Assembly (NCBI GenBank): GCA_964347455.1
Contig: CAYFYU010000012.1
Location: forward strand, 6,730 to 60,224
Origin: an uncultured Spirochaetota bacterium
Lineage (GTDB): Bacteria > Spirochaetota > B62-G9 > DRHN01
Reading direction: 5' to 3'
Length of the DNA stretch: 53,495 nt
Below the pieces are notes generated by a model. That model made no database searches. It saw only the letters and a list, made by a program, of their open reading frames with translations, and was not told where the DNA came from. Positions 1 to 53,495 of the stretch are shown one piece after another (positions within the stretch are counted from its first letter, which is position 1; each line of letters starts with the position of its first letter). The position numbers and the translations under genes were made by a program.

Positions 1-1
1 C

Positions 2-730
2 AGAGGACGTGTGGGCAGAAGCAAGAGAAAAGCCTACGCTTATTTATTCCATCCATCGGGAAGGGTTATTACTGAGCAGGCTCAAAAGAGACTTTCGGTA
101 ATCAATGATCATACCGAGCTCGGTTCAGGATTCTCCATTGCTCTTAAGGATCTCGAAATTCGAGGGGCCGGAAACATCCTCGGTAGACAGCAGCATGGAG
201 ACATGCTTGCCGTTGGATTCGAGATGTATATCAAACTGCTCGATGAAGCAATAAGAGAATTGAGGGGTACAATCGAAGAGGAGGATATTGAACCTGTTCT
301 AGATATGCGTTATAAGGGGTATATACCAAACAGTTATATTGAGAGTGAAAGTTTGCGAGTTGAAATGTATAAGCGTATTTCCAGTTTAGAAAGAGAGAGC
401 GAGCTGGACGAGCTTCAGGAAGAGATGCGAGACCGGTTTGGCGCAATCCCGGAAGAATTAGAGGAGCTGTTTATCATTGTCTGCCTAAGGATTCTTTGTA
501 AAAGGGTCGGTATTAAAATGTTGAGGGATCGCGAAAATGAGCTGCTGCTGACCTTTGCCCAGAGTAAGATCGATGTCATGTGGCTCATGCGTAAGATCAG
601 TGAGAATAGAAAGTTATTCCATATATCGCCGAAAGATCGCAATACGCTCCATATTTATCGTGGTTTTCAAGACAACGAGGATAAATATGAGTTTCTAAAG
701 GAGTTCTTTGAAAATGATGGGTCCGAATAA
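2..730 (+). CDS. mfd: Transcription-repair coupling factor Mfd, C-terminal fragment (5' end lies outside the window)
   Basis: The frame is open from the window edge. Translation begins RGRVGRSKRKAYAYLF (helicase motif VI), then LEIRGAGNILGRQQHG and a TRCF-type C-terminal domain. Stop at 728-730. Confidence 0.85.
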   Translation, partial: RGRVGRSKRKAYAYLFHPSGRVITEQAQKRLSVINDHTELGSGFSIALKDLEIRGAGNILGRQQHGDMLAVGFEMYIKLLDEAIRELRGTIEEEDIEPVLDMRYKGYIPNSYIESESLRVEMYKRISSLERESELDELQEEMRDRFGAIPEELEELFIIVCLRILCKRVGIKMLRDRENELLLTFAQSKIDVMWLMRKISENRKLFHISPKDRNTLHIYRGFQDNEDKYEFLKEFFENDGSE

Positions 731-740
731 AGGGGAAATC

Positions 741-1886
741 ATGGACAGGATAAGGATTCTACGGAGAAATTTAATAAAAATGGAAATAGATTGTCCACTA
801 CTCATGCAGAATGTTGATCGGTACTACTATACGGGCACATTTCAGGATGGTGCCCTGCTTGTACACACCGAACACGAACCGGTATTGTTTATCAGACGGA
901 CGCTTTCCAGAGCTATCGAAGAATCTCCCATTGATTCCATAATCGGATTCAGGAAATTAAGCTCGGTGGGTGAATTTCTACGAGAAAATCAATTGAACTC
1001 TAGTAAAATCGGAATTGACATGGATGTTATCCCGGCGAAGCTCTACCTTTTCCTCAAAAGTGTTTTCCCTGAGTCTGAACTGGTTGATCTATCTGAAAGT
1101 GTGCGACGGCAGAGAGCGGTGAAATCTTCATTTGAGATATCAATGCTCAGGGAAGGGGGAAGAAGGTTTGATCAGGTTTTTGATAAAGTCAAGGATGCAA
1201 TTAAACCGGGAATGAGTGAGTATCAGATCTATAAATATTTTACCCAGATATTGCTGGAAATGGAGTCAGCGCTCTACGTTAGAACAAGAATGTTCAATAT
1301 GGAGGCGGTGCAGAATTTTATCCTCAGCGGAGAAAGTGCCTCAAAGCTGTCAATGATTGATTCTCCTACGGCAGCCGGAATCGGTATTACAAGAGCTTTC
1401 CCCTATGGAGCTGGGATGAAGATCATTGAAAAAGGTGTGCCGATTATCATCGATTCAGTATTTATATATGAAGGGTACATTGTTGACTGCACTAGGGTAT
1501 TCACCTTGGGGAAGCTCGACCGAGCTTTTAACCAGGCACACGACGTGTCGAGGGCTTGCCATGATATTTTCCGTAAGAGTGCGAAACCGGGTGTATTCAT
1601 TCCAGATCTCTATAAGAATATTTTAGAACTTGTTGATGAAAAGGGACTGGGTGAGGTATTCATGGGTGGAGTAAAATTTATTGGACATGGTGTTGGATTG
1701 GAGCTGGATGAATTGCCGGTCATTACCGAGCAGTATGAAGATACTCTTGAAGAAGGGATGGTAATTGCCTTTGAACCAAAGTTTGTCTTTACAGACGGAA
1801 CTGTTGGCTATGAAAACACCTACTGTATTGAAAATGGTGAGATGGTTTCGCTGAATCAAACAGAGGAATCAATTCAGACTCTATAG
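741..1886 (+). CDS. M24-family Xaa-Pro aminopeptidase / prolidase-like peptidase
   Basis: Track ORF is 708..1886. ATG 741 is preferred as start because AGGGGA lies at 731-736. The C-terminal pita-bread motifs HGVGLELDE, FEPKF and ENTYCI are typical of M24B peptidases. Confidence 0.75.
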   Translation: MDRIRILRRNLIKMEIDCPLLMQNVDRYYYTGTFQDGALLVHTEHEPVLFIRRTLSRAIEESPIDSIIGFRKLSSVGEFLRENQLNSSKIGIDMDVIPAKLYLFLKSVFPESELVDLSESVRRQRAVKSSFEISMLREGGRRFDQVFDKVKDAIKPGMSEYQIYKYFTQILLEMESALYVRTRMFNMEAVQNFILSGESASKLSMIDSPTAAGIGITRAFPYGAGMKIIEKGVPIIIDSVFIYEGYIVDCTRVFTLGKLDRAFNQAHDVSRACHDIFRKSAKPGVFIPDLYKNILELVDEKGLGEVFMGGVKFIGHGVGLELDELPVITEQYEDTLEEGMVIAFEPKFVFTDGTVGYENTYCIENGEMVSLNQTEESIQTL

Positions 1887-1950
1887 ATTTATATTGTCCG
1901 CAATTGAAATATTAAGTAGATTTACAACATTCAGTATATGAGGGTGGGAA

Positions 1951-2553
1951 ATGAGAAAATATATAATTATATCGATCCTTTTTTTTGTGGGGGGCGTAAT
2001 GCTATACTTCCTGCCTCAGAACTATGGCACACGTATTCTGGCTCAAACACAGAAAAAATCTGATGTGTGGGTCGCACATATTGATGAGAAAATAATTTCC
2101 CTCGATGAATTTGAAAGAGAGTTCGCTGTTCATGTATTTTCACTCCCCATTGTTGATGAAGAAAAAGATCGCTATGAGGGTGAAGAGGCGAATAAGAAAC
2201 GCTTTCTCACTAATCTCATAAATGAGTACCTTATCTACAATGAAGCTGTCGATAGTGGATATCTTAAGAGAGATGACATAAAGGACCTCATAAATGCAGT
2301 GGCACGAAGGGCGGTTATACAGGTTTATTTAAGTGAAAAGATTGAACCTCTTCTTGAAGATGTTCCCGACGAGCAGATAGAGGCAATTTACAACCAGAAT
2401 AAAAAATTATTTGCCGGCATGGATATTGATGTTGCTCGTCAGCAGATCAAGCTACAGCTTCTTCAAAAACAGTACAACGACAAGCTAAACGAATTGATTG
2501 ATACCCTCATGGGCGAGGCGAAGGTTGTCCGAAATCAGGAAGTTGGACTTTAA
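1951..2553 (+). CDS. Membrane-anchored periplasmic protein, SurA/PrsA N-terminal chaperone-like (no PPIase domain seen)
   Basis: 200-aa ORF with an N-terminal hydrophobic anchor (IIISILFFVGGVMLYF). The rest is a charged helical region. The assignment is by general resemblance only. Confidence 0.4.
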   Translation: MRKYIIISILFFVGGVMLYFLPQNYGTRILAQTQKKSDVWVAHIDEKIISLDEFEREFAVHVFSLPIVDEEKDRYEGEEANKKRFLTNLINEYLIYNEAVDSGYLKRDDIKDLINAVARRAVIQVYLSEKIEPLLEDVPDEQIEAIYNQNKKLFAGMDIDVARQQIKLQLLQKQYNDKLNELIDTLMGEAKVVRNQEVGL

Positions 2554-2568
2554 GGATGATTCGTTCTC

Positions 2569-4314
2569 GTGAATCCCAATTACCATATGGCCAATGATCA
2601 GAGCATAGATATACAGCAAATACTCTCAAACCAGCTTTCCACACTCCTCAAATTACCCGAAGAAAATATCAAAACTCTATTGGAAGTACCACCTAATAAC
2701 GATTTTGGTGATTTTGCACTTCCCTGTTTTATACTTGCTAAGGATAAGAAGAGACCTCCTTCAGAAATTGCGCATGAAATGGCCAATCGATTAGGGGAGA
2801 AAGAACGGTTCGGATCTGTGATTGATAGGGTGGTTGCAAGCGGACCCTATCTAAACATTTTTATCGATAGGGCTTTCATCGTAAGTGAGATACTTTCATA
2901 TCTCAGCAGCACAGAATTCAAAAGCCTTCACAAATATGGGAATGGGAAGACTGTTACCATCGATTATTCGTCTCCCAATATTGCAAAACCCTTCGGGATT
3001 GGCCACCTGAGGTCCACCGTTATTGGTAATTCATTAAAAAAGATATACGAATTTCTCGGTTTTTCTGTCATTGGGGTAAATCATTTGGGCGACTGGGGAA
3101 CGCAGTTCGGAAAGCTCATAACGGCCTTCAAGAAATGGGGGAACAGTGGGGAGCTGTCGAAAGGAGACCCGATTAAATATCTCTATAAATTGTACGTGCA
3201 GTTTCACAGAGAGGCTGAGAAAGATGAACGCCTTCAGGATGAGGCAAGACTGTGGTTCAGCAAACTGGAGAGTAATGATGATGAAGCCATGACATTGTGG
3301 GAAGAGTTCAAGTCCTTTAGCATTTTGGAGTTTAAAAGAATATATAAGAGACTTGGTGTTGAGTTTGAATATTACACGGGAGAGAGTTTTTACAGCGGTA
3401 TGCTCGATAAAACCATCGAAGAGGTAAAGAATCATGGTATTGCACAGGTCAGTGATGGGGCACTCGTGGTCCCTCTCGATGACGATAAACTCCCCCCAGC
3501 TATGCTCAGAAAAAGTGATGATTCCACGCTCTATATAACGAGGGACATTGCGGCCGCTATTTATCGTTACAGGACGTTCCATTTCGATCTTGCGCTCTAC
3601 GTCGTTGGAACTCCCCAATCGCTTCACTTCAAGCAGCTGTTCTCTGTGCTCGAGAAAATGGGCAAACCATGGTATAAAAACTGTCATCATATACCGTTCG
3701 GACAGATACGTTTCAAGGATTCCTCCATGCGCACAAGAAATGGGAATATAATTTTTCTCGAGGACGTCCTGGATAAAGCTGTGTCCCTGGCATTAAAAAC
3801 CATCAAGAAGAAGAATCCCGCTCTCAAGGACAAGGAGAGAATTGCTCAATCTGTTGGCATTGGATCAATTATTTTTAATGATTTAAAGAATTACAGGATC
3901 AGAGATATTACATTTGATTGGGAGGAAATGATAAATTTTGACGGTGAAACGGGAGTATACCTTCAATATACCCATGCGCGGATCTGCAGTCTGTTAAAAA
4001 AGTATACTGAGCGATATGGAAAGGTGCACGTTAAATCGGATCTTGTCTACGGAGAGGAACTCTATTCGATATGCCTGACCCTCAATGAATTTGAAAAAAC
4101 GGTGATAAAGGCTGCTGAGGAATTCGAGCCATCGATTATCGCGCGTTTCCTACTTGAGATCGCTTCACAATTCAATAATTTTTATAATCAATACAGAGTC
4201 ATTACAGAAGATGCAAAGCTATCACTTTCGAGAGCTGTTGTTGTAGCCTGTGTGCAGAAAGTTATGAAGCTTGGGCTTGAGTTAATCGGAATTGAAGCGG
4301 TTGAAGAAATGTAA
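2569..4314 (+). CDS. argS: Arginine--tRNA ligase
   Basis: 581-aa ORF with the class I signature region SSPNIAKPFGIGHLRSTVIGN and an ArgRS-type anticodon-binding C-terminus. The start could be GTG 2569 or ATG 2587. Confidence 0.9.
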   Translation: MNPNYHMANDQSIDIQQILSNQLSTLLKLPEENIKTLLEVPPNNDFGDFALPCFILAKDKKRPPSEIAHEMANRLGEKERFGSVIDRVVASGPYLNIFIDRAFIVSEILSYLSSTEFKSLHKYGNGKTVTIDYSSPNIAKPFGIGHLRSTVIGNSLKKIYEFLGFSVIGVNHLGDWGTQFGKLITAFKKWGNSGELSKGDPIKYLYKLYVQFHREAEKDERLQDEARLWFSKLESNDDEAMTLWEEFKSFSILEFKRIYKRLGVEFEYYTGESFYSGMLDKTIEEVKNHGIAQVSDGALVVPLDDDKLPPAMLRKSDDSTLYITRDIAAAIYRYRTFHFDLALYVVGTPQSLHFKQLFSVLEKMGKPWYKNCHHIPFGQIRFKDSSMRTRNGNIIFLEDVLDKAVSLALKTIKKKNPALKDKERIAQSVGIGSIIFNDLKNYRIRDITFDWEEMINFDGETGVYLQYTHARICSLLKKYTERYGKVHVKSDLVYGEELYSICLTLNEFEKTVIKAAEEFEPSIIARFLLEIASQFNNFYNQYRVITEDAKLSLSRAVVVACVQKVMKLGLELIGIEAVEEM

Positions 4315-4437
4315 TTATATTAAAGGAAACTCTCAATTGCACGAATACGGGTAGAGGCAAATCGGCGGTGAGAATGATAAATAATTCGGTTATGAAGTCT
4401 CGAAGAATGAGGGTTTGGGATTTAATGAGAGTAATTT

Positions 4438-4659
4438 TCAGTAACCAGAGGTCCATTTAGTCGCTGCATCTTCTGTTTCCTGTTCCAGGCTAATCTCCTC
4501 TTCATTAAGATGTATGAGATATCTCCAAACGATGTTTCGCAGAAGCCCACATTCCTCGTTCTGTTTTTTCCACTGCTTACATCGATATTGTAGGCAGTGA
4601 ATGAGCCCCTTATGTATTGGACAGTATACAAAGTCCTCTTCACCCGCATCTATTTGCAA
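4438..4659 (-). CDS. Small hypothetical Cys-containing protein (73 codons)
   Basis: TTG start at 4659, preceded on the minus strand by AAGGGAGGGG (plus-strand 4662-4671). It has four Cys (YCPIHKGLIHCLQYRC...EEC). No family recognised. The competing 75-aa ORF in another frame has no SD. Confidence 0.4.
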   Translation of the reverse strand: MQIDAGEEDFVYCPIHKGLIHCLQYRCKQWKKQNEECGLLRNIVWRYLIHLNEEEISLEQETEDAATKWTSGY

Positions 4660-4768
4660 GTTCCCCTCCCTTTTATATAATTAATATAACATAATTATAC
4701 GATATATATAATATAAATGCAATAAAAATTTTACACAATATAAATTGATTATTTTGTTTATATCTTTT

Positions 4769-4778
4769 ACAATATTGT
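4769..4778. promoter_or_regulatory. Perfect 10-bp palindrome ACAATATTGT in the divergent promoter region; candidate operator for the adjacent RHH protein
   Basis: The palindrome is read directly. A related half-site, TTTTACACAATAT, occurs about 40 nt upstream. It lies 25 nt upstream of the 4803 start codon. Confidence 0.25.
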
Positions 4779-4802
4779 TATGAGATGAATCGAGGATAAG
4801 TA

Positions 4803-5117
4803 ATGGCCAGAGACGTGAAGACGATAATATTTAAAATCAATCAGGAGCTGCTAGACAAAATAGATGATTTTCGCTTTAAAAATCGCTTCGAAAACCGTTC
4901 AGATGCTATTAAGTGGCTCATTGAATGGTCATTAAAGTTAAAGCCGAAGATTGAAAGAGGTCCTCATGGCGAGATGATCTGGTCGTGGTTTTCCGAAAAA
5001 TTTTCTGTGAAGGAATTAAAAAAACTTGTATCCAATTATAAACAGGAAGCATTCCTGCTTGAAAGCTTTCTCAAACGTTTAGAATCATCTGAAAAGAGCT
5101 CCGGAGAGACGTCGTAA
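4803..5117 (+). CDS. Ribbon-helix-helix (CopG/Arc/MetJ-like) domain protein, hypothetical
   Basis: 104-aa ORF. GAGGA at 4792-4796 lies 6 nt before the ATG. The N-terminus KTIIFKINQELLDKIDDFRFKNRFENRSDAIKWLIEW fits a strand-helix-helix pattern. Confidence 0.5.
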   Translation: MARDVKTIIFKINQELLDKIDDFRFKNRFENRSDAIKWLIEWSLKLKPKIERGPHGEMIWSWFSEKFSVKELKKLVSNYKQEAFLLESFLKRLESSEKSSGETS

Positions 5118-5192
5118 TCCCCCCAGAATATACTGCATAAGAGTTACACAATCCTGGTTTATACTTGAGAAATATATTTCGATTTTCAGTGC

Positions 5193-5220
5193 TAAAGTTT
5201 TAATGGAAATGCTCCGATAG
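5193..5220 (+). promoter_or_regulatory. Sigma28 (FliA)-type promoter candidate for flaB copy 1
   Basis: TAAAGTTT (5193-5200, 8/8 to the -35 consensus), then 12 nt, then TCCGATAG (5213-5220, 6/8 to GCCGATAA). This implies a leader of roughly 280 nt. Confidence 0.5.
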
Positions 5221-5498
5221 TACAAATGAGGAAACCCCGACCTTTACCAGTTGATGTAAAAGGTCTCTATTTCTCTGAGTAAGGGGGATTTTCCACGTCT
5301 GCCCTGACACTCAAGTCTGGACAGACCCTCACACTAAAAACACGGATGTTTTTAGGAGTACAGACGCAAGGAGGTGATGCCCGCTTATCTTTCACACTAT
5401 ACTTATCGTTCTCTCGTAAAATTTATTTAGCCTATTTTTCAGACTTAGAAATCGGGTGACAGGCACGGATGCCAGAATGATTTTTCAAGGAGGAAAAG

Positions 5499-6359
5499 AT
5501 GATTATCAATCACAACATGAGTGCTATCTTTGCGAACCGAATCCTGAAGTTCAATAACTGGGAGATAAATAAAGATATTGAAAAATTATCTTCCGGTATG
5601 CGGATCAACCGTGCAGGAGATGATGCCTCTGGACTTGCTGTTTCTGAAAAGTTGAGATCCCAGATAATGGGTATGCGTCGTGCAGCGAGAAATGCTGAAG
5701 ATGGGATTTCCTTTATTCAAACGACCGAAGGGTATCTGCAGGAAATTCAGGATGTTCTGCAGAGGATCAGAGAGCTCGCGGTCCAGTCTGCTAACGGTAT
5801 ATACACAGATGAGGATCGAATGCAGATGCAGGTAGAAATTTCTCAGCTTGTCGATGAGGTCGATCGTGTTGCGTCGCACGCTCAGTTTAACGGAATGAAT
5901 ATGCTTACCGGAAGGTTCGCGCGTGCAACAGGGGAAAATACACCAACAGCTTCGATGTGGTTTCACATTGGGGCCAATATGGATCAGAGGGAGCAGGCAT
6001 ATATTGGCACAATGACGTCCAAAGGCCTCAGATTAAAACAGGTGTCTACAGGATCAACCATATCACTATCAACGCCTGCAAAGGCAAACAGGGTAATTGG
6101 TGTTGTCGACCAGGCTTTAATGGCTGTTTCAAAGCAGAGGGCGGATCTCGGGGCGTATCAGAGCAGGTTGGAATTCGCAACCAAGGGACTCATGTCTGGA
6201 TATGAGAATATGCAGGCTTCTGAATCCAGGATACGAGATACCGATATCGCAGAGCAAATGGTCAGCTTTACAAAAAACCAGATATTGGTGCAATCGGCAA
6301 CGGCAATGCTCGCCCAGGCCAATCTGATTCCACAGAGCGTGCTCCAATTGTTTCGTTGA
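5499..6359 (+). CDS. flaB: Flagellar filament core protein FlaB (flagellin), copy 1
   Basis: 286 aa. The N-terminus [14 protein letters not shown]...[21 protein letters not shown] and C-terminus [32 protein letters not shown] are the conserved flagellin D0/D1 regions, with the short spirochaete-type central part. SD CAAGGAGGA lies upstream. Confidence 0.95.
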
Positions 6360-6524
6360 TTTGAGTAGTTTTAATATTTCGATTGAGAACGTAGTTTCAA
6401 AGTTAACAGCGCGATAAAGAGAAGTAATGCGATCTTTGAAATAGAAGCAGACTACCCTGGAAGAATATAGTGCTAACATGTCTGTGATTATGGAATCTTA
6501 CCCTGTCCTTGGTTGTGGTTGTAC

Positions 6525-6571
6525 CAGTAACTGATCCTATGCCCCGTATGGGGTTGGCCCACAAGTTACTG
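6525..6571. repeat. Nested inverted repeat in the flaB1-flaB2 spacer
   Basis: CAGTAACT (6525-6532) pairs with AGTTACTG (6564-6571). They enclose CCCC-GTAT-GGGG (6542-6553). The element is flanked by the direct repeat TCTGTGATTA at 6481-6490 and 6582-6591. Confidence 0.5.
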
Positions 6572-7001
6572 AAATGTTCCATCTGTGATTAGGGTTTTCC
6601 CTCCATCCATTGTACTAAAAATTAATTAGCCCTTTTCAAGTATTCTTGGAACTTTCGTTCTAAAGGTAAGGTAAGTCCGATACGATATCTTTCTTTTTCT
6701 GCGGAGCTATGCCATTCCTCAGCAGAGATAAATCCCTCCAGGAGGTATCAATATCGGAGCCAATACCTTTTGGTATACGCCCATTAAAGGATGATACCCT
6801 ACGGGGCCTATTTTCAGTTGCTGGTATCAACCGTGAAAAGCCTCCATTTCCTGCTTAAGAAGGATATGCGGTGATGAGGATGAAACGAAAGCGCGCATCG
6901 GAGTAATCTGATCCTCACGGTAAGCCATGTAACTGCGAGGAGTAAACCTTGGAAAAATCCTCATGCAGGGAAGCATGAGAACTATCAAGGAGGGTAGGTG
7001 C

Positions 7002-7859
7002 ATGATCGTCAACCACAACATGAGCGCCATCTACGCACACAGGATTCTTAAATTTAAGAGTCTTGCCGTAGATAAGGACATCGCCAAGCTGTCATCGGGG
7101 GAACGGATCACGAGAGCAGGCGATGATGCATCGGGGCTGGCGGTTTCCGAAAAGATGAGATCTCAGATACGAGGATTGAGGCAGGCTGCACGAAACATCG
7201 AGATTGCTACCTCCTTTATCCAAACAACTGAGGGCTATCTTCAGGAAACGCATGATATCCTTCACCGAATTCGCGAGCTGGCTGTACAGGCAGCCAATGG
7301 CATCTATTCTGATTCGGATAGGATGCAGATTCAGGTTGAAGTCTCCCAGCTTGTTGACGAGGTGGACAGGATTGCATCACATGCCCAGTTTAACGGCTAC
7401 AACATGCTCACCGGTGCATTCGCCAATCCAGCGTACGGTGGAGTCCCAACGACCTCAATGTGGTTTCAAGTCGGGGCCAATATGGATCAGAGAGAGCGAG
7501 CCTTTATCGGTACCATGACTGCTGACGCACTCGGGCTGAAGATAGGTGGAAGAGCGCTGAGCATCGCAACGCCCGATGGTGCGAATTTAGCAATTGGTAT
7601 TGTTGACGAAGCCATGAAGGTCGTATCACGCCAGAGAGCCGATCTGGGTGCATACCAGAATAGGTTCGAGATGGCGATTGGGGGAGTTCTCGTTGGAGCT
7701 GAGAATATTCAGGCAGCAGAATCGATAATCCGAGACACTGATATGGCAGCGCAGATGGTGGAGTTCGTGAAAAATTCGATACTGGTGCAGTCGGCAACGG
7801 CAATGCTTGCCCAGGCAAATCTGAAGTCTCAGACAGTATTGCAGCTCTTGTCTATGTAG
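7002..7859 (+). CDS. flaB: Flagellar filament core protein FlaB (flagellin), copy 2
   Basis: Track ORF is 6963..7859. ATG 7002 gives [14 protein letters not shown], preceded by CAAGGAGGG (6986-6994). The termini are conserved as in copy 1. Confidence 0.95.
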
Positions 7860-8001
7860 CCAGTATTGAAGGGGTGGTACAGTAAGCCTTTTCCAGTGGC
7901 ATCGTTCAGTCCGGGAGATCATACGAGGCCCTTGATTTTGTTATCTCTCGTTTTCACGGAATATGGTATGAGAAGGTATTGTGATCGGTAGATTTCATCT
8001 T

Positions 8002-8029
8002 CAAATGCCATGTTGCGTTTCGCTGATAA
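8002..8029 (+). promoter_or_regulatory. Weak sigma28-type promoter candidate for flaB copy 3
   Basis: GCTGATAA (8022-8029) matches the -10 consensus GCCGATAA at 7/8. The -35 is only CAAA (8002-8005), 16 nt upstream. Confidence 0.3.
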
Positions 8030-8072
8030 CGGATGATTCGGCCACTGATTCTCTATGGAGGGAGGAGATAGT

Positions 8073-8885
8073 ATGATCATTAACCATAATGTATCCGCTC
8101 TCTTCGCAAGTCGGGCTTTGGCGCAGACTGAGAGACAGATCTCGAAGTCAATTGAGAAACTTGCATCTGGCTTGCGAATCAACAGAGCTGGTGATGATGC
8201 TTCTGGATTGGCCGTATCGGAGACACTGAGATCCCAGATAAGGGGGTTGAGACAGGCACAACGGAATGCCTTTGACAGTATCTCCTTTATTCAAACAGCA
8301 GAGGGTTCTTTACAGGAGGTGCACTCTATTCTACACCGATTGCGTGAGCTGGCAATTCAATCAGCAAACGCAATTTATTCGGAGCAGGATAGAAGCCTCA
8401 TCCAGGTGGAGGTGTCGCAGCTTGTCCTGGAAATTGACCGTATAGCTGAGACAACGGAGTTCAATCGGTTCAAAATTCTGGATGGCTCACAGGAGAGCTT
8501 CCAGTTTCAGGTTGGACCAAACCCGAATCAGAACATTACCATGGTGATGATGACCATGACGTCGTCGGCTATTGGTATTTCAGGAATTTCGATGGAAACT
8601 GTGAGCTCCGCTAACGAAGCTCTCGGTAAAATCGATAAGGCTGTGGATACCGTTTCACGACAGCGAGCCAATTTCGGCGCTGTTCAAAACAGGCTTGAAC
8701 ATGTAGTTTCAAGCCTTGCTGTTGCTGAAGAGAACCTTCAAGCTGCAGAATCGAGGATCCGAGATACCAACATGGCATCAGAAATTGTGAATTTCATGCG
8801 TCTCAAAATCCTCCAGGATGCAGGTGCCGCTATGTTGATGCAGGCCAATCTCAGGCCAGAATCTGTTATGAGATTGCTGGATTAG
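8073..8885 (+). CDS. flaB: Flagellar filament core protein FlaB (flagellin), copy 3 (more divergent, shorter centre)
   Basis: Track ORF is 8055..8885. ATG 8073 gives MIINHNVSALFASR, preceded by GGAGGGAGGAG. The flagellin N- and C-terminal regions are conserved. Confidence 0.9.
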   Translation: MIINHNVSALFASRALAQTERQISKSIEKLASGLRINRAGDDASGLAVSETLRSQIRGLRQAQRNAFDSISFIQTAEGSLQEVHSILHRLRELAIQSANAIYSEQDRSLIQVEVSQLVLEIDRIAETTEFNRFKILDGSQESFQFQVGPNPNQNITMVMMTMTSSAIGISGISMETVSSANEALGKIDKAVDTVSRQRANFGAVQNRLEHVVSSLAVAEENLQAAESRIRDTNMASEIVNFMRLKILQDAGAAMLMQANLRPESVMRLLD

Positions 8886-8904
8886 GCAGAATACCGATCG
8901 CAAA

Positions 8905-8940
8905 CCTGCGGTCGAGTATTTCGGCCGCAGGTGTTTTTTA
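8905..8940 (+). terminator. Rho-independent terminator after flaB3
   Basis: CCTGCGG (8905-8911) pairs with CCGCAGG (8925-8931). A T-run follows at 8933-8939. Confidence 0.75.
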
Positions 8941-8988
8941 TCAATCTGTACTTTATAGAACAATTTCCCATTACAGGGAGGTATCAGT

Positions 8989-9342
8989 ATGGGATTAGAG
9001 ATAATCAGTAATAATCAAGATTTTAAACCGATATACTATACCGGTGTAAAACGTTCGATCGAAGAAGAAATGATGACGCCTCAACAGGTAGGGAAAAGAC
9101 CAGTCATGGATCCACGGTTTAAGTCATTTATTGATGAGGCGGTAGAGAAATTGAAAAGTGCCGGAGATATGTTCAACAAGAGATTGGATTTCCGGGTCGA
9201 TGAAGAAACAAATAGAATTGTAGTTAAAGTAATCGATACCAGAACCGATAAGGTTATTAAAGAAATACCTCCGGAGCAGTTACTTCACCTTGCCGCTAAA
9301 ATTCAGGAGATGATCGGACTTCTCGTTGATGAAGAGAGGTAA
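8989..9342 (+). CDS. flaG: Flagellar protein FlaG
   Basis: 117 aa. The C-terminal region RLDFRVDEETNRIVVKVIDTRTDKVIKEIPPEQLLHLAAKIQEMIGLLVDE matches the FlaG family pattern. Its position upstream of fliD also fits. Confidence 0.8.
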   Translation: MGLEIISNNQDFKPIYYTGVKRSIEEEMMTPQQVGKRPVMDPRFKSFIDEAVEKLKSAGDMFNKRLDFRVDEETNRIVVKVIDTRTDKVIKEIPPEQLLHLAAKIQEMIGLLVDEER

Positions 9343-9400
9343 TTAGGATTCGAGATACATTGTGCCCCGGGGGATTCGAGTCAAATCTCCGGGAAATCAT

Positions 9401-11386
9401 ATGGCTGATATTATCCTTCCAGGGATATCGGAAAATGTCGATGTCAAAGGCATCATTGATAAACTGGTTAAGGTCGAAACAAAAAAATTAGATAGACTAG
9501 AAGAGGCAAAGGATCTTCTAAACCAAGAAAAGAGCGCATGGACAAATCTTGGAAATAAACTTAGCGAACTCCAGGATTCAGCGCACTCCCTGTACAGTTT
9601 TCGGGCCCCATTCGATGATAAAATCGCGATATCCAGCAGGGACGACATTATCTCTGCGACAGCAACTCGCATAGCAGAGCCTCAGTCAGCAACTATACGC
9701 ATAAAACAGGTTGCCCAAAGAGAAAGAATTCTTTCAGATCCCATCGATAATCGCCAGACATATGGGAGTGCAAACCTGCGGGTAAGGGTCGGCGATAAAG
9801 AGATAGAAATTGTTTATCCAGGTGGTAGAATCGAGGATCTAGCTGAAGCTATAAACGAACAGGCGGGTGATTACCTAATCGCGAAACTGACCAGGGATAC
9901 TGAAAATACGACCGTGATTATTTTAGAAGCTAAAAATACCGGACAAAAAAATAGAATTATAGTAACTGATAAAGAAACATTGGATTTCTTTCAAACTATC
10001 GGACTTTTTGAAGAAAAAATGGGTCCACAATTTGAAATAAGCATCGATGCCGATCGTCTTAAACCTGTAGAGGAAAGAATGAGGATTGGCTTTCAGGAAG
10101 GTGTATTGACCCTTGAGCCCGAAAATAGCGCCGAACTTCCAACTGACCCTATAAGGGTCAAGGACAGCATATTGTTTCAAATTCGAATGAGAGCTATCGA
10201 TATTCCAGAGGAAGTTATAGAAAAAGAACCACCACGGTGGCCTACACTTAAAAGTATTGGAAAAGTAACGGTGAAGGATATTGAAATTGAAGGAGGTACA
10301 CCTGTAATAAATATTGAAGTTGAAGAGGAACCGGTTGAGGAGAAACCAGTAGTTGTCGACAATGCTGTAATCGGTATTAAGAATGAGCGTGGAGAAATCA
10401 GTACATACACTGCAACTGGACTAAATAGTGAATTTCGTGAGTACAAATTTCGATTGCCCGATATTGTTGAAGAAGGCGATATAATCAGCAGTATTCTCTT
10501 CCAGAATAAGAATACGGGAAGAAGGGTTGAGTACAGTGATCTGAGCATTATCGACGAAGCGATCCGTGAGGGAGCAGTCCCGAAACATCCGGTTCAAGAT
10601 GCAAAAGATGCAGTCATATTTATAGATGGTGTAAAAGTTGAGCGGAGTGGTAATCAGATTGATGATGCAATCAGGGGTGTTAATCTCGAAGTCAAAAAAG
10701 TTTCAGAGGAAGCAATTTCACTAACGGTGGATCGGGATTATGAAAAAATAACCGGTGCAATTGTTGGTTTCATAGGAAAATACAATGAAGTATTGAAATA
10801 TATAAACGAACAGACCAGGGTTATATCAACCGGTGAAATATCTGAGAAGAATGAAGTAGGAACACTCTCTGGTGATATAACGGTGATGGGTTTAAAGAGC
10901 AAATTACAAACCATAATGATGAACCCTTACCCGACGAAAAGGGGAAGGGAGCTCAGCCTCCTTGCTCAAATCGGTATATCGATGGGTGCAGCGAATTCAA
11001 ATTGGAGCGATATAAAACGGGGTTATTTGCAGGTTGATGAAGACAAATTTGTTGAAGCATTCCAAAATTATTCAGAGGAGATTAAACAGCTGTTTGGATC
11101 GGACAACAACAATGATGCAGTAATCGATAATGGTGTGGCTTTTGTTCTCGACACCACTATGAAGGGTTATACGGATTCGCGAAATGGAATTGTCGTCTAC
11201 CATATCAGAAATACTGACACAAAGATAAAAGATCAGGAAAATAGCATTGAAGACTGGAATACGCACATTGAAGATTACCGGAGAAAACTAGAAAGGGATT
11301 TTACGATAATGCAGCAATCCCTCAATGAGCTTGAACAGAACCAGAAGAGGCTCGAAGGCTTTTCGAATCAGTTTAAGAAAGATTAG
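9401..11386 (+). CDS. fliD: Flagellar filament cap protein FliD (hook-associated protein 2)
   Basis: Track ORF is 9362..11386. ATG 9401 (MADIILPGIS) is preferred. It has N-terminal and C-terminal coiled-coil FliD regions (IIDKLVKVETKKLDRLEE...; FTIMQQSLNELEQNQKRLEGF). Confidence 0.85.
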   Translation: MADIILPGISENVDVKGIIDKLVKVETKKLDRLEEAKDLLNQEKSAWTNLGNKLSELQDSAHSLYSFRAPFDDKIAISSRDDIISATATRIAEPQSATIRIKQVAQRERILSDPIDNRQTYGSANLRVRVGDKEIEIVYPGGRIEDLAEAINEQAGDYLIAKLTRDTENTTVIILEAKNTGQKNRIIVTDKETLDFFQTIGLFEEKMGPQFEISIDADRLKPVEERMRIGFQEGVLTLEPENSAELPTDPIRVKDSILFQIRMRAIDIPEEVIEKEPPRWPTLKSIGKVTVKDIEIEGGTPVINIEVEEEPVEEKPVVVDNAVIGIKNERGEISTYTATGLNSEFREYKFRLPDIVEEGDIISSILFQNKNTGRRVEYSDLSIIDEAIREGAVPKHPVQDAKDAVIFIDGVKVERSGNQIDDAIRGVNLEVKKVSEEAISLTVDRDYEKITGAIVGFIGKYNEVLKYINEQTRVISTGEISEKNEVGTLSGDITVMGLKSKLQTIMMNPYPTKRGRELSLLAQIGISMGAANSNWSDIKRGYLQVDEDKFVEAFQNYSEEIKQLFGSDNNNDAVIDNGVAFVLDTTMKGYTDSRNGIVVYHIRNTDTKIKDQENSIEDWNTHIEDYRRKLERDFTIMQQSLNELEQNQKRLEGFSNQFKKD

Positions 11387-11400
11387 AGGGGAATCCTGTG

Positions 11401-12393
11401 ATGGATATTATAATTAATGATGAAAAAATTGATTATAAGATTGAAAACGAGAGGAATCTTGGAGACATATTAACAGGTCTCGAGATCTGGATTACCAAAA
11501 ATGGTGGTATTATTAATTGTATATCCGTTGATGAGACAGATATTCCACTCGAATGTCCACTCGAATACAAGGTAAAGAGTATATCTTCGGTGAATAGACT
11601 GAAGATCAAAACATCACCTAAGTTTGAATATGCAGTTGATACAATTAAGATGACTGGTGAATATATATCCAAAATAATAGGCGAATACATAGATTCCAGA
11701 GATGTGGAACAGTATGAGAATACATTAGATGGAATTCAACTTGTTTGTGAAGGTGTGAACCGTTCACTTCAGGCTTTATATTTACGTGATCTGGTAATCG
11801 TTAATGAAAATGGACGGACATTGCGAGATATTCTTTCGGATTTACGTACTGTAACCGCAACATATGAAGATAAATATATCGATTACGATGGAGCTGCGAA
11901 GCTCAAGGATTTACTACAAGAGCTATTACGCATATTGCCGAAAGTGGTTGGGTGGGCAATCATGAAAAGCAGTCTTAGGGATAACGAGAGAAACAGTGTT
12001 GAGGGGAGTTTTCTAAGGACGATCTTCAAAGACCTGGAGAACATTTCGAAAAAGGCGATGAACAGGTTTGAAAGTATCGCAGAAAATCTGCAAATTGGGA
12101 AGGATCGTGAAGCATTGGAAGATCTCTGCTTTGTAGCAGAACTGTTAGATGAAATTATATATGTCCTTCAGTTTTTTATATCGGCCTATGACATGGATGG
12201 AGATCTGCTCTCAAAATCGGGCATCGGTATTGAACCATTATTCAACAAAATATCACATTGGCTAAAAGAAGTTGAAAAATCATTTAAAAGTGGTGATTTA
12301 GTTTCTGTTGGTGATATGTTGGAGTATGAACTGAAACCGCTTTTTCAAGAGATAGTTAAACTACTCTGTGAAATAGGATTATTTATTCAATAA
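11401..12393 (+). CDS. Hypothetical protein in the position usually occupied by fliS
   Basis: 330-aa ORF. ATG 11401 lies 8 nt after AGAGGGGA and is tightly packed behind fliD. The protein is mostly helical and acidic. No family recognised. Confidence 0.5.
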   Translation: MDIIINDEKIDYKIENERNLGDILTGLEIWITKNGGIINCISVDETDIPLECPLEYKVKSISSVNRLKIKTSPKFEYAVDTIKMTGEYISKIIGEYIDSRDVEQYENTLDGIQLVCEGVNRSLQALYLRDLVIVNENGRTLRDILSDLRTVTATYEDKYIDYDGAAKLKDLLQELLRILPKVVGWAIMKSSLRDNERNSVEGSFLRTIFKDLENISKKAMNRFESIAENLQIGKDREALEDLCFVAELLDEIIYVLQFFISAYDMDGDLLSKSGIGIEPLFNKISHWLKEVEKSFKSGDLVSVGDMLEYELKPLFQEIVKLLCEIGLFIQ

Positions 12394-12409
12394 AGGGTGT
12401 ATTTTTATA

Positions 12410-12436
12410 TTGACACCTGTTTAATAATGGTATAAT
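12410..12436 (+). promoter_or_regulatory. Near-consensus sigma70 promoter with extended -10, upstream of the rho leader
   Basis: TTGACA (12410-12415), a 15-nt spacer, then TGgTATAAT (12428-12436). Confidence 0.55.
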
Positions 12437-12868
12437 TTGTGAATATACAGTCATACCCTCGATCTGCTGTATTAAAACCTCAATTACAAACCACATTGGT
12501 AATCTATTTTGAACTAGTTAATCAGGAGCGGGGTTTTAAGAAATAAATAAGATCATCTAGATTTAAAAAAGTATTTACTGTATAGTTAAAGGGGTCATTT
12601 CAAAATAGTATTTTCGAGTTTTAATAAAACACGTTCGATTATTAGGAAAATGGTAAAAGAGTATCCCGCTGCTTGCGCAGATAGTTTAATTCTCTAAGTA
12701 GTTTCCAAATAAATTAATTAATCTTTGGTGACAATTCGACAATTTACTGGCGTGTTATTACCAGCTCAAGAATGAGTTTCTATATACTCGTATCAAGATG
12801 ATTATTATATACTCAGGAAATTTTGAATGAGTCTAGAAAAACCATAAAGAAGGAGCAAGAGAATTATC

Positions 12869-14353
12869 ATGGAAACAGATGAAAGTTTAGACGAAAAAAC
12901 TGAAAATTCGATGAAAACAGATGATGACATCGAGGAAAAAGCTAAACCTAAAAGCAATAATGGCGAGGAACAAACCTTAGAAGATCCTATTTACACTGTG
13001 GATACTGAGTCCGTCATTGAAAACGGAGGTGGGAAAGTTGCCGTCGTCAAAAAGATGAAGCGAAAAGTGGATGAGAAGAAAAAGATAAATTTTGCAAAGC
13101 TCAACATTAATGATCTGGCAAGCATGACTATATCGGGTCTGTCATCCCTGGCACGTGAATTCAATATTGAAGGAACGAGTCGGATGAAGAAGCAGGACCT
13201 TATATTTACTATATTACAGGCACAAACAGAGAAACATGGTCTTATATTTGCGTCGGGAACGCTGGAAATATTACAGGATGGATATGGATTTCTTCGTTCT
13301 CCCAGTTATAATTACCTTCCTGGTCCTGATGATATATACGTATCACCGTCACAGATACGTTTATTTAGTTTAAAGACAGGCGATACTGTCTCGGGACAAG
13401 TCCGACCACCCAAGGAAAACGAACGGTTTTTTGCCCTATTGCGTGTTGAAGCTGTAAATTTTGAGGATCCGGAGGTCGCACAGAGAAGAATTCTCTTTGA
13501 TAATTTAACTCCGCTCTATCCCGACGAACGCATCAACCTTGAGGTTACCTCAGATAAAATATCAATGAGGATTGTAAACCTATTTACACCGATTGGAAAG
13601 GGTCAGCGAGGCCTCATTGTTGCCCCTCCGAGAACAGGAAAAACAATCCTTATTCAACAAATCGCTAATTCAATAACCACTAACCATCCGGAAATCGTCC
13701 TCATAGTACTTCTCATCGATGAGCGACCAGAGGAAGTAACCGACATGGAGAGGAATGTCGATGGGGAGGTAATCAGCTCAACCTTCGATGAGCCGGCAAC
13801 ACGCCACGTACAGGTTGCAGAGATGGTAATCGATAAAGCGAAACGGCTTGTTGAGCATAAGAGGGATGTAGTTATTCTACTCGACAGCATAACGCGACTC
13901 GCACGGGCTTACAACCAGGTTGTACCGACATCGGGAAAGATCCTCTCAGGTGGTGTTGATTCCAATGCTCTTCATAAACCAAAACGGTTTTTCGGTGCTG
14001 CAAGAAATATCGAAGAAGGTGGTAGTTTGACTATTATGGCGACTGCATTAATTGATACGGGGAGTCGGATGGATGAGGTGATATTCGAGGAATTCAAAGG
14101 CACAGGTAATATGGAGATTCATCTCGATAGACGACTTGTTGAGCGGAGAACTTTTCCTGCAATCGATGTGTGGAAATCGGGAACCAGAAAAGAGGAGCTG
14201 CTCCTGTCTGACAACGAGCTCCAGAAACTCTGGGTGTTACGAAAGGTTATGCAGCCTATGGATGAAATTGAGGTCATGGAATTGTTGATAGAGAAAATGA
14301 AGGCAACAAAGAATAATGCTGCGTTTCTCAGGTCGATGAACAATTCGGCATAA
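12869..14353 (+). CDS. rho: Transcription termination factor Rho, with an N-terminal charged extension of about 75 aa
   Basis: 494 aa. It has the Rho N-terminal and cold-shock-like RNA-binding region ([14 protein letters not shown]), a Walker A motif (PPRTGKT) and a RecA-type ATPase core. Confidence 0.95.
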
Positions 14354-14523
14354 TGAGTTTCTGTTGAAAAAGTGACATTTCGATAAAATTTAGAAATTTT
14401 AAAAATGTATTTTATGTAGATTAATAAGACCGAAAGTCATTCTTGAGCGGATGCGACTGACACGAAAAAATTTGGAATGCAAGATCAAATATATTATATT
14501 TATTACCTGAAGCGGATATAATT

Positions 14524-14736
14524 ATGAAAAAAGGAATACATCCTGAATACAAGCCGGTTGTCATTACCTGTGCATGCGGTAATAAAATCGAGACACGATC
14601 AACCGTCAATCTAACCCATGTTGAAATATGTTCTGCCTGCCATCCATTCTTCTCTGGAAAGCAAAAACTTGTCGACACTGCCGGAAGAATCGAGAGATTC
14701 AGAAAAAAATATAACATAAAAAATACTGAGAAATAG
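14524..14736 (+). CDS. rpmE: 50S ribosomal protein L31
   Basis: 70 aa. [20 protein letters not shown]...[13 protein letters not shown] is the canonical L31 sequence with its Cys motif. Confidence 0.95.
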
Positions 14737-15339
14737 TCCTCTTTAAGTACCGCTTTTTTTATGAATTATGGACCTCCCCACCAGCAGAGCGGTCGTCTCC
14801 TACAATAACCTCAATTTAGGCACATAAAATTTCTGTTCATTGGCGAGTTGCAGTGTTCCTAAGAATAGCATACGATACGTTGTAAAAAATCATACATACC
14901 TGTATACTTTTTCATACTTTTTATGGTCCTAACTTATACAATATCCCAGAAGTAAGCCCCTCCTATCCTCTAAATTGTCCTTTCTGTTAAGTTCTGTCAC
15001 TATCCAACTTCATTTCCCATAACCATTCACAGAATCAATTTAAGTTTTCACAATCATGTAAAAGACATATTATTTATTAATATATATATAATTAAATAAA
15101 TTTCATGTCTATATTTTTGAAAGAATATTTGTCTCAGTTGAGAAACTGAGGTTGTACATTCCTTCTAATGTAAAGAAGGCCTCTTGGAATCAATTACCCT
15201 ATTGTAACTAGTTGTATCCATTTTACCTCAAAAAGTTATAAAATTCTATACATTTTAGTTGTAATAAAGACTGGGCAATTTGATGATTTTATAATTCTTT
15301 ATATTATTAGACTTAAAATTAGGAAATTTTGTTAAAAAG

Positions 15340-15355
15340 TGGCATGTGAATTGCT
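15340..15355 (+). promoter_or_regulatory. Sigma54-type -24/-12 promoter candidate (TGGCATGTGAATTGCT)
   Basis: GG (15341-15342) and GC (15353-15354) are separated by exactly 10 nt. There is one mismatch to TGGCAC-N5-TTGCW. The element ends 22 nt before ATG 15378. Confidence 0.6.
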
Positions 15356-15377
15356 TCATAACAGAAGGGAGAAAAAA

Positions 15378-16220
15378 ATGGCAGTGACAACAGAAATAAT
15401 AACAGAAAACAATAACTTGAATGCTTATCTTTATCAAATTAGAAATGATAGACTTCTTACAGCAGAAGAAGAAAAAAGTCTCTCAAAGAGGGTAATGAGA
15501 GGAGATAAATTAGCACGGGAAAGCCTCATTAACTCGAATCTTCGACTCGTTGTAAAGATTGCACGAGGTTATCTTACCCATGATATGGAACTGCTCGATC
15601 TTATTCAGGAAGGGAACCTTGGATTGATCAAGGCCGCTGAAAAATTTGATTTTCGAAAAAATGTACGATTCAGCACCTATGCCTCTTTTTGGATAAAGCA
15701 GAGCATTGCCCGAGCTCTCTCAAATAAGAGTCGAATGATTCGTCTCCCTCATAGAAAAGAGGAGAAACTGAGGAAAATTGCTAAAGCGTCGCAGAAGCTC
15801 TCAAAGGTTAATGGCAGTGTACCGGATGCGGGTGAGCTTTCATTGGAAACGAACATCGATGAAAAAGAGATTCGCCGTATACAGAGTCTACCCGATCGAG
15901 TTCTCTCAATAGAATCTACCGATGAACATGAAAATTTTTCGCTGAAGAATGTTCTGGAGGACACGAAGTATAATCCCGATTATATTGTGATGCGAAAATA
16001 CCTGAAGGAAAAAACTTCGGAGATGATGAATATATTGACCGATAAGGAGCGAAAGGTAATTCTCTACCGCTATTCCTTCATGAATGGAAAGAAATACACG
16101 TTAAAAGACATTGGGGAAGAACTCGTCATTTCTCCAGAAACGGTGCGACAGATAGAATTAAAAGCTCTTAAAAAAATACGTGAGCATTTCAGCCATCTAA
16201 AAGAGCTACTTTGGGAATAA
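15378..16220 (+). CDS. Sigma70-family alternative sigma factor (group 2/3, RpoS-like size; no region 1.1)
   Basis: Track ORF is 15339..16220. ATG 15378 lies 6 nt after GGGAG. Region 2 reads DLIQEGNLGLIKAAEKFDFRKNVRFSTYASFWIKQSIARAL. Region 4.2 reads LKDIGEELVISPETVRQIELKALKKIR. Confidence 0.85.
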   Translation: MAVTTEIITENNNLNAYLYQIRNDRLLTAEEEKSLSKRVMRGDKLARESLINSNLRLVVKIARGYLTHDMELLDLIQEGNLGLIKAAEKFDFRKNVRFSTYASFWIKQSIARALSNKSRMIRLPHRKEEKLRKIAKASQKLSKVNGSVPDAGELSLETNIDEKEIRRIQSLPDRVLSIESTDEHENFSLKNVLEDTKYNPDYIVMRKYLKEKTSEMMNILTDKERKVILYRYSFMNGKKYTLKDIGEELVISPETVRQIELKALKKIREHFSHLKELLWE

Positions 16221-16246
16221 GCCGAGGTCTGTTCGACCGGGGTCTG

Positions 16247-17812
16247 TCAATAGCCTCTAGACATCGCTCGAGTCTGGTCTTTTTTGTAGAGCTCAGCGTA
16301 ATAATAGCCTCTATTTTTCAGATTATCCTTAATAGATTGAGGGAAGGGAATATATCGCCAAAATATGGTTCGAACCTCCCGGCTCAGTTTCTGCATACCC
16401 TGCGATTCAAAGTGAATCCAGAGAATATAATCCTGGATAAAATACTCTTTGAGGTCACCCTTAAGCTTATTTTTTTGTGCATATTCGTAGTAATAACCTG
16501 TAAGTCCCTCCTCCATCCAGTAATGAAGGGCTTTTTCTTTTGCAACCTGCCATCTTAAATCACCAAGTGCGTAGAGTAGTGCAGTCTTCACATCACGAGG
16601 GTACATGGGCATTGCGATTCTCCCCTTACTTGTCGCCTTATTCGATCTCTCAAAAGGCTCCCAGCAGATGCCGTAGTCCCCAAATGATGGGACTATTATG
16701 AAGTGTGGTACAATGCGATGCTCTTCTCCTTTATAGGTTCTTTTAAATATATTAGGATCCACAGACTCAGATTCCCTCAATACCGTATCGAGCCGTTCTT
16801 TTGTACATATGTCATTTTCGATACTAGGCATATAAGCCTTGAGGAGAAATGGAAAGTGATTTCCCTGTCTTCCGACGGTCATTTTATTCATCTGGCGGAT
16901 CGATGAAAATTCATCGCTAACTGTTTTTGTATCGACCTCAATTTTCATATCACCGCCCTTATCTCTTATCGATGATATTTCTTGATCTAAAGATTTTAAA
17001 GATCGATAGCTACTCTCCATCTCTTTATCCGATTTTAACAGACTCTTCACGATATCCTGAACCTGCACAAGCGCCTTTTTTTGATCCGGGGTATATGGTG
17101 CGATAATACCACCGAATTCATCCTTTTTAAGATGGTTGACAATTACAGCGACACTGCTCTGCAGGCTTTTTTCAATTAAAAGATGCTGCTCAATTTTTTG
17201 TCGTAAACCGGCTATTTCAGCTTCTCGGGCCCCCGATTTGCGCTCCATCTTACTTTTTAATGCGGAAGGAGATCGTTTTTTTGATTTAACCGTTTCGTCA
17301 ACAGCACTTGGCTTTATCAAACCATTTCCAATATTGAAAAGCCATTCATCCACATAAAAGATTCCGTCGTATGGCTTCTTCGCTTTGTTGATCTTAATAA
17401 GAAGTTGTTTTTGATTATCATCGATAAAATTGCTGTTGAGAAGACCGTACCGAAAAAGGGACTGTTGCGTTGAATTTAGATTTTCAAAAAAATTTTCGAC
17501 AAGATAAAGAAGCATATTCCAGTATGCAGGCGTTATCTTTTCACGGTACATTGATTTTTCATCTTTGTCTTTGGCCTTTGAAAATTTCGCAATATTATCA
17601 TGCAAACGCTGGCCTTGCTCACCACCTTCGCTGATTATCTTTGAATAAGAAGCCCCATCATCAAGAACTTCCTTTATATCGATCGGTTTAAACTCTAATT
17701 TCGGTATTGGTTTTCCAGTTTCTGTGATCGGTTCAACTGTGATCTCCTCTTCCTCTTCATCAATACCGAGAAGATCTGCTATTTCCGGATCCAATGCCTC
17801 ATTATCTCCCAT
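16247..17812 (-). CDS. Hypothetical protein, 521 aa
   Basis: Track ORF is 16247..17908. ATG 17812 (MGDNEALDPE) lies 6 nt after AGAGGA on the minus strand. It has an acidic N-terminus, a central coiled region and a Trp/Tyr-rich C-terminal domain. No family recognised. Confidence 0.6.
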   Translation of the reverse strand: MGDNEALDPEIADLLGIDEEEEEITVEPITETGKPIPKLEFKPIDIKEVLDDGASYSKIISEGGEQGQRLHDNIAKFSKAKDKDEKSMYREKITPAYWNMLLYLVENFFENLNSTQQSLFRYGLLNSNFIDDNQKQLLIKINKAKKPYDGIFYVDEWLFNIGNGLIKPSAVDETVKSKKRSPSALKSKMERKSGAREAEIAGLRQKIEQHLLIEKSLQSSVAVIVNHLKKDEFGGIIAPYTPDQKKALVQVQDIVKSLLKSDKEMESSYRSLKSLDQEISSIRDKGGDMKIEVDTKTVSDEFSSIRQMNKMTVGRQGNHFPFLLKAYMPSIENDICTKERLDTVLRESESVDPNIFKRTYKGEEHRIVPHFIIVPSFGDYGICWEPFERSNKATSKGRIAMPMYPRDVKTALLYALGDLRWQVAKEKALHYWMEEGLTGYYYEYAQKNKLKGDLKEYFIQDYILWIHFESQGMQKLSREVRTIFWRYIPFPQSIKDNLKNRGYYYAELYKKDQTRAMSRGY

Positions 17813-17964
17813 AATATCCTCTTTGTAAGTGAGAACGTTCTTTTTTAACATTTTAATACGAATGGTTGAAAAAATAAATAGAAAAAAATGGTATTGGTCT
17901 GGAAACAAAGGAGATTGTAAGGTTCAAAAAGTGGTTATTGTGAAGATAAGAGTGAAGTCTATTT

Positions 17965-18037
17965 TGGAGATGAGGGGACTTGAACCCCTGACCCCTTGAA
18001 TGCCATTCAAGTGCTCTCCCAGCTGAGCTACACCCCC
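17965..18037 (-). tRNA. tRNA-Ala (anticodon GGC)
   Basis: The reverse complement GGGGGTGTAGCTCAGCTGGGAGAGCACTTGAATGGCATTCAAGGGGTCAGGGGTTCAAGTCCCCTCATCTCCA folds as a cloverleaf. It has G3:U70, the anticodon loop AT-GGC-AT and discriminator A. CCA is not encoded. Confidence 0.9.
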
Positions 18038-18047
18038 ATGCGAGAAC

Positions 18048-18076
18048 ATGATAGAAATAAATCAGGCATGTGTCAA
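18048..18076 (-). promoter_or_regulatory. Sigma70 promoter candidate for tRNA-Ala
   Basis: On the minus strand: TTGACA (18071-18076), a 17-nt spacer, then TATCAT (18048-18053). The -10 ends 10 nt before the tRNA 5' end. Confidence 0.5.
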
Positions 18077-18136
18077 GTTTAAATTATGGTTGACTTTTAA
18101 GGATTGTATTTTAAATTATAACCACTTGGTGCGGGT

Positions 18137-18442
18137 ATGCAGAAGAAAAACCCATCTCAAAAAGATAAGTGGACAGTACAAAAAATATATTGTGCAAATT
18201 GTTTACACTGTGTTGTTTTTAAGCAACCCATCGAAGGTGCAGACGCGTATGTATTACGTGTACGTTGTAGCATGGGATTATGGAAGAAAAGATCCGGAGA
18301 GGAAAAAGTATATAAATACTTTTCAATAATACGGAGAACACCAGACAAGTGCAATTTATACGATCCTATGGGTGAGGAGAAGTCTTTTATAAAGGAGTTG
18401 CGAAAAAGCTTGCCGGTAAAAGACGAGATTTATTCATACTAA
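18137..18442 (+). CDS. Hypothetical Cys-rich small protein (101 aa)
   Basis: ORF only. It contains CANCLHC plus two further Cys. No family recognised, and another frame overlaps it (18048..18329). Confidence 0.35.
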   Translation: MQKKNPSQKDKWTVQKIYCANCLHCVVFKQPIEGADAYVLRVRCSMGLWKKRSGEEKVYKYFSIIRRTPDKCNLYDPMGEEKSFIKELRKSLPVKDEIYSY

Positions 18443-18495
18443 CTGTAATTTGACATATTTATTTTGAAACCTCCAGTGTGGTTCAAGGATATTTT

Positions 18496-18918
18496 GTGAG
18501 GCACCGTTTCTTTCCTGCTTTTATTATCGTATCTCTCTCTATACTATTCATTACCCTTTCCTGTGCATCGAAGAAACCGGTGCTCTACAAGAATGGAGAG
18601 CCGCTTTCAATTACAGACTATGAAAAAATTGCGCAAAAAGAGTTTGACGAAGGGCGATACGGTAATGCTATTGAGGTTTATCAGGCGATAATCACTCATT
18701 ATCCGGAAAATGCAAAGGCACTCGCGTGGGCTCATTATGAAATCGGCTACTGCCATTATATGAAAGATGATTATGAACAGGCCAGAAAATATTTTAGAAT
18801 AGTTGTAAACGAGTATCGGGAGCCAGCTGCAACAAAGCTTGCCGAAAAGATGTTGGACAGAATTATTGAACTGGAAAATCAGAAGAGTGAGAAAAAGAAA
18901 AGGAAAAAACAAGAATAA
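18496..18918 (+). CDS. TPR-repeat lipoprotein (hypothetical)
   Basis: Track ORF is 18478..18918. GTG 18496 lies 6 nt after AAGGA. The signal peptide ends in the lipobox-like ITLSC. TPR-like repeats are present (GNAIEVYQAIITHYPEN, AHYEIGYCHYMKDDYEQARKYF). Confidence 0.6.
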   Translation: MRHRFFPAFIIVSLSILFITLSCASKKPVLYKNGEPLSITDYEKIAQKEFDEGRYGNAIEVYQAIITHYPENAKALAWAHYEIGYCHYMKDDYEQARKYFRIVVNEYREPAATKLAEKMLDRIIELENQKSEKKKRKKQE

Positions 18919-19597
18919 AACTCTCCTAAAAATAATTTTATTCTGCATCACTATCTGTATAATTCCTTTCTGTGTATTTCTTTTTATCAATTTTTCTATA
19001 CTGTTTGAACAGTACAGAACGTTCACCCGTGAAATGTTCTGGGCCTCTGCTGGCTTCATTTGTTTCATTTTTATCTTTTTTATATTTGGAGCACCTGTAA
19101 AGAGCTATGTGCTGGAACATGAATTATCCCATTTACTATTCGCCTTCCTCAGCGGAACAAAAATTAAAACTTTATCTCTGAAAAGAAGAGATGCATTTGT
19201 AGAAACAGAGAGAGTAAACTTGTTTATTGCTCTTGCACCTTACTCGGTGCCGCTCTATACAGTTTTGATTGTTTTGCTCCATAAAATAATCGTTGTATTT
19301 ACGGAATCCGCACTAATAAACAAACTATTTTATTTTTTATTTGGAATAACGTTGTCGTTTCACTTTGTTGCCACATTTCATTATTTACAGCTGGACCAGC
19401 CGGATGTAAAGCGATATGGATACTTCTCTTCGTTGATCTTAATCATTACCTGGGCGATTATCATTATTTCGATAATTTTCGCTCTCATGTTCAAAGATAT
19501 ACAGTTGCTGAAGTTTTATCGTTCATCCTTTAAGGAAGCGATAGGATTTTACAAAAGTTTTGGTATATTCTTAACGAATGTATTCACCAGATTGTAG
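18839..19597 (+). CDS. Polytopic membrane protein with an HExxH motif (putative zincin-type metallopeptidase); start uncertain
   Basis: 252-aa ORF with a TTG start that overlaps the previous gene by 80 nt. The next in-frame ATG is at 19034. It has several hydrophobic segments and the motif VLEHELSHLLF. Confidence 0.5.
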   Translation: MPKRCWTELLNWKIRRVRKRKGKNKNKTLLKIILFCITICIIPFCVFLFINFSILFEQYRTFTREMFWASAGFICFIFIFFIFGAPVKSYVLEHELSHLLFAFLSGTKIKTLSLKRRDAFVETERVNLFIALAPYSVPLYTVLIVLLHKIIVVFTESALINKLFYFLFGITLSFHFVATFHYLQLDQPDVKRYGYFSSLILIITWAIIIISIIFALMFKDIQLLKFYRSSFKEAIGFYKSFGIFLTNVFTRL

Positions 19598-19613
19598 TAG
19601 GGCTAAATTTCGC

Positions 19614-19642
19614 TTGACATTTACAGATTATCCATTTATTAT
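19614..19642 (+). promoter_or_regulatory. Sigma70 promoter candidate upstream of the hydrogenase cluster
   Basis: TTGACA (19614-19619), a 17-nt spacer, then TATTAT (19637-19642). Confidence 0.5.
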
Positions 19643-19647
19643 TTAAA

Positions 19648-19671
19648 AGATTGTTAATTTTTAAACAATCT
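19648..19671. promoter_or_regulatory. Inverted repeat AGATTGTT-N8-AACAATCT just downstream of the -10; candidate operator
   Basis: The 8-bp perfect arms at 19648-19655 and 19664-19671 are read directly. Confidence 0.35.
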
Positions 19672-19941
19672 ATTTATTTGTATAACAATAAATTAAATAT
19701 TGTCAGGCGATTTTCACTTGCTGCATTGTAGGGTGAGATTGGAGAGAAAACCCACCAATTATTCTACAAAATTATCACATCAAATAATATGTGGAGAAGG
19801 GGACAGTAGCCTCCTGTCAATTTTCAGAGGAGTAGATCCTTATCCATCGCCCTTTTTTTCTATTAACAGGATAGCAGTAACGCAGTTTTAAATGTCATAC
19901 AGTAAGTTATTGGGAAATGATACAACTTTAAGGAGGGAACC

Positions 19942-20826
19942 GTGTCGTCTAAAGTTTTTGAATTTCCAGTAGTTTATATAGCGGGATCTGCGTGCTCGGG
20001 ATGTTCTGTTTCACTTCTCAATGCCTTGAACCCCAGTATTCAGAATTTACTGCTTGATCCGATAGTTCCCGGGAAACATGTTTCCCTAAAATTTCATGCC
20101 ACAGTGATGGCTGGGCAGGGAGAGCCGGTTATTGAGGTATTAAGAGATATTTCAAAAGAAAAACCGAATGAATTTATTCTCCTCATTGATGGATCAATTC
20201 CTGCAGCCGAAGACGGCCTTTACTGCAGGCTGGGTGAGCTCGATGGAAAAGAGCTTACAATGAAGGATATGTCAGCTGACCTGGCTCGAAAGGCCACCAG
20301 TGTTATTGCAATCGGTACATGCGCTTCGTTCGGCGGCATCCCTTCTGGATATCCCAATCCTACTGGTGTAAAATCTGTTGCAGCTTTTCTGAGTGATGAG
20401 GGTATTGAGAAACCGGTAATCAACATTTCAGGCTGTCCACCACACCCAGACTGGATGATTGGTACGATAGCGGATGTCCTCATTAATGGACTTCCAACAG
20501 CGGACAAACTGGACGATGCTCTGAGACCGAAAACATTTTTTGGAGAGCTCATTCACGATAACTGTCCACGCCGCGGTTTTTTTGATTCGGGTCAATTTGC
20601 AAAAAAGACCTCTGACCCGGGTTGTCTCTATGAAATCGGATGCAAAGGTCCTGTAACCCATGCTGATTGCCCAACGAGGAAATGGAATAATGGGGTTAAC
20701 TGGTGTATTGGATCAGGAGCACAATGCATTGGATGTGTTGAACCCGATTTTCATGACATGCTTGCTCCAATGTTCGAGAAGCTCGATGAATCGGCTCTTG
20801 ACAGGTTCAAGATTCAGACTCGTTAA
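19942..20826 (+). CDS. [NiFe]-hydrogenase small subunit, no Tat signal (cytoplasmic)
   Basis: GTG start after AAGGAGGG. It has the proximal cluster motif GSACSGCSVSLLN. The C-terminal pattern HDNCPRRGFF...GCLYEIGCKGPVTHADCPTRKWNNGVNWCIGSGAQCIGCVEPDF indicates three Fe-S clusters. There is no RRxFxK leader and no C-terminal TM anchor. Confidence 0.9.
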   Translation: MSSKVFEFPVVYIAGSACSGCSVSLLNALNPSIQNLLLDPIVPGKHVSLKFHATVMAGQGEPVIEVLRDISKEKPNEFILLIDGSIPAAEDGLYCRLGELDGKELTMKDMSADLARKATSVIAIGTCASFGGIPSGYPNPTGVKSVAAFLSDEGIEKPVINISGCPPHPDWMIGTIADVLINGLPTADKLDDALRPKTFFGELIHDNCPRRGFFDSGQFAKKTSDPGCLYEIGCKGPVTHADCPTRKWNNGVNWCIGSGAQCIGCVEPDFHDMLAPMFEKLDESALDRFKIQTR

Positions 20827-20846
20827 AGAAAAGATGGAGGATTAGT

Positions 20847-22406
20847 ATGGCAACCAAAATATCTATCGATCCAATTACAAGGATTGAAGGACATATGAAA
20901 ATAGAAGCAACCGTGGATGGTGGAGTTGTTAAGGATGCACAATGTTCGGGTACTCTATTTCGCGGCATTGAAATAATTCTGCAGGGGAGAGACCCGAGAG
21001 ATGCACAGCGAATAGCGCAACGAGTGTGTGGAGTCTGTCCTGCGGTTCATGGAACAGCTGCTACTCTGAACCTCGACAGTGCATTTGGTATCGCAGATAA
21101 GGTACCTGACAACGGAAGGATAATCCGTAATCTTATTCTTGGTGCAAACTACCTGCAGTCCCATATTTTGCATTTTTATCATCTTACAGCACTTGATTAT
21201 GTTGATGTTACAGCAGTCAGTGATTATAGTGGGGACGATCCGGATATGAAGTCACTGAAGAATTTCATCCTGAGAGGTGAGCTTGCTCCATTCACACCCC
21301 GCTATGAGGGGGGTTACCGATTCGATAAGGAAACAAATCAAAAACTTGTGAAACACTACCTCACCGCACTTGAGATGAGGAGACTTGCCCATGAAATGCT
21401 TACCCTGTTCGGTGGGAAAATGCCTCATAATGCGAGTATCGTTCCTGGCGGAGTTACTGAACATCCGACGATAGATAAGATTACCGGTTTTCTCTGGAGA
21501 CTGAACAGAATACGGGATTTCATCAATGATGTTTATATTCCTGATGTTATAAAGGTTGCTCAGACTTACTCAGAGTATTTTGGCATTGGTTCCGGACCTG
21601 GTAATTTTCTCTCCTTTGGTGTGTTCGATCTTGACGGAAAGAGTAGCGATTATGCTAAGAGGGATCGATTGTTTGAACAGGGCGCCGCTGAGGGTTTGAG
21701 TACACTGCATCCTCTAAATACGGGTAACATTACCGAAAGTGTGAAGCACTCATGGTACGAAGATGATGCACCAAAACATCCACTGGAAGGGGAAACTAAA
21801 CCCAGTGCCCGGAAATCGGACGGCTACAGCTGGATACGATCTCCTCGATACGATGGGAAGGTTTATGAGGTTGGTCCACTTGCACGTTGGGCAGTTTCCT
21901 ATCTTGCCGGAAATAAAAGGGTGAAGACCGCACTTGAGAGCTGCATTGGTGATCTGAAGATTGAAAAAGAAGATTTGAACTCAGTGCTAGGCAGGCATGC
22001 TGCTCGAGCGCTTGATGCAAAGCTCGTTGCAGATGAAATGGCAGATTGGATACTTCAGATTAAGCCGGGGGAACCGGTATGTGCTGAATACGAGATTCCT
22101 GAAGTATCCGAAGGGATGGGAATAGTTGATGGACCGAGAGGAGCACTGGGGCACTGGATACGGATCAAAGACAGGAAAATCGAAAGATATCAGCTCGTTG
22201 TACCGACTACATGGAACGGTGGCCCCAAGGATGAAAGGGGTCAATATGGTCCGATGGAACAGGCACTGCTCGGAACAAAGGTGAAGGATCCAGAAAATCC
22301 TTATGAACTGGTTCGAATCATTCGGTCCTTTGATCCGTGTCTCGCCTGTTCAATCCATACGCTGAATTTAAAGGGAGACGGGATCGCTTCACTGCGGGTT
22401 GTATAG
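20847..22406 (+). CDS. [NiFe]-hydrogenase large subunit
   Basis: 519 aa. The N-terminal motifs are RIEGH and RVCGVCPAVHG. The C-terminal motif DPCLACSIH is followed by a 15-aa extension, which is the substrate for the endopeptidase. Confidence 0.95.
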   Translation: MATKISIDPITRIEGHMKIEATVDGGVVKDAQCSGTLFRGIEIILQGRDPRDAQRIAQRVCGVCPAVHGTAATLNLDSAFGIADKVPDNGRIIRNLILGANYLQSHILHFYHLTALDYVDVTAVSDYSGDDPDMKSLKNFILRGELAPFTPRYEGGYRFDKETNQKLVKHYLTALEMRRLAHEMLTLFGGKMPHNASIVPGGVTEHPTIDKITGFLWRLNRIRDFINDVYIPDVIKVAQTYSEYFGIGSGPGNFLSFGVFDLDGKSSDYAKRDRLFEQGAAEGLSTLHPLNTGNITESVKHSWYEDDAPKHPLEGETKPSARKSDGYSWIRSPRYDGKVYEVGPLARWAVSYLAGNKRVKTALESCIGDLKIEKEDLNSVLGRHAARALDAKLVADEMADWILQIKPGEPVCAEYEIPEVSEGMGIVDGPRGALGHWIRIKDRKIERYQLVVPTTWNGGPKDERGQYGPMEQALLGTKVKDPENPYELVRIIRSFDPCLACSIHTLNLKGDGIASLRVV

Positions 22407-22877
22407 ATGAAAAACAGGATAGCTATTATTGGAGTTGGAAATCAAATTATGGGTGATGAGGGTGCTGGGATTGAAACACTTCAGGTGCTTCGACAGATGG
22501 GTTGCCCCGAAGGGGTTGAACTCATTGACGCCGGCACTGCTTTTTTCAGTATAGTTTCAGATCTAAAAGATTTTGAGAAGCTGATCATTGTGGATGTCGT
22601 ACGAGGTGGAAAGCCCCCAGGTACTGTGTACCGGTTTGAAATGGAGGATGTAAAAAGGGGTGAACTTTTAATATCGCTTCATGATGTAGGGGTTATAGAT
22701 TCTCTGAAGATGGAAACTCTTGTCGGTAAAATTCCTGAAGAAATCGTATTCTTCGGAATTGAACCACAGAGGGTGGAGCTTTCCACCCAACTTTCAGAAC
22801 AGATAAAAAAACGAATAGGTTATCTCGCACAGAAAATTCTGAATGAGGTCTCAAGCTTCACTGGTCTAAATAGCTGA
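22407..22877 (+). CDS. Hydrogenase maturation endopeptidase (HybD/HyaD/HoxM family)
   Basis: 156 aa with IIGVGNQIMGDEGAGIE, IIVDVV and SLHDVG, the conserved metal-ligand pattern. It abuts the large-subunit stop codon. Confidence 0.85.
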   Translation: MKNRIAIIGVGNQIMGDEGAGIETLQVLRQMGCPEGVELIDAGTAFFSIVSDLKDFEKLIIVDVVRGGKPPGTVYRFEMEDVKRGELLISLHDVGVIDSLKMETLVGKIPEEIVFFGIEPQRVELSTQLSEQIKKRIGYLAQKILNEVSSFTGLNS

Positions 22878-23000
22878 CATAGTAAGGGGTGCATAAGTTC
22901 TTAATATTTTTATTTCGAAGTTAATAATAAGACACCTTCTATATTTACAGAGGGTACAAATAGATCACCAGAAACTGATTATGTGGGAGGAGGAAGCATA

Positions 23001-23714
23001 ATGGTAGTCAATGTTCCAAAACCGGATAAAGAGCTCTTTGACATGCTCGCTGAATATCGGAGTCTTTTCATTGTAGCCTGTGGGGGATGCCCCGTAGGTT
23101 GTGAGTCAGGCGGACATGAGCGTGCTGAGGAACTTTCCGACATGCTCGAAAAAAAAGGAAAAAAAGTAACGGGGTGTACTGAGATAGATTTTCTATGTAA
23201 CAAGGTGCTCGTAGGTAAAAAACTTCGTTATAAACTGGACAAGCTTAAAAAGGCTGAAACAATACTGGTGATTTCTTGCGGAATTGGCGTACAGGCGACT
23301 GGTGCCATAGTCGATATTCCTTCACTCCCGGCTAATGATACCCTCTCAAGCCAGGGAATGCAGGGATTATGGCCGTCCAATGAACGCTGTGCTGGTTGTG
23401 GGACCTGCTATCTGGCACTGACCGGTGGGATATGTCCCATTACCTCCTGCTCCAAGAGCCTGCTCAATGGTATGTGTGGTGGCCAGCATGACGGTCTCTG
23501 CGAAGTTGAAGAAAACAGGGATTGCGGGTGGTATCTTATTTTTGAACGACTAAGGGATCTAAAAAAGCTCGACAACTTGAAAAAGATACCAAAGCTGCGG
23601 GATTTTAGAAAACAGGATGTTTCAGATAAAGAGAGGAACACAACCCGATGGGCCCTTGAAAAAGAAACTGTATACGTTGCTCAAAAGACTACTCCAGACG
23701 AGGAGGGGGAATAA
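23001..23714 (+). CDS. metV: MetV-type Cys-rich protein (methylene-THF reductase C-terminal-domain family)
   Basis: Track ORF is 22983..23714. ATG 23001 follows GGGAGGAGGAA. Cys clusters are CGGCPVGCESGG and CAGCGTCYLALTGGICPITSCSKSLLNGMCGG...CEV...CGW. It lies 2 nt upstream of metF. Confidence 0.75.
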   Translation: MVVNVPKPDKELFDMLAEYRSLFIVACGGCPVGCESGGHERAEELSDMLEKKGKKVTGCTEIDFLCNKVLVGKKLRYKLDKLKKAETILVISCGIGVQATGAIVDIPSLPANDTLSSQGMQGLWPSNERCAGCGTCYLALTGGICPITSCSKSLLNGMCGGQHDGLCEVEENRDCGWYLIFERLRDLKKLDNLKKIPKLRDFRKQDVSDKERNTTRWALEKETVYVAQKTTPDEEGE

Positions 23715-23716
23715 AG

Positions 23717-24598
23717 ATGAGTAAATTGCAGGAGAGTCTAAAAAAGGGAAAGTTCACCATTACTGGTGAAGTAGGCCCCCCGAAAGGCATAGATCTGGAA
23801 CACTGCTGGAAGGAGGAAGTTGATTATATTCGTGATCGAGTTGTTGCGATCAATGTCACTGATAATCAGAGTGCTGTGATGAGGGTAAGCTCGCTGGGTA
23901 TCTGTGCTCTTCTGGCAAAAGAAGGATTGGAACCCATATTACAGATAACCTGCAGGGATAGAAACAGGCTTGCAATTCAGGCTGATGTCCTTGGAGCATA
24001 TGTTAACGGTATTCGAAATATTCTCTCAATTACCGGTGATCATACTACTGCTGGCGATCACCCGGAGAGCATACCCGTATACGACCTTGATTCTGTGAGT
24101 CTCCTTTTAGCGATGAACTGCCTTAAGAATGGAAAGGATCTTGCAGGCGAGGAGCTTGAGGGAGTTCCCTCTGATCTGTTTATAGGAGGCGTGGTCACTC
24201 CAGGTGCCGATCCTATTGAAATGCAGCTCATCAAGATGGAGAGGAAGATTGAATCAGGAGCGCAGTTTTTTCAGACGCAGGCTATCTATGATTCGAAAAC
24301 TTTCGAGTCCTTCATGCAAAAGGCATCGAAGTTCAAGGTACCAATTCTCTGCGGAATAGTAATCATTAAGTCGGCTGGTATGGCCAGATATATGAATAAT
24401 TTCGTTCCCGGTGTCTTTATTCCCGATGATATGATACAAACCCTATCAGCTGCACCGAAGGAAGAACGGGCTATGAAGAGTATTGAGATGATGACTGAGT
24501 TTATTAAAGAGATTACTCCAATGTGTCAGGGACTTCACATCATGGCTATGGGTTGGGAAAAATACGTTCCGATATTGCTCGATATGTGCGATCTTTGA
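23717..24598 (+). CDS. metF: Methylenetetrahydrofolate reductase, small MetF type
   Basis: 293 aa. TGEVGPPKG, AINVTDNQSAVMR, ITCRDRNRLAIQADVLGA and SITGDH match the MTHFR TIM-barrel family. Confidence 0.85.
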   Translation: MSKLQESLKKGKFTITGEVGPPKGIDLEHCWKEEVDYIRDRVVAINVTDNQSAVMRVSSLGICALLAKEGLEPILQITCRDRNRLAIQADVLGAYVNGIRNILSITGDHTTAGDHPESIPVYDLDSVSLLLAMNCLKNGKDLAGEELEGVPSDLFIGGVVTPGADPIEMQLIKMERKIESGAQFFQTQAIYDSKTFESFMQKASKFKVPILCGIVIIKSAGMARYMNNFVPGVFIPDDMIQTLSAAPKEERAMKSIEMMTEFIKEITPMCQGLHIMAMGWEKYVPILLDMCDL

Positions 24599-24619
24599 AA
24601 TAGATGTTCCAATACTTTT

Positions 24620-24693
24620 TCGGGCTAGTGAGATTTGAACTCACGACCTCACGGTCCCGAACCGTGCGCGCTACCAAACTGCGCTATAGCCCG
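24620..24693 (-). tRNA. tRNA-Pro (anticodon CGG)
   Basis: The reverse complement CGGGCTATAGCGCAGTTTGGTAGCGCGCACGGTTCGGGACCGTGAGGTCGTGAGTTCAAATCTCACTAGCCCGA folds as a 74-nt cloverleaf. The anticodon loop is TT-CGG-GA. Confidence 0.9.
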
Positions 24694-24734
24694 TCTCAAG
24701 ATTACCTGTTAGATTCTACCGTCTTATTATAAAA

Positions 24735-24767
24735 AGCTCACTATCGTAATAGTGAGCTTTTTTTTTC
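24735..24767. terminator. Bidirectional intrinsic terminator between tRNA-Asp and tRNA-Pro
   Basis: AGCTCACTAT (24735-24744), loop CGTA, ATAGTGAGCT (24749-24758). A5 precedes it and T9 follows, so each strand sees a U-tract. Confidence 0.7.
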
Positions 24768-24801
24768 TTTATGTTAAAAGTGCCCCTCTGTATATAGCCA
24801 T

Positions 24802-24876
24802 CGGGAGCGACGGGAATTGAACCCGCGATCTCCGGCTTGACAGGCCGGCGCGATAACCAGACTTCGCCACGCCCCC
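24802..24876 (-). tRNA. tRNA-Asp (anticodon GTC)
   Basis: The reverse complement GGGGGCGTGGCGAAGTCTGGTTATCGCGCCGGCCTGTCAAGCCGGAGATCGCGGGTTCAATTCCCGTCGCTCCCG folds as a 75-nt cloverleaf. The anticodon loop is CT-GTC-AA and the discriminator is G. Confidence 0.85.
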
Positions 24877-24893
24877 AATTAACAGCAGTCGGT

Positions 24894-24922
24894 AACATAC
24901 TGGATTAGAGATGGTTTGTCAA
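24894..24922 (-). promoter_or_regulatory. Sigma70 promoter candidate for tRNA-Asp
   Basis: On the minus strand: TTGACA (24917-24922), a 17-nt spacer, then TATGTT (24894-24899). Confidence 0.5.
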
Positions 24923-25005
24923 GATAATTTAAATACAGGATTAGTAACCCTTTAGGCCCACAAGGAGCACCTGTGGGCCTATAGTTCTTAGAGGTCGCTT
25001 AAGCT

Positions 25006-25515
25006 TTAAATGGGCAGGCTATTTGGATCAATTGCAAATGCTGAGGCATCAAAGGTAGTTCCATCTATCGTAATCCTACCACTCAAACTAATATCCTGAC
25101 CAATAACAATTGTCACGCGAAAATCGATCGATGATACATCGGCACCGGAAAAGCTCAAATTTCCAGACATTGTCATACTGATTTCACTTGTTGTCTCATC
25201 AATTGCAAAATCTGATATTGCAAAAAAGCCTGTAACAGTAATGTTTGACACAGGATCGGTATAATTGGTGAAGGTAATTGTAATTTGTGTGGGCGGTGTA
25301 GCTGGTTCAGGACAAAGTTCAGGATCGATTTCAATACCAGCCGGTAATGAACAAAGATCGTCAATGCCCCCAAATACAGGTCCCATTGCAGCACCAAATT
25401 TTGCAAGATCTTCGTTTGTTGGTTCTTCTAGACCCCCGTTGTCGCAGCTCAGGAACAATGCCAGTGTAATAATAATTACTCCCATAACAACTAACCATCT
25501 GGTTGTCTTCTTCAT
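25006..25515 (-). CDS. Hypothetical lipoprotein
   Basis: 169 aa. The signal peptide ends LALFLSC (lipobox). The mature part is Thr/Ser/Asp-rich and looks beta-rich. No family recognised. Confidence 0.6.
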   Translation of the reverse strand: MKKTTRWLVVMGVIIITLALFLSCDNGGLEEPTNEDLAKFGAAMGPVFGGIDDLCSLPAGIEIDPELCPEPATPPTQITITFTNYTDPVSNITVTGFFAISDFAIDETTSEISMTMSGNLSFSGADVSSIDFRVTIVIGQDISLSGRITIDGTTFDASAFAIDPNSLPI

Positions 25516-25834
25516 ACCTCAAAGTCTCCTTTCGCTCTAAGCATTTTAAGTAATTATCCTACAAGTTTTGGTGATTGTCAAAATATTTTGGAATTTGATT
25601 TCACTCCCTCGTATTATATGTATTGAGGACTCTTCAATCATAGTTAGTTCTTTAGCTCATCAAATTGAAAAAGTTAATTATTTATATATTTTTCATAAGT
25701 ATTACCAATGTAAATTATAAACCAAGAACCAATAAGCATTAAAATTAAAGCCCACTTTTACCGATGTAAAAGATGAGCAGTATAACGTTCCATAATGGGA
25801 CTGGTGTTTATAGAAATGAAAAAATCCCCAATAC

Positions 25835-26548
25835 ATGGAAATTGAAATGAATCTCAAGAAAGATAACGGTCAGTTTAGAAAATGGTATTTGTTTGTTCTA
25901 TTTCTTTTACTCATTCCTCTCCTCTTGTCATGTGCAACAACAGGAAGTATGTACAGAACTGAAGAAAAGAACAGCAGGGGCGTCTGGCACAGGGTTCAAG
26001 AAGGACAAACTCTATGGCGAATAGCGAAAACCTATCGTGTAACACTGGAAGAGATAAAAGAAGCCAATGATATAGTCGATGTAGTACACGTTGCAAAGGG
26101 GACATGGATCCTAATACCAAACGCCGATCGGATTCTCTATGTTCAAGGCAATGTGGATACTCTTCATGAAAAAGAAGCCGATCTTGGTTTCATGTGGCCA
26201 TTAAAGGGTGAAGTTGTTAATTCCTTTGGTAAGAAGGAGAATGATTTTTTATACGGAATTGATATTAAATCGACAAGAAATCAAGATGTGGTAGCAACTC
26301 TTGAAGGGAAAGTGGTACTGTCCGGTACGATAAGGGGGTATGGGACCACGATTATCATTGAGCACGAAAATAATTACTGCAGTCTCTATTCGAAGAACAT
26401 AAAAAGCCTGGTCAAAGAGGGACAGCTTGTTGAGAAGAACAGCGTAATCGCAAAAGCAGGAACGTCTACTTCAGTTACAGGCGATATTGTGCACTATGAG
26501 CTCTTCTTTAAGGGTAGACCGGTAAATCCACTCTATTATTTGCCTTAA
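25835..26548 (+). CDS. NlpD-like lipoprotein: LysM domain plus degenerate M23 (LytM) domain
   Basis: Lipobox LLLSC. The LysM domain reads HRVQEGQTLWRIAKTYRVTLEEIKEAN. The M23 fold reads GIDIKS...GYGTTIIIEH...HYELFFKGRPVNP. The expected Zn-ligand His of HxxxD is Tyr (LYGIDI), and the first His of HxH is lost (DIVHYE). Confidence 0.8.
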   Translation: MEIEMNLKKDNGQFRKWYLFVLFLLLIPLLLSCATTGSMYRTEEKNSRGVWHRVQEGQTLWRIAKTYRVTLEEIKEANDIVDVVHVAKGTWILIPNADRILYVQGNVDTLHEKEADLGFMWPLKGEVVNSFGKKENDFLYGIDIKSTRNQDVVATLEGKVVLSGTIRGYGTTIIIEHENNYCSLYSKNIKSLVKEGQLVEKNSVIAKAGTSTSVTGDIVHYELFFKGRPVNPLYYLP

Positions 26549-26670
26549 TCTGGACAAGTAAATATTTTTATAGTCTTGTATTCTGTCAGGCTTATGTGTG
26601 ATATACTATATCATAGTGACGCTCAGTTGAAATTTATGTCTTGAAATAGAGGGGTCAAATCACAGAGGAA

Positions 26671-27645
26671 ATGAATTCCTTTGGCAGTGAAAATGATGGA
26701 GCGATGCTACATCTGCGAGATGATGAAGATGATCCGCTCGCTGTTTACCTAAAACAGATTAAAAGGATATCCCTTCTGACGGCTGAAGAGGAGAAAAAAT
26801 GCTATATTGAAATGAGATACTATCGGGATAAATTGAACAATTTAGAGCGGGACTTAAGATCACGTAAATTGGCTAAAGGAGAATATGATGGGGAAAAAAA
26901 GAAGTGGGAAGGTAAAATTGTAGAGGTCAAAAACAGAATTATTACGGCGAATCTGAGGCTTGTCGTAAGCATTGCGAAAAAATATCAGCACCGAGGTCTC
27001 TCATTGATAGACTTAATAGATGAGGGTAATATCGGTTTAATTGAGGCAGTCGATAGATTCGATTATACAAAGGGGTTCAAATTCAGTACCTACAGTACAT
27101 GGTGGATAAGGCAATCAATAATTAAAGCCATTGCAAACAAGGGCAGATTGATAAGAGTGCCAATTCATATGCTTAATACCATTAAAAAGTGTTACTTTGT
27201 AACCAAGCAGCTTACACAGAAGTATGGACGGGAACCCACTGCAGCTGAAATATCTCAAAAATTGGGGGTACCTGAAGAAAAGGTACTAAAAATTTTACAC
27301 ATTGCTCAAGAACCAGGTTCCTTAGAGGTACCTGTAAATCCAGATAGCACTTCCGAACTTGGTGATCTCATAGTCGATATTGATAGTCAGAGCCATGAAG
27401 ATGCTGTTTTTTTTATGGCACTTCAGGAACTTATCAAACAGGTCTTAGACAAACTAAGTAAGCGAGAAAAGAAGATCATTGAACTCAGATTTGGTCTTGA
27501 TGGCGAAGGACCTTATACACTGGAAGAGACAGGTAAACTCATCGGCATTACAAGAGAAAGGGTAAGGCAGATACAGAACAACGCGATAAGAAAATTGAAA
27601 AATTTCAAACTTTCCGAAGATCTAAAGGAATTCATCGTCCGGTAG
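26671..27645 (+). CDS. Sigma70-family sigma factor, group 2-like (RpoS/RpoD-like core, no region 1.1)
   Basis: 324 aa with [60 protein letters not shown] and region 4.2 [27 protein letters not shown]. It has a charged insertion between regions 1.2 and 2. Confidence 0.85.
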
Positions 27646-27675
27646 CATTCGATCAATCCTTCGAAAGGTACATGA

Positions 27676-28194
27676 ATGGACCTCTATTCAATGATCCGGA
27701 ATATACCGGATTTTCCAAAACCCGGAGTTCAATTTAAGGATTTGACTACACTCTGGAAGAACCCAGAGGCTTTCAGAAAATCAATTGATCTTCTCTTTGA
27801 AAGATACAGGAAAAAGGGGATAACCAAGGTCGTGGGTGCTGAAGCCAGGGGATTCATTGTGGGCAGTCCTCTCGCTTATCGTTTGAATGCTGGTTTTGTA
27901 CCGGTAAGAAAAAAGGGGAAACTTCCCTTCAAACAGGTTGAGGCAACCTACGAACTGGAGTACGGAACGGATACACTCACCATGCATCAGGATGCTATAG
28001 CAAGGGGCGATAACGTTCTTATTGTTGATGATCTCCTTGCTACCGGTGGTACTCTAAAAGCAATAATTGAACTGATCCGTAAACTGGAGGGAGATATCAT
28101 TGAAGCGGCTTTCCTGGTTGAATTGGAGTTTCTCGGAGGAAGAAAAGAGATTCAAATTCCCGTATTCTCTCTTTTACAGTACGCGAATGAATAG
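27676..28194 (+). CDS. apt: Adenine phosphoribosyltransferase
   Basis: 172 aa with IPDFPKPGVQFKDLT, the PRPP-binding motif VLIVDDLLATGGT, and the typical Apt length. Confidence 0.9.
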   Translation: MDLYSMIRNIPDFPKPGVQFKDLTTLWKNPEAFRKSIDLLFERYRKKGITKVVGAEARGFIVGSPLAYRLNAGFVPVRKKGKLPFKQVEATYELEYGTDTLTMHQDAIARGDNVLIVDDLLATGGTLKAIIELIRKLEGDIIEAAFLVELEFLGGRKEIQIPVFSLLQYANE

Positions 28195-28357
28195 CACAAC
28201 GCTGCAGTGGGAGAGGACCAGTCCAATTAGGACTTTTGAAATAGGTTCGATTTGACGATATATAATTAAAGTGCTGAGGACACTCACATGGGTGAAAAAT
28301 ATTGACGCGTGATACTTATTGCCATATAATTTTACAAGCTGAAAAGGACTCCTTTTG

Positions 28358-29575
28358 ATGAACAAAGAATTCTCTCTCAGTCTTGCGACTATTGTAACAC
28401 CTTATGAAATAAAGAATAACACGAGTATAAAAATATCTGAGGGGAAAATTACAGGTTTTTCCAAGTCAAATAATAAAGATTACGAGTTTGATCAATCCTA
28501 TATTCTCTTTCCTTCCATTTTTAATGCCCATGATCACCTTTTTGGTACTTATTATCCTAAAATAGGAAGCGGACCGTACGTATGCTGGCTCCCCTGGGAC
28601 TACGATCTTAAAACATCTGACATTTATAAAGAGCGAAACAAGAATTCACCTTTTCTAATATATCAACTTGGCTCATATAAGAACCTTATCTCTGGTGTAA
28701 CAACGGTTCATGATCATATACCACATAAGATTAATGATCCTTTTATCGATAAACTGCCCATTCGAGTATTAAAAAATTATGCCCTCTCCCATGAGGCATC
28801 CGCATACGACCTTAAATGGGGGGAGGGTATTGACATCGAACATAAAAAGGCGGTAAGTAATAATATACCCTATGTGACTCACATAGAAGAGGGTTGGGAT
28901 GATGAATCACTTCGGGGTATCGACATACTTCTTGAACACAAAGCACTTACTAATTATACGGTAATGATCCATGGTATCGGATTTTCTCAAAAGGACATTG
29001 AGGTTGTAGCAAAGCGGGGGGGAAATTTTATCTGGTGCCCTGGTTCCAACATGTATATGTTTGGAAAAACCGCGAAAGTAAAGGAAATAATGCAAGCAGG
29101 AATCAACACTTCGATAGGCACCGATTCACCTGCTTCCGGTGAGCTTCATATACTTGAGGAAATTCGTTTCGCGAAGAAGACCTATAAGCATATATATTCT
29201 GAAGAAATACCTGATCAAACTTTAGTAAAGATGATTACGGTAAATCCTGCAAAAGCATTTCGATTACAGGATAAACTCGGTTCGCTTGAGGAGGGAAAGC
29301 TCGGCGATCTCCTTGTCATATCAGGGAACGGTAAAAATCCATACGGTTCACTCGTGAATGCATCGCTAAAGGATATTGCACTTATCTTTATGGAGGGGCA
29401 ACCCCTTTACGGGAATGTGGAGTTTAGAGAAATATTTGAGGATCTTGGTTCGGATTGTACCAAGATAACGGTTGAAGGGAAGGATAAATATATTGTCGGT
29501 GACCCTAATTCAATTATGGAGAAAATGCGAAATACTGTGGGCTTTAACAAAGAACTCCCATTTTTACCGATTTAG
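28358..29575 (+). CDS. Metal-dependent amidohydrolase-superfamily protein (deaminase/chlorohydrolase-like)
   Basis: About 405 aa. It has the N-terminal metal motif FNAHDHL, later HG and GTDS, and a composite beta-sandwich C-terminus. Substrate unknown. Confidence 0.7.
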   Translation: MNKEFSLSLATIVTPYEIKNNTSIKISEGKITGFSKSNNKDYEFDQSYILFPSIFNAHDHLFGTYYPKIGSGPYVCWLPWDYDLKTSDIYKERNKNSPFLIYQLGSYKNLISGVTTVHDHIPHKINDPFIDKLPIRVLKNYALSHEASAYDLKWGEGIDIEHKKAVSNNIPYVTHIEEGWDDESLRGIDILLEHKALTNYTVMIHGIGFSQKDIEVVAKRGGNFIWCPGSNMYMFGKTAKVKEIMQAGINTSIGTDSPASGELHILEEIRFAKKTYKHIYSEEIPDQTLVKMITVNPAKAFRLQDKLGSLEEGKLGDLLVISGNGKNPYGSLVNASLKDIALIFMEGQPLYGNVEFREIFEDLGSDCTKITVEGKDKYIVGDPNSIMEKMRNTVGFNKELPFLPI

Positions 29576-29584
29576 GAATCTATA

Positions 29585-30634
29585 GTGCCAGGAATTTTAA
29601 GAAACTACAAATCAGGTTCTATTATATACTTTGTAGGAGACGTAGGCGACAATATATATGTTTTGAAGGCCGGTGCGGTAAGCCTTATATACCATTCAAT
29701 TGAGACGAATGAAGAAGTTCGGGAGACAATCAAAAATGGAGAATTCTTTGGCGTAAAATCTGCGCTTGCAAAACGTCCCCGGGAAGAGACTGCCCTCGTC
29801 ATCAAACCTTCACAGGTACTCGTTCTTAGTACAGCAGAGTTTGAACTTCTCGTTACCAAGAATATTAATATTATTAGAAATTTCCTGCGTGTTTTCAGCA
29901 ACCAGTTAAGAAGAGTGGGAAAACAAGTTCACAGCTTTTTAAACCATGCTGAAGTTGGAGATAATCAAGCAGAGCTATTTAAAATAGCTGAATACTATCT
30001 AAAAAATCATAAGTATTCGCAGGCACTCTACGTTTATCAGACCTATTTAAAGCATTATAAAAATGGGAGTTTCATTTCCCAAGCGAAGGAAAGAATCAGT
30101 GCAATCGAAGATGCAATGGCGGGCAAAGGCCCTGGAACATATGCGGCTATGTCTGGAGAAAAAGTTGCAGAAACGGTTCCTGCTATGGAAGGATCTGTTC
30201 CAGAGGTCGAGCAGGAGACAGATTCTAAGGAAACGATAGATATAGCAACGAAGTATTACGACGGTGTTAGCCTGTTTTCTCAGGAAAAGTATGAGGATGC
30301 ATATAATCTCTTCAAAACTCTCCATGCTTCTGGGTCCCTCGATGCTGGAGCATCTGAGTATATTCCCAGAATCGAGTTTGAAATGGGCAGATGTCTTATA
30401 GCACTGAAAAAATATCAAGAGTCTATCTCAGTTTTTACAAATATGATTAAGAAATACCCTAAAGATGAAAATCTAAAGGACGCACTATTTAACATTGGGA
30501 TTGCCTATAAACATCAGGGTGACAAAGGAAAAGCCGCATCTTTTTTTCAGAAAGTATTAAAGATGCTGCCGGAAAGTCCCATAGACAAGAAAGCGAAAAG
30601 GGAACTCTCCAGTTTGGACGTTTCCTTTTCTTAA
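29585..30634 (+). CDS. Cyclic-nucleotide-binding domain protein with C-terminal TPR repeats
   Basis: GTG start. The N-terminal cNMP-binding beta-roll reads GDNIYVLKAGAVSL...GEFFGVKSALAKRPREETA. The C-terminal TPR-like repeats read YYLKNHKYSQALYVYQTYL and ALFNIGIAYKHQGDKGKAASFFQKVL. Confidence 0.65.
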   Translation: MPGILRNYKSGSIIYFVGDVGDNIYVLKAGAVSLIYHSIETNEEVRETIKNGEFFGVKSALAKRPREETALVIKPSQVLVLSTAEFELLVTKNINIIRNFLRVFSNQLRRVGKQVHSFLNHAEVGDNQAELFKIAEYYLKNHKYSQALYVYQTYLKHYKNGSFISQAKERISAIEDAMAGKGPGTYAAMSGEKVAETVPAMEGSVPEVEQETDSKETIDIATKYYDGVSLFSQEKYEDAYNLFKTLHASGSLDAGASEYIPRIEFEMGRCLIALKKYQESISVFTNMIKKYPKDENLKDALFNIGIAYKHQGDKGKAASFFQKVLKMLPESPIDKKAKRELSSLDVSFS

Positions 30635-30661
30635 TTCAGTAAATAAAGAAGAGATATAAAA

Positions 30662-31309
30662 ATGAACGGCAGTATGTTTAGTAAATTCGGCGTTACTTAC
30701 AAGCCGGATGATATATTGTTCTGCGAATATGAGCCGGGAAAAGATTTTTATATTCTACAAGAGGGAAGGGTAAAAGTTACGAAAATCGTTTCAGATATGG
30801 AGAAAACACTCGACATATTTCATCCCGGTGATATTTTTGGGGAGATGGCAATACTTGAAGACCAACCGCGGAGTGCAACCGCTATTGCGATCGACGAAGT
30901 TAGGGCTCTTAAATTTAATAAAGAAAATTTTGATCTGCTGCTGCAGGGCAACCCACAGCTCGCCTTCAATATACTTAAAATCTTTTCAAATCGAATTTAT
31001 GATGCAAAAAGAAGACTCCTCATACTTACACTTCCGGATATTGAGTCAAAGGTATGCGATGTCTTTCTCATGCTGGCGGAAAATCAACACATATCACCGA
31101 AAACTACCAATCCTGTAACGTTTAACAGTAAAGTTGATGAGATTGCACATTGGTGCGGAGAAAAGGTAGGCAAAGTTAAATCGGTGCTGGGCAATTTTAC
31201 AGATACCGGTAAAATTCAGATCTATGAAGACAGGATTGTGGTGAAGAATTTATATGAAATGTTTCGAATTGTAAAAAATAAAAGAAAAGCACAAACAAAG
31301 GAAGAGTAG
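30662..31309 (+). CDS. Crp/Fnr-family cNMP-binding regulator
   Basis: 215 aa with FYILQEGRVKV...GDIFGEMAILEDQPRSATAIA, followed by a C-terminal helical/HTH-like region. Confidence 0.7.
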   Translation: MNGSMFSKFGVTYKPDDILFCEYEPGKDFYILQEGRVKVTKIVSDMEKTLDIFHPGDIFGEMAILEDQPRSATAIAIDEVRALKFNKENFDLLLQGNPQLAFNILKIFSNRIYDAKRRLLILTLPDIESKVCDVFLMLAENQHISPKTTNPVTFNSKVDEIAHWCGEKVGKVKSVLGNFTDTGKIQIYEDRIVVKNLYEMFRIVKNKRKAQTKEE

Positions 31310-31326
31310 CCTCCCCTATATCTACA

Positions 31327-32115
31327 TTAGCGGTTGTACATCCATTTGTCCTGTGAGTATTTATCACGGACAAGAGCCGTTGTCATTGACAATTCAAAAT
31401 CAGAAAGCTCACCTTCAATAAGAGGAATATGCTGCCCAAAACCATTTTTCAAAGCAGTAAGAAGATCCTCTTCATTTATTCTGACAGCAGCGGCCTGACT
31501 CAGAGAGCTAATGTTTTTTTTAAAGGAGGAATCACATTTCAAATATTTTGATATCTTTTTATACGATCCGGTGAGTGGAATGGCGCCATGCTGAAGAACC
31601 ACGCCGTCTTTTATAACCTGTGCGCTGCCAATAAGCTTACCATGACCAAGAGTTTCGATTTCAAATTGTGCCGGTGAAGCGAAACAATTCGCAGATCGAA
31701 GGTCTCCACGGGATTTTTCTGCTATTTTACATTCAATACCAAGCAGGCGCAATGAATCCGCGAGACATCCTGCAACAAAAATGAAAATATCTTTTTTCCT
31801 AAAGGGTTTGTAATCATTCTCAGTAAAGAGAATGCTGTAGGTAAGCTCATTGTCATGAAGGACCGCCCTTCCACCTGTGGGTCGTCTGACAATACCGAGA
31901 CCATCTTCTTTGCATTTATTATGATCAATATCAGCGGCGCTTTGAAATAGTCCAATAGAAATCGTTGGCGGATCCCATTTATAAATTCTCAGAACAGGAT
32001 GTGAACGATTTTCTTTAAGCCCAATGAGTATGGCTTCATCCATAGCCATATTCGTATATCCGTCATGTGTGCCTGAGTTAATAAGACGAAATGCTCTCGT
32101 ACTATTTTGAATCAT
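31327..32115 (-). CDS. Lipoate-protein ligase / octanoyltransferase family protein (BPL/LPL catalytic domain)
   Basis: Track ORF is 31327..32157. ATG 32115 is preferred because it lies 1 nt after the PBP1A stop. Motifs are VRRPTGGRAVLHD and KLIGSAQ. Confidence 0.75.
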   Translation of the reverse strand: MIQNSTRAFRLINSGTHDGYTNMAMDEAILIGLKENRSHPVLRIYKWDPPTISIGLFQSAADIDHNKCKEDGLGIVRRPTGGRAVLHDNELTYSILFTENDYKPFRKKDIFIFVAGCLADSLRLLGIECKIAEKSRGDLRSANCFASPAQFEIETLGHGKLIGSAQVIKDGVVLQHGAIPLTGSYKKISKYLKCDSSFKKNISSLSQAAAVRINEEDLLTALKNGFGQHIPLIEGELSDFELSMTTALVRDKYSQDKWMYNR

Positions 32116-32116
32116 C

Positions 32117-34831
32117 TTATTCGGTTTCAAGAAGATTTGATGGATCGGATTCTTCAACTCGATCAGTTGCTGCTTCCATCATGAGTTCGATTGCTCGGTC
32201 GTCCGTATCTTCACGAGCATTATTCACAAGATCATCGCTTTCCTCGGCGGGTTCTTCAAGAGCAGCTGGACTATTGCTTTTTTCACTCGAATCGGTGGAT
32301 GGATCGTCTGGCTGGGGTGTAGGGATGATTTCTTCCTCTTTAAGCAGGTCGGGTAGTTCATCTTCTTCAAAATATGTTGGAGATTCCTCATCCTCAGTTA
32401 ATCCCATATCATAATCTAATTCATCGTTTTGATTATTAATCTCTGAAAAGGTATCTCCCGTTTCTCTGTTCAAAAGTCTCGATGAAGACTTCTTACGTTT
32501 AAAGATATCGACATTGAAAGAGTCTCCTTTTTCATCTCCGTTGCATTTGGTACTATATTCCGTTGGAACTGTGCCCTCGAGAAAATACTCTGTGATAATA
32601 TCCTGGCAATCCTTTGTCGGTAGAAGTCCCGAATTCTTGTCGATATTGATAGTGTATACGCCTTTGGGTCGTGAGTACCATGTTGCCGATGTATCCTGAA
32701 GAGCATCTCTCATGAACTGCGCCCAGATGGGAGCCGCAACAATTCCTCCTGCCTGTCCCCTTCCTAATGAAATACTGTTTCGGTCAAATCCTACCCACAC
32801 AGATGCCACAAGATCCGGTGTAAATCCGGTAAACCAGGCATCCTTCCAGTTCTGGGTTGTTCCTGTTTTTCCAGCTGCCGGCCTGTCGAAGCCATTATTA
32901 ATTGCAGCCCTATAGCCAGTTCCACCCGGTCGCAGCACATCGCGCAGCATGTCAACGATGATGTAATTCGTTTGTTCCGTAAGTATCTGTTTTTGACCAT
33001 CTCTCATCTCACGTTTGCGAAGCTCTGCTTCAAAGTTATCAATGAGATTTCCATCCCTGTCCAGAACATAGAGAATCGCTATTGGTGTTACTTCCTGTCC
33101 TTTGTTTGCAAAGGTGCAGAAACCTTTTGCTTGTTCATAAGGTGAAAGTTCTACAACTCCAAGTGCAATTGAGTAAACTTTTGGAAATCTCTCTTCAATT
33201 TCATCCGGAGCAGTTATTCCGAGGATCCCAGAAGCGTACTTGACAACTGTGTCCACACCGAGCCTGTCTACGATTTTTGCTGTTACGACATTTACGGACC
33301 TGCGGAGAGCCTCTCGCAATCGGAGCTTACCACGGTATTTGCCGCTATAATTATCAGGGATCCATTCCTCTTCTCCGTCGTAGAAAACAACAGGGCTATC
33401 AACAATTATAGATGCCGTCGTAAAAATTTTTGTGTCGATGGCTGCAGAATATATGTATGGTTTGAACCCAGAGCCGGTCTGCCTTCTTATCTGTACTGCT
33501 CGATTGATCTGATTATCTTCAGAAAATCTACTTCCGCCAACCATTGCTGTGATGTAGCCAGTCTTGGGCTCGATGGCGATGAATCCTCCCTCAACTTTCT
33601 GGAATTCCCCGGCGCTCTCATCAATCAGATAGGAGCTCTCTACTATTCGACCTATATCATTCGTCCCAAATATGAATGAGATCATATCGAGAGGAGCAAT
33701 TAAATTTTCATCGAGATAGTCCAATATTCTCCCTTCATTTTTTTGTTGTCCAATGTTTAAATTTTCCAGATTGAAAAGAAGAGAAAGCATATCGAGAGAG
33801 TCGATAAACCTCTTGTCGAGGGATTCCCGTACTGTATTCATCGTTATCTTATAGATTTCGTTCTGTCGATCGAGTCCCTCAGTAAGGTATTTTTCTGCGT
33901 ATGCCTGATGTTTTAATTCGAGTGAGGTGTAAACCTTGAGTCCATCCGTGTATATACGTTCCGAACCGTATAGTTTTTCCAATTTTTGACGTACATACTC
34001 AACAAAATGGGGTGCCTTGTTTTCCGAAAGCTTGTAAACTGATTGTGAAGGAGATCGCATCTGCAATCTGAAACTTACCCAAAAATCTTGAAAGGATTCA
34101 TATGCTTCCTCTGGACTCACCATTTTCAGTTTTACCATGCTTTCAAGAACCCGTTCCTGTCTTTTTCTCGCGAGATGAGGATTTTTCAGTGGTGATAGCC
34201 TATTTGGTGACTGAGGGAGTCCTGCAAGCATAGCACATTCAGCTAGTGTCAGCTTTGATATCGGTTTGTTGAAATAGAACTGTGAGGCAGCCTGTATCCC
34301 ATAGGCACCGTGACCGAAGTAAATTTGATTGAAATAAAGTGTAAGTATCTCGTTTTTGGAATACCTCTTTTCAATTTTTAGAGAGAGCCAGATTTCTTTA
34401 ATCTTCCGAGCATAGGTTTTTTCCCTTCCAGTGAAGAGAGTTCTGGCGAGCTGCATGGTTATGGTGCTGGCACCTTGACTTATTCTTCCTGATTTTACAT
34501 TTGCGATAAATGCTCCGAATACTCTTTTTACATGTATACCTCGATGGGAATAAAACTGGCTATCCTCAATTGCCAGAATGGCATTGATCAAATTTTTTGG
34601 GAGCTCCTCGAAGGTTACCGGTTCTCTTTTCACGGTGAACAGTTCACTGATCAGTTCTCCGTTACGATCATAGATTTTTGATGGAATCTCTGGTTTGAAA
34701 TTCTCAAGGCTTGAAATATCCGTTGTGTCATCGAAAACCGAAATAACTATGCCCAACCCTGAACCTAGAACTATGGAGAGAAAGAGTAATATATAGATGA
34801 GAATTTTTTCCAATTTGTTTAAATGCTTCAT
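32117..34831 (-). CDS. Penicillin-binding protein 1A (bifunctional GT51 transglycosylase / transpeptidase) with an acidic C-terminal tail of about 150 aa
   Basis: 904 aa. GT51 motifs are EDSQFYSHRGI and RKIKEIWLSLKIEKRYSK. Transpeptidase motifs are SGFK (SxxK), SVN (SxN) and KTGT. The tail is rich in D/E/S/P. Confidence 0.9.
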   Translation of the reverse strand: MKHLNKLEKILIYILLFLSIVLGSGLGIVISVFDDTTDISSLENFKPEIPSKIYDRNGELISELFTVKREPVTFEELPKNLINAILAIEDSQFYSHRGIHVKRVFGAFIANVKSGRISQGASTITMQLARTLFTGREKTYARKIKEIWLSLKIEKRYSKNEILTLYFNQIYFGHGAYGIQAASQFYFNKPISKLTLAECAMLAGLPQSPNRLSPLKNPHLARKRQERVLESMVKLKMVSPEEAYESFQDFWVSFRLQMRSPSQSVYKLSENKAPHFVEYVRQKLEKLYGSERIYTDGLKVYTSLELKHQAYAEKYLTEGLDRQNEIYKITMNTVRESLDKRFIDSLDMLSLLFNLENLNIGQQKNEGRILDYLDENLIAPLDMISFIFGTNDIGRIVESSYLIDESAGEFQKVEGGFIAIEPKTGYITAMVGGSRFSEDNQINRAVQIRRQTGSGFKPYIYSAAIDTKIFTTASIIVDSPVVFYDGEEEWIPDNYSGKYRGKLRLREALRRSVNVVTAKIVDRLGVDTVVKYASGILGITAPDEIEERFPKVYSIALGVVELSPYEQAKGFCTFANKGQEVTPIAILYVLDRDGNLIDNFEAELRKREMRDGQKQILTEQTNYIIVDMLRDVLRPGGTGYRAAINNGFDRPAAGKTGTTQNWKDAWFTGFTPDLVASVWVGFDRNSISLGRGQAGGIVAAPIWAQFMRDALQDTSATWYSRPKGVYTINIDKNSGLLPTKDCQDIITEYFLEGTVPTEYSTKCNGDEKGDSFNVDIFKRKKSSSRLLNRETGDTFSEINNQNDELDYDMGLTEDEESPTYFEEDELPDLLKEEEIIPTPQPDDPSTDSSEKSNSPAALEEPAEESDDLVNNAREDTDDRAIELMMEAATDRVEESDPSNLLETE

Positions 34832-34913
34832 TTGTGGTTACATGACATGAGGTTCTGTTGTGGAGAATTATCAAATGAACCTTACTAAGGAATGTTTAAA
34901 AAGTCAAGAGCAA

Positions 34914-34941
34914 TAAAAAAGACTAGCGTAACGCTAGTCTT
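34914..34941 (-). terminator. Orphan intrinsic terminator on the minus strand, upstream of the PBP1A promoter region
   Basis: The minus strand reads AAGACTAGCG-TTA-CGCTAGTCTT followed by TTTTTAT, a 10-bp perfect stem at 34919-34941. No annotated minus-strand gene lies upstream of it. Confidence 0.6.
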
Positions 34942-34982
34942 CGTCGGATACAAAAAAATAGTTAACTGGGAGGGGAACTATA

Positions 34983-35072
34983 ATGTTTGCACCGACATCA
35001 CTATTTTCGGAATTCTCAATGGAATACTTTATAGAATGTTACTGTTTTGTTTTAATAATCTTTTCCCGATAA
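34983..35072 (+). CDS. Candidate 29-codon small ORF (MFAPTSLFSEFSMEYFIECYCFVLIIFSR)
   Basis: GGGAGGGG (34968-34975) lies 7 nt before ATG 34983. The ORF is below the track length cut-off. The C-terminal half is hydrophobic. Coding status is unproven. Confidence 0.25.
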   Translation: MFAPTSLFSEFSMEYFIECYCFVLIIFSR

Positions 35073-35205
35073 TAAATTAGGTCGACTCACAAGTTCGAAC
35101 TTATTATTTAATTGACAGTTAATAATTTAACAATTTCAACTTATCTTGATAGTGTGGATAATTCTTTGGAAACTTGTTAAAATAAAATTGGGGGTAGTTC
35201 TGAGG

Positions 35206-36237
35206 ATGAAACGATTTTTCCCAATTTATTTGCTTTGCATGCTCTTCTTCTGGGTAAGTACGCAAAGTATGGGATCAATACGCGATATTCCAAAAATAGG
35301 AAAAAGAATATTTCAAAATTTTATTTCTTTAGCTTTTCTGAAAGAATATGTGTTTTATGAAATGCAAAATAGTTTTGAAAAAAGTTCTGACCAGGTTTCT
35401 TTCTATCTTAAAGAAACGGCATCTCTATTAAGTAATACATCTTTGCTCGACGAGCGGTGGTTAGGCAGACTGAAAGAGGAAAAAATTATTGATTCCGCCT
35501 ATTTTACATCCAATGATAAGGTATCCATAGTTGGTGCACCTATTACGTCCGATCTATCGCAAAAATCGGGATACATTATAGATGAAAGGGAAAAGCTACA
35601 CTATGTGTACCACGATAAGGAGAGTGCTGTATTCCTTGACGCAGTCATTGAACTAAGAGTGTTGCAGGAGAGCTTCTCACAGGATAGATATGTGCCACAC
35701 ACTATTATTATCTACGATAAAAGAGAGGAAACTCTTATTGCCATGAATGGGGAAAGTCCGCCATTATCTGAAAGCATAGATGAAGTCGTTGTTATTTTGG
35801 AAAAAAACTCATTTTTAATTGGTAAGCAAGGAATTGTAATGAGCCGAATTATCGGTATTCGAGACTCAGCGCTCATGCTCATTTCACTGTATCCGGTCAG
35901 GTTTGGGCGAAGAGCCTACAATATGTTTGGGTTAATTGCAGTTGTGATAATCACGATATTACTGGCGGTAAGTACAATCAGATATTCTGTATATGACTTT
36001 CAACAAATCCGTGGAGGGTTATATATTATGGCTGATAAAAAAGACAAAGGGGATGTGATAAGTGAGATTGATAAGGAAATTTCAGATATCATTGATGGCG
36101 AAGAAGCTCCCCCCAAAACCCCTACTAAACTGGTCGAGACGCCAACAGAAAAGTTAGAACAAAAAAAATCGGAAGACATCGTAGGTGGGCAGGAGAAAAA
36201 ACTTGAAGCCGATGGTATAATTATAAAAAAGGGATAG
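35206..36237 (+). CDS. Hypothetical membrane protein (signal/anchor, extracytoplasmic domain of about 230 aa, TM, charged tail)
   Basis: Track ORF is 35146..36237. ATG 35206 gives MKRFFPIYLLCMLFFWV. A second TM is at FGLIAVVIITILLAV. The cytoplasmic tail is Lys/Glu-rich. No family recognised. Confidence 0.5.
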   Translation: MKRFFPIYLLCMLFFWVSTQSMGSIRDIPKIGKRIFQNFISLAFLKEYVFYEMQNSFEKSSDQVSFYLKETASLLSNTSLLDERWLGRLKEEKIIDSAYFTSNDKVSIVGAPITSDLSQKSGYIIDEREKLHYVYHDKESAVFLDAVIELRVLQESFSQDRYVPHTIIIYDKREETLIAMNGESPPLSESIDEVVVILEKNSFLIGKQGIVMSRIIGIRDSALMLISLYPVRFGRRAYNMFGLIAVVIITILLAVSTIRYSVYDFQQIRGGLYIMADKKDKGDVISEIDKEISDIIDGEEAPPKTPTKLVETPTEKLEQKKSEDIVGGQEKKLEADGIIIKKG

Positions 36238-36273
36238 TTTACGATTTACTAATCTTTTATTCCCGGTGTTAAA

Positions 36274-38514
36274 GTGAAAAGAATAATTTTTATCGTAATT
36301 GCAGTTATTATAATGCTCACAACAGTTTACCTTCTTTTTGGTGAGGGGGTAATACCATTTGAAACGACACGATTAAGAGAAGAGGGATTTCAATCTGTTT
36401 ATAAGGGATTACAATTAATAATCGGAAATAGAGTTCAATCGAGCAGTACGAAATTAGTGAATGAGATGACACGCAGGTTTACCCTATCCCTTTTAATCGA
36501 GCTCAAGAAGATAGAGTACATTGTCGGAAGTATTGAGGCTGACAAGTTTATTGAGGGTAATGATGACAACATTAATATGCTCCTGAAGCAGGTTGATGAA
36601 ATATCATCAATCGAGAAAATACGGGTCATAAATGACGATTATGAACTTCTAAAGACCACCTCAGATACGGACATAATTGGTCTGAATCTCGATGAAGAGA
36701 TATACAGCGAAATTTTTACCACCTCGGCACTTGGTAATAGCTCGATAATCCTCGATAACCTAACTAATGAAATTGTAATTGGTAGGAGAATTGACCAAAG
36801 GTATGCGCTTCTCTTCTACTATAGCATGGAATTTATTGATTCTCTATTCTCCTCTATCTCCGGTCTGGAATATAAGAGGATCGAACCAATCCAACCAAAG
36901 TTCATCATCATAAATTTTCCAGATTTCGGTGTTGGAGAAGAAGGGTCAGTTTCTCGAATTAAAGAAGCGGTTCGAAGCGAAAAGAACGGTTGGGTAAAGG
37001 TAAGGTCAGAAGACCATGAAGAAATTATTTTCTTTGAATCTGTATCGGAGCCTTTATCTGATTGGAAAATCGGTTTGGCGGTTGAAAGGGAAAGATTCAC
37101 CTTTTCTATTCTTGGTTTTGTTATTTTTGGCATTCAAGCGGTTGCCTTATTCGTCATTCTCCTCTTTATCATAACAACTGTAAAGGAAAAAAGGTGGGGT
37201 ATAGGAACATCCGCTCCTCAAAGACGGTATGCGGCTGCTGTGGCAAGAAAGGGCATATTGAAAGGTGCAGGTGTCGTGGGTGGCGTTGTTTCACCAACTG
37301 GACAGAAAAAGGTACAGCTGTCCGAATCAGCTCTTGTTTCACTTGAGGAGCTTGAGGAAGTTTTTGAACTGGAAGAAGTCGGTGAGGCTGTCATTGCTGA
37401 AGAACTCGAAGAATTTGAAGATGAAAAATCGAATGATACAAACAAAGATGAAGCCACTGAGCAGTCTAATGAAGCAGCAGAGCTGTCCGATGAAACGCCA
37501 ATAAGTGACACTCTTGATGAGTTTGACGGTGAATTAGAAAAAAGAAGAGAAAAAAGCGATGAGGAGGAGTTGGCAGATCTAGAAGCTGTGCAGCGGGAAA
37601 TCATGGGACCAGAAGCACAGATGCTTGAGGAAATCGATACACTGAAGCAACTGTCCCAGAAAGATGAAAACTTGGATCAGGTTTTAGGCCAAGAAGAGCC
37701 GGAAGAAGAAAACATTTTTGATGATTATCCTGAAATACGAGAGAAAACTGAGTCTTCTCCCGACAGTCTTCCTGACCTTGAGTCGCTCGTAAAGGCAGAA
37801 TCTGGAATCAATACTGATAAAGGCAAAGATACCGCTCCTAAAATATCCGTAGATGTGGCTGAAAGTGAAGTGGACAGTGTGATAACGGATAATTTGGCCA
37901 GCATATTTAAAAAAATTGAGCAGAGTGGTGTGGAGGCCCTGAAGGTAACCGAAGCGACCGAAACGACCGAAGGAAGTCCTGCAAGGGGAAGTCCTGCAGG
38001 GATGACCGATGTTGCTGAGCTTAGAAAGAGATTTAGACAGTTTATGAAGTATCTTCAAGTATCAAAAGGTGCTGTGCTGCTCAGGGAGAGTAGTGGGCTA
38101 TTTAAACCAGTTAGCACTGTAGGGTTGAGCAGGGAAACGAAACGGAAACTTCCCTTCAAAGGAAATGAGAAGATTCTGATTAACATTTTAAACAAGGATA
38201 AAATTCTCTTTATTCAGAATGAAGCATTCTTTAGTGGGATTTTACAAAAAAAATTTGATTCTACCGATTCATCAACAATCAAGAGTATTTTCTTCTGTCC
38301 AATCATAACAGGAACTGAAAATGACGTGGAAGCTGTTGAGGGTCACATCACAACAAAGAAACAAAACGCTGTTCAGCCTGGGTTGATAAAGACACTTAAA
38401 CCCACTTTTCTTGGATTTTTAATCATATGCCCTAAGGAGGATGATAAAACAAGCTCGGATCGCATATTAAAAGAGCTAAAAGGAATAAAAAAGAAAATCA
38501 AGAATATATTTTGA
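36274..38514 (+). CDS. Hypothetical membrane protein with the same topology, plus a long acidic low-complexity region and a globular C-terminal domain
   Basis: 746 aa with a GTG start. The N-terminal anchor is IIFIVIAVIIMLTTVYLLF and the second TM is ILGFVIFGIQAVALFVILLFIITTV. An E/D-rich stretch of about 250 aa follows, then a C-terminal domain of about 170 aa. Confidence 0.55.
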   Translation: MKRIIFIVIAVIIMLTTVYLLFGEGVIPFETTRLREEGFQSVYKGLQLIIGNRVQSSSTKLVNEMTRRFTLSLLIELKKIEYIVGSIEADKFIEGNDDNINMLLKQVDEISSIEKIRVINDDYELLKTTSDTDIIGLNLDEEIYSEIFTTSALGNSSIILDNLTNEIVIGRRIDQRYALLFYYSMEFIDSLFSSISGLEYKRIEPIQPKFIIINFPDFGVGEEGSVSRIKEAVRSEKNGWVKVRSEDHEEIIFFESVSEPLSDWKIGLAVERERFTFSILGFVIFGIQAVALFVILLFIITTVKEKRWGIGTSAPQRRYAAAVARKGILKGAGVVGGVVSPTGQKKVQLSESALVSLEELEEVFELEEVGEAVIAEELEEFEDEKSNDTNKDEATEQSNEAAELSDETPISDTLDEFDGELEKRREKSDEEELADLEAVQREIMGPEAQMLEEIDTLKQLSQKDENLDQVLGQEEPEEENIFDDYPEIREKTESSPDSLPDLESLVKAESGINTDKGKDTAPKISVDVAESEVDSVITDNLASIFKKIEQSGVEALKVTEATETTEGSPARGSPAGMTDVAELRKRFRQFMKYLQVSKGAVLLRESSGLFKPVSTVGLSRETKRKLPFKGNEKILINILNKDKILFIQNEAFFSGILQKKFDSTDSSTIKSIFFCPIITGTENDVEAVEGHITTKKQNAVQPGLIKTLKPTFLGFLIICPKEDDKTSSDRILKELKGIKKKIKNIF

Positions 38515-38589
38515 ATGTGTCTTTTTCTTGACTCTAACAGATTTGTATAGTAATCTATGGATCAATGTATACTCCGTGAAAGGGGAATC

Positions 38590-40131
38590 GTGGTGGTGTA
38601 TATAATCTTGCAATATGCACTGCCATCCCTCGTCTTTGGTTTAGTAATCGGTTATTTTCTGCGCCGATATATATCAAAACTTAAAATTAATTCCGCGGAG
38701 GTAGCCGCTGATAATATTTTAAAAGAAGCGCAGAAAGAAGCGGAAGCGAAGAAACGTGAAGCAATTCTCGAAACGAAGGATCAGCTCTTTAAAGAAAGAA
38801 GCAACTTCGAAAGGGAAACAAAAGAGAGGAGAGCTGAACTTCAACGATGGGAAAAGCGTCTTCTTCAAAAGGAGGAAAATCTCGATAAGAGATTAGATGT
38901 ACTAGATAGAAAAGATAAATCGTTATCAAACCGGGAGAGGGTGGTAGATGCAAAAGAGGGGGAAATAAAACAAGCTCAGGAAGAAGTTCGAAAAGAGCTT
39001 GAAAGAATTTCCGGCCTCACAGCTTCAGATGCAAAGGATATGCTCATCAAGAGCATGGAGGAGGAAGCGCGTCATGACGCGCAGATCTCGATAAGCAGCA
39101 TTGAGAATGAAGCAAAAGCCGTAGCCGAGAAAAAGTCTCGGGATATTCTCGCCCATACAATTCAACGTCTTGCCTCAGAAATTACATCGGAAATAACCGT
39201 TACCTCGGTTTCACTTCCAAATGACGAAATGAAAGGCAGAATTATAGGAAGAGAGGGGAGAAATATCCGTGCTCTCGAAACACTTACAGGTGTTGATGTT
39301 ATTATCGATGATACACCAGAAGCCGTGGTTATATCGAGTTTCGATCCCGTAAGACGCGAAATTGCACGGATCTCGATGGAGCGGTTGATAGCCGATGGTA
39401 GGATTCATCCTGCACGAATTGAAGAGGTAACCTCAAAAGTTACAAAGGAAGTAAACAAGGTCATCATCGAGGAGGGCGAGAAGGCTGCTTTCGATCTTTC
39501 AATTCAGGGTTTATCTCAAGATATTGTACCGTACGTGGGTCGACTATTTTTCAGGACCTCTTATGGACAGAATATCCTCGCCCACAGTAAGGAAGTTGCC
39601 CATGTTGCAGGTGTCCTCGCTTCCGAAATTGGTGCCAATGTGCAGCTGGCAAAAAGGGGAGGCCTGCTCCATGATATAGGCAAAGCGGTTATAACCGATG
39701 GCGAGGGTAGTCATGCTGTCGTTGGGGGTGAGCTCGCAAAAAAATTCGGGGAATCTCGCGAAGTTGTTAATATCATTGAGTCACACCATATGGACCGAGA
39801 ACCTGAAACTGTAGAAGCGGTTCTCATACAAGCGGCAGATGCGATTTCTGCCTCCCGTCCAGGTGCACGGCGAGAATCGATGGATACTTATATTAAACGA
39901 CTTGAATCTCTTGAGAAAATCGCCGAGGGTTTCGATGGTGTTGAAAAATCTTTCGCCATTCAGGCAGGGCGGGAGATTCGAGTTATAGTAAACAACGACC
40001 GCATTGATGATTCCAAGGCAAAAGAAGTTGCACGGGAAATCGCTAAACGAATCGAAAAGGAACTAAAATACCCTGGAAGAATAAAGGTTACACTGATCAG
40101 GGAAACGAGAATCGTTGAATACGCGAAATAG
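38590..40131 (+). CDS. rny: Ribonuclease Y
   Basis: N-terminal TM, a coiled coil, a KH domain ([26 protein letters not shown]) and an HD domain ([13 protein letters not shown]...LLHDIGKA). The track start is ATG 38557. GTG 38590-38596 after AGGGGA is more likely, because a TTGACT-N17-TAATCT element covers 38528-38556. Confidence 0.9.
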
Positions 40132-40226
40132 AGAGAGCCACTCTTTATTCAAGGTACAGTAACCACTGAGTTGAAAACCCATATTACTTGTACATGTATA
40201 AAATATAGACCCGGTCAGGATGGAAT

Positions 40227-41024
40227 TTGAATAACGGTTGTATAATCGTTGCTCTCATTGGTGACATAGTTGGAGAACCTGGTCGTAAAGCCCTTTTTCT
40301 CTCCCTTTCTCAATTAATCCATGATAAAAAAGTAGACTTTGTGTTGGCAAACGGTGAAAATGCGGCAGGTGGATTTGGTATAACGGGAAATATTGCCTCG
40401 AAGTTGTATTCATATGGAGTTGACTGTATAACGACGGGAAATCACGTTTGGAGAAATAGGGAGGTTTTTAAAATTATTGAGGAAAATCACAGATTATTGA
40501 GACCGGCAAATTATCCAAAAGGAACACCGGGGAGGGGTTGGACCATTCTTGAGAAAAACGGAATGAAGCTTGGTGTTATGAATTTGCTCGGGAGAATTTA
40601 CATGGAGCCTCTTGAATCTCCCTTTAAAATCGCACGACGTGAAATATCTATTATTCAAAAGGAGACCAAGAATATTGTCATAGACTTTCACGGTGAAGCA
40701 ACAAGTGAAAAAGTTGCTCTGGGATGGTTTCTCGACGGCGCAGCCAGCGCTGTAATAGGTACGCATACCCACGTACAAACAGCGGATGAAAAAATTCTTC
40801 CGAAAGGGACAGCCTATATCACCGATGCTGGAATGACGGGCCCTTTCGATTCAGTCATTGGAATGAAAAAGGAAAATGCCTTGAGGAAGTTTGTAACATT
40901 GTTACCCTCTAAATTCACTGTGGCTGAAGATGATATCAGACTCAATGCAGTCATTGTTTCGATAGACAAAGAAACAGGAAAGGCAAAGCGAATAGAGAGA
41001 ATAGATAAAGATGTTTTTCAATAG
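40227..41024 (+). CDS. ymdB: YmdB-family (TIGR00282-type) metallophosphoesterase
   Basis: 265 aa with ALIGDIVGEPGR, ANGENAAGGFGIT, GNHVW and DFHGEATSEK. The rny-ymdB gene order matches Bacillus. Confidence 0.85.
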   Translation: MNNGCIIVALIGDIVGEPGRKALFLSLSQLIHDKKVDFVLANGENAAGGFGITGNIASKLYSYGVDCITTGNHVWRNREVFKIIEENHRLLRPANYPKGTPGRGWTILEKNGMKLGVMNLLGRIYMEPLESPFKIARREISIIQKETKNIVIDFHGEATSEKVALGWFLDGAASAVIGTHTHVQTADEKILPKGTAYITDAGMTGPFDSVIGMKKENALRKFVTLLPSKFTVAEDDIRLNAVIVSIDKETGKAKRIERIDKDVFQ

Positions 41025-41101
41025 CAGTCTGCATTTATGCTCTGATACTTTCTTTCTGGGTTAAAGGGTTGGAGTTCCATTTGATAAGGCACGGGAGGCC
41101 T

Positions 41102-44098
<2,997 letters not shown>

Positions 44099-45040
44099 CA
44101 CGATTTTTGGATTCTGCTTTAAAGCTAGTGGGTTTCTTTTATTAATCATGGGCGTGATGTATACGCTTTATGCTGATGCTTACCTGGCTGAGGATAAAAT
44201 TTATTATGGAGCAGACTCATACTTTGTTAATTATGATGATGAAATTATCAAGGCTAAGGGGCATGCCTATTATCGAAGAGGATTCAACGAAGTATCTGCC
44301 AGTGAAATTATTATTTACTATTCTGATGAGATAAAAAAAGCGTATTTCTACAATAATGTGCTCGTGAAAGATAAAGAAGAGAAGGCGGAGATACGTGGTA
44401 ATTACGGCGAGGCTCATTTTAAGAAAGATTACTATTTTGTCGATGGCAATGCAGTGTATACGGATACGTTTAGAACAATTCGCTCACGAAAAATAGAGTC
44501 CAACAGAGGAGCTTATTTTCTTTTTTCCGATAATGTTGTGTTCGATGACCAGGATATTAGAATTCACTCCAATTCACTGGAGATTGACGAGCATGATAAT
44601 GCATACTTTACCGATGATATAACCGCTGTGTTTCTTAATACCGGTGATGATCTGTATTGTGGGTTAATCAAGTATTCGATCAATACAGGAGATAGCGAAT
44701 TCCAAAACGACGTTGTTTATATACAGAAAGAAAATGACGGGGAGGATACCCTTATTGTCAAGGCAGAAAACGCAAAATACTTTCATAAAGGTAATTATTT
44801 TCTTCTCATGGATGACGTTTATATTTTAACTAAGGAGTATTCAATCAGCAGTTCAATGGTGAAATACTATAGGGATATAGGTATCGTTGAATCATTTGGA
44901 GAGACAGTGATGCACGATGGCAGGAGGACTGTGTATAGCAATAATATGAAATTAAACCTTGATGAGAAAAAAGTCGTGTTTTTTGGACCTGTTAAGGGGG
45001 TATTTCGAAATCCTAAGGGTTTGGAGAAAGTTAACAGCAA

Positions 45041-45763
45041 GTGAATACGATCGTTGTAGAAAGTTTAGTTAAGAGCTTTAAAAAGAGGAAGGTGGTAAAA
45101 GAGGTTAGTTTCAACATTGAAGAGGGTGAAGTCGTTGGGCTGCTTGGTCCAAACGGGGCTGGAAAAACAACGTCTTTTTATATGATTGTAGGATTTATAA
45201 AGGCGGATAAAGGTAACATCAGGCTCAATGATGTGGATATAACCCACGTTCCTATGTTCAAGCGGGCACGTATGGGCATCGGTTATCTGCCTCAAGAGGC
45301 CTCGGTTTTCCAGAAGTTGACGGTTGAGCAGAATATAATGGCTGTTCTTGAAAATACGACTCTACAAAAGAGAGAACGGAAAAGAAAGGTGGGTGAAATA
45401 ATCGGTGAGCTGGGCATAGAGCAGGTTAGAAAACAAAAAGCATTCACTCTCTCAGGTGGTGAAAGGAGAAGAACTGAAATTGCACGGGCCCTCGCAATAG
45501 AGCCAAAATTTCTTCTCCTGGATGAACCTTTTGCAGGGGTTGATCCCATTGCTGTGTTCGATATTCAGAGTATTATCGATAGGTTGAAGAGCAAGGGTCT
45601 CGGAATATTAATAACGGATCATAATGTCAGAGAGACATTGCGAATCACTGATCGTGCTTATATTATGAATGAAGGTGAGATCCTAGTTTCTGGAGGGAGT
45701 GAATATCTGGTTAATAATGAAGAAGCGAAGAGAATATATTTGGGTATCAATTTTACGATTTAG
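45041..45763 (+). CDS. lptB: LPS export ABC transporter ATP-binding protein LptB
   Basis: 240 aa with Walker A GPNGAGKTT, the signature LSGGERRR and Walker B LLLDEPFAG, plus LptB-like GYLPQEASVF. Confidence 0.9.
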   Translation: MNTIVVESLVKSFKKRKVVKEVSFNIEEGEVVGLLGPNGAGKTTSFYMIVGFIKADKGNIRLNDVDITHVPMFKRARMGIGYLPQEASVFQKLTVEQNIMAVLENTTLQKRERKRKVGEIIGELGIEQVRKQKAFTLSGGERRRTEIARALAIEPKFLLLDEPFAGVDPIAVFDIQSIIDRLKSKGLGILITDHNVRETLRITDRAYIMNEGEILVSGGSEYLVNNEEAKRIYLGINFTI

Positions 45764-45836
45764 AATCTGTATGTATGAACTTGATATTTGTTAGAAAAGT
45801 TAAATTCGGTATTGTAAGGTAATAGGGAGTTTTTAG

Positions 45837-47246
45837 GTGGATCTGAAACCGGAATTACATATCAAACAGACACAGAAATTAATAATGACTCCCCAGCTGC
45901 AGCAAGCGATAAAAATGCTTCAGCTGTCAAACCTTGAGTTAAATCAGGCTATTGAAGAAGAATTAATTGACAATCCTGCACTTGATAAAGAGGACAGACA
46001 GGAATATTCCTTAGATGAGTTGAGTGAAGAGGATCTTTCCCAAAGGATAGAGCAGACCAAGGATGAGAGAATCGGAGAGGATTTCAACGAGGAAACCCTC
46101 TATACTGAACAACCCTATGCATCTCCTGATTACAGCTCTGGTGAAGATAAGAAGAGAGAATTTTTAGAAGGAGCAGTATTCCGTGAGGAAACGCTTAAAG
46201 AATACCTGATGCGACAGTTGCATCTAACAGATATTGGACCGGAAGAGTTGAAAATTGCCGAGATCCTAATCAGCTATATCGATGAGCGGGGATACCTCTC
46301 CATTTCCCTGGAAGTCATATCAGGTGAGTTTTCAATTTCAGAAGAAAGACTTGAAAAAGTTTTGACCATTGTGCAAAGCCTTGACCCACCAGGGGTCGGG
46401 GCACGTGAAATAAAAGAGTGTCTTTTGATTCAGCTAAGGAACGAAGGGAATCATCCAATTGCTGAGAGGATCGTCTCGGAATGTTTAGACGAATTAAGGT
46501 TGAAAAAGTATGATGAGATAGCAAAAAAGTGTAAGATTTCAAAATCGAAACTGCAAGAGGTGATTTCATTAATATCCCAATTGGAACCCTATCCTGGGCG
46601 ACAGTACTATTCTGATGATATCCGATATATTGTTCCAGATGTTATTGTAGAGGAGCGGGACGGTGAATTCGAGGTAATTCCAAATAGCTCCTCCTTACCG
46701 CGCCTAAGAGTAAATCGCTATTTTGAAAATCTTCTCAAGAAGAGCAATATTGAAAAAAGGGTGAAAGAATTTGTTTCTGAGAAAGTAACACGTGCAAGAA
46801 TATTTATGCATTCTATTGAACAAAGAGAGAGCACCTTGCTCAGAGTAATGAAAGCAATCCTTGAACGACAGATAGATTTTTTTGAACAAGGTCCGATGTA
46901 TCTTAAACCAATGATTTTTTAATGATACGGCGACCACCGAGATCTACACGAATCAACGATAAGCAGGATTACTTCCTCAAAATATGTTCAGACTCCTTTC
47001 GGTGTTTACGGTTTAAAATATTTCTTTTCCAATCCTATCCCTGCACAGGGACAGGGAGATTATTCATCAACGAGCATCAAAGAAATAATAAAGGAAATTA
47101 TTGAGAATGAAGAAGGAAAAAAGCATCTCAGTGACCAAAAAATAGTTGAGTTGCTGCAAAAAAGGGGAATAAAAATCGCAAGAAGAACTGTGGCCAAGTA
47201 CAGAAAAGACCTGCATATCTTGCCGTCAAATTTAAGGAGGTCATAA
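45837..47246 (+). pseudogene. rpoN: RNA polymerase sigma-54 factor RpoN; reading frame broken in this assembly by an Illumina adapter string (probably not a biological pseudogene)
   Basis: GTG 45837 gives MDLKPELHIKQTQKLIMTPQLQQAIKMLQLSNLEL (region I). The ORF stops at 46920-46922. The same frame resumes at 46947 with HESTISRITSSKYVQTPFGVYGLKYFF (HTH) and the RpoN box IARRTVAKYR. It ends at TAA 47244-47246, which overlaps the hpf ATG. Confidence 0.9.
46921..46949 (+). other. Exact 29-nt Illumina P5 flow-cell adapter sequence (non-biological)
   Basis: AATGATACGGCGACCACCGAGATCTACAC is read directly at 46921-46949 and is identical over its full length to the P5 oligo. It contributes the TAA and TGA codons that break rpoN. 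Confidence 0.95.
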
Positions 47247-47611
47247 TGAACATTTCAATAATCGGACGTAAGGTAAAGATCACACCTGATGTGAGAAAAT
47301 ATATAGAAAAAAATATGAAAAAACTCGATCATTACGCTGAACATATATATGATTTCAAGCTAATAATAAAGAAGGAGAGACACATTTACTTTGCCGAAGT
47401 GAATATCAATGTAAAGAAGAAGATGATCCACATTTTTGCAAAGACTGCTGACATATTCAGCGTTATCGATACGCTTTACGATAAAATCGAAGTGAAAATG
47501 TTCAGGTATAGAGATAAACTGACCACTAAACGAGTCATACCACTTAAAGAAAGTGTTACTGAAAGAGGGGTGCAACCTGATACACTCCAAAGTCTGCAAG
47601 AGACTGGCTAA
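47246..47611 (+). CDS. hpf: Ribosome hibernation promoting factor / sigma-54 modulation protein (RaiA/HPF family)
   Basis: 121 aa. MNISIIGRKVKITPDVRKYIEKNMKKLDHY is the typical HPF N-terminus. Its position after rpoN is conserved. Confidence 0.85.
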   Translation: MNISIIGRKVKITPDVRKYIEKNMKKLDHYAEHIYDFKLIIKKERHIYFAEVNINVKKKMIHIFAKTADIFSVIDTLYDKIEVKMFRYRDKLTTKRVIPLKESVTERGVQPDTLQSLQETG

Positions 47612-47647
47612 AGTCATACGGGGGGACCCTGTAAAAAAGGTAGTACA

Positions 47648-48613
47648 ATGGATAGATTAGAAAAAGTTAAAGGCATCACGATTGCAAAACTGCTCGATCT
47701 TGCACGGGAAGGAGATATCCTCCACCTGCGTATTATAACTGGGGAGAAAACTCTTCAAAAAACAATTATGAATTATGATATCAATCGTCCGGGTCTCGCT
47801 CTTGCGGGTGATTATGATTACTTTGATTATGAAAAGCTTCAGGTTTTCGGACGAGGAGAATATCATTACCTACTGAAAATCGTGAATAACGATGAACTGT
47901 CAAGTATTGAGAACTTCTTCAAATATCCCGTTTCCTGCTGTATCTTCTCACACGGCCATGAACCTCCCTCTATTTTTACCGATATGGCCGAGGATGCTGG
48001 AGTTCCCATCCTCGTATCGTCGTTACCGACCAACGTAATGAACACCCGTATTACGAAAATCCTTGAAGATGCCTTTGCACCAAGGACGAGTACTCACGGA
48101 GTTCTTGTTGAGGTATTCGGTGTTGGAATCTTGATAGTCGGAAAAAGCGGTGTTGGTAAGAGTGAAACCGCCTTAGAGCTTATCGAGAGAGGACACCGGC
48201 TCGTTGCTGACGATGTTGTTGATATACGCTCAATATCTGACACTTTCCTTATAGGGAGTGGGGCAAAACTTATTCGGCATCACATGGAAATTCGTGGATT
48301 GGGAATTATTAATATCAAACAGCTTTTTGGTGTTGGAGCAATTAGAGATAAAAAGCAGATACAGCTCGTTGTGAGCCTGGAAGAATGGGATGTAAAAAAA
48401 GAGTATGATAGAATCGGGCTTGAGGAGTCAGTTTATACAATCCTCGGGGTCGAAATTCCCCTTCTTACTGTTCCAGTCAAACCAGGCAGAAATATACCGA
48501 TATTAATTGAAACTGCAGCGATGAACTTCCGCCTCGCAAAACTCGGGTATAATACAGCGAAAGAGCTCAATAGAGAGCTTATGAATCAGATAGAGCAGAA
48601 GAAAAAGGTTTGA
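47648..48613 (+). CDS. hprK: HPr kinase/phosphorylase
   Basis: 321 aa with the P-loop GKSGVGKSETALELIERGHRLVADD and the signature IRGLGIINI. Confidence 0.9.
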   Translation: MDRLEKVKGITIAKLLDLAREGDILHLRIITGEKTLQKTIMNYDINRPGLALAGDYDYFDYEKLQVFGRGEYHYLLKIVNNDELSSIENFFKYPVSCCIFSHGHEPPSIFTDMAEDAGVPILVSSLPTNVMNTRITKILEDAFAPRTSTHGVLVEVFGVGILIVGKSGVGKSETALELIERGHRLVADDVVDIRSISDTFLIGSGAKLIRHHMEIRGLGIINIKQLFGVGAIRDKKQIQLVVSLEEWDVKKEYDRIGLEESVYTILGVEIPLLTVPVKPGRNIPILIETAAMNFRLAKLGYNTAKELNRELMNQIEQKKKV

Positions 48614-48631
48614 TCCAGGCTCATTGACGGT

Positions 48632-48907
48632 ATGGTGGATAGGGAAATAATCATTAAAAATAAAACGGGTCTTCATGCAAGACCTGCAGCAGTTCTTGTT
48701 CAGAATGCGAATGAATTCAAGTCGGATATATTTCTGGAAAAGGATGAGGACAGGGTAAATGCGAAAAGCATAATGGGTGTGATGATGTTGGCCGCAGGTG
48801 AAGGGTCTAGAATAAAAATTATTGCTGAAGGCAAGGATGAAAAGGAAGCTGTTGACAGGATATCAAAACTGCTCGAATCAGATATCGACAGTGAGGTAAA
48901 AACATGA
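48632..48907 (+). CDS. ptsH: Phosphocarrier protein HPr
   Basis: 91 aa. His15 context is GLHARPA and Ser46 context is VNAKSIMGVM. Confidence 0.9.
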   Translation: MVDREIIIKNKTGLHARPAAVLVQNANEFKSDIFLEKDEDRVNAKSIMGVMMLAAGEGSRIKIIAEGKDEKEAVDRISKLLESDIDSEVKT

Positions 48908-49386
48908 AAAAACTGTGCTTCTGTCTCATTGCTGTACTCATTTTTTTAGTACCATGTTTATCTTATGCACAAAAAGATGACCAATACGTAAGAAAAGACC
49001 CGATACTTGCGGGAGCACTCTCATGGTATGTCCCTGGTCTGGGACAGTTCTATTCAGGTGCTTTTTTAAAGGGTGCCGCTTTTTTGATCGTTGAAGAAGG
49101 ACTGCTTATTACGACCATAATTTCAGTGGCTGAGCTTGAATTAAGCGTGTCAAGTGGTGTAAGCCTTGGTTTGAATATTACCGCAAAGGACGATACGAAT
49201 CGTAATGAACGAACACTGGCAATTGTCATGGGTTCTGCTCTTGTTGTTGTCCACTTCGTTAACATTATTGATGCTGTAAATTCTGCAAGAAATTTCAACA
49301 GGCGTCAGGAGAACGGCCTCTTTGCCAATATGGGGTATAATCCCGACAAAAATGAGTATAACATCGGTTTGTCAGGCCGATTCTGA
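48904..49386 (+). CDS. Hypothetical envelope protein, paralogue A
   Basis: 160 aa with a signal peptide. The motifs DPILAGALSWYVPGLGQFY...KG and VNIIDAVNSARNFNRR are shared with the next gene. Confidence 0.5.
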   Translation: MKKLCFCLIAVLIFLVPCLSYAQKDDQYVRKDPILAGALSWYVPGLGQFYSGAFLKGAAFLIVEEGLLITTIISVAELELSVSSGVSLGLNITAKDDTNRNERTLAIVMGSALVVVHFVNIIDAVNSARNFNRRQENGLFANMGYNPDKNEYNIGLSGRF

Positions 49387-49448
49387 AAGGCCTATACATT
49401 AATAGAACCTCTGCAATAAGGAGTGTTCTTTTTAAGGATCTTCTTAGG

Positions 49449-50063
49449 ATGAAATGGAAACTTATAAGTCTTGTTCTCCTAACTATTCTATTTGCCCATA
49501 TTAATCTTCATTACGGTCGCGCAGAAGAACACTATAAAGGGCAGATTATTATAACTGAGGGTATAATTCTATCATCAGGCAATGGCATGCCTATCTCTCA
49601 GCTTCAAGATGAAGGATTGGCAGAAATACAACGCTTTGAAACAGAAAAGCTTTTGGTTAAACCGAAAGATCCCTTTATTGCTGGTCTTCTTTCCTGGTTT
49701 ATGATGGGCGTCGGGCAGATATACGTACAGGAATACTGGAAGGGGTCGATTTTTATTGCTACCGATCTCGCCAATAAGGTAGCACTGATCTTGCTCGTAT
49801 CGCATATTAACTCTAGGTATGGACCCTCAGATGATGAAATCGTCAATATTGATTGGGAGAGTTTTGATGCAGTAACAAAAGTATTTATTGTCTCCTATCT
49901 CGTCGAGTCTCTGGGTTTACGAATTTACAACGTCGTTGATGCAGTTCAGTCGGCTCACAGGTTTAACGAACGGTATTTTTCTGGCAGAGAGAGTAGCGGT
50001 TTTTCGTTCGATATTGAAGATGATGGGGTTTCACTCAATTACAATTACTGGTTGGGTGAATAA
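49449..50063 (+). CDS. Hypothetical envelope protein, paralogue B
   Basis: 204 aa with a signal peptide and the motifs DPFIAGLLSWFMMGVGQIY...KG and YNVVDAVQSAHRFNER. Confidence 0.5.
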   Translation: MKWKLISLVLLTILFAHINLHYGRAEEHYKGQIIITEGIILSSGNGMPISQLQDEGLAEIQRFETEKLLVKPKDPFIAGLLSWFMMGVGQIYVQEYWKGSIFIATDLANKVALILLVSHINSRYGPSDDEIVNIDWESFDAVTKVFIVSYLVESLGLRIYNVVDAVQSAHRFNERYFSGRESSGFSFDIEDDGVSLNYNYWLGE

Positions 50064-50066
50064 TTC

Positions 50067-50645
50067 ATGAAAAAAGTTGGTATTTTGTTTTTTTTTAATG
50101 TTATTTTCATTTATTTTGTAATATCCTCCCTCTTTGCGGATCCGCTGTCTGTACAATTTAACAATCATACTATTGAAAACAAAAAGATAAAAACATCCTA
50201 TATCATTGTGGGAGACATCTCCTATGATACAGTTGACGCGATTAAAAATGGGATAAGTGCAAAATTATTTGTAACCATTCAGCTGTCAAAATCCGCTGGG
50301 TTTCTCGGAATTGGGAAAAGCACCTTTGTCGAAAGAGCTGAGTCATTCGACATTTCATTTGATGTATGGGATAACAGGTTCATCATTGAGGATAAAAAAC
50401 GAAGAAACTCTTTTCAGGCGGCCAATGCATACGAAATAGTAAGTGCGATTAACTCCAACATTATTCCACTCACAATGGATATATCACCAATCAGGGGAGC
50501 GGAGCGTCTCTACCTGAGAGCAAAGATTAAGATACAGACGATTAAACTATTTCCCCCGTTTGGAATATTTCTGCTTTTTTTCGATCCCTGGAACTACGAG
50601 AGCGACTGGGAGAGAGTAGAGGTTGTCATTCAAAAGAGCAGTTAG
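50067..50645 (+). CDS. Hypothetical secreted protein upstream of the histidine kinase
   Basis: 192 aa with a signal peptide (ILFFFNVIFIYFVISSLFA) and a beta-rich sequence. No family confidently recognised. Confidence 0.45.
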   Translation: MKKVGILFFFNVIFIYFVISSLFADPLSVQFNNHTIENKKIKTSYIIVGDISYDTVDAIKNGISAKLFVTIQLSKSAGFLGIGKSTFVERAESFDISFDVWDNRFIIEDKKRRNSFQAANAYEIVSAINSNIIPLTMDISPIRGAERLYLRAKIKIQTIKLFPPFGIFLLFFDPWNYESDWERVEVVIQKSS

Positions 50646-50649
50646 AGGC

Positions 50650-52386
50650 ATGAAAATCCGAAAACTACTGAAAAAAGAAAATCTTCTCCTTACGATTGTC
50701 ATAATAGTATTTTCATTTTATTTTGCAGCAATAACCTTTGTTATATTCACCGTCGAGCCACTTGAGCTTTTGGAATCTCTCACCCGTAATAAGCTTCTGT
50801 TGATCACCCTGATATTGCTGTTTTCAATCATGTTATTTCTCGTCGTGTACAATGCAATTCAGATAGTAATTGACCGCGTGAAAAATCGGGAGGGATCGAA
50901 GTTCAGATTGAGACTAACACTTTTTTTCCTTCTCATTACTCTGATACCTATTGTACCGCTCTCACTCATTTCAAATAATCTTATCTCAAAAAGTATCAAC
51001 CTATGGTTTGTCAAGGGAATCGAAAGTTCTCTCGTTAACGCATTGGAAGTGTCAAAAGAGCTCTATCAGAAGTTGTCGGAGGAAAGTATTGCTGAATTAG
51101 AGAATCGCTGTGGTGACTGTGATTTGGAAGGAATTGCTGATATAACTTTTAAAAAAATTGACGGTATATTTTCGTTCTCTCCCCTGCTCAATCGGTTCGA
51201 GAAAATATATGTAAAGGATAACCGGGCAGGCACTGACCTTTTGAACTCACTCACAAGCGCCCAACTACCGAGCGATTCATGGAAGAGAATTAATGCAGGA
51301 GATACAGAGTATCTCATAATTCCAGCTAAATCCAATGCCGAAGGTACCCTCTACATTGCACGATCGATACCAAAACAGATAAGAGATTACGCGGGTACAA
51401 TTTCAGACGGACTCCAATACTACCGTACACTCAAAATAGTCAGGCAACCGATGAAAGGTCTCATTATTCTTTTCTTTCTTGTTATTACCCTTCCGTTTAT
51501 TCTACTATCCTTCTATTTGAGCCTCATTATTTCTCGACAGGTTACAGTTCCAATTGGTGAGCTTGCCCGGGCAACACAGAGAGTAGCAGAGGATGATCTC
51601 GAATATTCAATTAGGGTAAGTGCAAAAGATGAGTTGAAGCTACTCATCGATTCGTTCAATAGAATGACCAATGATCTCCGTGTGAATAAGGAGCTTCTTA
51701 AACATTCTGAGAGGAGTGCTGCCTGGCGCGATATTGCAAGAAGGATAGCTCACGAGATAAAGAATCCTCTAACCCCCATAAAACTCTCTGCTGAAAGAAT
51801 ATTGAAACTATACAAAAAGAATGACCGTTATCGAGAGGTTTTGACTAAGGGTATTAACACGATCATTACTGAGGTTCAAAATATTAACGAAATGGTCAAT
51901 GAATTCTCACAGTTCGCTCGCTTTCCGGATACTAAGCTGGGAAAGCATGACATTATTGCAACAATACATGATATATTGGATTTTTTAAGGGATACTCACA
52001 GAGACATCGTATTTAATTTTACCCACGATGAGGAAAGTGTGTATCTTCTGGTCGATGGACCACAAATACGCCGTGCATTGCTAAACGTTATCTACAATAG
52101 TGTTAATGCAGTTCAAGATAGCGGTGTTATATCGGTTGACTGTTATCCTAAGAGTGGGTCGGCTGAAGACAAGAACAAGTACATAGTAGCAATCTCGGAC
52201 AATGGCGGTGGTATTGATTCTGATATTCGCGACAAGATATTTGATCCCTATTTTTCAAAGAATAGTGAGGGCTCGGGACTCGGCCTTGCGATAGTTGAAA
52301 AGATTGTGCTTGACAACAGGGGCCGAATCTGGTTCGAGAGCAAGCTTGGAAAAACAACTTTCTTCATGGAGTTTCAGAGAGTATGA
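50650..52386 (+). CDS. Sensor histidine kinase, NtrY/AtoS-like (multi-TM, HAMP, HisKA, HATPase)
   Basis: ATG 50650. It has N-terminal TM segments, a HAMP-like linker (VPIGELARATQRVAEDDLEY...FNRMTNDL), the H-box RRIAHEIKNPLTPI and ATPase boxes DNGGGI and GSGLGLAIV. Confidence 0.85.
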   Translation: MKIRKLLKKENLLLTIVIIVFSFYFAAITFVIFTVEPLELLESLTRNKLLLITLILLFSIMLFLVVYNAIQIVIDRVKNREGSKFRLRLTLFFLLITLIPIVPLSLISNNLISKSINLWFVKGIESSLVNALEVSKELYQKLSEESIAELENRCGDCDLEGIADITFKKIDGIFSFSPLLNRFEKIYVKDNRAGTDLLNSLTSAQLPSDSWKRINAGDTEYLIIPAKSNAEGTLYIARSIPKQIRDYAGTISDGLQYYRTLKIVRQPMKGLIILFFLVITLPFILLSFYLSLIISRQVTVPIGELARATQRVAEDDLEYSIRVSAKDELKLLIDSFNRMTNDLRVNKELLKHSERSAAWRDIARRIAHEIKNPLTPIKLSAERILKLYKKNDRYREVLTKGINTIITEVQNINEMVNEFSQFARFPDTKLGKHDIIATIHDILDFLRDTHRDIVFNFTHDEESVYLLVDGPQIRRALLNVIYNSVNAVQDSGVISVDCYPKSGSAEDKNKYIVAISDNGGGIDSDIRDKIFDPYFSKNSEGSGLGLAIVEKIVLDNRGRIWFESKLGKTTFFMEFQRV

Positions 52387-53495
52387 AAACAGTCCTTGTC
52401 GTAGACGATGAAGAGAACATCAGAGAGACATTGAAGGATGTATTGGAGGACGAGGGTTATAAGGTATTTAATGCCGAGGACGGCAAGAAAGCCCTTGAAG
52501 TTCTCCACAAGAATTTCGTTGACGTTGTACTTCTCGATCTCTGGCTTCCCAGAATGGGGGGAATAGAAGTTTTACAGCAGATAAAGGGAATGGAGAACGC
52601 GATGCCCGTCATTATCATTTCGGGCCACGGTACGATTGATGCAGCAGTTAAGGCCACAAAGGAGGGTGCTTTTGATTTCATCGAGAAGCCTCTCTCCATT
52701 GATCGTGTTCTTAACGTGATCGGTCATGCGATAAAAATAAACGGGCTCAAAAAGGAAAACATTGCACTCCGCGAAAAGCAGCAGAATACCTATCATATGG
52801 TTCGAGGAAAATCAGTATCTTTCAGAAAAATTGAAAGTCTAATTGACAGCTGTGCAATGAGTAATTCCCGTGTCCTTATAACAGGAGAAAATGGTACGGG
52901 TAAAGAGGTGGTTGCTAGGAGAATACACCAGAAAAGTCAAAGGAGAGATACACCCTTCGTAGCTGTCAATTGCGCTGCTATCCCTCAAACACTCATAGAG
53001 GCTGAGCTGTTTGGGTATCAAAAGGGCGCATTTACCGGTGCTATAAGCGACAAGCGAGGTAAATTTGAAATTGCGGATGGTGGCACTATATTTCTCGACG
53101 AAATTGCGGATATGAGTAGTGAAGCACAGGCAAAAGTACTTCGCGTGCTTGAGGAAATGCAGATTGAGAGAATCGGTGGCGTTACTCCTATAAAGATCGA
53201 TGTCCGGGTTATTGCAGCAACAAACAAGGATCTGTCTGTACAGATAAGAGATGGTAATTTCAGGGAAGACCTGTACTACAGACTTAATGTTGTTCCTATC
53301 CATATCCCTGCACTTCGTGAGAGAAGGGAGGACATTTTTGAGCTCATCCAGTATTATCTGGATTATTTTGCTCATGACAGTAATAGAAAGAAGAAAAAGA
53401 TATCCGCGAATGCACAGGATTTTCTCATAGAAGATTATTCGTGGCCGGGGAATATCAGAGAGTTGAAGAATTTAATCGAACGGCTCACGATTCTC
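52383..53495 (+). CDS. Sigma-54-dependent response regulator (NtrC/AtoC class), 3' end outside the window
   Basis: It is absent from the ORF track because there is no stop in the window. ATG 52383 overlaps the kinase stop (ATGA). The receiver domain reads MKTVLVVDDEENIRE...VVLLDLWLP. The AAA+ domain has GENGTGKE, an intact GAFTGA, FLDEIA and RERREDI. Confidence 0.9.
   Translation, partial: MKTVLVVDDEENIRETLKDVLEDEGYKVFNAEDGKKALEVLHKNFVDVVLLDLWLPRMGGIEVLQQIKGMENAMPVIIISGHGTIDAAVKATKEGAFDFIEKPLSIDRVLNVIGHAIKINGLKKENIALREKQQNTYHMVRGKSVSFRKIESLIDSCAMSNSRVLITGENGTGKEVVARRIHQKSQRRDTPFVAVNCAAIPQTLIEAELFGYQKGAFTGAISDKRGKFEIADGGTIFLDEIADMSSEAQAKVLRVLEEMQIERIGGVTPIKIDVRVIAATNKDLSVQIRDGNFREDLYYRLNVVPIHIPALRERREDIFELIQYYLDYFAHDSNRKKKKISANAQDFLIEDYSWPGNIRELKNLIERLTIL

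Follow-up and report, generated by a model that had tools for sequence, protein, structure and literature searches.

A conserved -24/-12 element, very probably a sigma-54 promoter, precedes the rpoS-type sigma gene of uncultured free-living spirochetes

In the Lyme-disease spirochetes, tick-to-mammal transmission is under the control of a master switch, the Rrp2-RpoN-RpoS pathway, which the literature usually presents as novel or as distinctive of Borrelia. Transcription of E. coli rpoS is not known to use sigma-54. In the standard geometry of sigma-54 promoters, transcription starts about 12 nt after the GC doublet; the activator-binding sites usually lie about 100 bp from the GG doublet, and sigma-54 activators classically have paired dyads at about -110 to -150. 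In B. burgdorferi, the -24/-12 promoter of rpoS has been mapped and requires rpoN and Rrp2 (PMC1976401), its activation by Rrp2 being enhancer-independent (Burtnick et al. 2007, PMC1976401). Rrp2 itself has been classed as AtoC-like (PMC3162934). A full-text literature search, of incomplete coverage, returned no report on the conservation of an rpoS-type sigma-54 promoter outside Borrelia.

The window considered here, i.e., the whole stretch of 53,495 nucleotides from an uncultured Spirochaetota bacterium, contains the element TGGCATGTGAATTGCT on the forward strand (15340-15355). Its GG (15341-15342) and GC (15353-15354) doublets are 10 nt apart, and it agrees with TGGCAC-N5-TTGCW at 10 of the 11 specified positions, the sole mismatch being C to T at position 6. 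A gap of 22 nt (15356-15377) separates it from the ATG of a 280-aa sigma70-family gene (15378-16220, forward strand). The first-pass annotation had described the same doublets, the single mismatch and the 22-nt distance, all of which are confirmed by direct reading. It had also presented the element as the only intergenic candidate, and this holds: no other candidate with at most two mismatches is intergenic within the window. The number of matches in the window is nevertheless not significant, i.e., 2 with at most one mismatch vs. 1.18 expected, a value reached by 30 of 100 shuffles; the second one (49780) has no GG and is located inside an ORF. Since the window-only count is at chance level, comparative evidence was sought instead.

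The GTG at 15339 was considered as the true start of the sigma gene, which would make the motif coding. This start is excluded by the stops that many orthologues have, in frame, between the motif and the ATG; the motif is thus non-coding. The N-termini of the orthologues align from the ATG. A Shine-Dalgarno sequence GGGAG is read directly at 15367-15371 (forward strand), 6 nt before the ATG, and GGAG-like purine runs occupy the equivalent place in the orthologues. From the standard geometry, the transcription start is predicted at 15365-15367 (forward strand), i.e., about 11-13 nt past the GC doublet. The mRNA leader would then be about 12 nt long and would begin at the Shine-Dalgarno sequence, which is unusually short. 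No intrinsic terminator was found between rpmE and the sigma gene, and the only known RNA family matched in 14300-15500 is a eukaryotic scaRNA, far below threshold and meaningless.

Loss of the motif in close relatives, which the first-pass annotation had named as an argument against the promoter, is not what is observed. Of 24 genomes of uncultured free-living spirochetes, 23 have a match of at least 10/11 in the equivalent position before the orthologous gene. Such a match is also found upstream of the sigma gene in one Brevinematales genome and one Treponema MAG, and at all 13 Borrelia/Borreliella rpoS loci (13/13). Conversely, none of the 33 non-spirochete homologue loci has such a match within 350 nt upstream. 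When both strands of 25 related loci are taken together (379 kb), 28 matches of at least 10/11 are obtained and 24 of these are at the promoter position; this positional conservation indicates that the match is not due to chance. In the alignment of 15 genomes (A1), where the mean column identity is 58%, the invariant positions are TGG.A, TTGC and two upstream blocks only. In other words, GG and GC do not change across the related loci while the surrounding DNA drifts. It must be added that the regulatory region is retained with or without the upstream DUF1385 gene, and thus belongs to the sigma gene.

The spacing between the motif and the gene is conserved as well. In 22 of the 24 free-living orthologues, 19-29 nt separate the match from the start codon; in L013 this separation is 43 nt. 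Measured from the C of the GC doublet to the start codon, the distance is 23 nt in the window and 20-30 nt in 22/24 free-living orthologues, the other two being L013 (44 nt) and L019 (15 nt). The leaders of these orthologues would thus be equally short. A short leader had been raised as a caveat to the promoter; the short spacing now appears as a conserved property of the locus. Leaders are longer in the Treponema MAG and at all 13 Borrelia/Borreliella rpoS loci.

The 280-aa protein is group-2-like and carries sigma70 regions 1.2, 2, 3 and 4. Its best NCBIfam matches are RpoS and RpoD/SigA models, all under their curated cut-offs, and in the PDB the closest sequences are those of SigA and RpoS. 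The top NCBIfam match is TIGR02394 (rpoS_proteo), with 223.1 bits vs. a cut-off of 378.7, and NF004207 gives 217 bits vs. 394; the protein is therefore below the curated threshold of the proteobacterial RpoS family. It resembles proteobacterial RpoS (sigma-38, nlpD-rpoS) by this top match and by a group-2-like organization from region 1.2 to region 4, but differs from it in genetic context, since its gene is not beside an nlpD-like gene. It is the other sigma gene of the window, RpoD-like (26671-27645), that follows a LysM-M23 gene. On account of this nlpD-like neighbour, the latter gene (324 aa, start at 26671) was considered as the counterpart of Borrelia RpoS; similarity and tree led to its rejection. 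Borreliella RpoS indeed shares 43% identity (182 bits) with the 280-aa sigma vs. 34% identity (123 bits) with the other one. All the promoter-bearing spirochete sigmas, including those of Borrelia, fall in one neighbour-joining clade, which has no bootstrap support. Similarity and tree thus designate the 280-aa gene as the orthologue of Borrelia RpoS (BB0771 type). That it is closer to Borrelia RpoS than the other sigma of the window points to a homologous RpoN-to-RpoS cascade. The parallel with Borrelia drawn in the first-pass annotation, i.e., a sigma-54 promoter before an alternative sigma gene, is supported by both motif conservation and RpoS orthology, and the sequence comparisons support homology, beyond analogy.

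Further upstream, a conserved dyad GTTATAAAATTCTATACA (15235-15252) is a putative enhancer; its centre is 98 bp upstream of the GG, i.e., at about -122 from the predicted start. The consensus of the dyad family is about TGTATA-N6-TATACA, and alignment A1 shows little or no variation in the dyad columns. The dyad is AT-rich and lies within an AT-rich spacer. A dyad of at least 9/12, centred 95-105 bp upstream of the GG, is present at 23 of 25 free-living loci, for a background of about 1 per 940 positions; neither Borrelia nor Brevinematales has it. A few other matches of 10-11/12 occur in the window (4613, 14901 and others), and none of them is followed, at about 100 bp, by a sigma-54 motif. 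A possible, weaker second dyad TGTAACTAGTTGTATCCA (15203-15220, 9/12) is located 32 bp upstream of the first one; the evidence for it in the window is weak. A clearer second dyad, 16-34 bp upstream of the first, is seen in L001, L007, L009, L011, L013, L017 and L018. From its position and conservation, the dyad looks like an enhancer, i.e., an activator-binding site. Between the dyad and the promoter, a conserved AT-rich block (15292-15320) has the consensus TAAYTCTTWATATT ... AATTAMAA, with T93, A94, A95, T97, T103, A112, T114 and A118 as invariant columns in alignment A1. No IHF consensus site (WATCAANNNNTTR) is consistently found between the dyad and the promoter across the loci.

The locus shares with the classical sigma-54 promoters (glnAp2/NtrC, nif/NifA): (i) the -24/-12 element and an intervening AT-rich segment; (ii) an upstream site with dyad symmetry, often in two copies, at about -100 to -150; (iii) a GAFTGA-bearing AAA+ activator of the response-regulator type together with a partner histidine kinase. 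It differs from them in its target, a sigma factor gene instead of a metabolic operon, in its dyad sequence (about TGTATA-N6-TATACA), which is distinct from NtrC and NifA sites, and in having no consistent IHF-consensus site between dyad and promoter.

Taken together, 15340-15355 is very probably a genuine sigma-54 promoter transcribing the sigma gene 15378-16220, the free-living-spirochete orthologue of Borrelia RpoS. In the scheme that we infer, from start site and enhancer to activator and regulon, RNA polymerase with sigma-54 would bind the -24 GG and the -12 GC as a closed complex. This complex would remain inert until an AAA+ activator with a GAFTGA loop hydrolyses ATP and opens it. The activator would most likely dock on the dyad 15235-15252, about 100 bp upstream of the GG, and on the possible second copy further up, and would reach the polymerase via DNA looping across the AT-rich block 15292-15320. 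Transcription would begin near 15366, giving an mRNA with the leader of about 12 nt described above, which begins at the Shine-Dalgarno sequence, and the new sigma factor would redirect the polymerase to its own regulon. For this organism, the prediction is thus that the timing of synthesis of a second, highly conserved sigma factor is set by a two-component signal.

The match could be imagined as a chance occurrence, or as the conserved site of some other DNA-binding protein, the gene being transcribed by a sigma70-type holoenzyme. The motif count in the window, at chance level, would agree with this, and so would several sigma70-like hexamer pairs in the AT-rich spacer (e.g., TTGATG-16-TATTAT, 15280-15307). 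However, the scan for sigma70-type promoters gives 12 upstream matches vs. 7.3 +/- 3.2 expected, i.e., a count not above chance, and no conserved -35/-10 pair exists among them in the 15-genome alignment. The invariant positions are moreover exactly the sigma-54 contacts (GG and GC 10 nt apart in TGGCA/TTGC), the non-spirochete homologue loci do not have the motif, and the same element before Borrelia rpoS has been proven by experiment to be a sigma-54 promoter (PMC1976401); chance or a foreign site is scarcely credible. A different possibility is that the sigma-54 promoter is real but enhancer-free as in Borrelia. The dyad and the AT-rich block would then be sites of unrelated regulators (a repressor, a BosR-like Fur/PerR-type co-factor, a nucleoid protein) or part of a second promoter of the sigma70 type. 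Borrelia Rrp2 acts without an enhancer and finds no site to bind in the 238 bp upstream (PMC1976401), BosR footprints beside the Borrelia promoter on the AT-rich repeat TAAATTAAAT, and TATAAT-like hexamers are present in the AT-rich block. AATTAMAA is of similar flavour to the BosR repeat, a loose AT-rich resemblance to be taken as a lead only. Against this stand the distance of the dyad to the GG, maintained across deep divergence, the second copy often seen upstream of it as in the classical paired pattern, and the TAA.T columns of the block, which are more conserved than any -10-like hexamer. An enhancer-free promoter is thus rather unlikely at these loci, and the enhancer-dependent reading is preferred.

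The state of rpoN bears on whether the promoter can work in this strain. The gene (45837-47246, forward strand) sits in the usual lptC-lptA-lptB-rpoN-hpf-hprK-ptsH cluster. Its presence, announced by the first-pass annotation, is borne out by all three Pfam domains (activator-interacting, core-binding and DNA-binding) and by the RpoN box ARRTVAKYR at 47178; an intact frame is not, as the gene contains, as written, two in-frame stops (TAA TGA, 46920-46925). Genuine stops would make the promoter silent in the strain of the window: rpoN would be a true pseudogene and the sigma gene would be either sigma70-driven or unexpressed, the promoter being functional only elsewhere in the lineage. A truncated 361-aa RpoN ORF is indeed found in both the window and a second assembly (L077). 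However, the stops fall inside 46915-46949, which consists of T6 and an exact 29-nt Illumina P5 adapter sequence, and they are thus probably an adapter-derived assembly artefact. Three assemblies about 99.5-99.7% identical to the window differ from it mainly at this site (where 5 of the 18 L077 mismatches cluster); assembly L079 has NN there, followed by the native-looking GAGTGTCGATCTACAC. At this site, a relative with 89% identity has PMTLRDISQSVDLHESTISR, over an equal length. Past the break, the frame stays open for 105 codons, the RpoN box among them, and promoter, activator and kinase are all intact. A strain in which rpoN is dead is therefore very unlikely, and a functional sigma-54 remains the preferred reading.

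With respect to the Borrelia Rrp2-RpoN-RpoS system, the downstream sigma genes are orthologous, the sigma-54 promoter is directly upstream (TGGCACAATTTTTGCA in Borreliella, TGGCATGTGAATTGCT in the window), and one alternative sigma gates the synthesis of another via an AAA+ activator, as proposed for the window. The differences concern the surroundings of the promoter. The free-living relatives have the dyad about 100 bp upstream of the GG while Borrelia has none; the enhancer-independence of the Borrelia-type cascade is thus not found at the free-living loci, provided that the dyad acts as the enhancer that it resembles. The distance from GC to start is 59-72 nt in Borrelia vs. 20-30 nt in 22/24 free-living orthologues, i.e., the window and the free-living orthologues do not have the long 5' leader of the Borrelia-type cascade. 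Such a short distance leaves little room for control based on the 5'-UTR as described for Borrelia. The neighbours are also different: flgI-flgJ (flagellar) in Borrelia vs. rho-rpmE in the window.

The occurrence of the promoter-gene pair in dozens of uncultured free-living spirochetes, in Brevinematales and in a Treponema MAG offers an evolutionary origin for the pathway, and suggests that the two-step sigma switch is old and widespread in spirochetes and not special to Borrelia. One may go further and consider the RpoN-to-RpoS cascade as ancestral to the phylum (at least to Spirochaetia and Brevinematia). Its original form would have been a classical enhancer-dependent promoter served by two TGTATA-N6-TATACA sites, at about -120 and -145, whose mRNA had almost no leader, and the Borrelia lineage would then have lost the enhancer and gained a long leader. 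We regard the arguments for and against this extension as evenly balanced. If it is true, the loss of the enhancer would explain why Rrp2 acts from solution in Borrelia, and the RNA-level controls of Borrelia would have been built later on the gained leader. The relatives are in any case natural variants, with dyad present or absent and leader short or long, and these variants could explain both the enhancer-independent Rrp2 and the heavy post-transcriptional control of rpoS in Borrelia.

The window also contains a candidate activator for the promoter, which may serve other promoters. The first-pass annotation had reported an NtrC-class activator with GAFTGA and its histidine kinase, and both are found. 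The activator (receiver and AAA+ domains, forward strand) starts at 52383, has its GAFTGA at 53025 and is cut at 53495 by the end of the window, which precedes the DNA-binding domain. Its NCBIfam scores are 430 (NtrX), 410 (NtrC) and 403 bits (AtoC), all under the curated cut-offs. The membrane sensor histidine kinase (50623-52386, forward strand), assigned by NCBIfam as LIC_11548-family/AtoS-like, overlaps the start of the activator by 4 nt; it aligns over its full length with NF047496 (E 3e-71, 241 bits vs. a curated cut-off of 750), AtoS being second. A pair that is NtrX/NtrC/AtoC-like and LIC_11548/AtoS-like is compatible with the Rrp2 type, for which it is not diagnostic. The arrangement recalls the rpoN region of Leptospira interrogans (LIC_11548 and EbpB, LIC_11549): the LIC_11548 family is the best family match of the window kinase, although far under the family cut-off as given above, and in the window the receiver-AAA+ activator follows the kinase, the pair being a few genes downstream of rpoN. 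Leptospira, unlike the window, has no RpoS, thus the LIC_11548/EbpB pair must have other targets there.

The sigma-54 -24/-12 motif TGGCATGTGAATTGCT is localized at 15340-15355 (+), with its GG doublet at 15341-15342 (+) and its GC doublet at 15353-15354 (+). The ATG (15378) of the 280-aa sigma gene, which ends at 16220 (+), follows after 22 bases, which contain a ribosome-binding site, i.e., GGGAG (15367-15371, +). The GG/GC motif and the 22-base gap, both reported in the first-pass annotation, were found again when the coordinates were re-read. Upstream lie rho (12869-14353) and rpmE (14524-14736), followed by a 640-bp AT-rich spacer. The G+C content of the window is about 40%, and the closest counterparts of its proteins are from uncultured spirochetes, e.g., 'Spirochaetes bacterium DG_61' (database comparison). 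A second match with at most one mismatch lies without GG within an ORF and no two-mismatch match in the window is intergenic; the motif is thus, as previously claimed, the sole intergenic candidate. In rho, TGGCACGTGAATTCAA (13149-13164) is identical to the promoter motif at 12/16 bases; TGGCA and an 8-base run (GTGAATT and the next base) are among them. It is coding and misses the GC doublet, and this likeness is probably due to chance.

A homologue scan with the sigma protein, using one genome per species, gave 76 loci. For each homologue, the start codon was located and the best consensus match was sought up to 300 nt upstream. Matches of at least 10/11 are present in 23/24 orthologues of free-living spirochete MAGs (46-80% protein identity), where the distance from motif end to start codon is 19-29 nt in 22 cases and 43 nt in locus L013; L019 (TGGCATGGAATTTGTG) is the sole weak case. 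The Brevinematales MAG L047 has a perfect match (1/1, 23 nt), the Treponema MAG L039 has a match of at least 10/11 (1/1, about 89 nt), and so do all Borrelia/Borreliella rpoS loci (13/13, 58-71 nt). No such match was found in the 350 nt upstream of the non-spirochete homologues (0/33; Planctomycetes, Bacilli, Selenomonadales, Clostridia, others). The conservation suggested as a check is therefore observed. When the upstream regions of 15 genomes are aligned (mean column identity 58%), columns without variation are found in TGG.A and TTGC of the motif as well as in two blocks further upstream. In many orthologues, an in-frame stop separates motif and ATG, thus the motif is non-coding; the GTG at 15339, a start offered by the ORF list, was rejected on the same ground.

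A gene for a membrane protein of about 310 aa, taken to be DUF1385-like from its motifs (...HGAEHK...HPRCGTSF...), is located between rpmE and the sigma gene in 11/16 close relatives (L002, L003, L005, L007, L009-L011, L013, L014, L023, L025). It is missing in the window (14737-15377), where no remnant is detectable and a non-coding spacer of 640 bp is left, as well as in L001, L004, L006 and L008. The regulatory region is retained with either upstream neighbour and thus belongs to the sigma gene. Convergent to the latter, a 553-aa protein (16247-17908, -) has no Pfam or NCBIfam match and is found at the same position, with 59-69% identity, in 17/17 close relatives where the region is present; it may be functionally linked to the sigma factor.

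The 280-aa protein contains sigma70 regions 1.2, 2, 3 and 4. In family and structure comparisons, RpoS and RpoD/SigA-type sigmas rank first, with all family scores under the curated cut-offs. Borreliella RpoS (locus L028, with the flagellar neighbours expected for BB0771) is closer to it (43% identity, 182 bits) than to the second sigma70-family protein of the window (34% identity, 123 bits), which has 324 aa (26671-27645) and is RpoD-like by NCBIfam. In a neighbour-joining tree (no bootstrap), a single clade unites all promoter-bearing spirochete sigmas (window, MAGs, Borrelia, Treponema MAG, Brevinematales) and excludes the 324-aa sigma as well as the non-spirochete homologues. On these comparisons, the motif and the 280-aa sigma gene constitute a homologous RpoN-to-RpoS arrangement, beyond mere analogy, and the parallel with the Borrelia cascade proposed initially is borne out as homology. 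It must be added that the 324-aa sigma, much shorter than typical primary sigmas, immediately follows a LysM-M23 (NlpD-like) gene (25835-26548). The nlpD-rpoS adjacency is the classical arrangement in proteobacteria; despite this neighbour, the 324-aa sigma is less like Borrelia RpoS than the 280-aa sigma.

Counted from the C of GC, the start codon is 23 nt away in the window and 20-30 nt away in 22/24 free-living orthologues, vs. 59-72 nt for Borrelia rpoS. A distance of 20-30 nt leads to predicted leaders of roughly 8-18 nt, whose 5' end would lie at the ribosome-binding site or immediately upstream of it. The very short leader, noted at first as a caveat, is thus, as judged from these distances, a conserved trait.

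The rpoN gene (45837-47246) belongs to an lptC-lptA-lptB-rpoN-hpf-hprK-ptsH cluster of usual order. Its presence, already noted, is confirmed with all three Pfam domains and the RpoN box; as written, however, its frame is broken by two stops (TAA TGA, 46920-46925). After a run of six T, positions 46921-46949 reproduce exactly, over 29 nt, the Illumina P5 flow-cell adapter (AATGATACGGCGACCACCGAGATCTACAC). T run and adapter together (46915-46949) replace native coding sequence of equal length and bring in the two stops. It is mainly at this break that other assemblies of the population (about 99.5-99.7% identical) depart from the window: in L077 the stretch is garbled and one base longer, and L079 reads NN, then GAGTGTCGATCTACAC. 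A relative with 89% identity reads PMTLRDISQSVDLHESTISR across the equal-length stretch and its DNA matches the L079 remnant. The 105 codons past the break are open up to the natural stop. For these reasons, we very probably see an assembly artefact derived from an adapter and not a pseudogene, and the organism very probably has a working sigma-54.

The kinase and GAFTGA activator mentioned in the first-pass annotation are also present. The histidine kinase gene (50623-52386) overlaps by 4 nt the receiver-AAA+ activator gene, which starts at 52383, has its GAFTGA at 53025 and is cut by the window end. The activator has similar scores with the NtrX, NtrC and AtoC models, all below curated cut-offs; Rrp2 is classed as AtoC-like (PMC3162934). 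The kinase best matches, over its full length and below the curated cut-off, the Leptospira LIC_11548 family; in Leptospira, the partner of LIC_11548 is LIC_11549, i.e., EbpB, in L. interrogans an NtrC-like activator without known targets; this organism has no RpoS (PMC12655853). From its sequence, the pair is a plausible candidate activator of the sigma gene promoter; that it is the cognate one is possible rather than probable. The gene order is rpoN-hpf-hprK-ptsH, three small predicted membrane/lipoprotein-like ORFs, kinase, activator (45837-53495), and the linkage of this pair with rpoN may be ancient in spirochetes.

Anchoring all loci on the sigma-54 motif revealed a dyad (consensus about TGTATA-N6-TATACA) 95-105 bp upstream of GG in 23/25 free-living loci; in the window it is GTTATAAAATTCTATACA (15235-15252), centred 98 bp upstream of GG. 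A second copy is found 16-34 bp further upstream in L001, L007, L009, L011, L013, L017 and L018 (16-24 bp in five); L023 has a copy at the upstream position, its proximal dyad being below threshold. A weak candidate for the second copy lies at 15203-15220 in the window. The dyad(s) are at about -120 to -145 relative to the predicted start, which is the usual location of sigma-54 activator binding sites. No dyad was found in Borrelia nor in the Brevinematales locus. Another dyad-like sequence, TGTATACTTTTTCATACT (14901-14918), is 10/12 to consensus and lies in the same 640-bp spacer, about 430 bp upstream of the promoter. Between dyad and promoter, the 15-genome alignment contains a conserved AT-rich block, TAAYTCTTWATATT...AATTAMAA (window 15292-15320), without consistent match to the IHF consensus across loci; it only loosely resembles TAAATTAAAT, the BosR repeat found in the rpoS region of Borrelia.

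In the proposed mechanism, the sigma-54 holoenzyme would form a closed complex on 15340-15355. An activator, phosphorylated and sitting on the dyad(s) (about -120 and -145), would loop across the AT-rich block and open this complex through ATP hydrolysis. Transcription would start near 15366, the short mRNA would be translated via GGGAG-N6-ATG, and the newly made sigma factor would turn on its own regulon. A real promoter that is enhancer-independent, with upstream blocks being sites of other regulators or a second promoter, deserves consideration and touches the enhancer part of the model only. Rrp2 is reported to activate Borrelia rpoS without enhancer, with no Rrp2 binding site found within 238 bp upstream (PMC1976401), and the missing dyad in Borrelia is consistent with this report. 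Dyad matches of that quality have a background of about 1 per 940 positions in these loci. We consider the enhancer-independent explanation rather unlikely.

The other two explanations are far less likely. A promoter real yet dead in this strain would need a truly broken rpoN, as the written frame suggests; with the adapter copy at the break, this is improbable. A chance match, or the site of a different protein, agrees with the count in the window, which is not significant (2 matches with at most one mismatch to TGGCAC-N5-TTGCW vs. 1.18 expected). In the 25 non-Borrelia spirochete loci, 24/28 matches of at least 10/11 (379 kb, both strands) are at the promoter position, and this last explanation is the least probable of all.

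The type of system is already known from the Borrelia RpoN-RpoS cascade, whose rpoS promoter has a mapped start site and is rpoN- and Rrp2-dependent (PMC1976401); the case of an uncultured free-living spirochete is new. Comparative data show that the arrangement, as read from sequence, spans much of the phylum, with a putative enhancer and a predicted near-leaderless mRNA as variant features. A full-text search of incomplete coverage gave Borrelia-centred work only and no report of conservation outside Borrelia, so that a prior description is possible. In Caimano et al. 2019, Borrelia RpoS is loosely grouped with homologues of diverse bacteria, and other spirochetes are not mentioned. The mechanism itself is unsurprising; the value of these results concerns the origin and oddities of a heavily studied virulence switch.

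In the Treponema lineage, the uncultured MAG L039 has the 10/11 motif TGGCATAGTTTTTGCT upstream of a sigma gene with 39% identity. Another Treponema MAG, L058 (homologue with 33% identity), has no motif and falls outside the promoter-bearing clade. The RpoN-to-RpoS cascade may be present in part of this lineage.

Follow-up and report, generated by a model that had tools for sequence, protein, structure and literature searches.

In a 53,495-nucleotide stretch of DNA (the window) from an uncultured Spirochaetota bacterium, genes for a [NiFe]-hydrogenase are followed directly by metV and metF, raising the question of whether the hydrogenase is wired to the reductase or merely lies beside it. Five plus-strand genes occupy positions 19942–24598. 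hydS (19942..20826; PF01058 and PF14720) encodes a small subunit of 294 aa, hydL (20847..22406; PF00374, NF033181) a large subunit of 519 aa, and hydD (22407..22877; PF01750, TIGR00072), whose start codon abuts the hydL stop, a HycI/HybD-type maturation endopeptidase of 156 aa. metV (23001..23714; PF12225) encodes the 237-aa Fe–S subunit of a MetVF reductase and metF (23717..24598; PF02219), starting 2 nt past the metV stop, its 293-aa flavin/folate subunit. The neighbours of this unit encode a TPR lipoprotein, a membrane protein, two tRNAs, an M23 peptidase and sigma factors; as the initial annotation had stated, no cytochrome, diaphorase, Hdr/Mvh or ferredoxin gene is among them. The remaining window appeared housekeeping-like (flagellar genes, rho, penicillin-binding protein) by sequence inspection, without family search.

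No Tat leader was found on HydS, whether at the ORF start, in the upstream DNA or by alignment to a mature subunit. Its CSGC motif is preceded by just 17 residues, lacking RRxF, the start codon follows a GGAGG ribosome-binding site with solely non-coding DNA further upstream, and the protein aligns from residue 7 onto the mature Desulfomicrobium baculatum [NiFeSe] small subunit; leaders of Tat-bearing relatives are ~40–50 residues long. Comparison with these relatives also revealed no C-terminal membrane anchor: the ~60–80-residue extension with a hydrophobic stretch seen in two of them (L070 and L080) is absent from the window HydS, and three Tat-bearing spirochaete small subunits have short C-terminal tails only. 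Twelve ligands, enough for three [4Fe–4S] clusters, could be mapped, at C18, C21, C127 and C165 (proximal), C243, C255, C262 and C265 (medial) and H205, C208, C228 and C234 (distal, His-ligated). The fourth medial Cys (‘NWC’) is of [NiFeSe] type, as in the three-cluster small subunits of D. baculatum (1CC1) and Desulfovibrio vulgaris HysAB, and suggests an all-[4Fe–4S] arrangement. The earlier claims of a leaderless, anchorless small subunit with the full three-cluster pattern were therefore upheld.

HydL has the L1 (RxCGxC) and L2 (DPCxxCxxH) motifs with [NiFe] ligands C61/C64 and C498/C501, and scores 702.6 bits against NF033181 (cutoff 600). Its top PDB matches are periplasmic [NiFeSe] and [NiFe] enzymes, and the best PDB and NCBIfam matches, sought because the class of the hydrogenase had been raised as a check, place both subunits nearest to group 1a. 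The L1/L2 motifs, HybD-type C-terminal processing and a three-cluster small subunit with a His-ligated distal cluster are common to the window enzyme and group 1a; in contrast to group 1a, HydSL lacks a Tat signal pointing to a periplasmic location, an anchor and any cytochrome c3 or cytochrome b partner, is encoded with metVF and falls in a clade of its own, and unlike [NiFeSe] enzymes it has Cys, not Sec, at the active site. A 15-residue C-terminal extension follows H504, the position aligned with the ends of mature PDB chains. Because this tail is kept and a dedicated protease (the adjacent PF01750 gene) is encoded, HydSL is, as first proposed, predicted to be a catalytic enzyme rather than a sensor.

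The downstream pair is a predicted MetVF-type methylenetetrahydrofolate reductase. MetV (AlphaFold2 model, pLDDT 84.8) has 10 invariant and 3 near-invariant Cys and an NGxCGG motif, and metV lies immediately 5′ of metF, an order kept in relatives. Two-subunit MetVF lacks an NAD(P)H site and, when purified, accepts electrons from a [4Fe–4S] donor of low potential (PMC8515935, PMC8760232).

The five genes are probably co-transcribed, with one strong promoter-like site upstream, one strong terminator downstream and no terminator in between. The putative promoter, TTGACA-17-TATTAT at 19614..19642 on the plus strand, is a consensus match only (11/12 positions) and the best plus-strand match within 19400–25900. 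It precedes a ~300-nt untranslated leader (19643..19941, plus strand) that ends in the hydS ribosome-binding site, matches no Rfam family and has no significant fold (z = −1.35). The first terminator past metF is a 14-bp hairpin (24731..24762) with an A-run on one side and a T-run on the other, and so predicted to work in both directions; a minus-strand tRNA-Pro (24620–24693) lies between the two. The hydD–metV spacer (22878..23000, plus strand), which carries the metV ribosome-binding site GGAGGAGG, measures 105 nt if metV starts at a GTG (22983) and 123 nt if at the ATG (23001); the ATG is the true start, since relatives start there with MxV..KP and one of them (L002) has a stop codon upstream. 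The spacer, described earlier as a ~120-nt gap with no obvious terminator, lacks a terminator and shows no significant folding (z = +0.49). On the plus strand it has no ORF of ≥20 codons; a 24-codon minus-strand frame (22820–22894), mostly within the protease gene, is the sole ORF that reaches into it. Among relatives, 45 of 55 have a spacer of ≤30 nt, and 17 loci show a 4-nt overlap of protease stop and metV start; at 123 nt, the spacer in the window is among the longest in the family. No promoter-like match inside the unit exceeds chance level; with a long spacer and its weak match (9/12, no better than chance), separate transcription of metVF is also possible.

To examine recurrence of the adjacency, proposed initially as a check, we surveyed 80 related loci on contigs of one genome per species. 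metV and/or metF lay beside the hydrogenase in 74, on the same strand and within ~6 kb of hydL; four loci ended at a contig edge, giving 74 of 76 informative loci. The two loci lacking metVF, L070 and L080, are also the only two with Tat leaders. Hosts belong to Spirochaetota, Chloroflexota (Dehalococcoidia, Anaerolineae), Armatimonadota, Poribacteria, Planctomycetota, Latescibacterota and Desulfobacteraceae, the unit being shared by uncultured anaerobes from seven phyla or more. Across these phyla just the five genes are conserved and the flanks vary; within the Spirochaetota family the entire neighbourhood is syntenic, so adjacency there alone proves nothing. The same five-gene order is found in a JGI metagenome, around a more distantly related small subunit (46% identity) that is likewise Tat-less. 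In some phyla the unit is flanked by fhs–folD and cooS–acsB, as in L025 (fhs-folD-[S-L-P-V-F]-acsD-cooS-acsB, the brackets enclosing the five genes) and L033 (fhs-folD-[S-L-P-V-F]-cooS-nuoF-acsB), and at further loci it is accompanied by acsB/acsC, folD or fhs. AcsB (acetyl-CoA synthase; PF03598) was present in 38 of 42 cluster-carrying genomes versus neither of two Tat-bearing controls. Only in Anaerolineae relatives do hdr/mvhD genes adjoin the hydrogenase; its companions there, an HdrCB fusion and a very large HdrA/GltD protein, suggest wiring in some lineages more complex than a four-subunit enzyme.

Loss of the Tat leader follows the same boundary. All metVF-linked small subunits recovered by motif scan (53 loci) have ~13–16 residues before the first Cys motif; L070 and L080 each carry an RRxF leader and a long, hydrophobic tail at the C terminus. 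In the HydL phylogeny, a single branch separates 79 Tat-less enzymes from 12 Tat-bearing ones, requiring one change (SH-aLRT 91–98); the Tat-less, metVF-linked enzymes thus form a single clade with one predicted origin. The spirochaete HydL shares 60–63% identity with Chloroflexota enzymes and only 45–52% with the hydrogenases from other Spirochaetota that bear Tat leaders and are cytochrome-linked, and the unit appears to have spread by horizontal transfer. Those other Spirochaetota enzymes have a small Cys–His-motif gene upstream (cytochrome-c-like, by eye). HydSL would derive from periplasmic group 1a ([NiFeSe]-like) hydrogenases and, its leader and membrane anchor lost, would mature and remain in the cytoplasm.

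On this comparative evidence we favour, as the probable reading, that the unit is a cytoplasmic H2:methylene-tetrahydrofolate (methylene-THF) oxidoreductase of the Wood–Ljungdahl methyl branch, with HydSL as the input module of MetVF. H2 would be split at the HydL [NiFe] site, and electrons would pass through the three HydS and two MetV [4Fe–4S] clusters to the MetF flavin, where methylene-THF would be reduced to methyl-THF. HydSL would thereby stand in place of the RnfC2, HdrABC–MvhD or NuoEFG-like modules of other MetVF reductases; direct contact between HydS and MetV is suggested by gene order. In type III (RnfC2–MetVF, Acetobacterium woodii), type IV (HdrABC–MvhD–MetVF, Moorella thermoacetica) and X-type (NuoEFG–MetVF) enzymes, an input module encoded beside metVF docks via Fe–S clusters, and the same logic would apply here, except that the input is H2 via a [NiFe] site rather than NADH via a flavoprotein; no hdrA, hdrB, hdrC or mvhD lies beside metVF in the window, as type IV would have. 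Type II MetVF (Clostridium ljungdahlii, C. aceticum, Eubacterium callanderi, Thermoanaerobacter kivui) resembles the window pair in having metV directly 5′ of metF, two predicted [4Fe–4S] sites and NGxCGG in MetV, a MetF lacking an NAD(P)H site and electron supply by Fe–S donors, but its in vivo donor is debated, whereas the window unit has a dedicated hydrogenase immediately upstream. With ferredoxin as donor, type II MetVF gives a negative ATP balance on H2 + CO2. The hydrogen-dependent CO2 reductase HDCR (A. woodii, T. kivui) offers an analogy in wiring principle: a hydrogenase is hard-wired via Fe–S subunits to a Wood–Ljungdahl reductase, which can thus draw on H2 directly and needs no soluble carrier. 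HDCR combines an [FeFe] hydrogenase with formate dehydrogenase and has no homology to the window module.

An unlikely but serious alternative is that HydSL passes its electrons to a soluble carrier of low potential (ferredoxin, flavodoxin or thioredoxin), which a type II MetVF then oxidises, the shared operon reflecting a shared pathway and no complex. Type II MetVF accepts all three reduced carriers in vitro, the window spacer is long for the family, and a search for a HydS–MetV fusion protein found none. Reduction of ferredoxin by H2, however, is uphill at environmental H2 unless electrons are bifurcated, and the module shared between phyla is limited to five genes that include no carrier gene; the protease–metV translational coupling in 17 loci and a Tat loss that always accompanies the linkage favour a fixed partnership.

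Slightly less probable is a HydSL–MetVF complex running mainly in reverse, oxidising methyl-THF and evolving H2 in an oxidative Wood–Ljungdahl pathway (acetate or methyl-group oxidation) while H2 consumers hold H2 very low. HydS is of the all-[4Fe–4S], [NiFeSe]-like type, which is known to produce H2 well; subsurface Dehalococcoidia and Anaerolineae, for which oxidative operation is often proposed, account for many of the carriers; and product removal can pull a type III enzyme backwards. Electron flow from methyl-THF (−200 mV) to H2 is nevertheless uphill even at 1 Pa H2 (~−266 mV) and, judged from standard potentials, would need H2 below ~0.1 Pa or very skewed folate ratios, and syntrophic acetate oxidisers are proposed to require reverse electron transport at this step. 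H2-driven methylene-THF reduction is the likelier physiological direction.

That the neighbourhood is coincidental or merely regulatory, with the hydrogenase serving an unlinked acceptor and metVF independent, is very improbable: the weak promoter-like match in the spacer and the wholly syntenic Spirochaetota family would suit it, but conservation of just five genes between differing flanks over at least seven phyla, the single clade and the Wood–Ljungdahl operons of L025 and L033 argue strongly against it, and the linkage, which the initial annotation had allowed might be chance, is by these comparisons not coincidental. An H2-sensing regulatory hydrogenase (group 2b, HupUV-like) controlling metVF can be dismissed almost entirely: Anaerolineae and some Dehalococcoidia do encode a cNMP-binding histidine kinase and response regulators between hydL and a metF paralogue, but sensor hydrogenases have neither the cleavable tail nor the dedicated endopeptidase found here, the window contains no histidine kinase, and the host kinase/regulator genes accompany a metF′ paralogue where the hydrogenase is absent.

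The host is a Spirochaetota MAG with fhs, a full acs cluster (cooS–acsBCDE), Rnf-type genes and hypD, settling an earlier query about Wood–Ljungdahl genes. metVF occurs in it three times, each set immediately preceded by a different input module: HydSL, NuoG/E/F-like proteins (its own X-type set) and a GltD–MvhD fusion. A canonical partner encoded elsewhere had been named as possible counterevidence; diaphorase-type modules do exist in the genome, but each lies beside its own separate metVF copy. With these two further sets and a Hox-type NAD-linked hydrogenase also present, an H2–MetVF route would not be obligatory.

The initial annotation regarded the pairing as uncharacterised, which holds for biochemistry, none having been found in the literature, and a hydrogenase type appears in no published classification of MetVF reductases; the adjacency itself is already in print once. 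Group 1a HysAB adjoining MetVF was suggested as electron supplier in Ca. Bipolaricaulia MAGs from Great Salt Lake, in a single sentence of a 2024 metagenome paper (PMC11287216) that contains no biochemistry and is silent on Tat loss, clade, cross-phylum spread and operon structure, the likeness to the window unit being by description.

For the H2 (−414 mV) to methylene-THF (−200 mV) couple, the standard free-energy change is ~−41 kJ/mol, and at 1 Pa H2 it is ~−13 kJ/mol. As a counterpoint, direct H2-dependent reduction of methylene-THF forgoes energy conservation, at a cost to an acetogen. Because the reaction is still exergonic at 1 Pa, the step could run at very low H2, sparing reduced ferredoxin or NADH. 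The natural electron donor of the methylene-THF reductase step is still debated, and recurrence of the unit in anaerobes from at least seven phyla, organisms that nearly all have the Wood–Ljungdahl pathway, suggests that in them H2 probably feeds electrons directly into the MetVF step.

The hydrogenase genes hydS (19942–20826, plus strand, 294 aa, PF01058 and PF14720) and hydL (20847–22406, plus strand, 519 aa, PF00374; NCBIfam NF033181, 702.6 bits against a cutoff of 600) are followed on the same strand by hydD, encoding a HycI/HybD-type endopeptidase (22407–22877, 156 aa, PF01750 and TIGR00072), metV (23001–23714, 237 aa, PF12225) and metF (23717–24598, 293 aa, PF02219). HydS has 17 residues ahead of its CSGC motif, and its start is preceded by a GGAGG ribosome-binding site and a non-coding stretch of around 340 nt. 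Aligned with the mature [NiFeSe] small subunit of Desulfomicrobium baculatum, HydS matches from mature residue 7 (290 bits) and therefore has no Tat leader; nor does it carry the long hydrophobic C-terminal tail present in two Tat-bearing relatives. The initial annotation, which had described a small subunit with neither twin-arginine leader nor C-terminal anchor, was thus correct, as it was on the three-cluster pattern: all 12 ligands were found, at C18/C21/C127/C165 (proximal), H205/C208/C228/C234 (distal) and C243/C255/C262/C265 (medial). HydS shares with [NiFeSe]-type small subunits a fourth medial cysteine ('NWC'), which makes all three clusters [4Fe-4S]. HydL retains the [NiFe] cysteines C61/C64 and C498/C501, uses Cys rather than Sec in its active site, and continues for 15 residues past H504, the end position of mature PDB chains, consistent with the cleavable extension and dedicated endopeptidase proposed earlier. 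Because leader and anchor are absent, the ligands complete and the 15-residue tail retained, HydSL is, judged by its sequence, a catalytic enzyme that undergoes maturation and stays in the cytoplasm, derived from a group 1a-like hydrogenase.

MetV has ten invariant and three near-invariant cysteines and keeps the NGxCGG motif. It had no sequence match in the PDB, where no MetV relative is solved, and its predicted model (pLDDT of 84.8) resembles generic alpha/beta domains only (TM of approximately 0.33) and therefore carries no information on docking. metV actually starts at the ATG at 23001, which is preceded by GGAGGAGG; relatives begin there, and the related locus L002 has a stop codon just upstream. 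The real hydD–metV spacer is therefore 123 nt. It contains no terminator-like hairpin, as had been noted for a gap of about 120 nt, its folding is not significant (z = +0.49), and its plus strand has no open reading frame of at least 20 codons; a 24-codon minus-strand frame lies mostly within hydD. The spacer's promoter-like match reaches only 9/12, and shuffled sequences score as well.

Upstream of hydS, the best plus-strand match of the region to a promoter is a putative TTGACA-17-TATTAT site at 19614–19642. The first terminator 3′ of metF is a 14-bp, two-way hairpin with A-run and T-run flanks (24731–24762), and tRNA-Pro(CGG) and tRNA-Asp(GUC), both on the minus strand within 24620–24877, lie one on each side of it. 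A metF read-through transcript would run antisense to tRNA-Pro before reaching this terminator. We considered and rejected a riboswitch or attenuator for both the 300-nt leader and the hydD–metV gap, the Rfam matches being the two tRNAs only and the folds no better than those of shuffles. The neighbouring genes encode a TPR lipoprotein, a membrane protein, an M23/LysM peptidase, sigma factors, a phosphoribosyltransferase and cNMP-binding proteins, and the rest of the window appears housekeeping-like (flagellar genes, rho, PBP1) by sequence rather than by family search. No cytochrome, diaphorase, Hdr/Mvh or ferredoxin gene was found near hydSLD-metVF, in agreement with the earlier description of a hydrogenase with no visible redox partner. 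The upstream genes at 18137–19597 were rejected as hidden partners, being kept only within the spirochaete family and having TPR or membrane features. One of the frames there (18137–18442, 101 aa) has a CxxCxxC motif and no Pfam match; it occurs upstream of the cluster in the spirochaete family only, outside the cross-phylum module. A minus-strand frame at 25006–25515 (169 aa, lipoprotein-like) matches no Pfam or NCBIfam family and lacks a counterpart in all 80 related loci.

The pairing of hydrogenase and metVF could in principle be coincidental, and the whole neighbourhood is syntenic inside the spirochaete family, so that adjacency within that family alone is uninformative. A one-genome-per-species scan returned 323 HydL relatives, and we compared the best 80 loci, all from MAGs, with the five window proteins by tblastn. 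metV and/or metF lay beside hydL on the same strand in 74 of these best 80 loci, in genomes labelled Spirochaetota, Chloroflexota (Dehalococcoidia, Anaerolineae), Armatimonadota, Ca. Poribacteria, Planctomycetota, Ca. Latescibacterota and Desulfobacteraceae. In four of the remaining six (L010, L014, L019 and L053) the contig edge follows directly after the hydrogenase. Across phyla only the five genes are common, the upstream spirochaete genes being absent elsewhere; this, with the recurrence of the adjacency in several phyla, argues against coincidence. Among the 55 loci in which metV comes straight after the protease gene, 17 have the protease stop and the metV start overlapping by exactly 4 nt, and 45 have a spacer of at most 30 nt; the 123 nt of the window fall at the long end of the range, as in L002, L013 and L073.

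A more distantly related Tat-less small subunit from a JGI metagenome (P0007, 46% identity) has the same order of hydS, hydL, protease, metV and metF. Four other small subunits with short N termini (39–48% identity range) do not show the metVF order: one occurs with cytochrome b, one with a 602-aa and one with a 485-aa large subunit, and the contig of the last ends early. As P0007 alone of these five distant proteins has the five-gene order, the association is clade-specific. A Rosetta-stone test on the 150 best representatives gave no HydS–MetV fusion protein. Its long matches either were Tat-bearing proteins extended at the C terminus or had an aldo/keto reductase or a pyridine-nucleotide-disulfide oxidoreductase/BFD domain fused to the small subunit. 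In P0051 (711 aa) and P0110 (809 aa), a group-1-like [NiFe] small subunit is fused at the N terminus to cytoplasmic domains, in one case an aldo/keto reductase and in the other a pyridine-nucleotide-disulfide oxidoreductase with a BFD-like [2Fe-2S] domain; it therefore seems that further 'hard-wired' hydrogenases of group 1 type occur in the cytoplasm.

Loss of the Tat leader tracks the linkage. A motif scan placed approximately 13–16 residues ahead of the first Cys motif in the metVF-linked small subunits of 53/53 loci. L070 (Melioribacteraceae) and L080 (Planctomycetaceae), the sole metVF-less loci besides the contig-edge cases, encode small subunits with classical leaders (TRREFVELLG... and TRRSFLEAGVG...) and long C-terminal tails. 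In maximum-likelihood HydL trees comparing 79 Tat-less sequences with L070, L080 and ten Tat-bearing spirochaete enzymes, the Tat-less sequences fell on one side of a single branch (SH-aLRT of 91–98), a single change of state. Within Spirochaetota, sequences at least 70% identical to the window HydL are limited to its own family and order; other spirochaete enzymes are 45–52% identical and are encoded in the order protease-HydS(Tat)-HydL, with a small upstream gene whose Cys-His motifs we read as those of a c-type cytochrome, or in Hyb-type clusters. Three such spirochaete loci (L091, L093 and L097) have the Tat-exported order with the cytochrome-like gene, and L100 is a Hyb-type cluster. The window HydL is 60–63% identical to Chloroflexota enzymes, closer than to other spirochaetes, which indicates transfer of the unit between phyla. 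Because spirochaete [NiFe] hydrogenases of this type are otherwise mostly Tat-exported, the metVF-linked enzyme of this family is probably an import.

Sets of metVF genes occur with other partners as well. The host genome has three: the window set behind the hydrogenase, and two on its contig C24 (31051–34903 and 37412–41172). One C24 set stands behind NuoG-N-terminal/NuoE/NuoF-like genes, the 'X type' of PMC8515935; the other, on the minus strand, follows a 704-aa GltD-MvhD fusion and is accompanied by a kinase and two response regulators. Besides these sets there is a fourth metF, alone behind a methyltransferase-like gene on contig C158. A Dehalococcoidia variant has a shorter MetV and a MetF paralogue (MetF'). 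In an Anaerolineae variant the hydrogenase sits between a MetV-like gene and MetF', flanked by a 1,330–1,490-aa HdrA/GltD protein, a second metVF, an HdrCB fusion and folD, often after acsC-acsE. Locus L023 (1491–17324), for example, reads HdrA/GltD flavoprotein, MetV-like, HydS, HydL, cNMP-binding histidine kinase, MetF', two response regulators, MetV, MetF, HdrCB and FolD, and the same layout with a Tat-less hydrogenase recurs in L020, L027, L031, L037, L041, L043, L049 and L051. The Anaerolineae cluster may be a bifurcating, H2-linked version. The hydrogenase, NuoEFG-like and GltD-MvhD variants thus mark the slot beside metV as a repeatedly used, predicted electron-input module, filled in the window unit by the hydrogenase.

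Gene context places the five-gene unit in the Wood–Ljungdahl pathway. The order is fhs-folD-[hydS-hydL-protease-metV-metF]-acsD-cooS-acsB in L025 and fhs-folD-[five genes]-cooS-nuoF-acsB in L033 (Planctomycetia), and acsB/acsC, folD or fhs adjoins the unit at further loci. An AcsB/CdhC domain was found in 38/42 cluster-carrying genomes, the four without a match being small MAGs, and in 0/2 Tat-bearing control genomes. The host genome (4.67 Mb, approximately 90% complete) has fhs, a cooC-cooS-...-acsB-acsC-RACo-like-acsD-acsE cluster, RnfD/E-type genes and hypD, which includes pathway genes that the initial annotation had proposed looking for; names other than AcsB, Fhs and NuoF-like were assigned by sequence and context. 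Short runs of N in the cooC-like genes (contig C35, around 480–500 and 14711–14990) and the NuoG-like gene (C24, around 31640) are masked or withheld bases, not frameshifts. The host has three further [NiFe] hydrogenases: a Hox-like enzyme, a small group-3-like pair and a membrane-bound group 4 enzyme.

Published schemes of methylenetetrahydrofolate reductases comprise type I (MetF), II (MetVF), III (RnfC2-MetVF) and IV (HdrABC-MvhD-MetVF), with the NuoEFG 'X type' uncharacterised (PMC8515935); unlike the window unit, none includes a hydrogenase. The association had been put forward as not known to be characterised. Full-text searches found no biochemical description, so that part stands; the adjacency itself has been remarked on once, in a single sentence on Ca. 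Bipolaricaulia (PMC11287216) that was the sole mention found and that suggests electron supply to MetVF by the neighbouring group 1a HysAB, and the searches returned nothing on Tat loss, the clade or its spread. The unit is thus barely remarked in print and uncharacterised. On this evidence its genes predict a MetVF reductase whose input module is a hydrogenase, and a cytoplasmic branch within the group 1a hydrogenases, which confirms the original observation and supports its reading as H2-driven methylene-THF reduction.

Methylene-THF reduction is the most exergonic Wood–Ljungdahl step. The electron donor of MetVF is an acknowledged problem, because ferredoxin as donor leads to a negative ATP balance on H2 + CO2 (PMC8760232). 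In purified two-subunit MetVF, FMN is bound by MetF and two [4Fe-4S] clusters by MetV; the enzyme lacks an NAD(P)H site and accepts electrons from reduced ferredoxin or flavodoxin (PMC8515935, PMC8760232). Gene order suggests that HydS contacts MetV, and the physiological direction is presumably from H2 to methylene-THF; on the simplest path, electrons would pass from H2 through [NiFe], the three HydS clusters, the two MetV clusters and the flavin to methylene-THF. With potentials of −414 and −200 mV (PMC9586279), we calculated a standard free-energy change of around −41 kJ/mol for this reaction and around −13 kJ/mol at 1 Pa H2. Such a direct route would conserve no energy, spend no ferredoxin or NADH and have a very low H2 threshold, following the logic of hydrogen-dependent CO2 reductase.

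We give roughly even chances to a reading in which HydSL-MetVF is a stable four-subunit complex, a fifth reductase type of single origin that spread by horizontal transfer and uses H2 directly. It would then be the [NiFe] counterpart of that CO2 reductase. A periplasmic group 1a hydrogenase would have lost its export signal and docked onto MetV once, and the unit would then have spread horizontally through subsurface anaerobes, whose methyl branch would draw its electrons straight from H2 at very low partial pressure and might operate in reverse at sub-pascal H2. The physiological donor question for MetVF would have one natural answer in HydSL.

If true, the hard-wiring of a hydrogenase to MetVF would add a means of electron input that the type I–IV and X schemes lack, and HydSL would define a cytoplasmic sub-clade in a hydrogenase group regarded as periplasmic. 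Models of H2 threshold and energy yield would change for its carriers, the abundant and as yet uncultured Dehalococcoidia, Anaerolineae, Spirochaetota and other anaerobes of sediments.

Follow-up and report, generated by a model that had tools for sequence, protein, structure and literature searches.

Internal, in-register contamination by the Illumina P5 oligonucleotide splits rpoN in the public record of an uncultured sediment spirochaete

The sigma-54 gene rpoN, as it stands in the 53,495-nt stretch of spirochaete DNA analysed here (the window), is interrupted by adapter contamination that is unusual in being internal and in register, and the interruption represents no biological feature. 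We consider it highly probable that 26 nt of the gene were overwritten base for base, by technical means, with six thymidines and nt 1-20 of the Illumina P5 oligonucleotide, the organism's own rpoN being almost certainly intact. In the more general form, that the interruption is a technical artefact and the gene is intact, the conclusion is close to certain. Mis-priming of P5 at a native 9-mer is the likely origin, while the details of the mixed-cluster mechanism set out below could go either way.

The string AATGATACGGCGACCACCGAGATCTACAC, which is the exact 29-nt Illumina P5 oligonucleotide, lies at 46921-46949 on the + strand, without a mismatch and in a single copy in the window, as had been reported in an earlier examination of the letters and open reading frames alone (the sequence-only reading). 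It occurred in 0 of 100 dinucleotide-preserving shuffles of the window, even with three mismatches permitted, and the chance expectation for a 29-nt P5 match in the window, as given by these shuffles, is 0. The adapter screen which that reading had suggested was performed over the whole window with 21 common adapter, primer and vector oligonucleotides (exact 14-mers, and full-length matches with up to three mismatches), and revealed nothing besides P5. The P5 copy is situated 46.9 kb into the contig, with genome sequence directly 3' of it and with TTTTTT (46915-46920) immediately 5' of it. A composition profile over the site showed nothing distinctive at the scale used.

Translation of 45837-47248 in the rpoN frame gave ...QGPMYLKPMIF, two stops, YGDHRDLHESTISRITSSKY...ARRTVAKYRKDLHILPSNLRRS and a final stop, the segment IF-stop-stop-YGDHRDL between KPM and HESTISR being the sole interruption of the sigma-54 frame. 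The tandem in-frame stops on the + strand occupy 46920-46922 (TAA) and 46923-46925 (TGA); the T of TAA is the last T of the T-run, the stops thus arising at the junction of the T-run and P5, and both halves of rpoN are in one frame. In the list of open reading frames the gene appears as an ORF of 361 aa (45837-46922), followed on the + strand by one of 60 aa (46922-47104) that starts with MIRRPPRST. The latter is spurious, consisting of the adapter translated in another frame, as had already been recognized from the ORF list, and an exact match to its product was absent from a 15-billion-protein collection, so that it provides no separate trace of the artefact.

Pfam analysis placed sigma-54 features on both sides of the interruption. 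The native 5' part of rpoN (45837-46914, + strand), which extends to ...AAA CCA ATG A, contains region I (PF00309, Sigma54_AID; E = 7.9e-18), the core-binding domain (PF04963, Sigma54_CBD; E = 2.6e-62) and the start of the DNA-binding domain (PF04552, Sigma54_DBD). Of this last domain, the first piece matched profile positions 2-50 and the second piece positions 63-159 (E = 1.3e-36 for the latter), and the 12 profile positions missing between them correspond to exactly 12 codons in the record. The native 3' part (46950-47246, + strand), defined by Pfam and by solved structures, carries the remainder of the helix-turn-helix (HTH) and the RpoN box ARRTVAKYR and closes with the stop codon TAA at 47244-47246. 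Thus, region I, the core-binding domain and a DNA-binding domain with HTH and RpoN box are all found in the window, and what the record lacks of a sigma-54 family gene is an uninterrupted reading frame (TAA TGA, 46920-46925); we infer that this frame is intact in the organism itself. In-frame translation and Pfam together bear out the earlier description of an otherwise intact sigma-54 gene that is split by TAA and TGA with its halves in one frame. Alignment to solved, enterobacterial sigma-54 structures was gapless over the site, with 11 residues from KPM to HEST, and the spacing of 11 codons which had been given for the enterobacterial protein is therefore correct. The domain order, the 11-residue KPM...HESTISR spacing and ARRTVAKYR are all shared between the rpoN of the window and proteobacterial sigma-54 (5UI8, 7QV9 and others), and once the 26 nt are restored no difference of weight remains between them.

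The neighbourhood of the gene is conserved as well. It comprises lptB, encoding an ABC ATPase (45041-45763, + strand; PF00005), upstream, and hpf (47246-47611, + strand) and hprK (47648-48613, + strand) downstream, PF02482, PF07475 and PF02603 having been found over hpf and hprK. The rpoN stop codon (47244-47246) overlaps the start of hpf, and the order lptB-rpoN-hpf-hprK is the same in the relatives L007 and L008. An intact enhancer-binding protein and a -24/-12 promoter had also been reported from the window, and this held in part. A sigma-54 activator is indeed present at 52383-53495, with its REC domain, sigma-54 interaction domain and partial lid visible, but it is cut by the end of the window and is not callable as intact, and the -24/-12-like motif is weak by itself, with ∼0.4 expected by chance.

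The sequence that P5 displaced was deduced from relatives and from two sibling contigs. The closest intact RpoN proteins, taken from a 5.8-billion-protein collection, were P0001 and P0002 from JGI metagenomes (88% and 86% identity), which read KPM-TLRDISQSVDL-HESTISR and KPM-TLRDISQILDL-HESTISR, respectively, with a spacing identical to that of the window; D-L-H-E-S-T was unvarying in 12 relatives. At the DNA level the relatives read CCAATG ACT CTG AGG GAT ATT TCA CAG AGT GTT GAT CTT CAC GAATCAACG, and where the window has P5, L007 and L008 have unrelated coding sequence that encodes RDISQSV and RDISQIL. The window matches the relatives' ...AAACCAATGA identically up to 46914. From there on it carries a foreign TTTTTT (46915-46920, + strand), read as the poly-T spacer of P5, at a place where the relatives have C(T/C)CTGA, and then, as the first portion of the 29-mer match, the foreign P5 nt 1-20 (AATGATACGGCGACCACCGA; 46921-46940, + strand) in place of native ...GGGATATTTCACAGAGTGTC.

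The sibling contig L002 (JABAOH010093530.1), which is 99.5-100% identical to the window over three aligned segments, breaks at a T-run corresponding to 46876-46882, shows an NN gap and restarts with GAGTGTCGATCTACACGAATC, the gap being followed by native GAGTGTCGATCTACAC. Its frame after NN, (CA)G AGT GTC GAT CTA CAC, encodes QSVDLH and is the relatives' sequence with synonymous changes, native GAGTGTC standing in L002 against CACCGA in the window. The other sibling, L001 (JABAOF010028573.1; 99.7% identity over the main 9.7-kb segment and 98.7-100% over four shorter ones), carries the 30-mer AATGATACTTCGCCCACCGTCGATCTACAC, which differs from P5 in three substituted bases and in having TC for A; when the alignment was anchored on the right flank, every departure of L001 from P5 equalled the deduced native base. 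Both siblings have GTCGATCTACAC upstream of GAATCAACG, and by this comparison the native sequence ends in ...GTCGATCTACAC. Because L001 and L002 both show GTCGATCTACAC and the relatives keep D-L-H, the 9 nt that finish the apparent adapter (GATCTACAC; 46941-46949, + strand), which close P5 and at the same time spell the codons GAT CTA CAC, can be assigned to the native sequence as well, and they constitute the proposed mis-priming site.

The foreign block is thus 46915-46940, TTTTTT plus P5 nt 1-20, and its 26 nt replace 26 native nt in exact register, with a left boundary that is uncertain by 1-3 nt as the organism's own codon after ATG is itself deduced. The replaced bases would have encoded roughly (T)LRDISQSV of the HTH region, and the segment may be restored as about TLRDISQSVDL, in which SVDL derives from same-species DNA and the remainder from relatives; the native bases at 46915-46933 were taken from relatives of another species. 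An uninterrupted rpoN would then contain ...ATGACNCTGAGGGATATTTCACAGAGTGTCGATCTACAC..., and native reads over the site would be expected to contain ...CCAATGACNCTGAGGGATATTTCACAGAGTGTCGATCTACACGAA.... A protein search for full-length RpoN of the same species returned the 361-aa truncated product and relatives at ≤88% identity, and the 27-nt downstream flank matched L001 and L002 only among metagenome contigs and none among genome contigs. The sequence-only reading had proposed an overwrite of about 29 nt rather than an insertion. The overwrite stands, with the register kept and the spacing of the relatives the same, although its length is 26 nt (46915-46940), and the 6-nt T-run noted 5' of P5 is present at 46915-46920 but belongs to the artefact and is non-native. 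The comparison with rpoN of relatives which it had recommended yields TLRDISQSVDL or TLRDISQILDL at the site, and its view of the gene as a false pseudogene agrees with relatives that are intact at 88% and 86% identity, with sibling contigs that differ at the site and with the native bases kept in L002.

The window, L001 and L002 accordingly present three differing sequences at one site, namely the P5 string, a mosaic of adapter and native bases, and an NN gap. A genuine pseudogene should show the same lesion in independent assemblies and further decay of its flanks; here the three assemblies all differ, and the flanks lie in a single frame, score fully in the domain search and share 88% identity with the nearest intact relative. 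The source of L002 is a pooled assembly, GCA_012974985.1 (JABAOH), from a project on deep-sediment metagenomes of the Gulfs of Kutch and Khambhat that used Illumina HiSeq 4000 sequencing and, for assembly, CLC Genomics Workbench v11 with k = 31 (PMC8319310). The accession of L001 (JABAOF, GCA_012974965.1) adjoins that of L002; the two appear to come from the same sediment project, of which L001 would be a sample-wise assembly, and both are scaffolds in which N runs and NN joins are frequent. The Illumina platform that contamination by P5 presupposes is documented for the project of L002 (HiSeq 4000; PMC8319310), to which the window was tied by 99.5-99.9% identity over aligned segments and by shared exact proteins. 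The organism is an uncultured sediment spirochaete, and its rpoN is almost certainly intact. The hpf product is recorded on three NCBI contigs, and the 361-aa truncated product (P0003, ending in ...KPMIF) on two, the longer of which measures 60,224 bp; the stop therefore lies in the public record, beyond this window.

A scan of public contigs, one genome per species, with the exact P5 29-mer gave at least 120 stretches, with 124 copies among the matches listed. Ninety-three of these 124 copies are of the ordinary kind, situated close to the end of a contig and running on into an index and TruSeq or Nextera read-primer sequence, and nearly all listed copies have a T-run upstream where upstream sequence exists. 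Three short contigs among the matches listed show exactly T10 before P5 and poly-C before T10, the poly-C being read as the dark cycles of a two-colour instrument. Such terminal read-through, which is the subject of UniVec and adaptor screens, has the same P5 and the same preceding poly-T as the window. It differs, however, in lying within ∼200 nt of a contig end, in facing inward and in continuing into index and TruSeq/Nextera read-primer sequence, whereas the copy in the window is internal, adjoins genome directly on its 3' side and takes the place of native bases in register.

Eleven of the 124 listed copies are like that of the window in being internal with genome directly 3' of P5. The run before P5 is exactly T6 in six of the 11 and T10-12 in three, and the reading frame is the same on both sides in eight (L041, L042, L047, L073, L074, L092, L098 and L100, among the matches listed) but not in the other three. 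In the eight frame-keeping overwrites T6 or T10-12 is followed by P5 and then directly by genome, as in the window. There, however, the block is read without a stop as FFNDTATTEIYT or GVDLGGRRIIKK, giving a silent 12-residue substitution, while in the window the frame yields TAA TGA and hence a visible false pseudogene. In L047, a Butyricicoccus aspartokinase, FFNDTATT stands in place of AAL(K/N)AD(F/V)C in a gapless alignment to solved structures, and the P5 3' end GAGATCTACAC (GAG ATC TAC AC) encodes the conserved EIYT. Likewise, the alignment of NDTATTEIY of L073, a Campylobacterales aminotransferase, with NDECYSEIY of 3EZS is gapless; for L074, an oligoendopeptidase, the structure alignment starts past the block. 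In all three checkable cases (the window, L047 and L073) the native sequence agrees with P5 over the final 9-11 nt of the oligonucleotide, and the replacement keeps exact register. The contigs with internal P5 were assembled with MEGAHIT (k141, k127) and SPAdes in unrelated projects, and single reads must therefore carry the block together with both flanks.

The 9-mer GATCTACAC occurs once in the window, both strands considered, with ∼0.4 occurrences expected by chance. The artefact lies on the sole stretch of 9 nt that matches the 3' end of P5, which suggests that this oligonucleotide mis-primed there, and the native match to the last 9 nt of the adapter is probably the reason for the artefact's position. 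According to the mechanism that we propose, the 3' end of P5 would anneal to native GATCTACAC within library inserts and then be extended, the poly-T spacer pointing to the P5 oligonucleotide grafted on the flow cell. The surface P5 and P7 oligonucleotides of Illumina-type flow cells are made with a 5' T10 spacer (PMC11123353, PMC13584795); the run in the window is T6 as against this published T10, and the T6 class is drawn from contig patterns only. Extension would give truncated strands composed of spacer, P5 and downstream genome that could be amplified inside the cluster. In the resulting mixed cluster of truncated and full-length strands, a P7-primed read toward the surface would run through native sequence, the P5 complement and the spacer, until the truncated strands end and signal comes from the full-length strands only, whereupon native calls would resume at the same cycle count. 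To an assembler, reads overwritten in this way would offer an equal-length alternative path that could be accepted. This mixed-cluster mechanism would account for the equal-length replacement, the T-run, the lack of index and read-primer sequence, the recurrence at a single site in multiple assemblies and the mosaic in L001.

Two matches to the last 9 nt of P7 in the window (6231 and 22088) are free of the artefact, and a 9-nt match alone is therefore insufficient. In the literature on adapter contamination and flow-cell internal priming we found no paper describing this mechanism. On balance we lean slightly towards regarding the locus as an example of an Illumina artefact that is systematic and sequence-specific, in which the spacer-bearing surface P5 mis-primes at sites identical to its last 9-11 nt and 26-35 nt are overwritten in register. 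If this is true, codons for D-L-H or E-I-Y-T would be the typical mis-priming sites, the overwritten reads would survive adapter trimming and assemble into contig interiors, and the outcome would be false pseudogenes or silent 12-residue substitutions (FFNDTATTEIYT, GVDLGGRRIIKK) in deposited proteins.

Other origins of the block were weighed against surface mis-priming. An overwrite made by the assembler would require that adapter-ended reads broke the graph, that CLC scaffolded the pieces and that the gap was filled or updated from mapped reads, with the right length arising by luck. The scaffolds L001 and L002, rich in N runs and NN joins with one NN exactly at the site, would fit such a course, as would the use of CLC Genomics Workbench v11 at k = 31 by the project (PMC8319310) and the resemblance of L001 to a consensus drawn column by column from adapter and native reads. 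We nevertheless regard it as unlikely, since the in-register succession of T-run, P5 and genome is also found in MEGAHIT k141 and k127 and SPAdes contigs of unrelated projects, where the k-mers cover the whole block and both flanks, so that the reads themselves carry the block; this speaks against a cause peculiar to scaffolding or consensus updating in CLC. Moreover, the exact length would have to be fortuitous not only here but also in L047 and L073. Somewhat less likely still is mis-priming by P5 in solution while the library was amplified by PCR, or else chimeric ligation, either of which would fuse P5 to the genome downstream of GATCTACAC. The native identity of 9-11 nt to the P5 3' end suits P5 mis-priming of any kind, and Nextera index-primer fragments joined to genome (L068, L105) resemble PCR mis-priming. 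These two resemble the window in that an adapter oligonucleotide is joined to genome at an apparent partial 3'-end match. They differ in comprising the entire index primer (P5, i5 and part of TCGTCGGCAGCGTC) and in showing no in-register return to native sequence; the junction of L068 lies at a contig end. It is the return, in register, to native sequence upstream of the block that fusion in solution leaves unexplained. In addition, molecules mis-primed in solution have no Read 1 primer site, would give no Read 1 and should fail filtering, which counts against this origin.

It is very improbable that the string was planted in the window in silico, perhaps as a control, at some time after the public record had been made. 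The exactly equal length of the replacement would suit a plant of this kind, but the exact 361-aa product ending in ...KPMIF is already recorded for the 60,224-bp NCBI contig, the separate and independent public contig L001 shows a mosaic resembling P5 at this very position, and identical in-register cases exist in other public contigs. We give the least credence, next to none, to a true inactivation of rpoN by inserted or substituted sequence that is identical to P5 by chance. The stops do stand in two public records (P0003 on two contigs). Against this, the chance of an exact 29-nt match to a designed oligonucleotide is essentially zero, three assemblies of one population disagree at this site only, and the flanks are in frame, with no second lesion and 88% identity to intact relatives. 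The same window also holds a sigma-54 activator and the weak -24/-12-like motif (∼0.4 by chance). As the main explanation, natural sequence, planting in silico and an artefact of the assembler alone were each rejected.

The locus offers no biological novelty, and its value for data hygiene is modest. In this genome rpoN should be treated as intact, and it would be wrong to deduce from the record that sigma-54 is absent or that its activator, along with any promoter of the sigma-54 type, is orphaned. Adapter screens that are limited to contig ends or to the read-primer part miss internal, in-register overwrites, and where the frame stays open without a stop these enter protein databases as plausible 12-residue substitutions. 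A T-run followed by P5 in DNA, or the peptides NDTATTEIYT and VDLGGRRII, are candidate screens that would probably catch many of them.

Among the public genome contigs recovered by the scan for the exact P5 29-mer, eight (L041, L042, L047, L073, L074, L092, L098 and L100) carried T-run plus P5 blocks that were free of stop codons and lay within long ORFs, where they encoded the peptide FFNDTATTEIYT or GVDLGGRRIIKK. Through these blocks, deposited genes carry silent substitutions that are encoded by the adapter, and the genes hit include one aspartokinase (L047, Butyricicoccus) and one class-I aminotransferase (L073, Campylobacterales). A different arrangement was present in two further contigs of the scan, L068 and L105, in which P5 was followed by an i5 index and a partial Nextera primer (TCGTCGGCA...) and then directly by genomic sequence; these junctions look like the product of index primer mis-priming during library PCR. 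Within the window, the 9-nt 3' end of Illumina P7, ATACGAGAT, occurred twice on the forward strand (6231-6239 and 22088-22096) as compared with ∼0.4 copies expected by chance, and neither of the two sites showed an adapter overwrite.

Comparison with L001 (JABAOF010028573.1), a near-identical public contig, revealed mismatches that were tightly clustered at positions 39348-39361, 39600-39624, 45484-45520, 50833-50850 and 51507-51567 of the window. Those in lptB, the gene 5' of rpoN, fell at 45484, 45493, 45505, 45517 and 45520, all separated by multiples of three. This pattern appears to represent strain variation at third codon positions rather than error. At one NN of L001 (13656-13657, corresponding to 52722-52759 of the window), 38 nt were repeated on each side, and the other two-N joins in L001 and L002 (JABAOH010093530.1), both CLC scaffolds, were likewise located where the flanking pieces overlap; thus, NN stands for overlapping ends that were left unresolved rather than for a gap of 2 nt.

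The sequence-only reading had also invoked an intact enhancer-binding protein and a −24/−12 promoter elsewhere in the window. The NtrC-type enhancer-binding protein gene (52383-53495, forward strand) indeed encodes a REC domain, a sigma-54 interaction domain containing GAFTGA, and an AAA lid, but it reaches past the window end before its C-terminal DNA-binding part, so that its intactness cannot be called from the window. A −24/−12-like motif, TGGCATGTGAATTGCT, was found at 15340-15355 (forward strand), although with ∼0.4 such motifs expected per window by chance it is weak evidence on its own. It is situated ∼40 nt upstream of a sigma-70-family gene (15378-16220, forward strand; 280 aa) with Pfam regions 1.2, 2, 3 and 4. 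In the Borrelia Rrp2-RpoN-RpoS cascade, sigma-54 drives an alternative sigma-70-family factor, an arrangement of which the motif and the gene downstream of it are reminiscent.

At the 3' end of rpoN, the stop codon shares one base with the start codon of hpf (TAATG, 47244-47248), an overlap suggesting translational coupling of the two genes.
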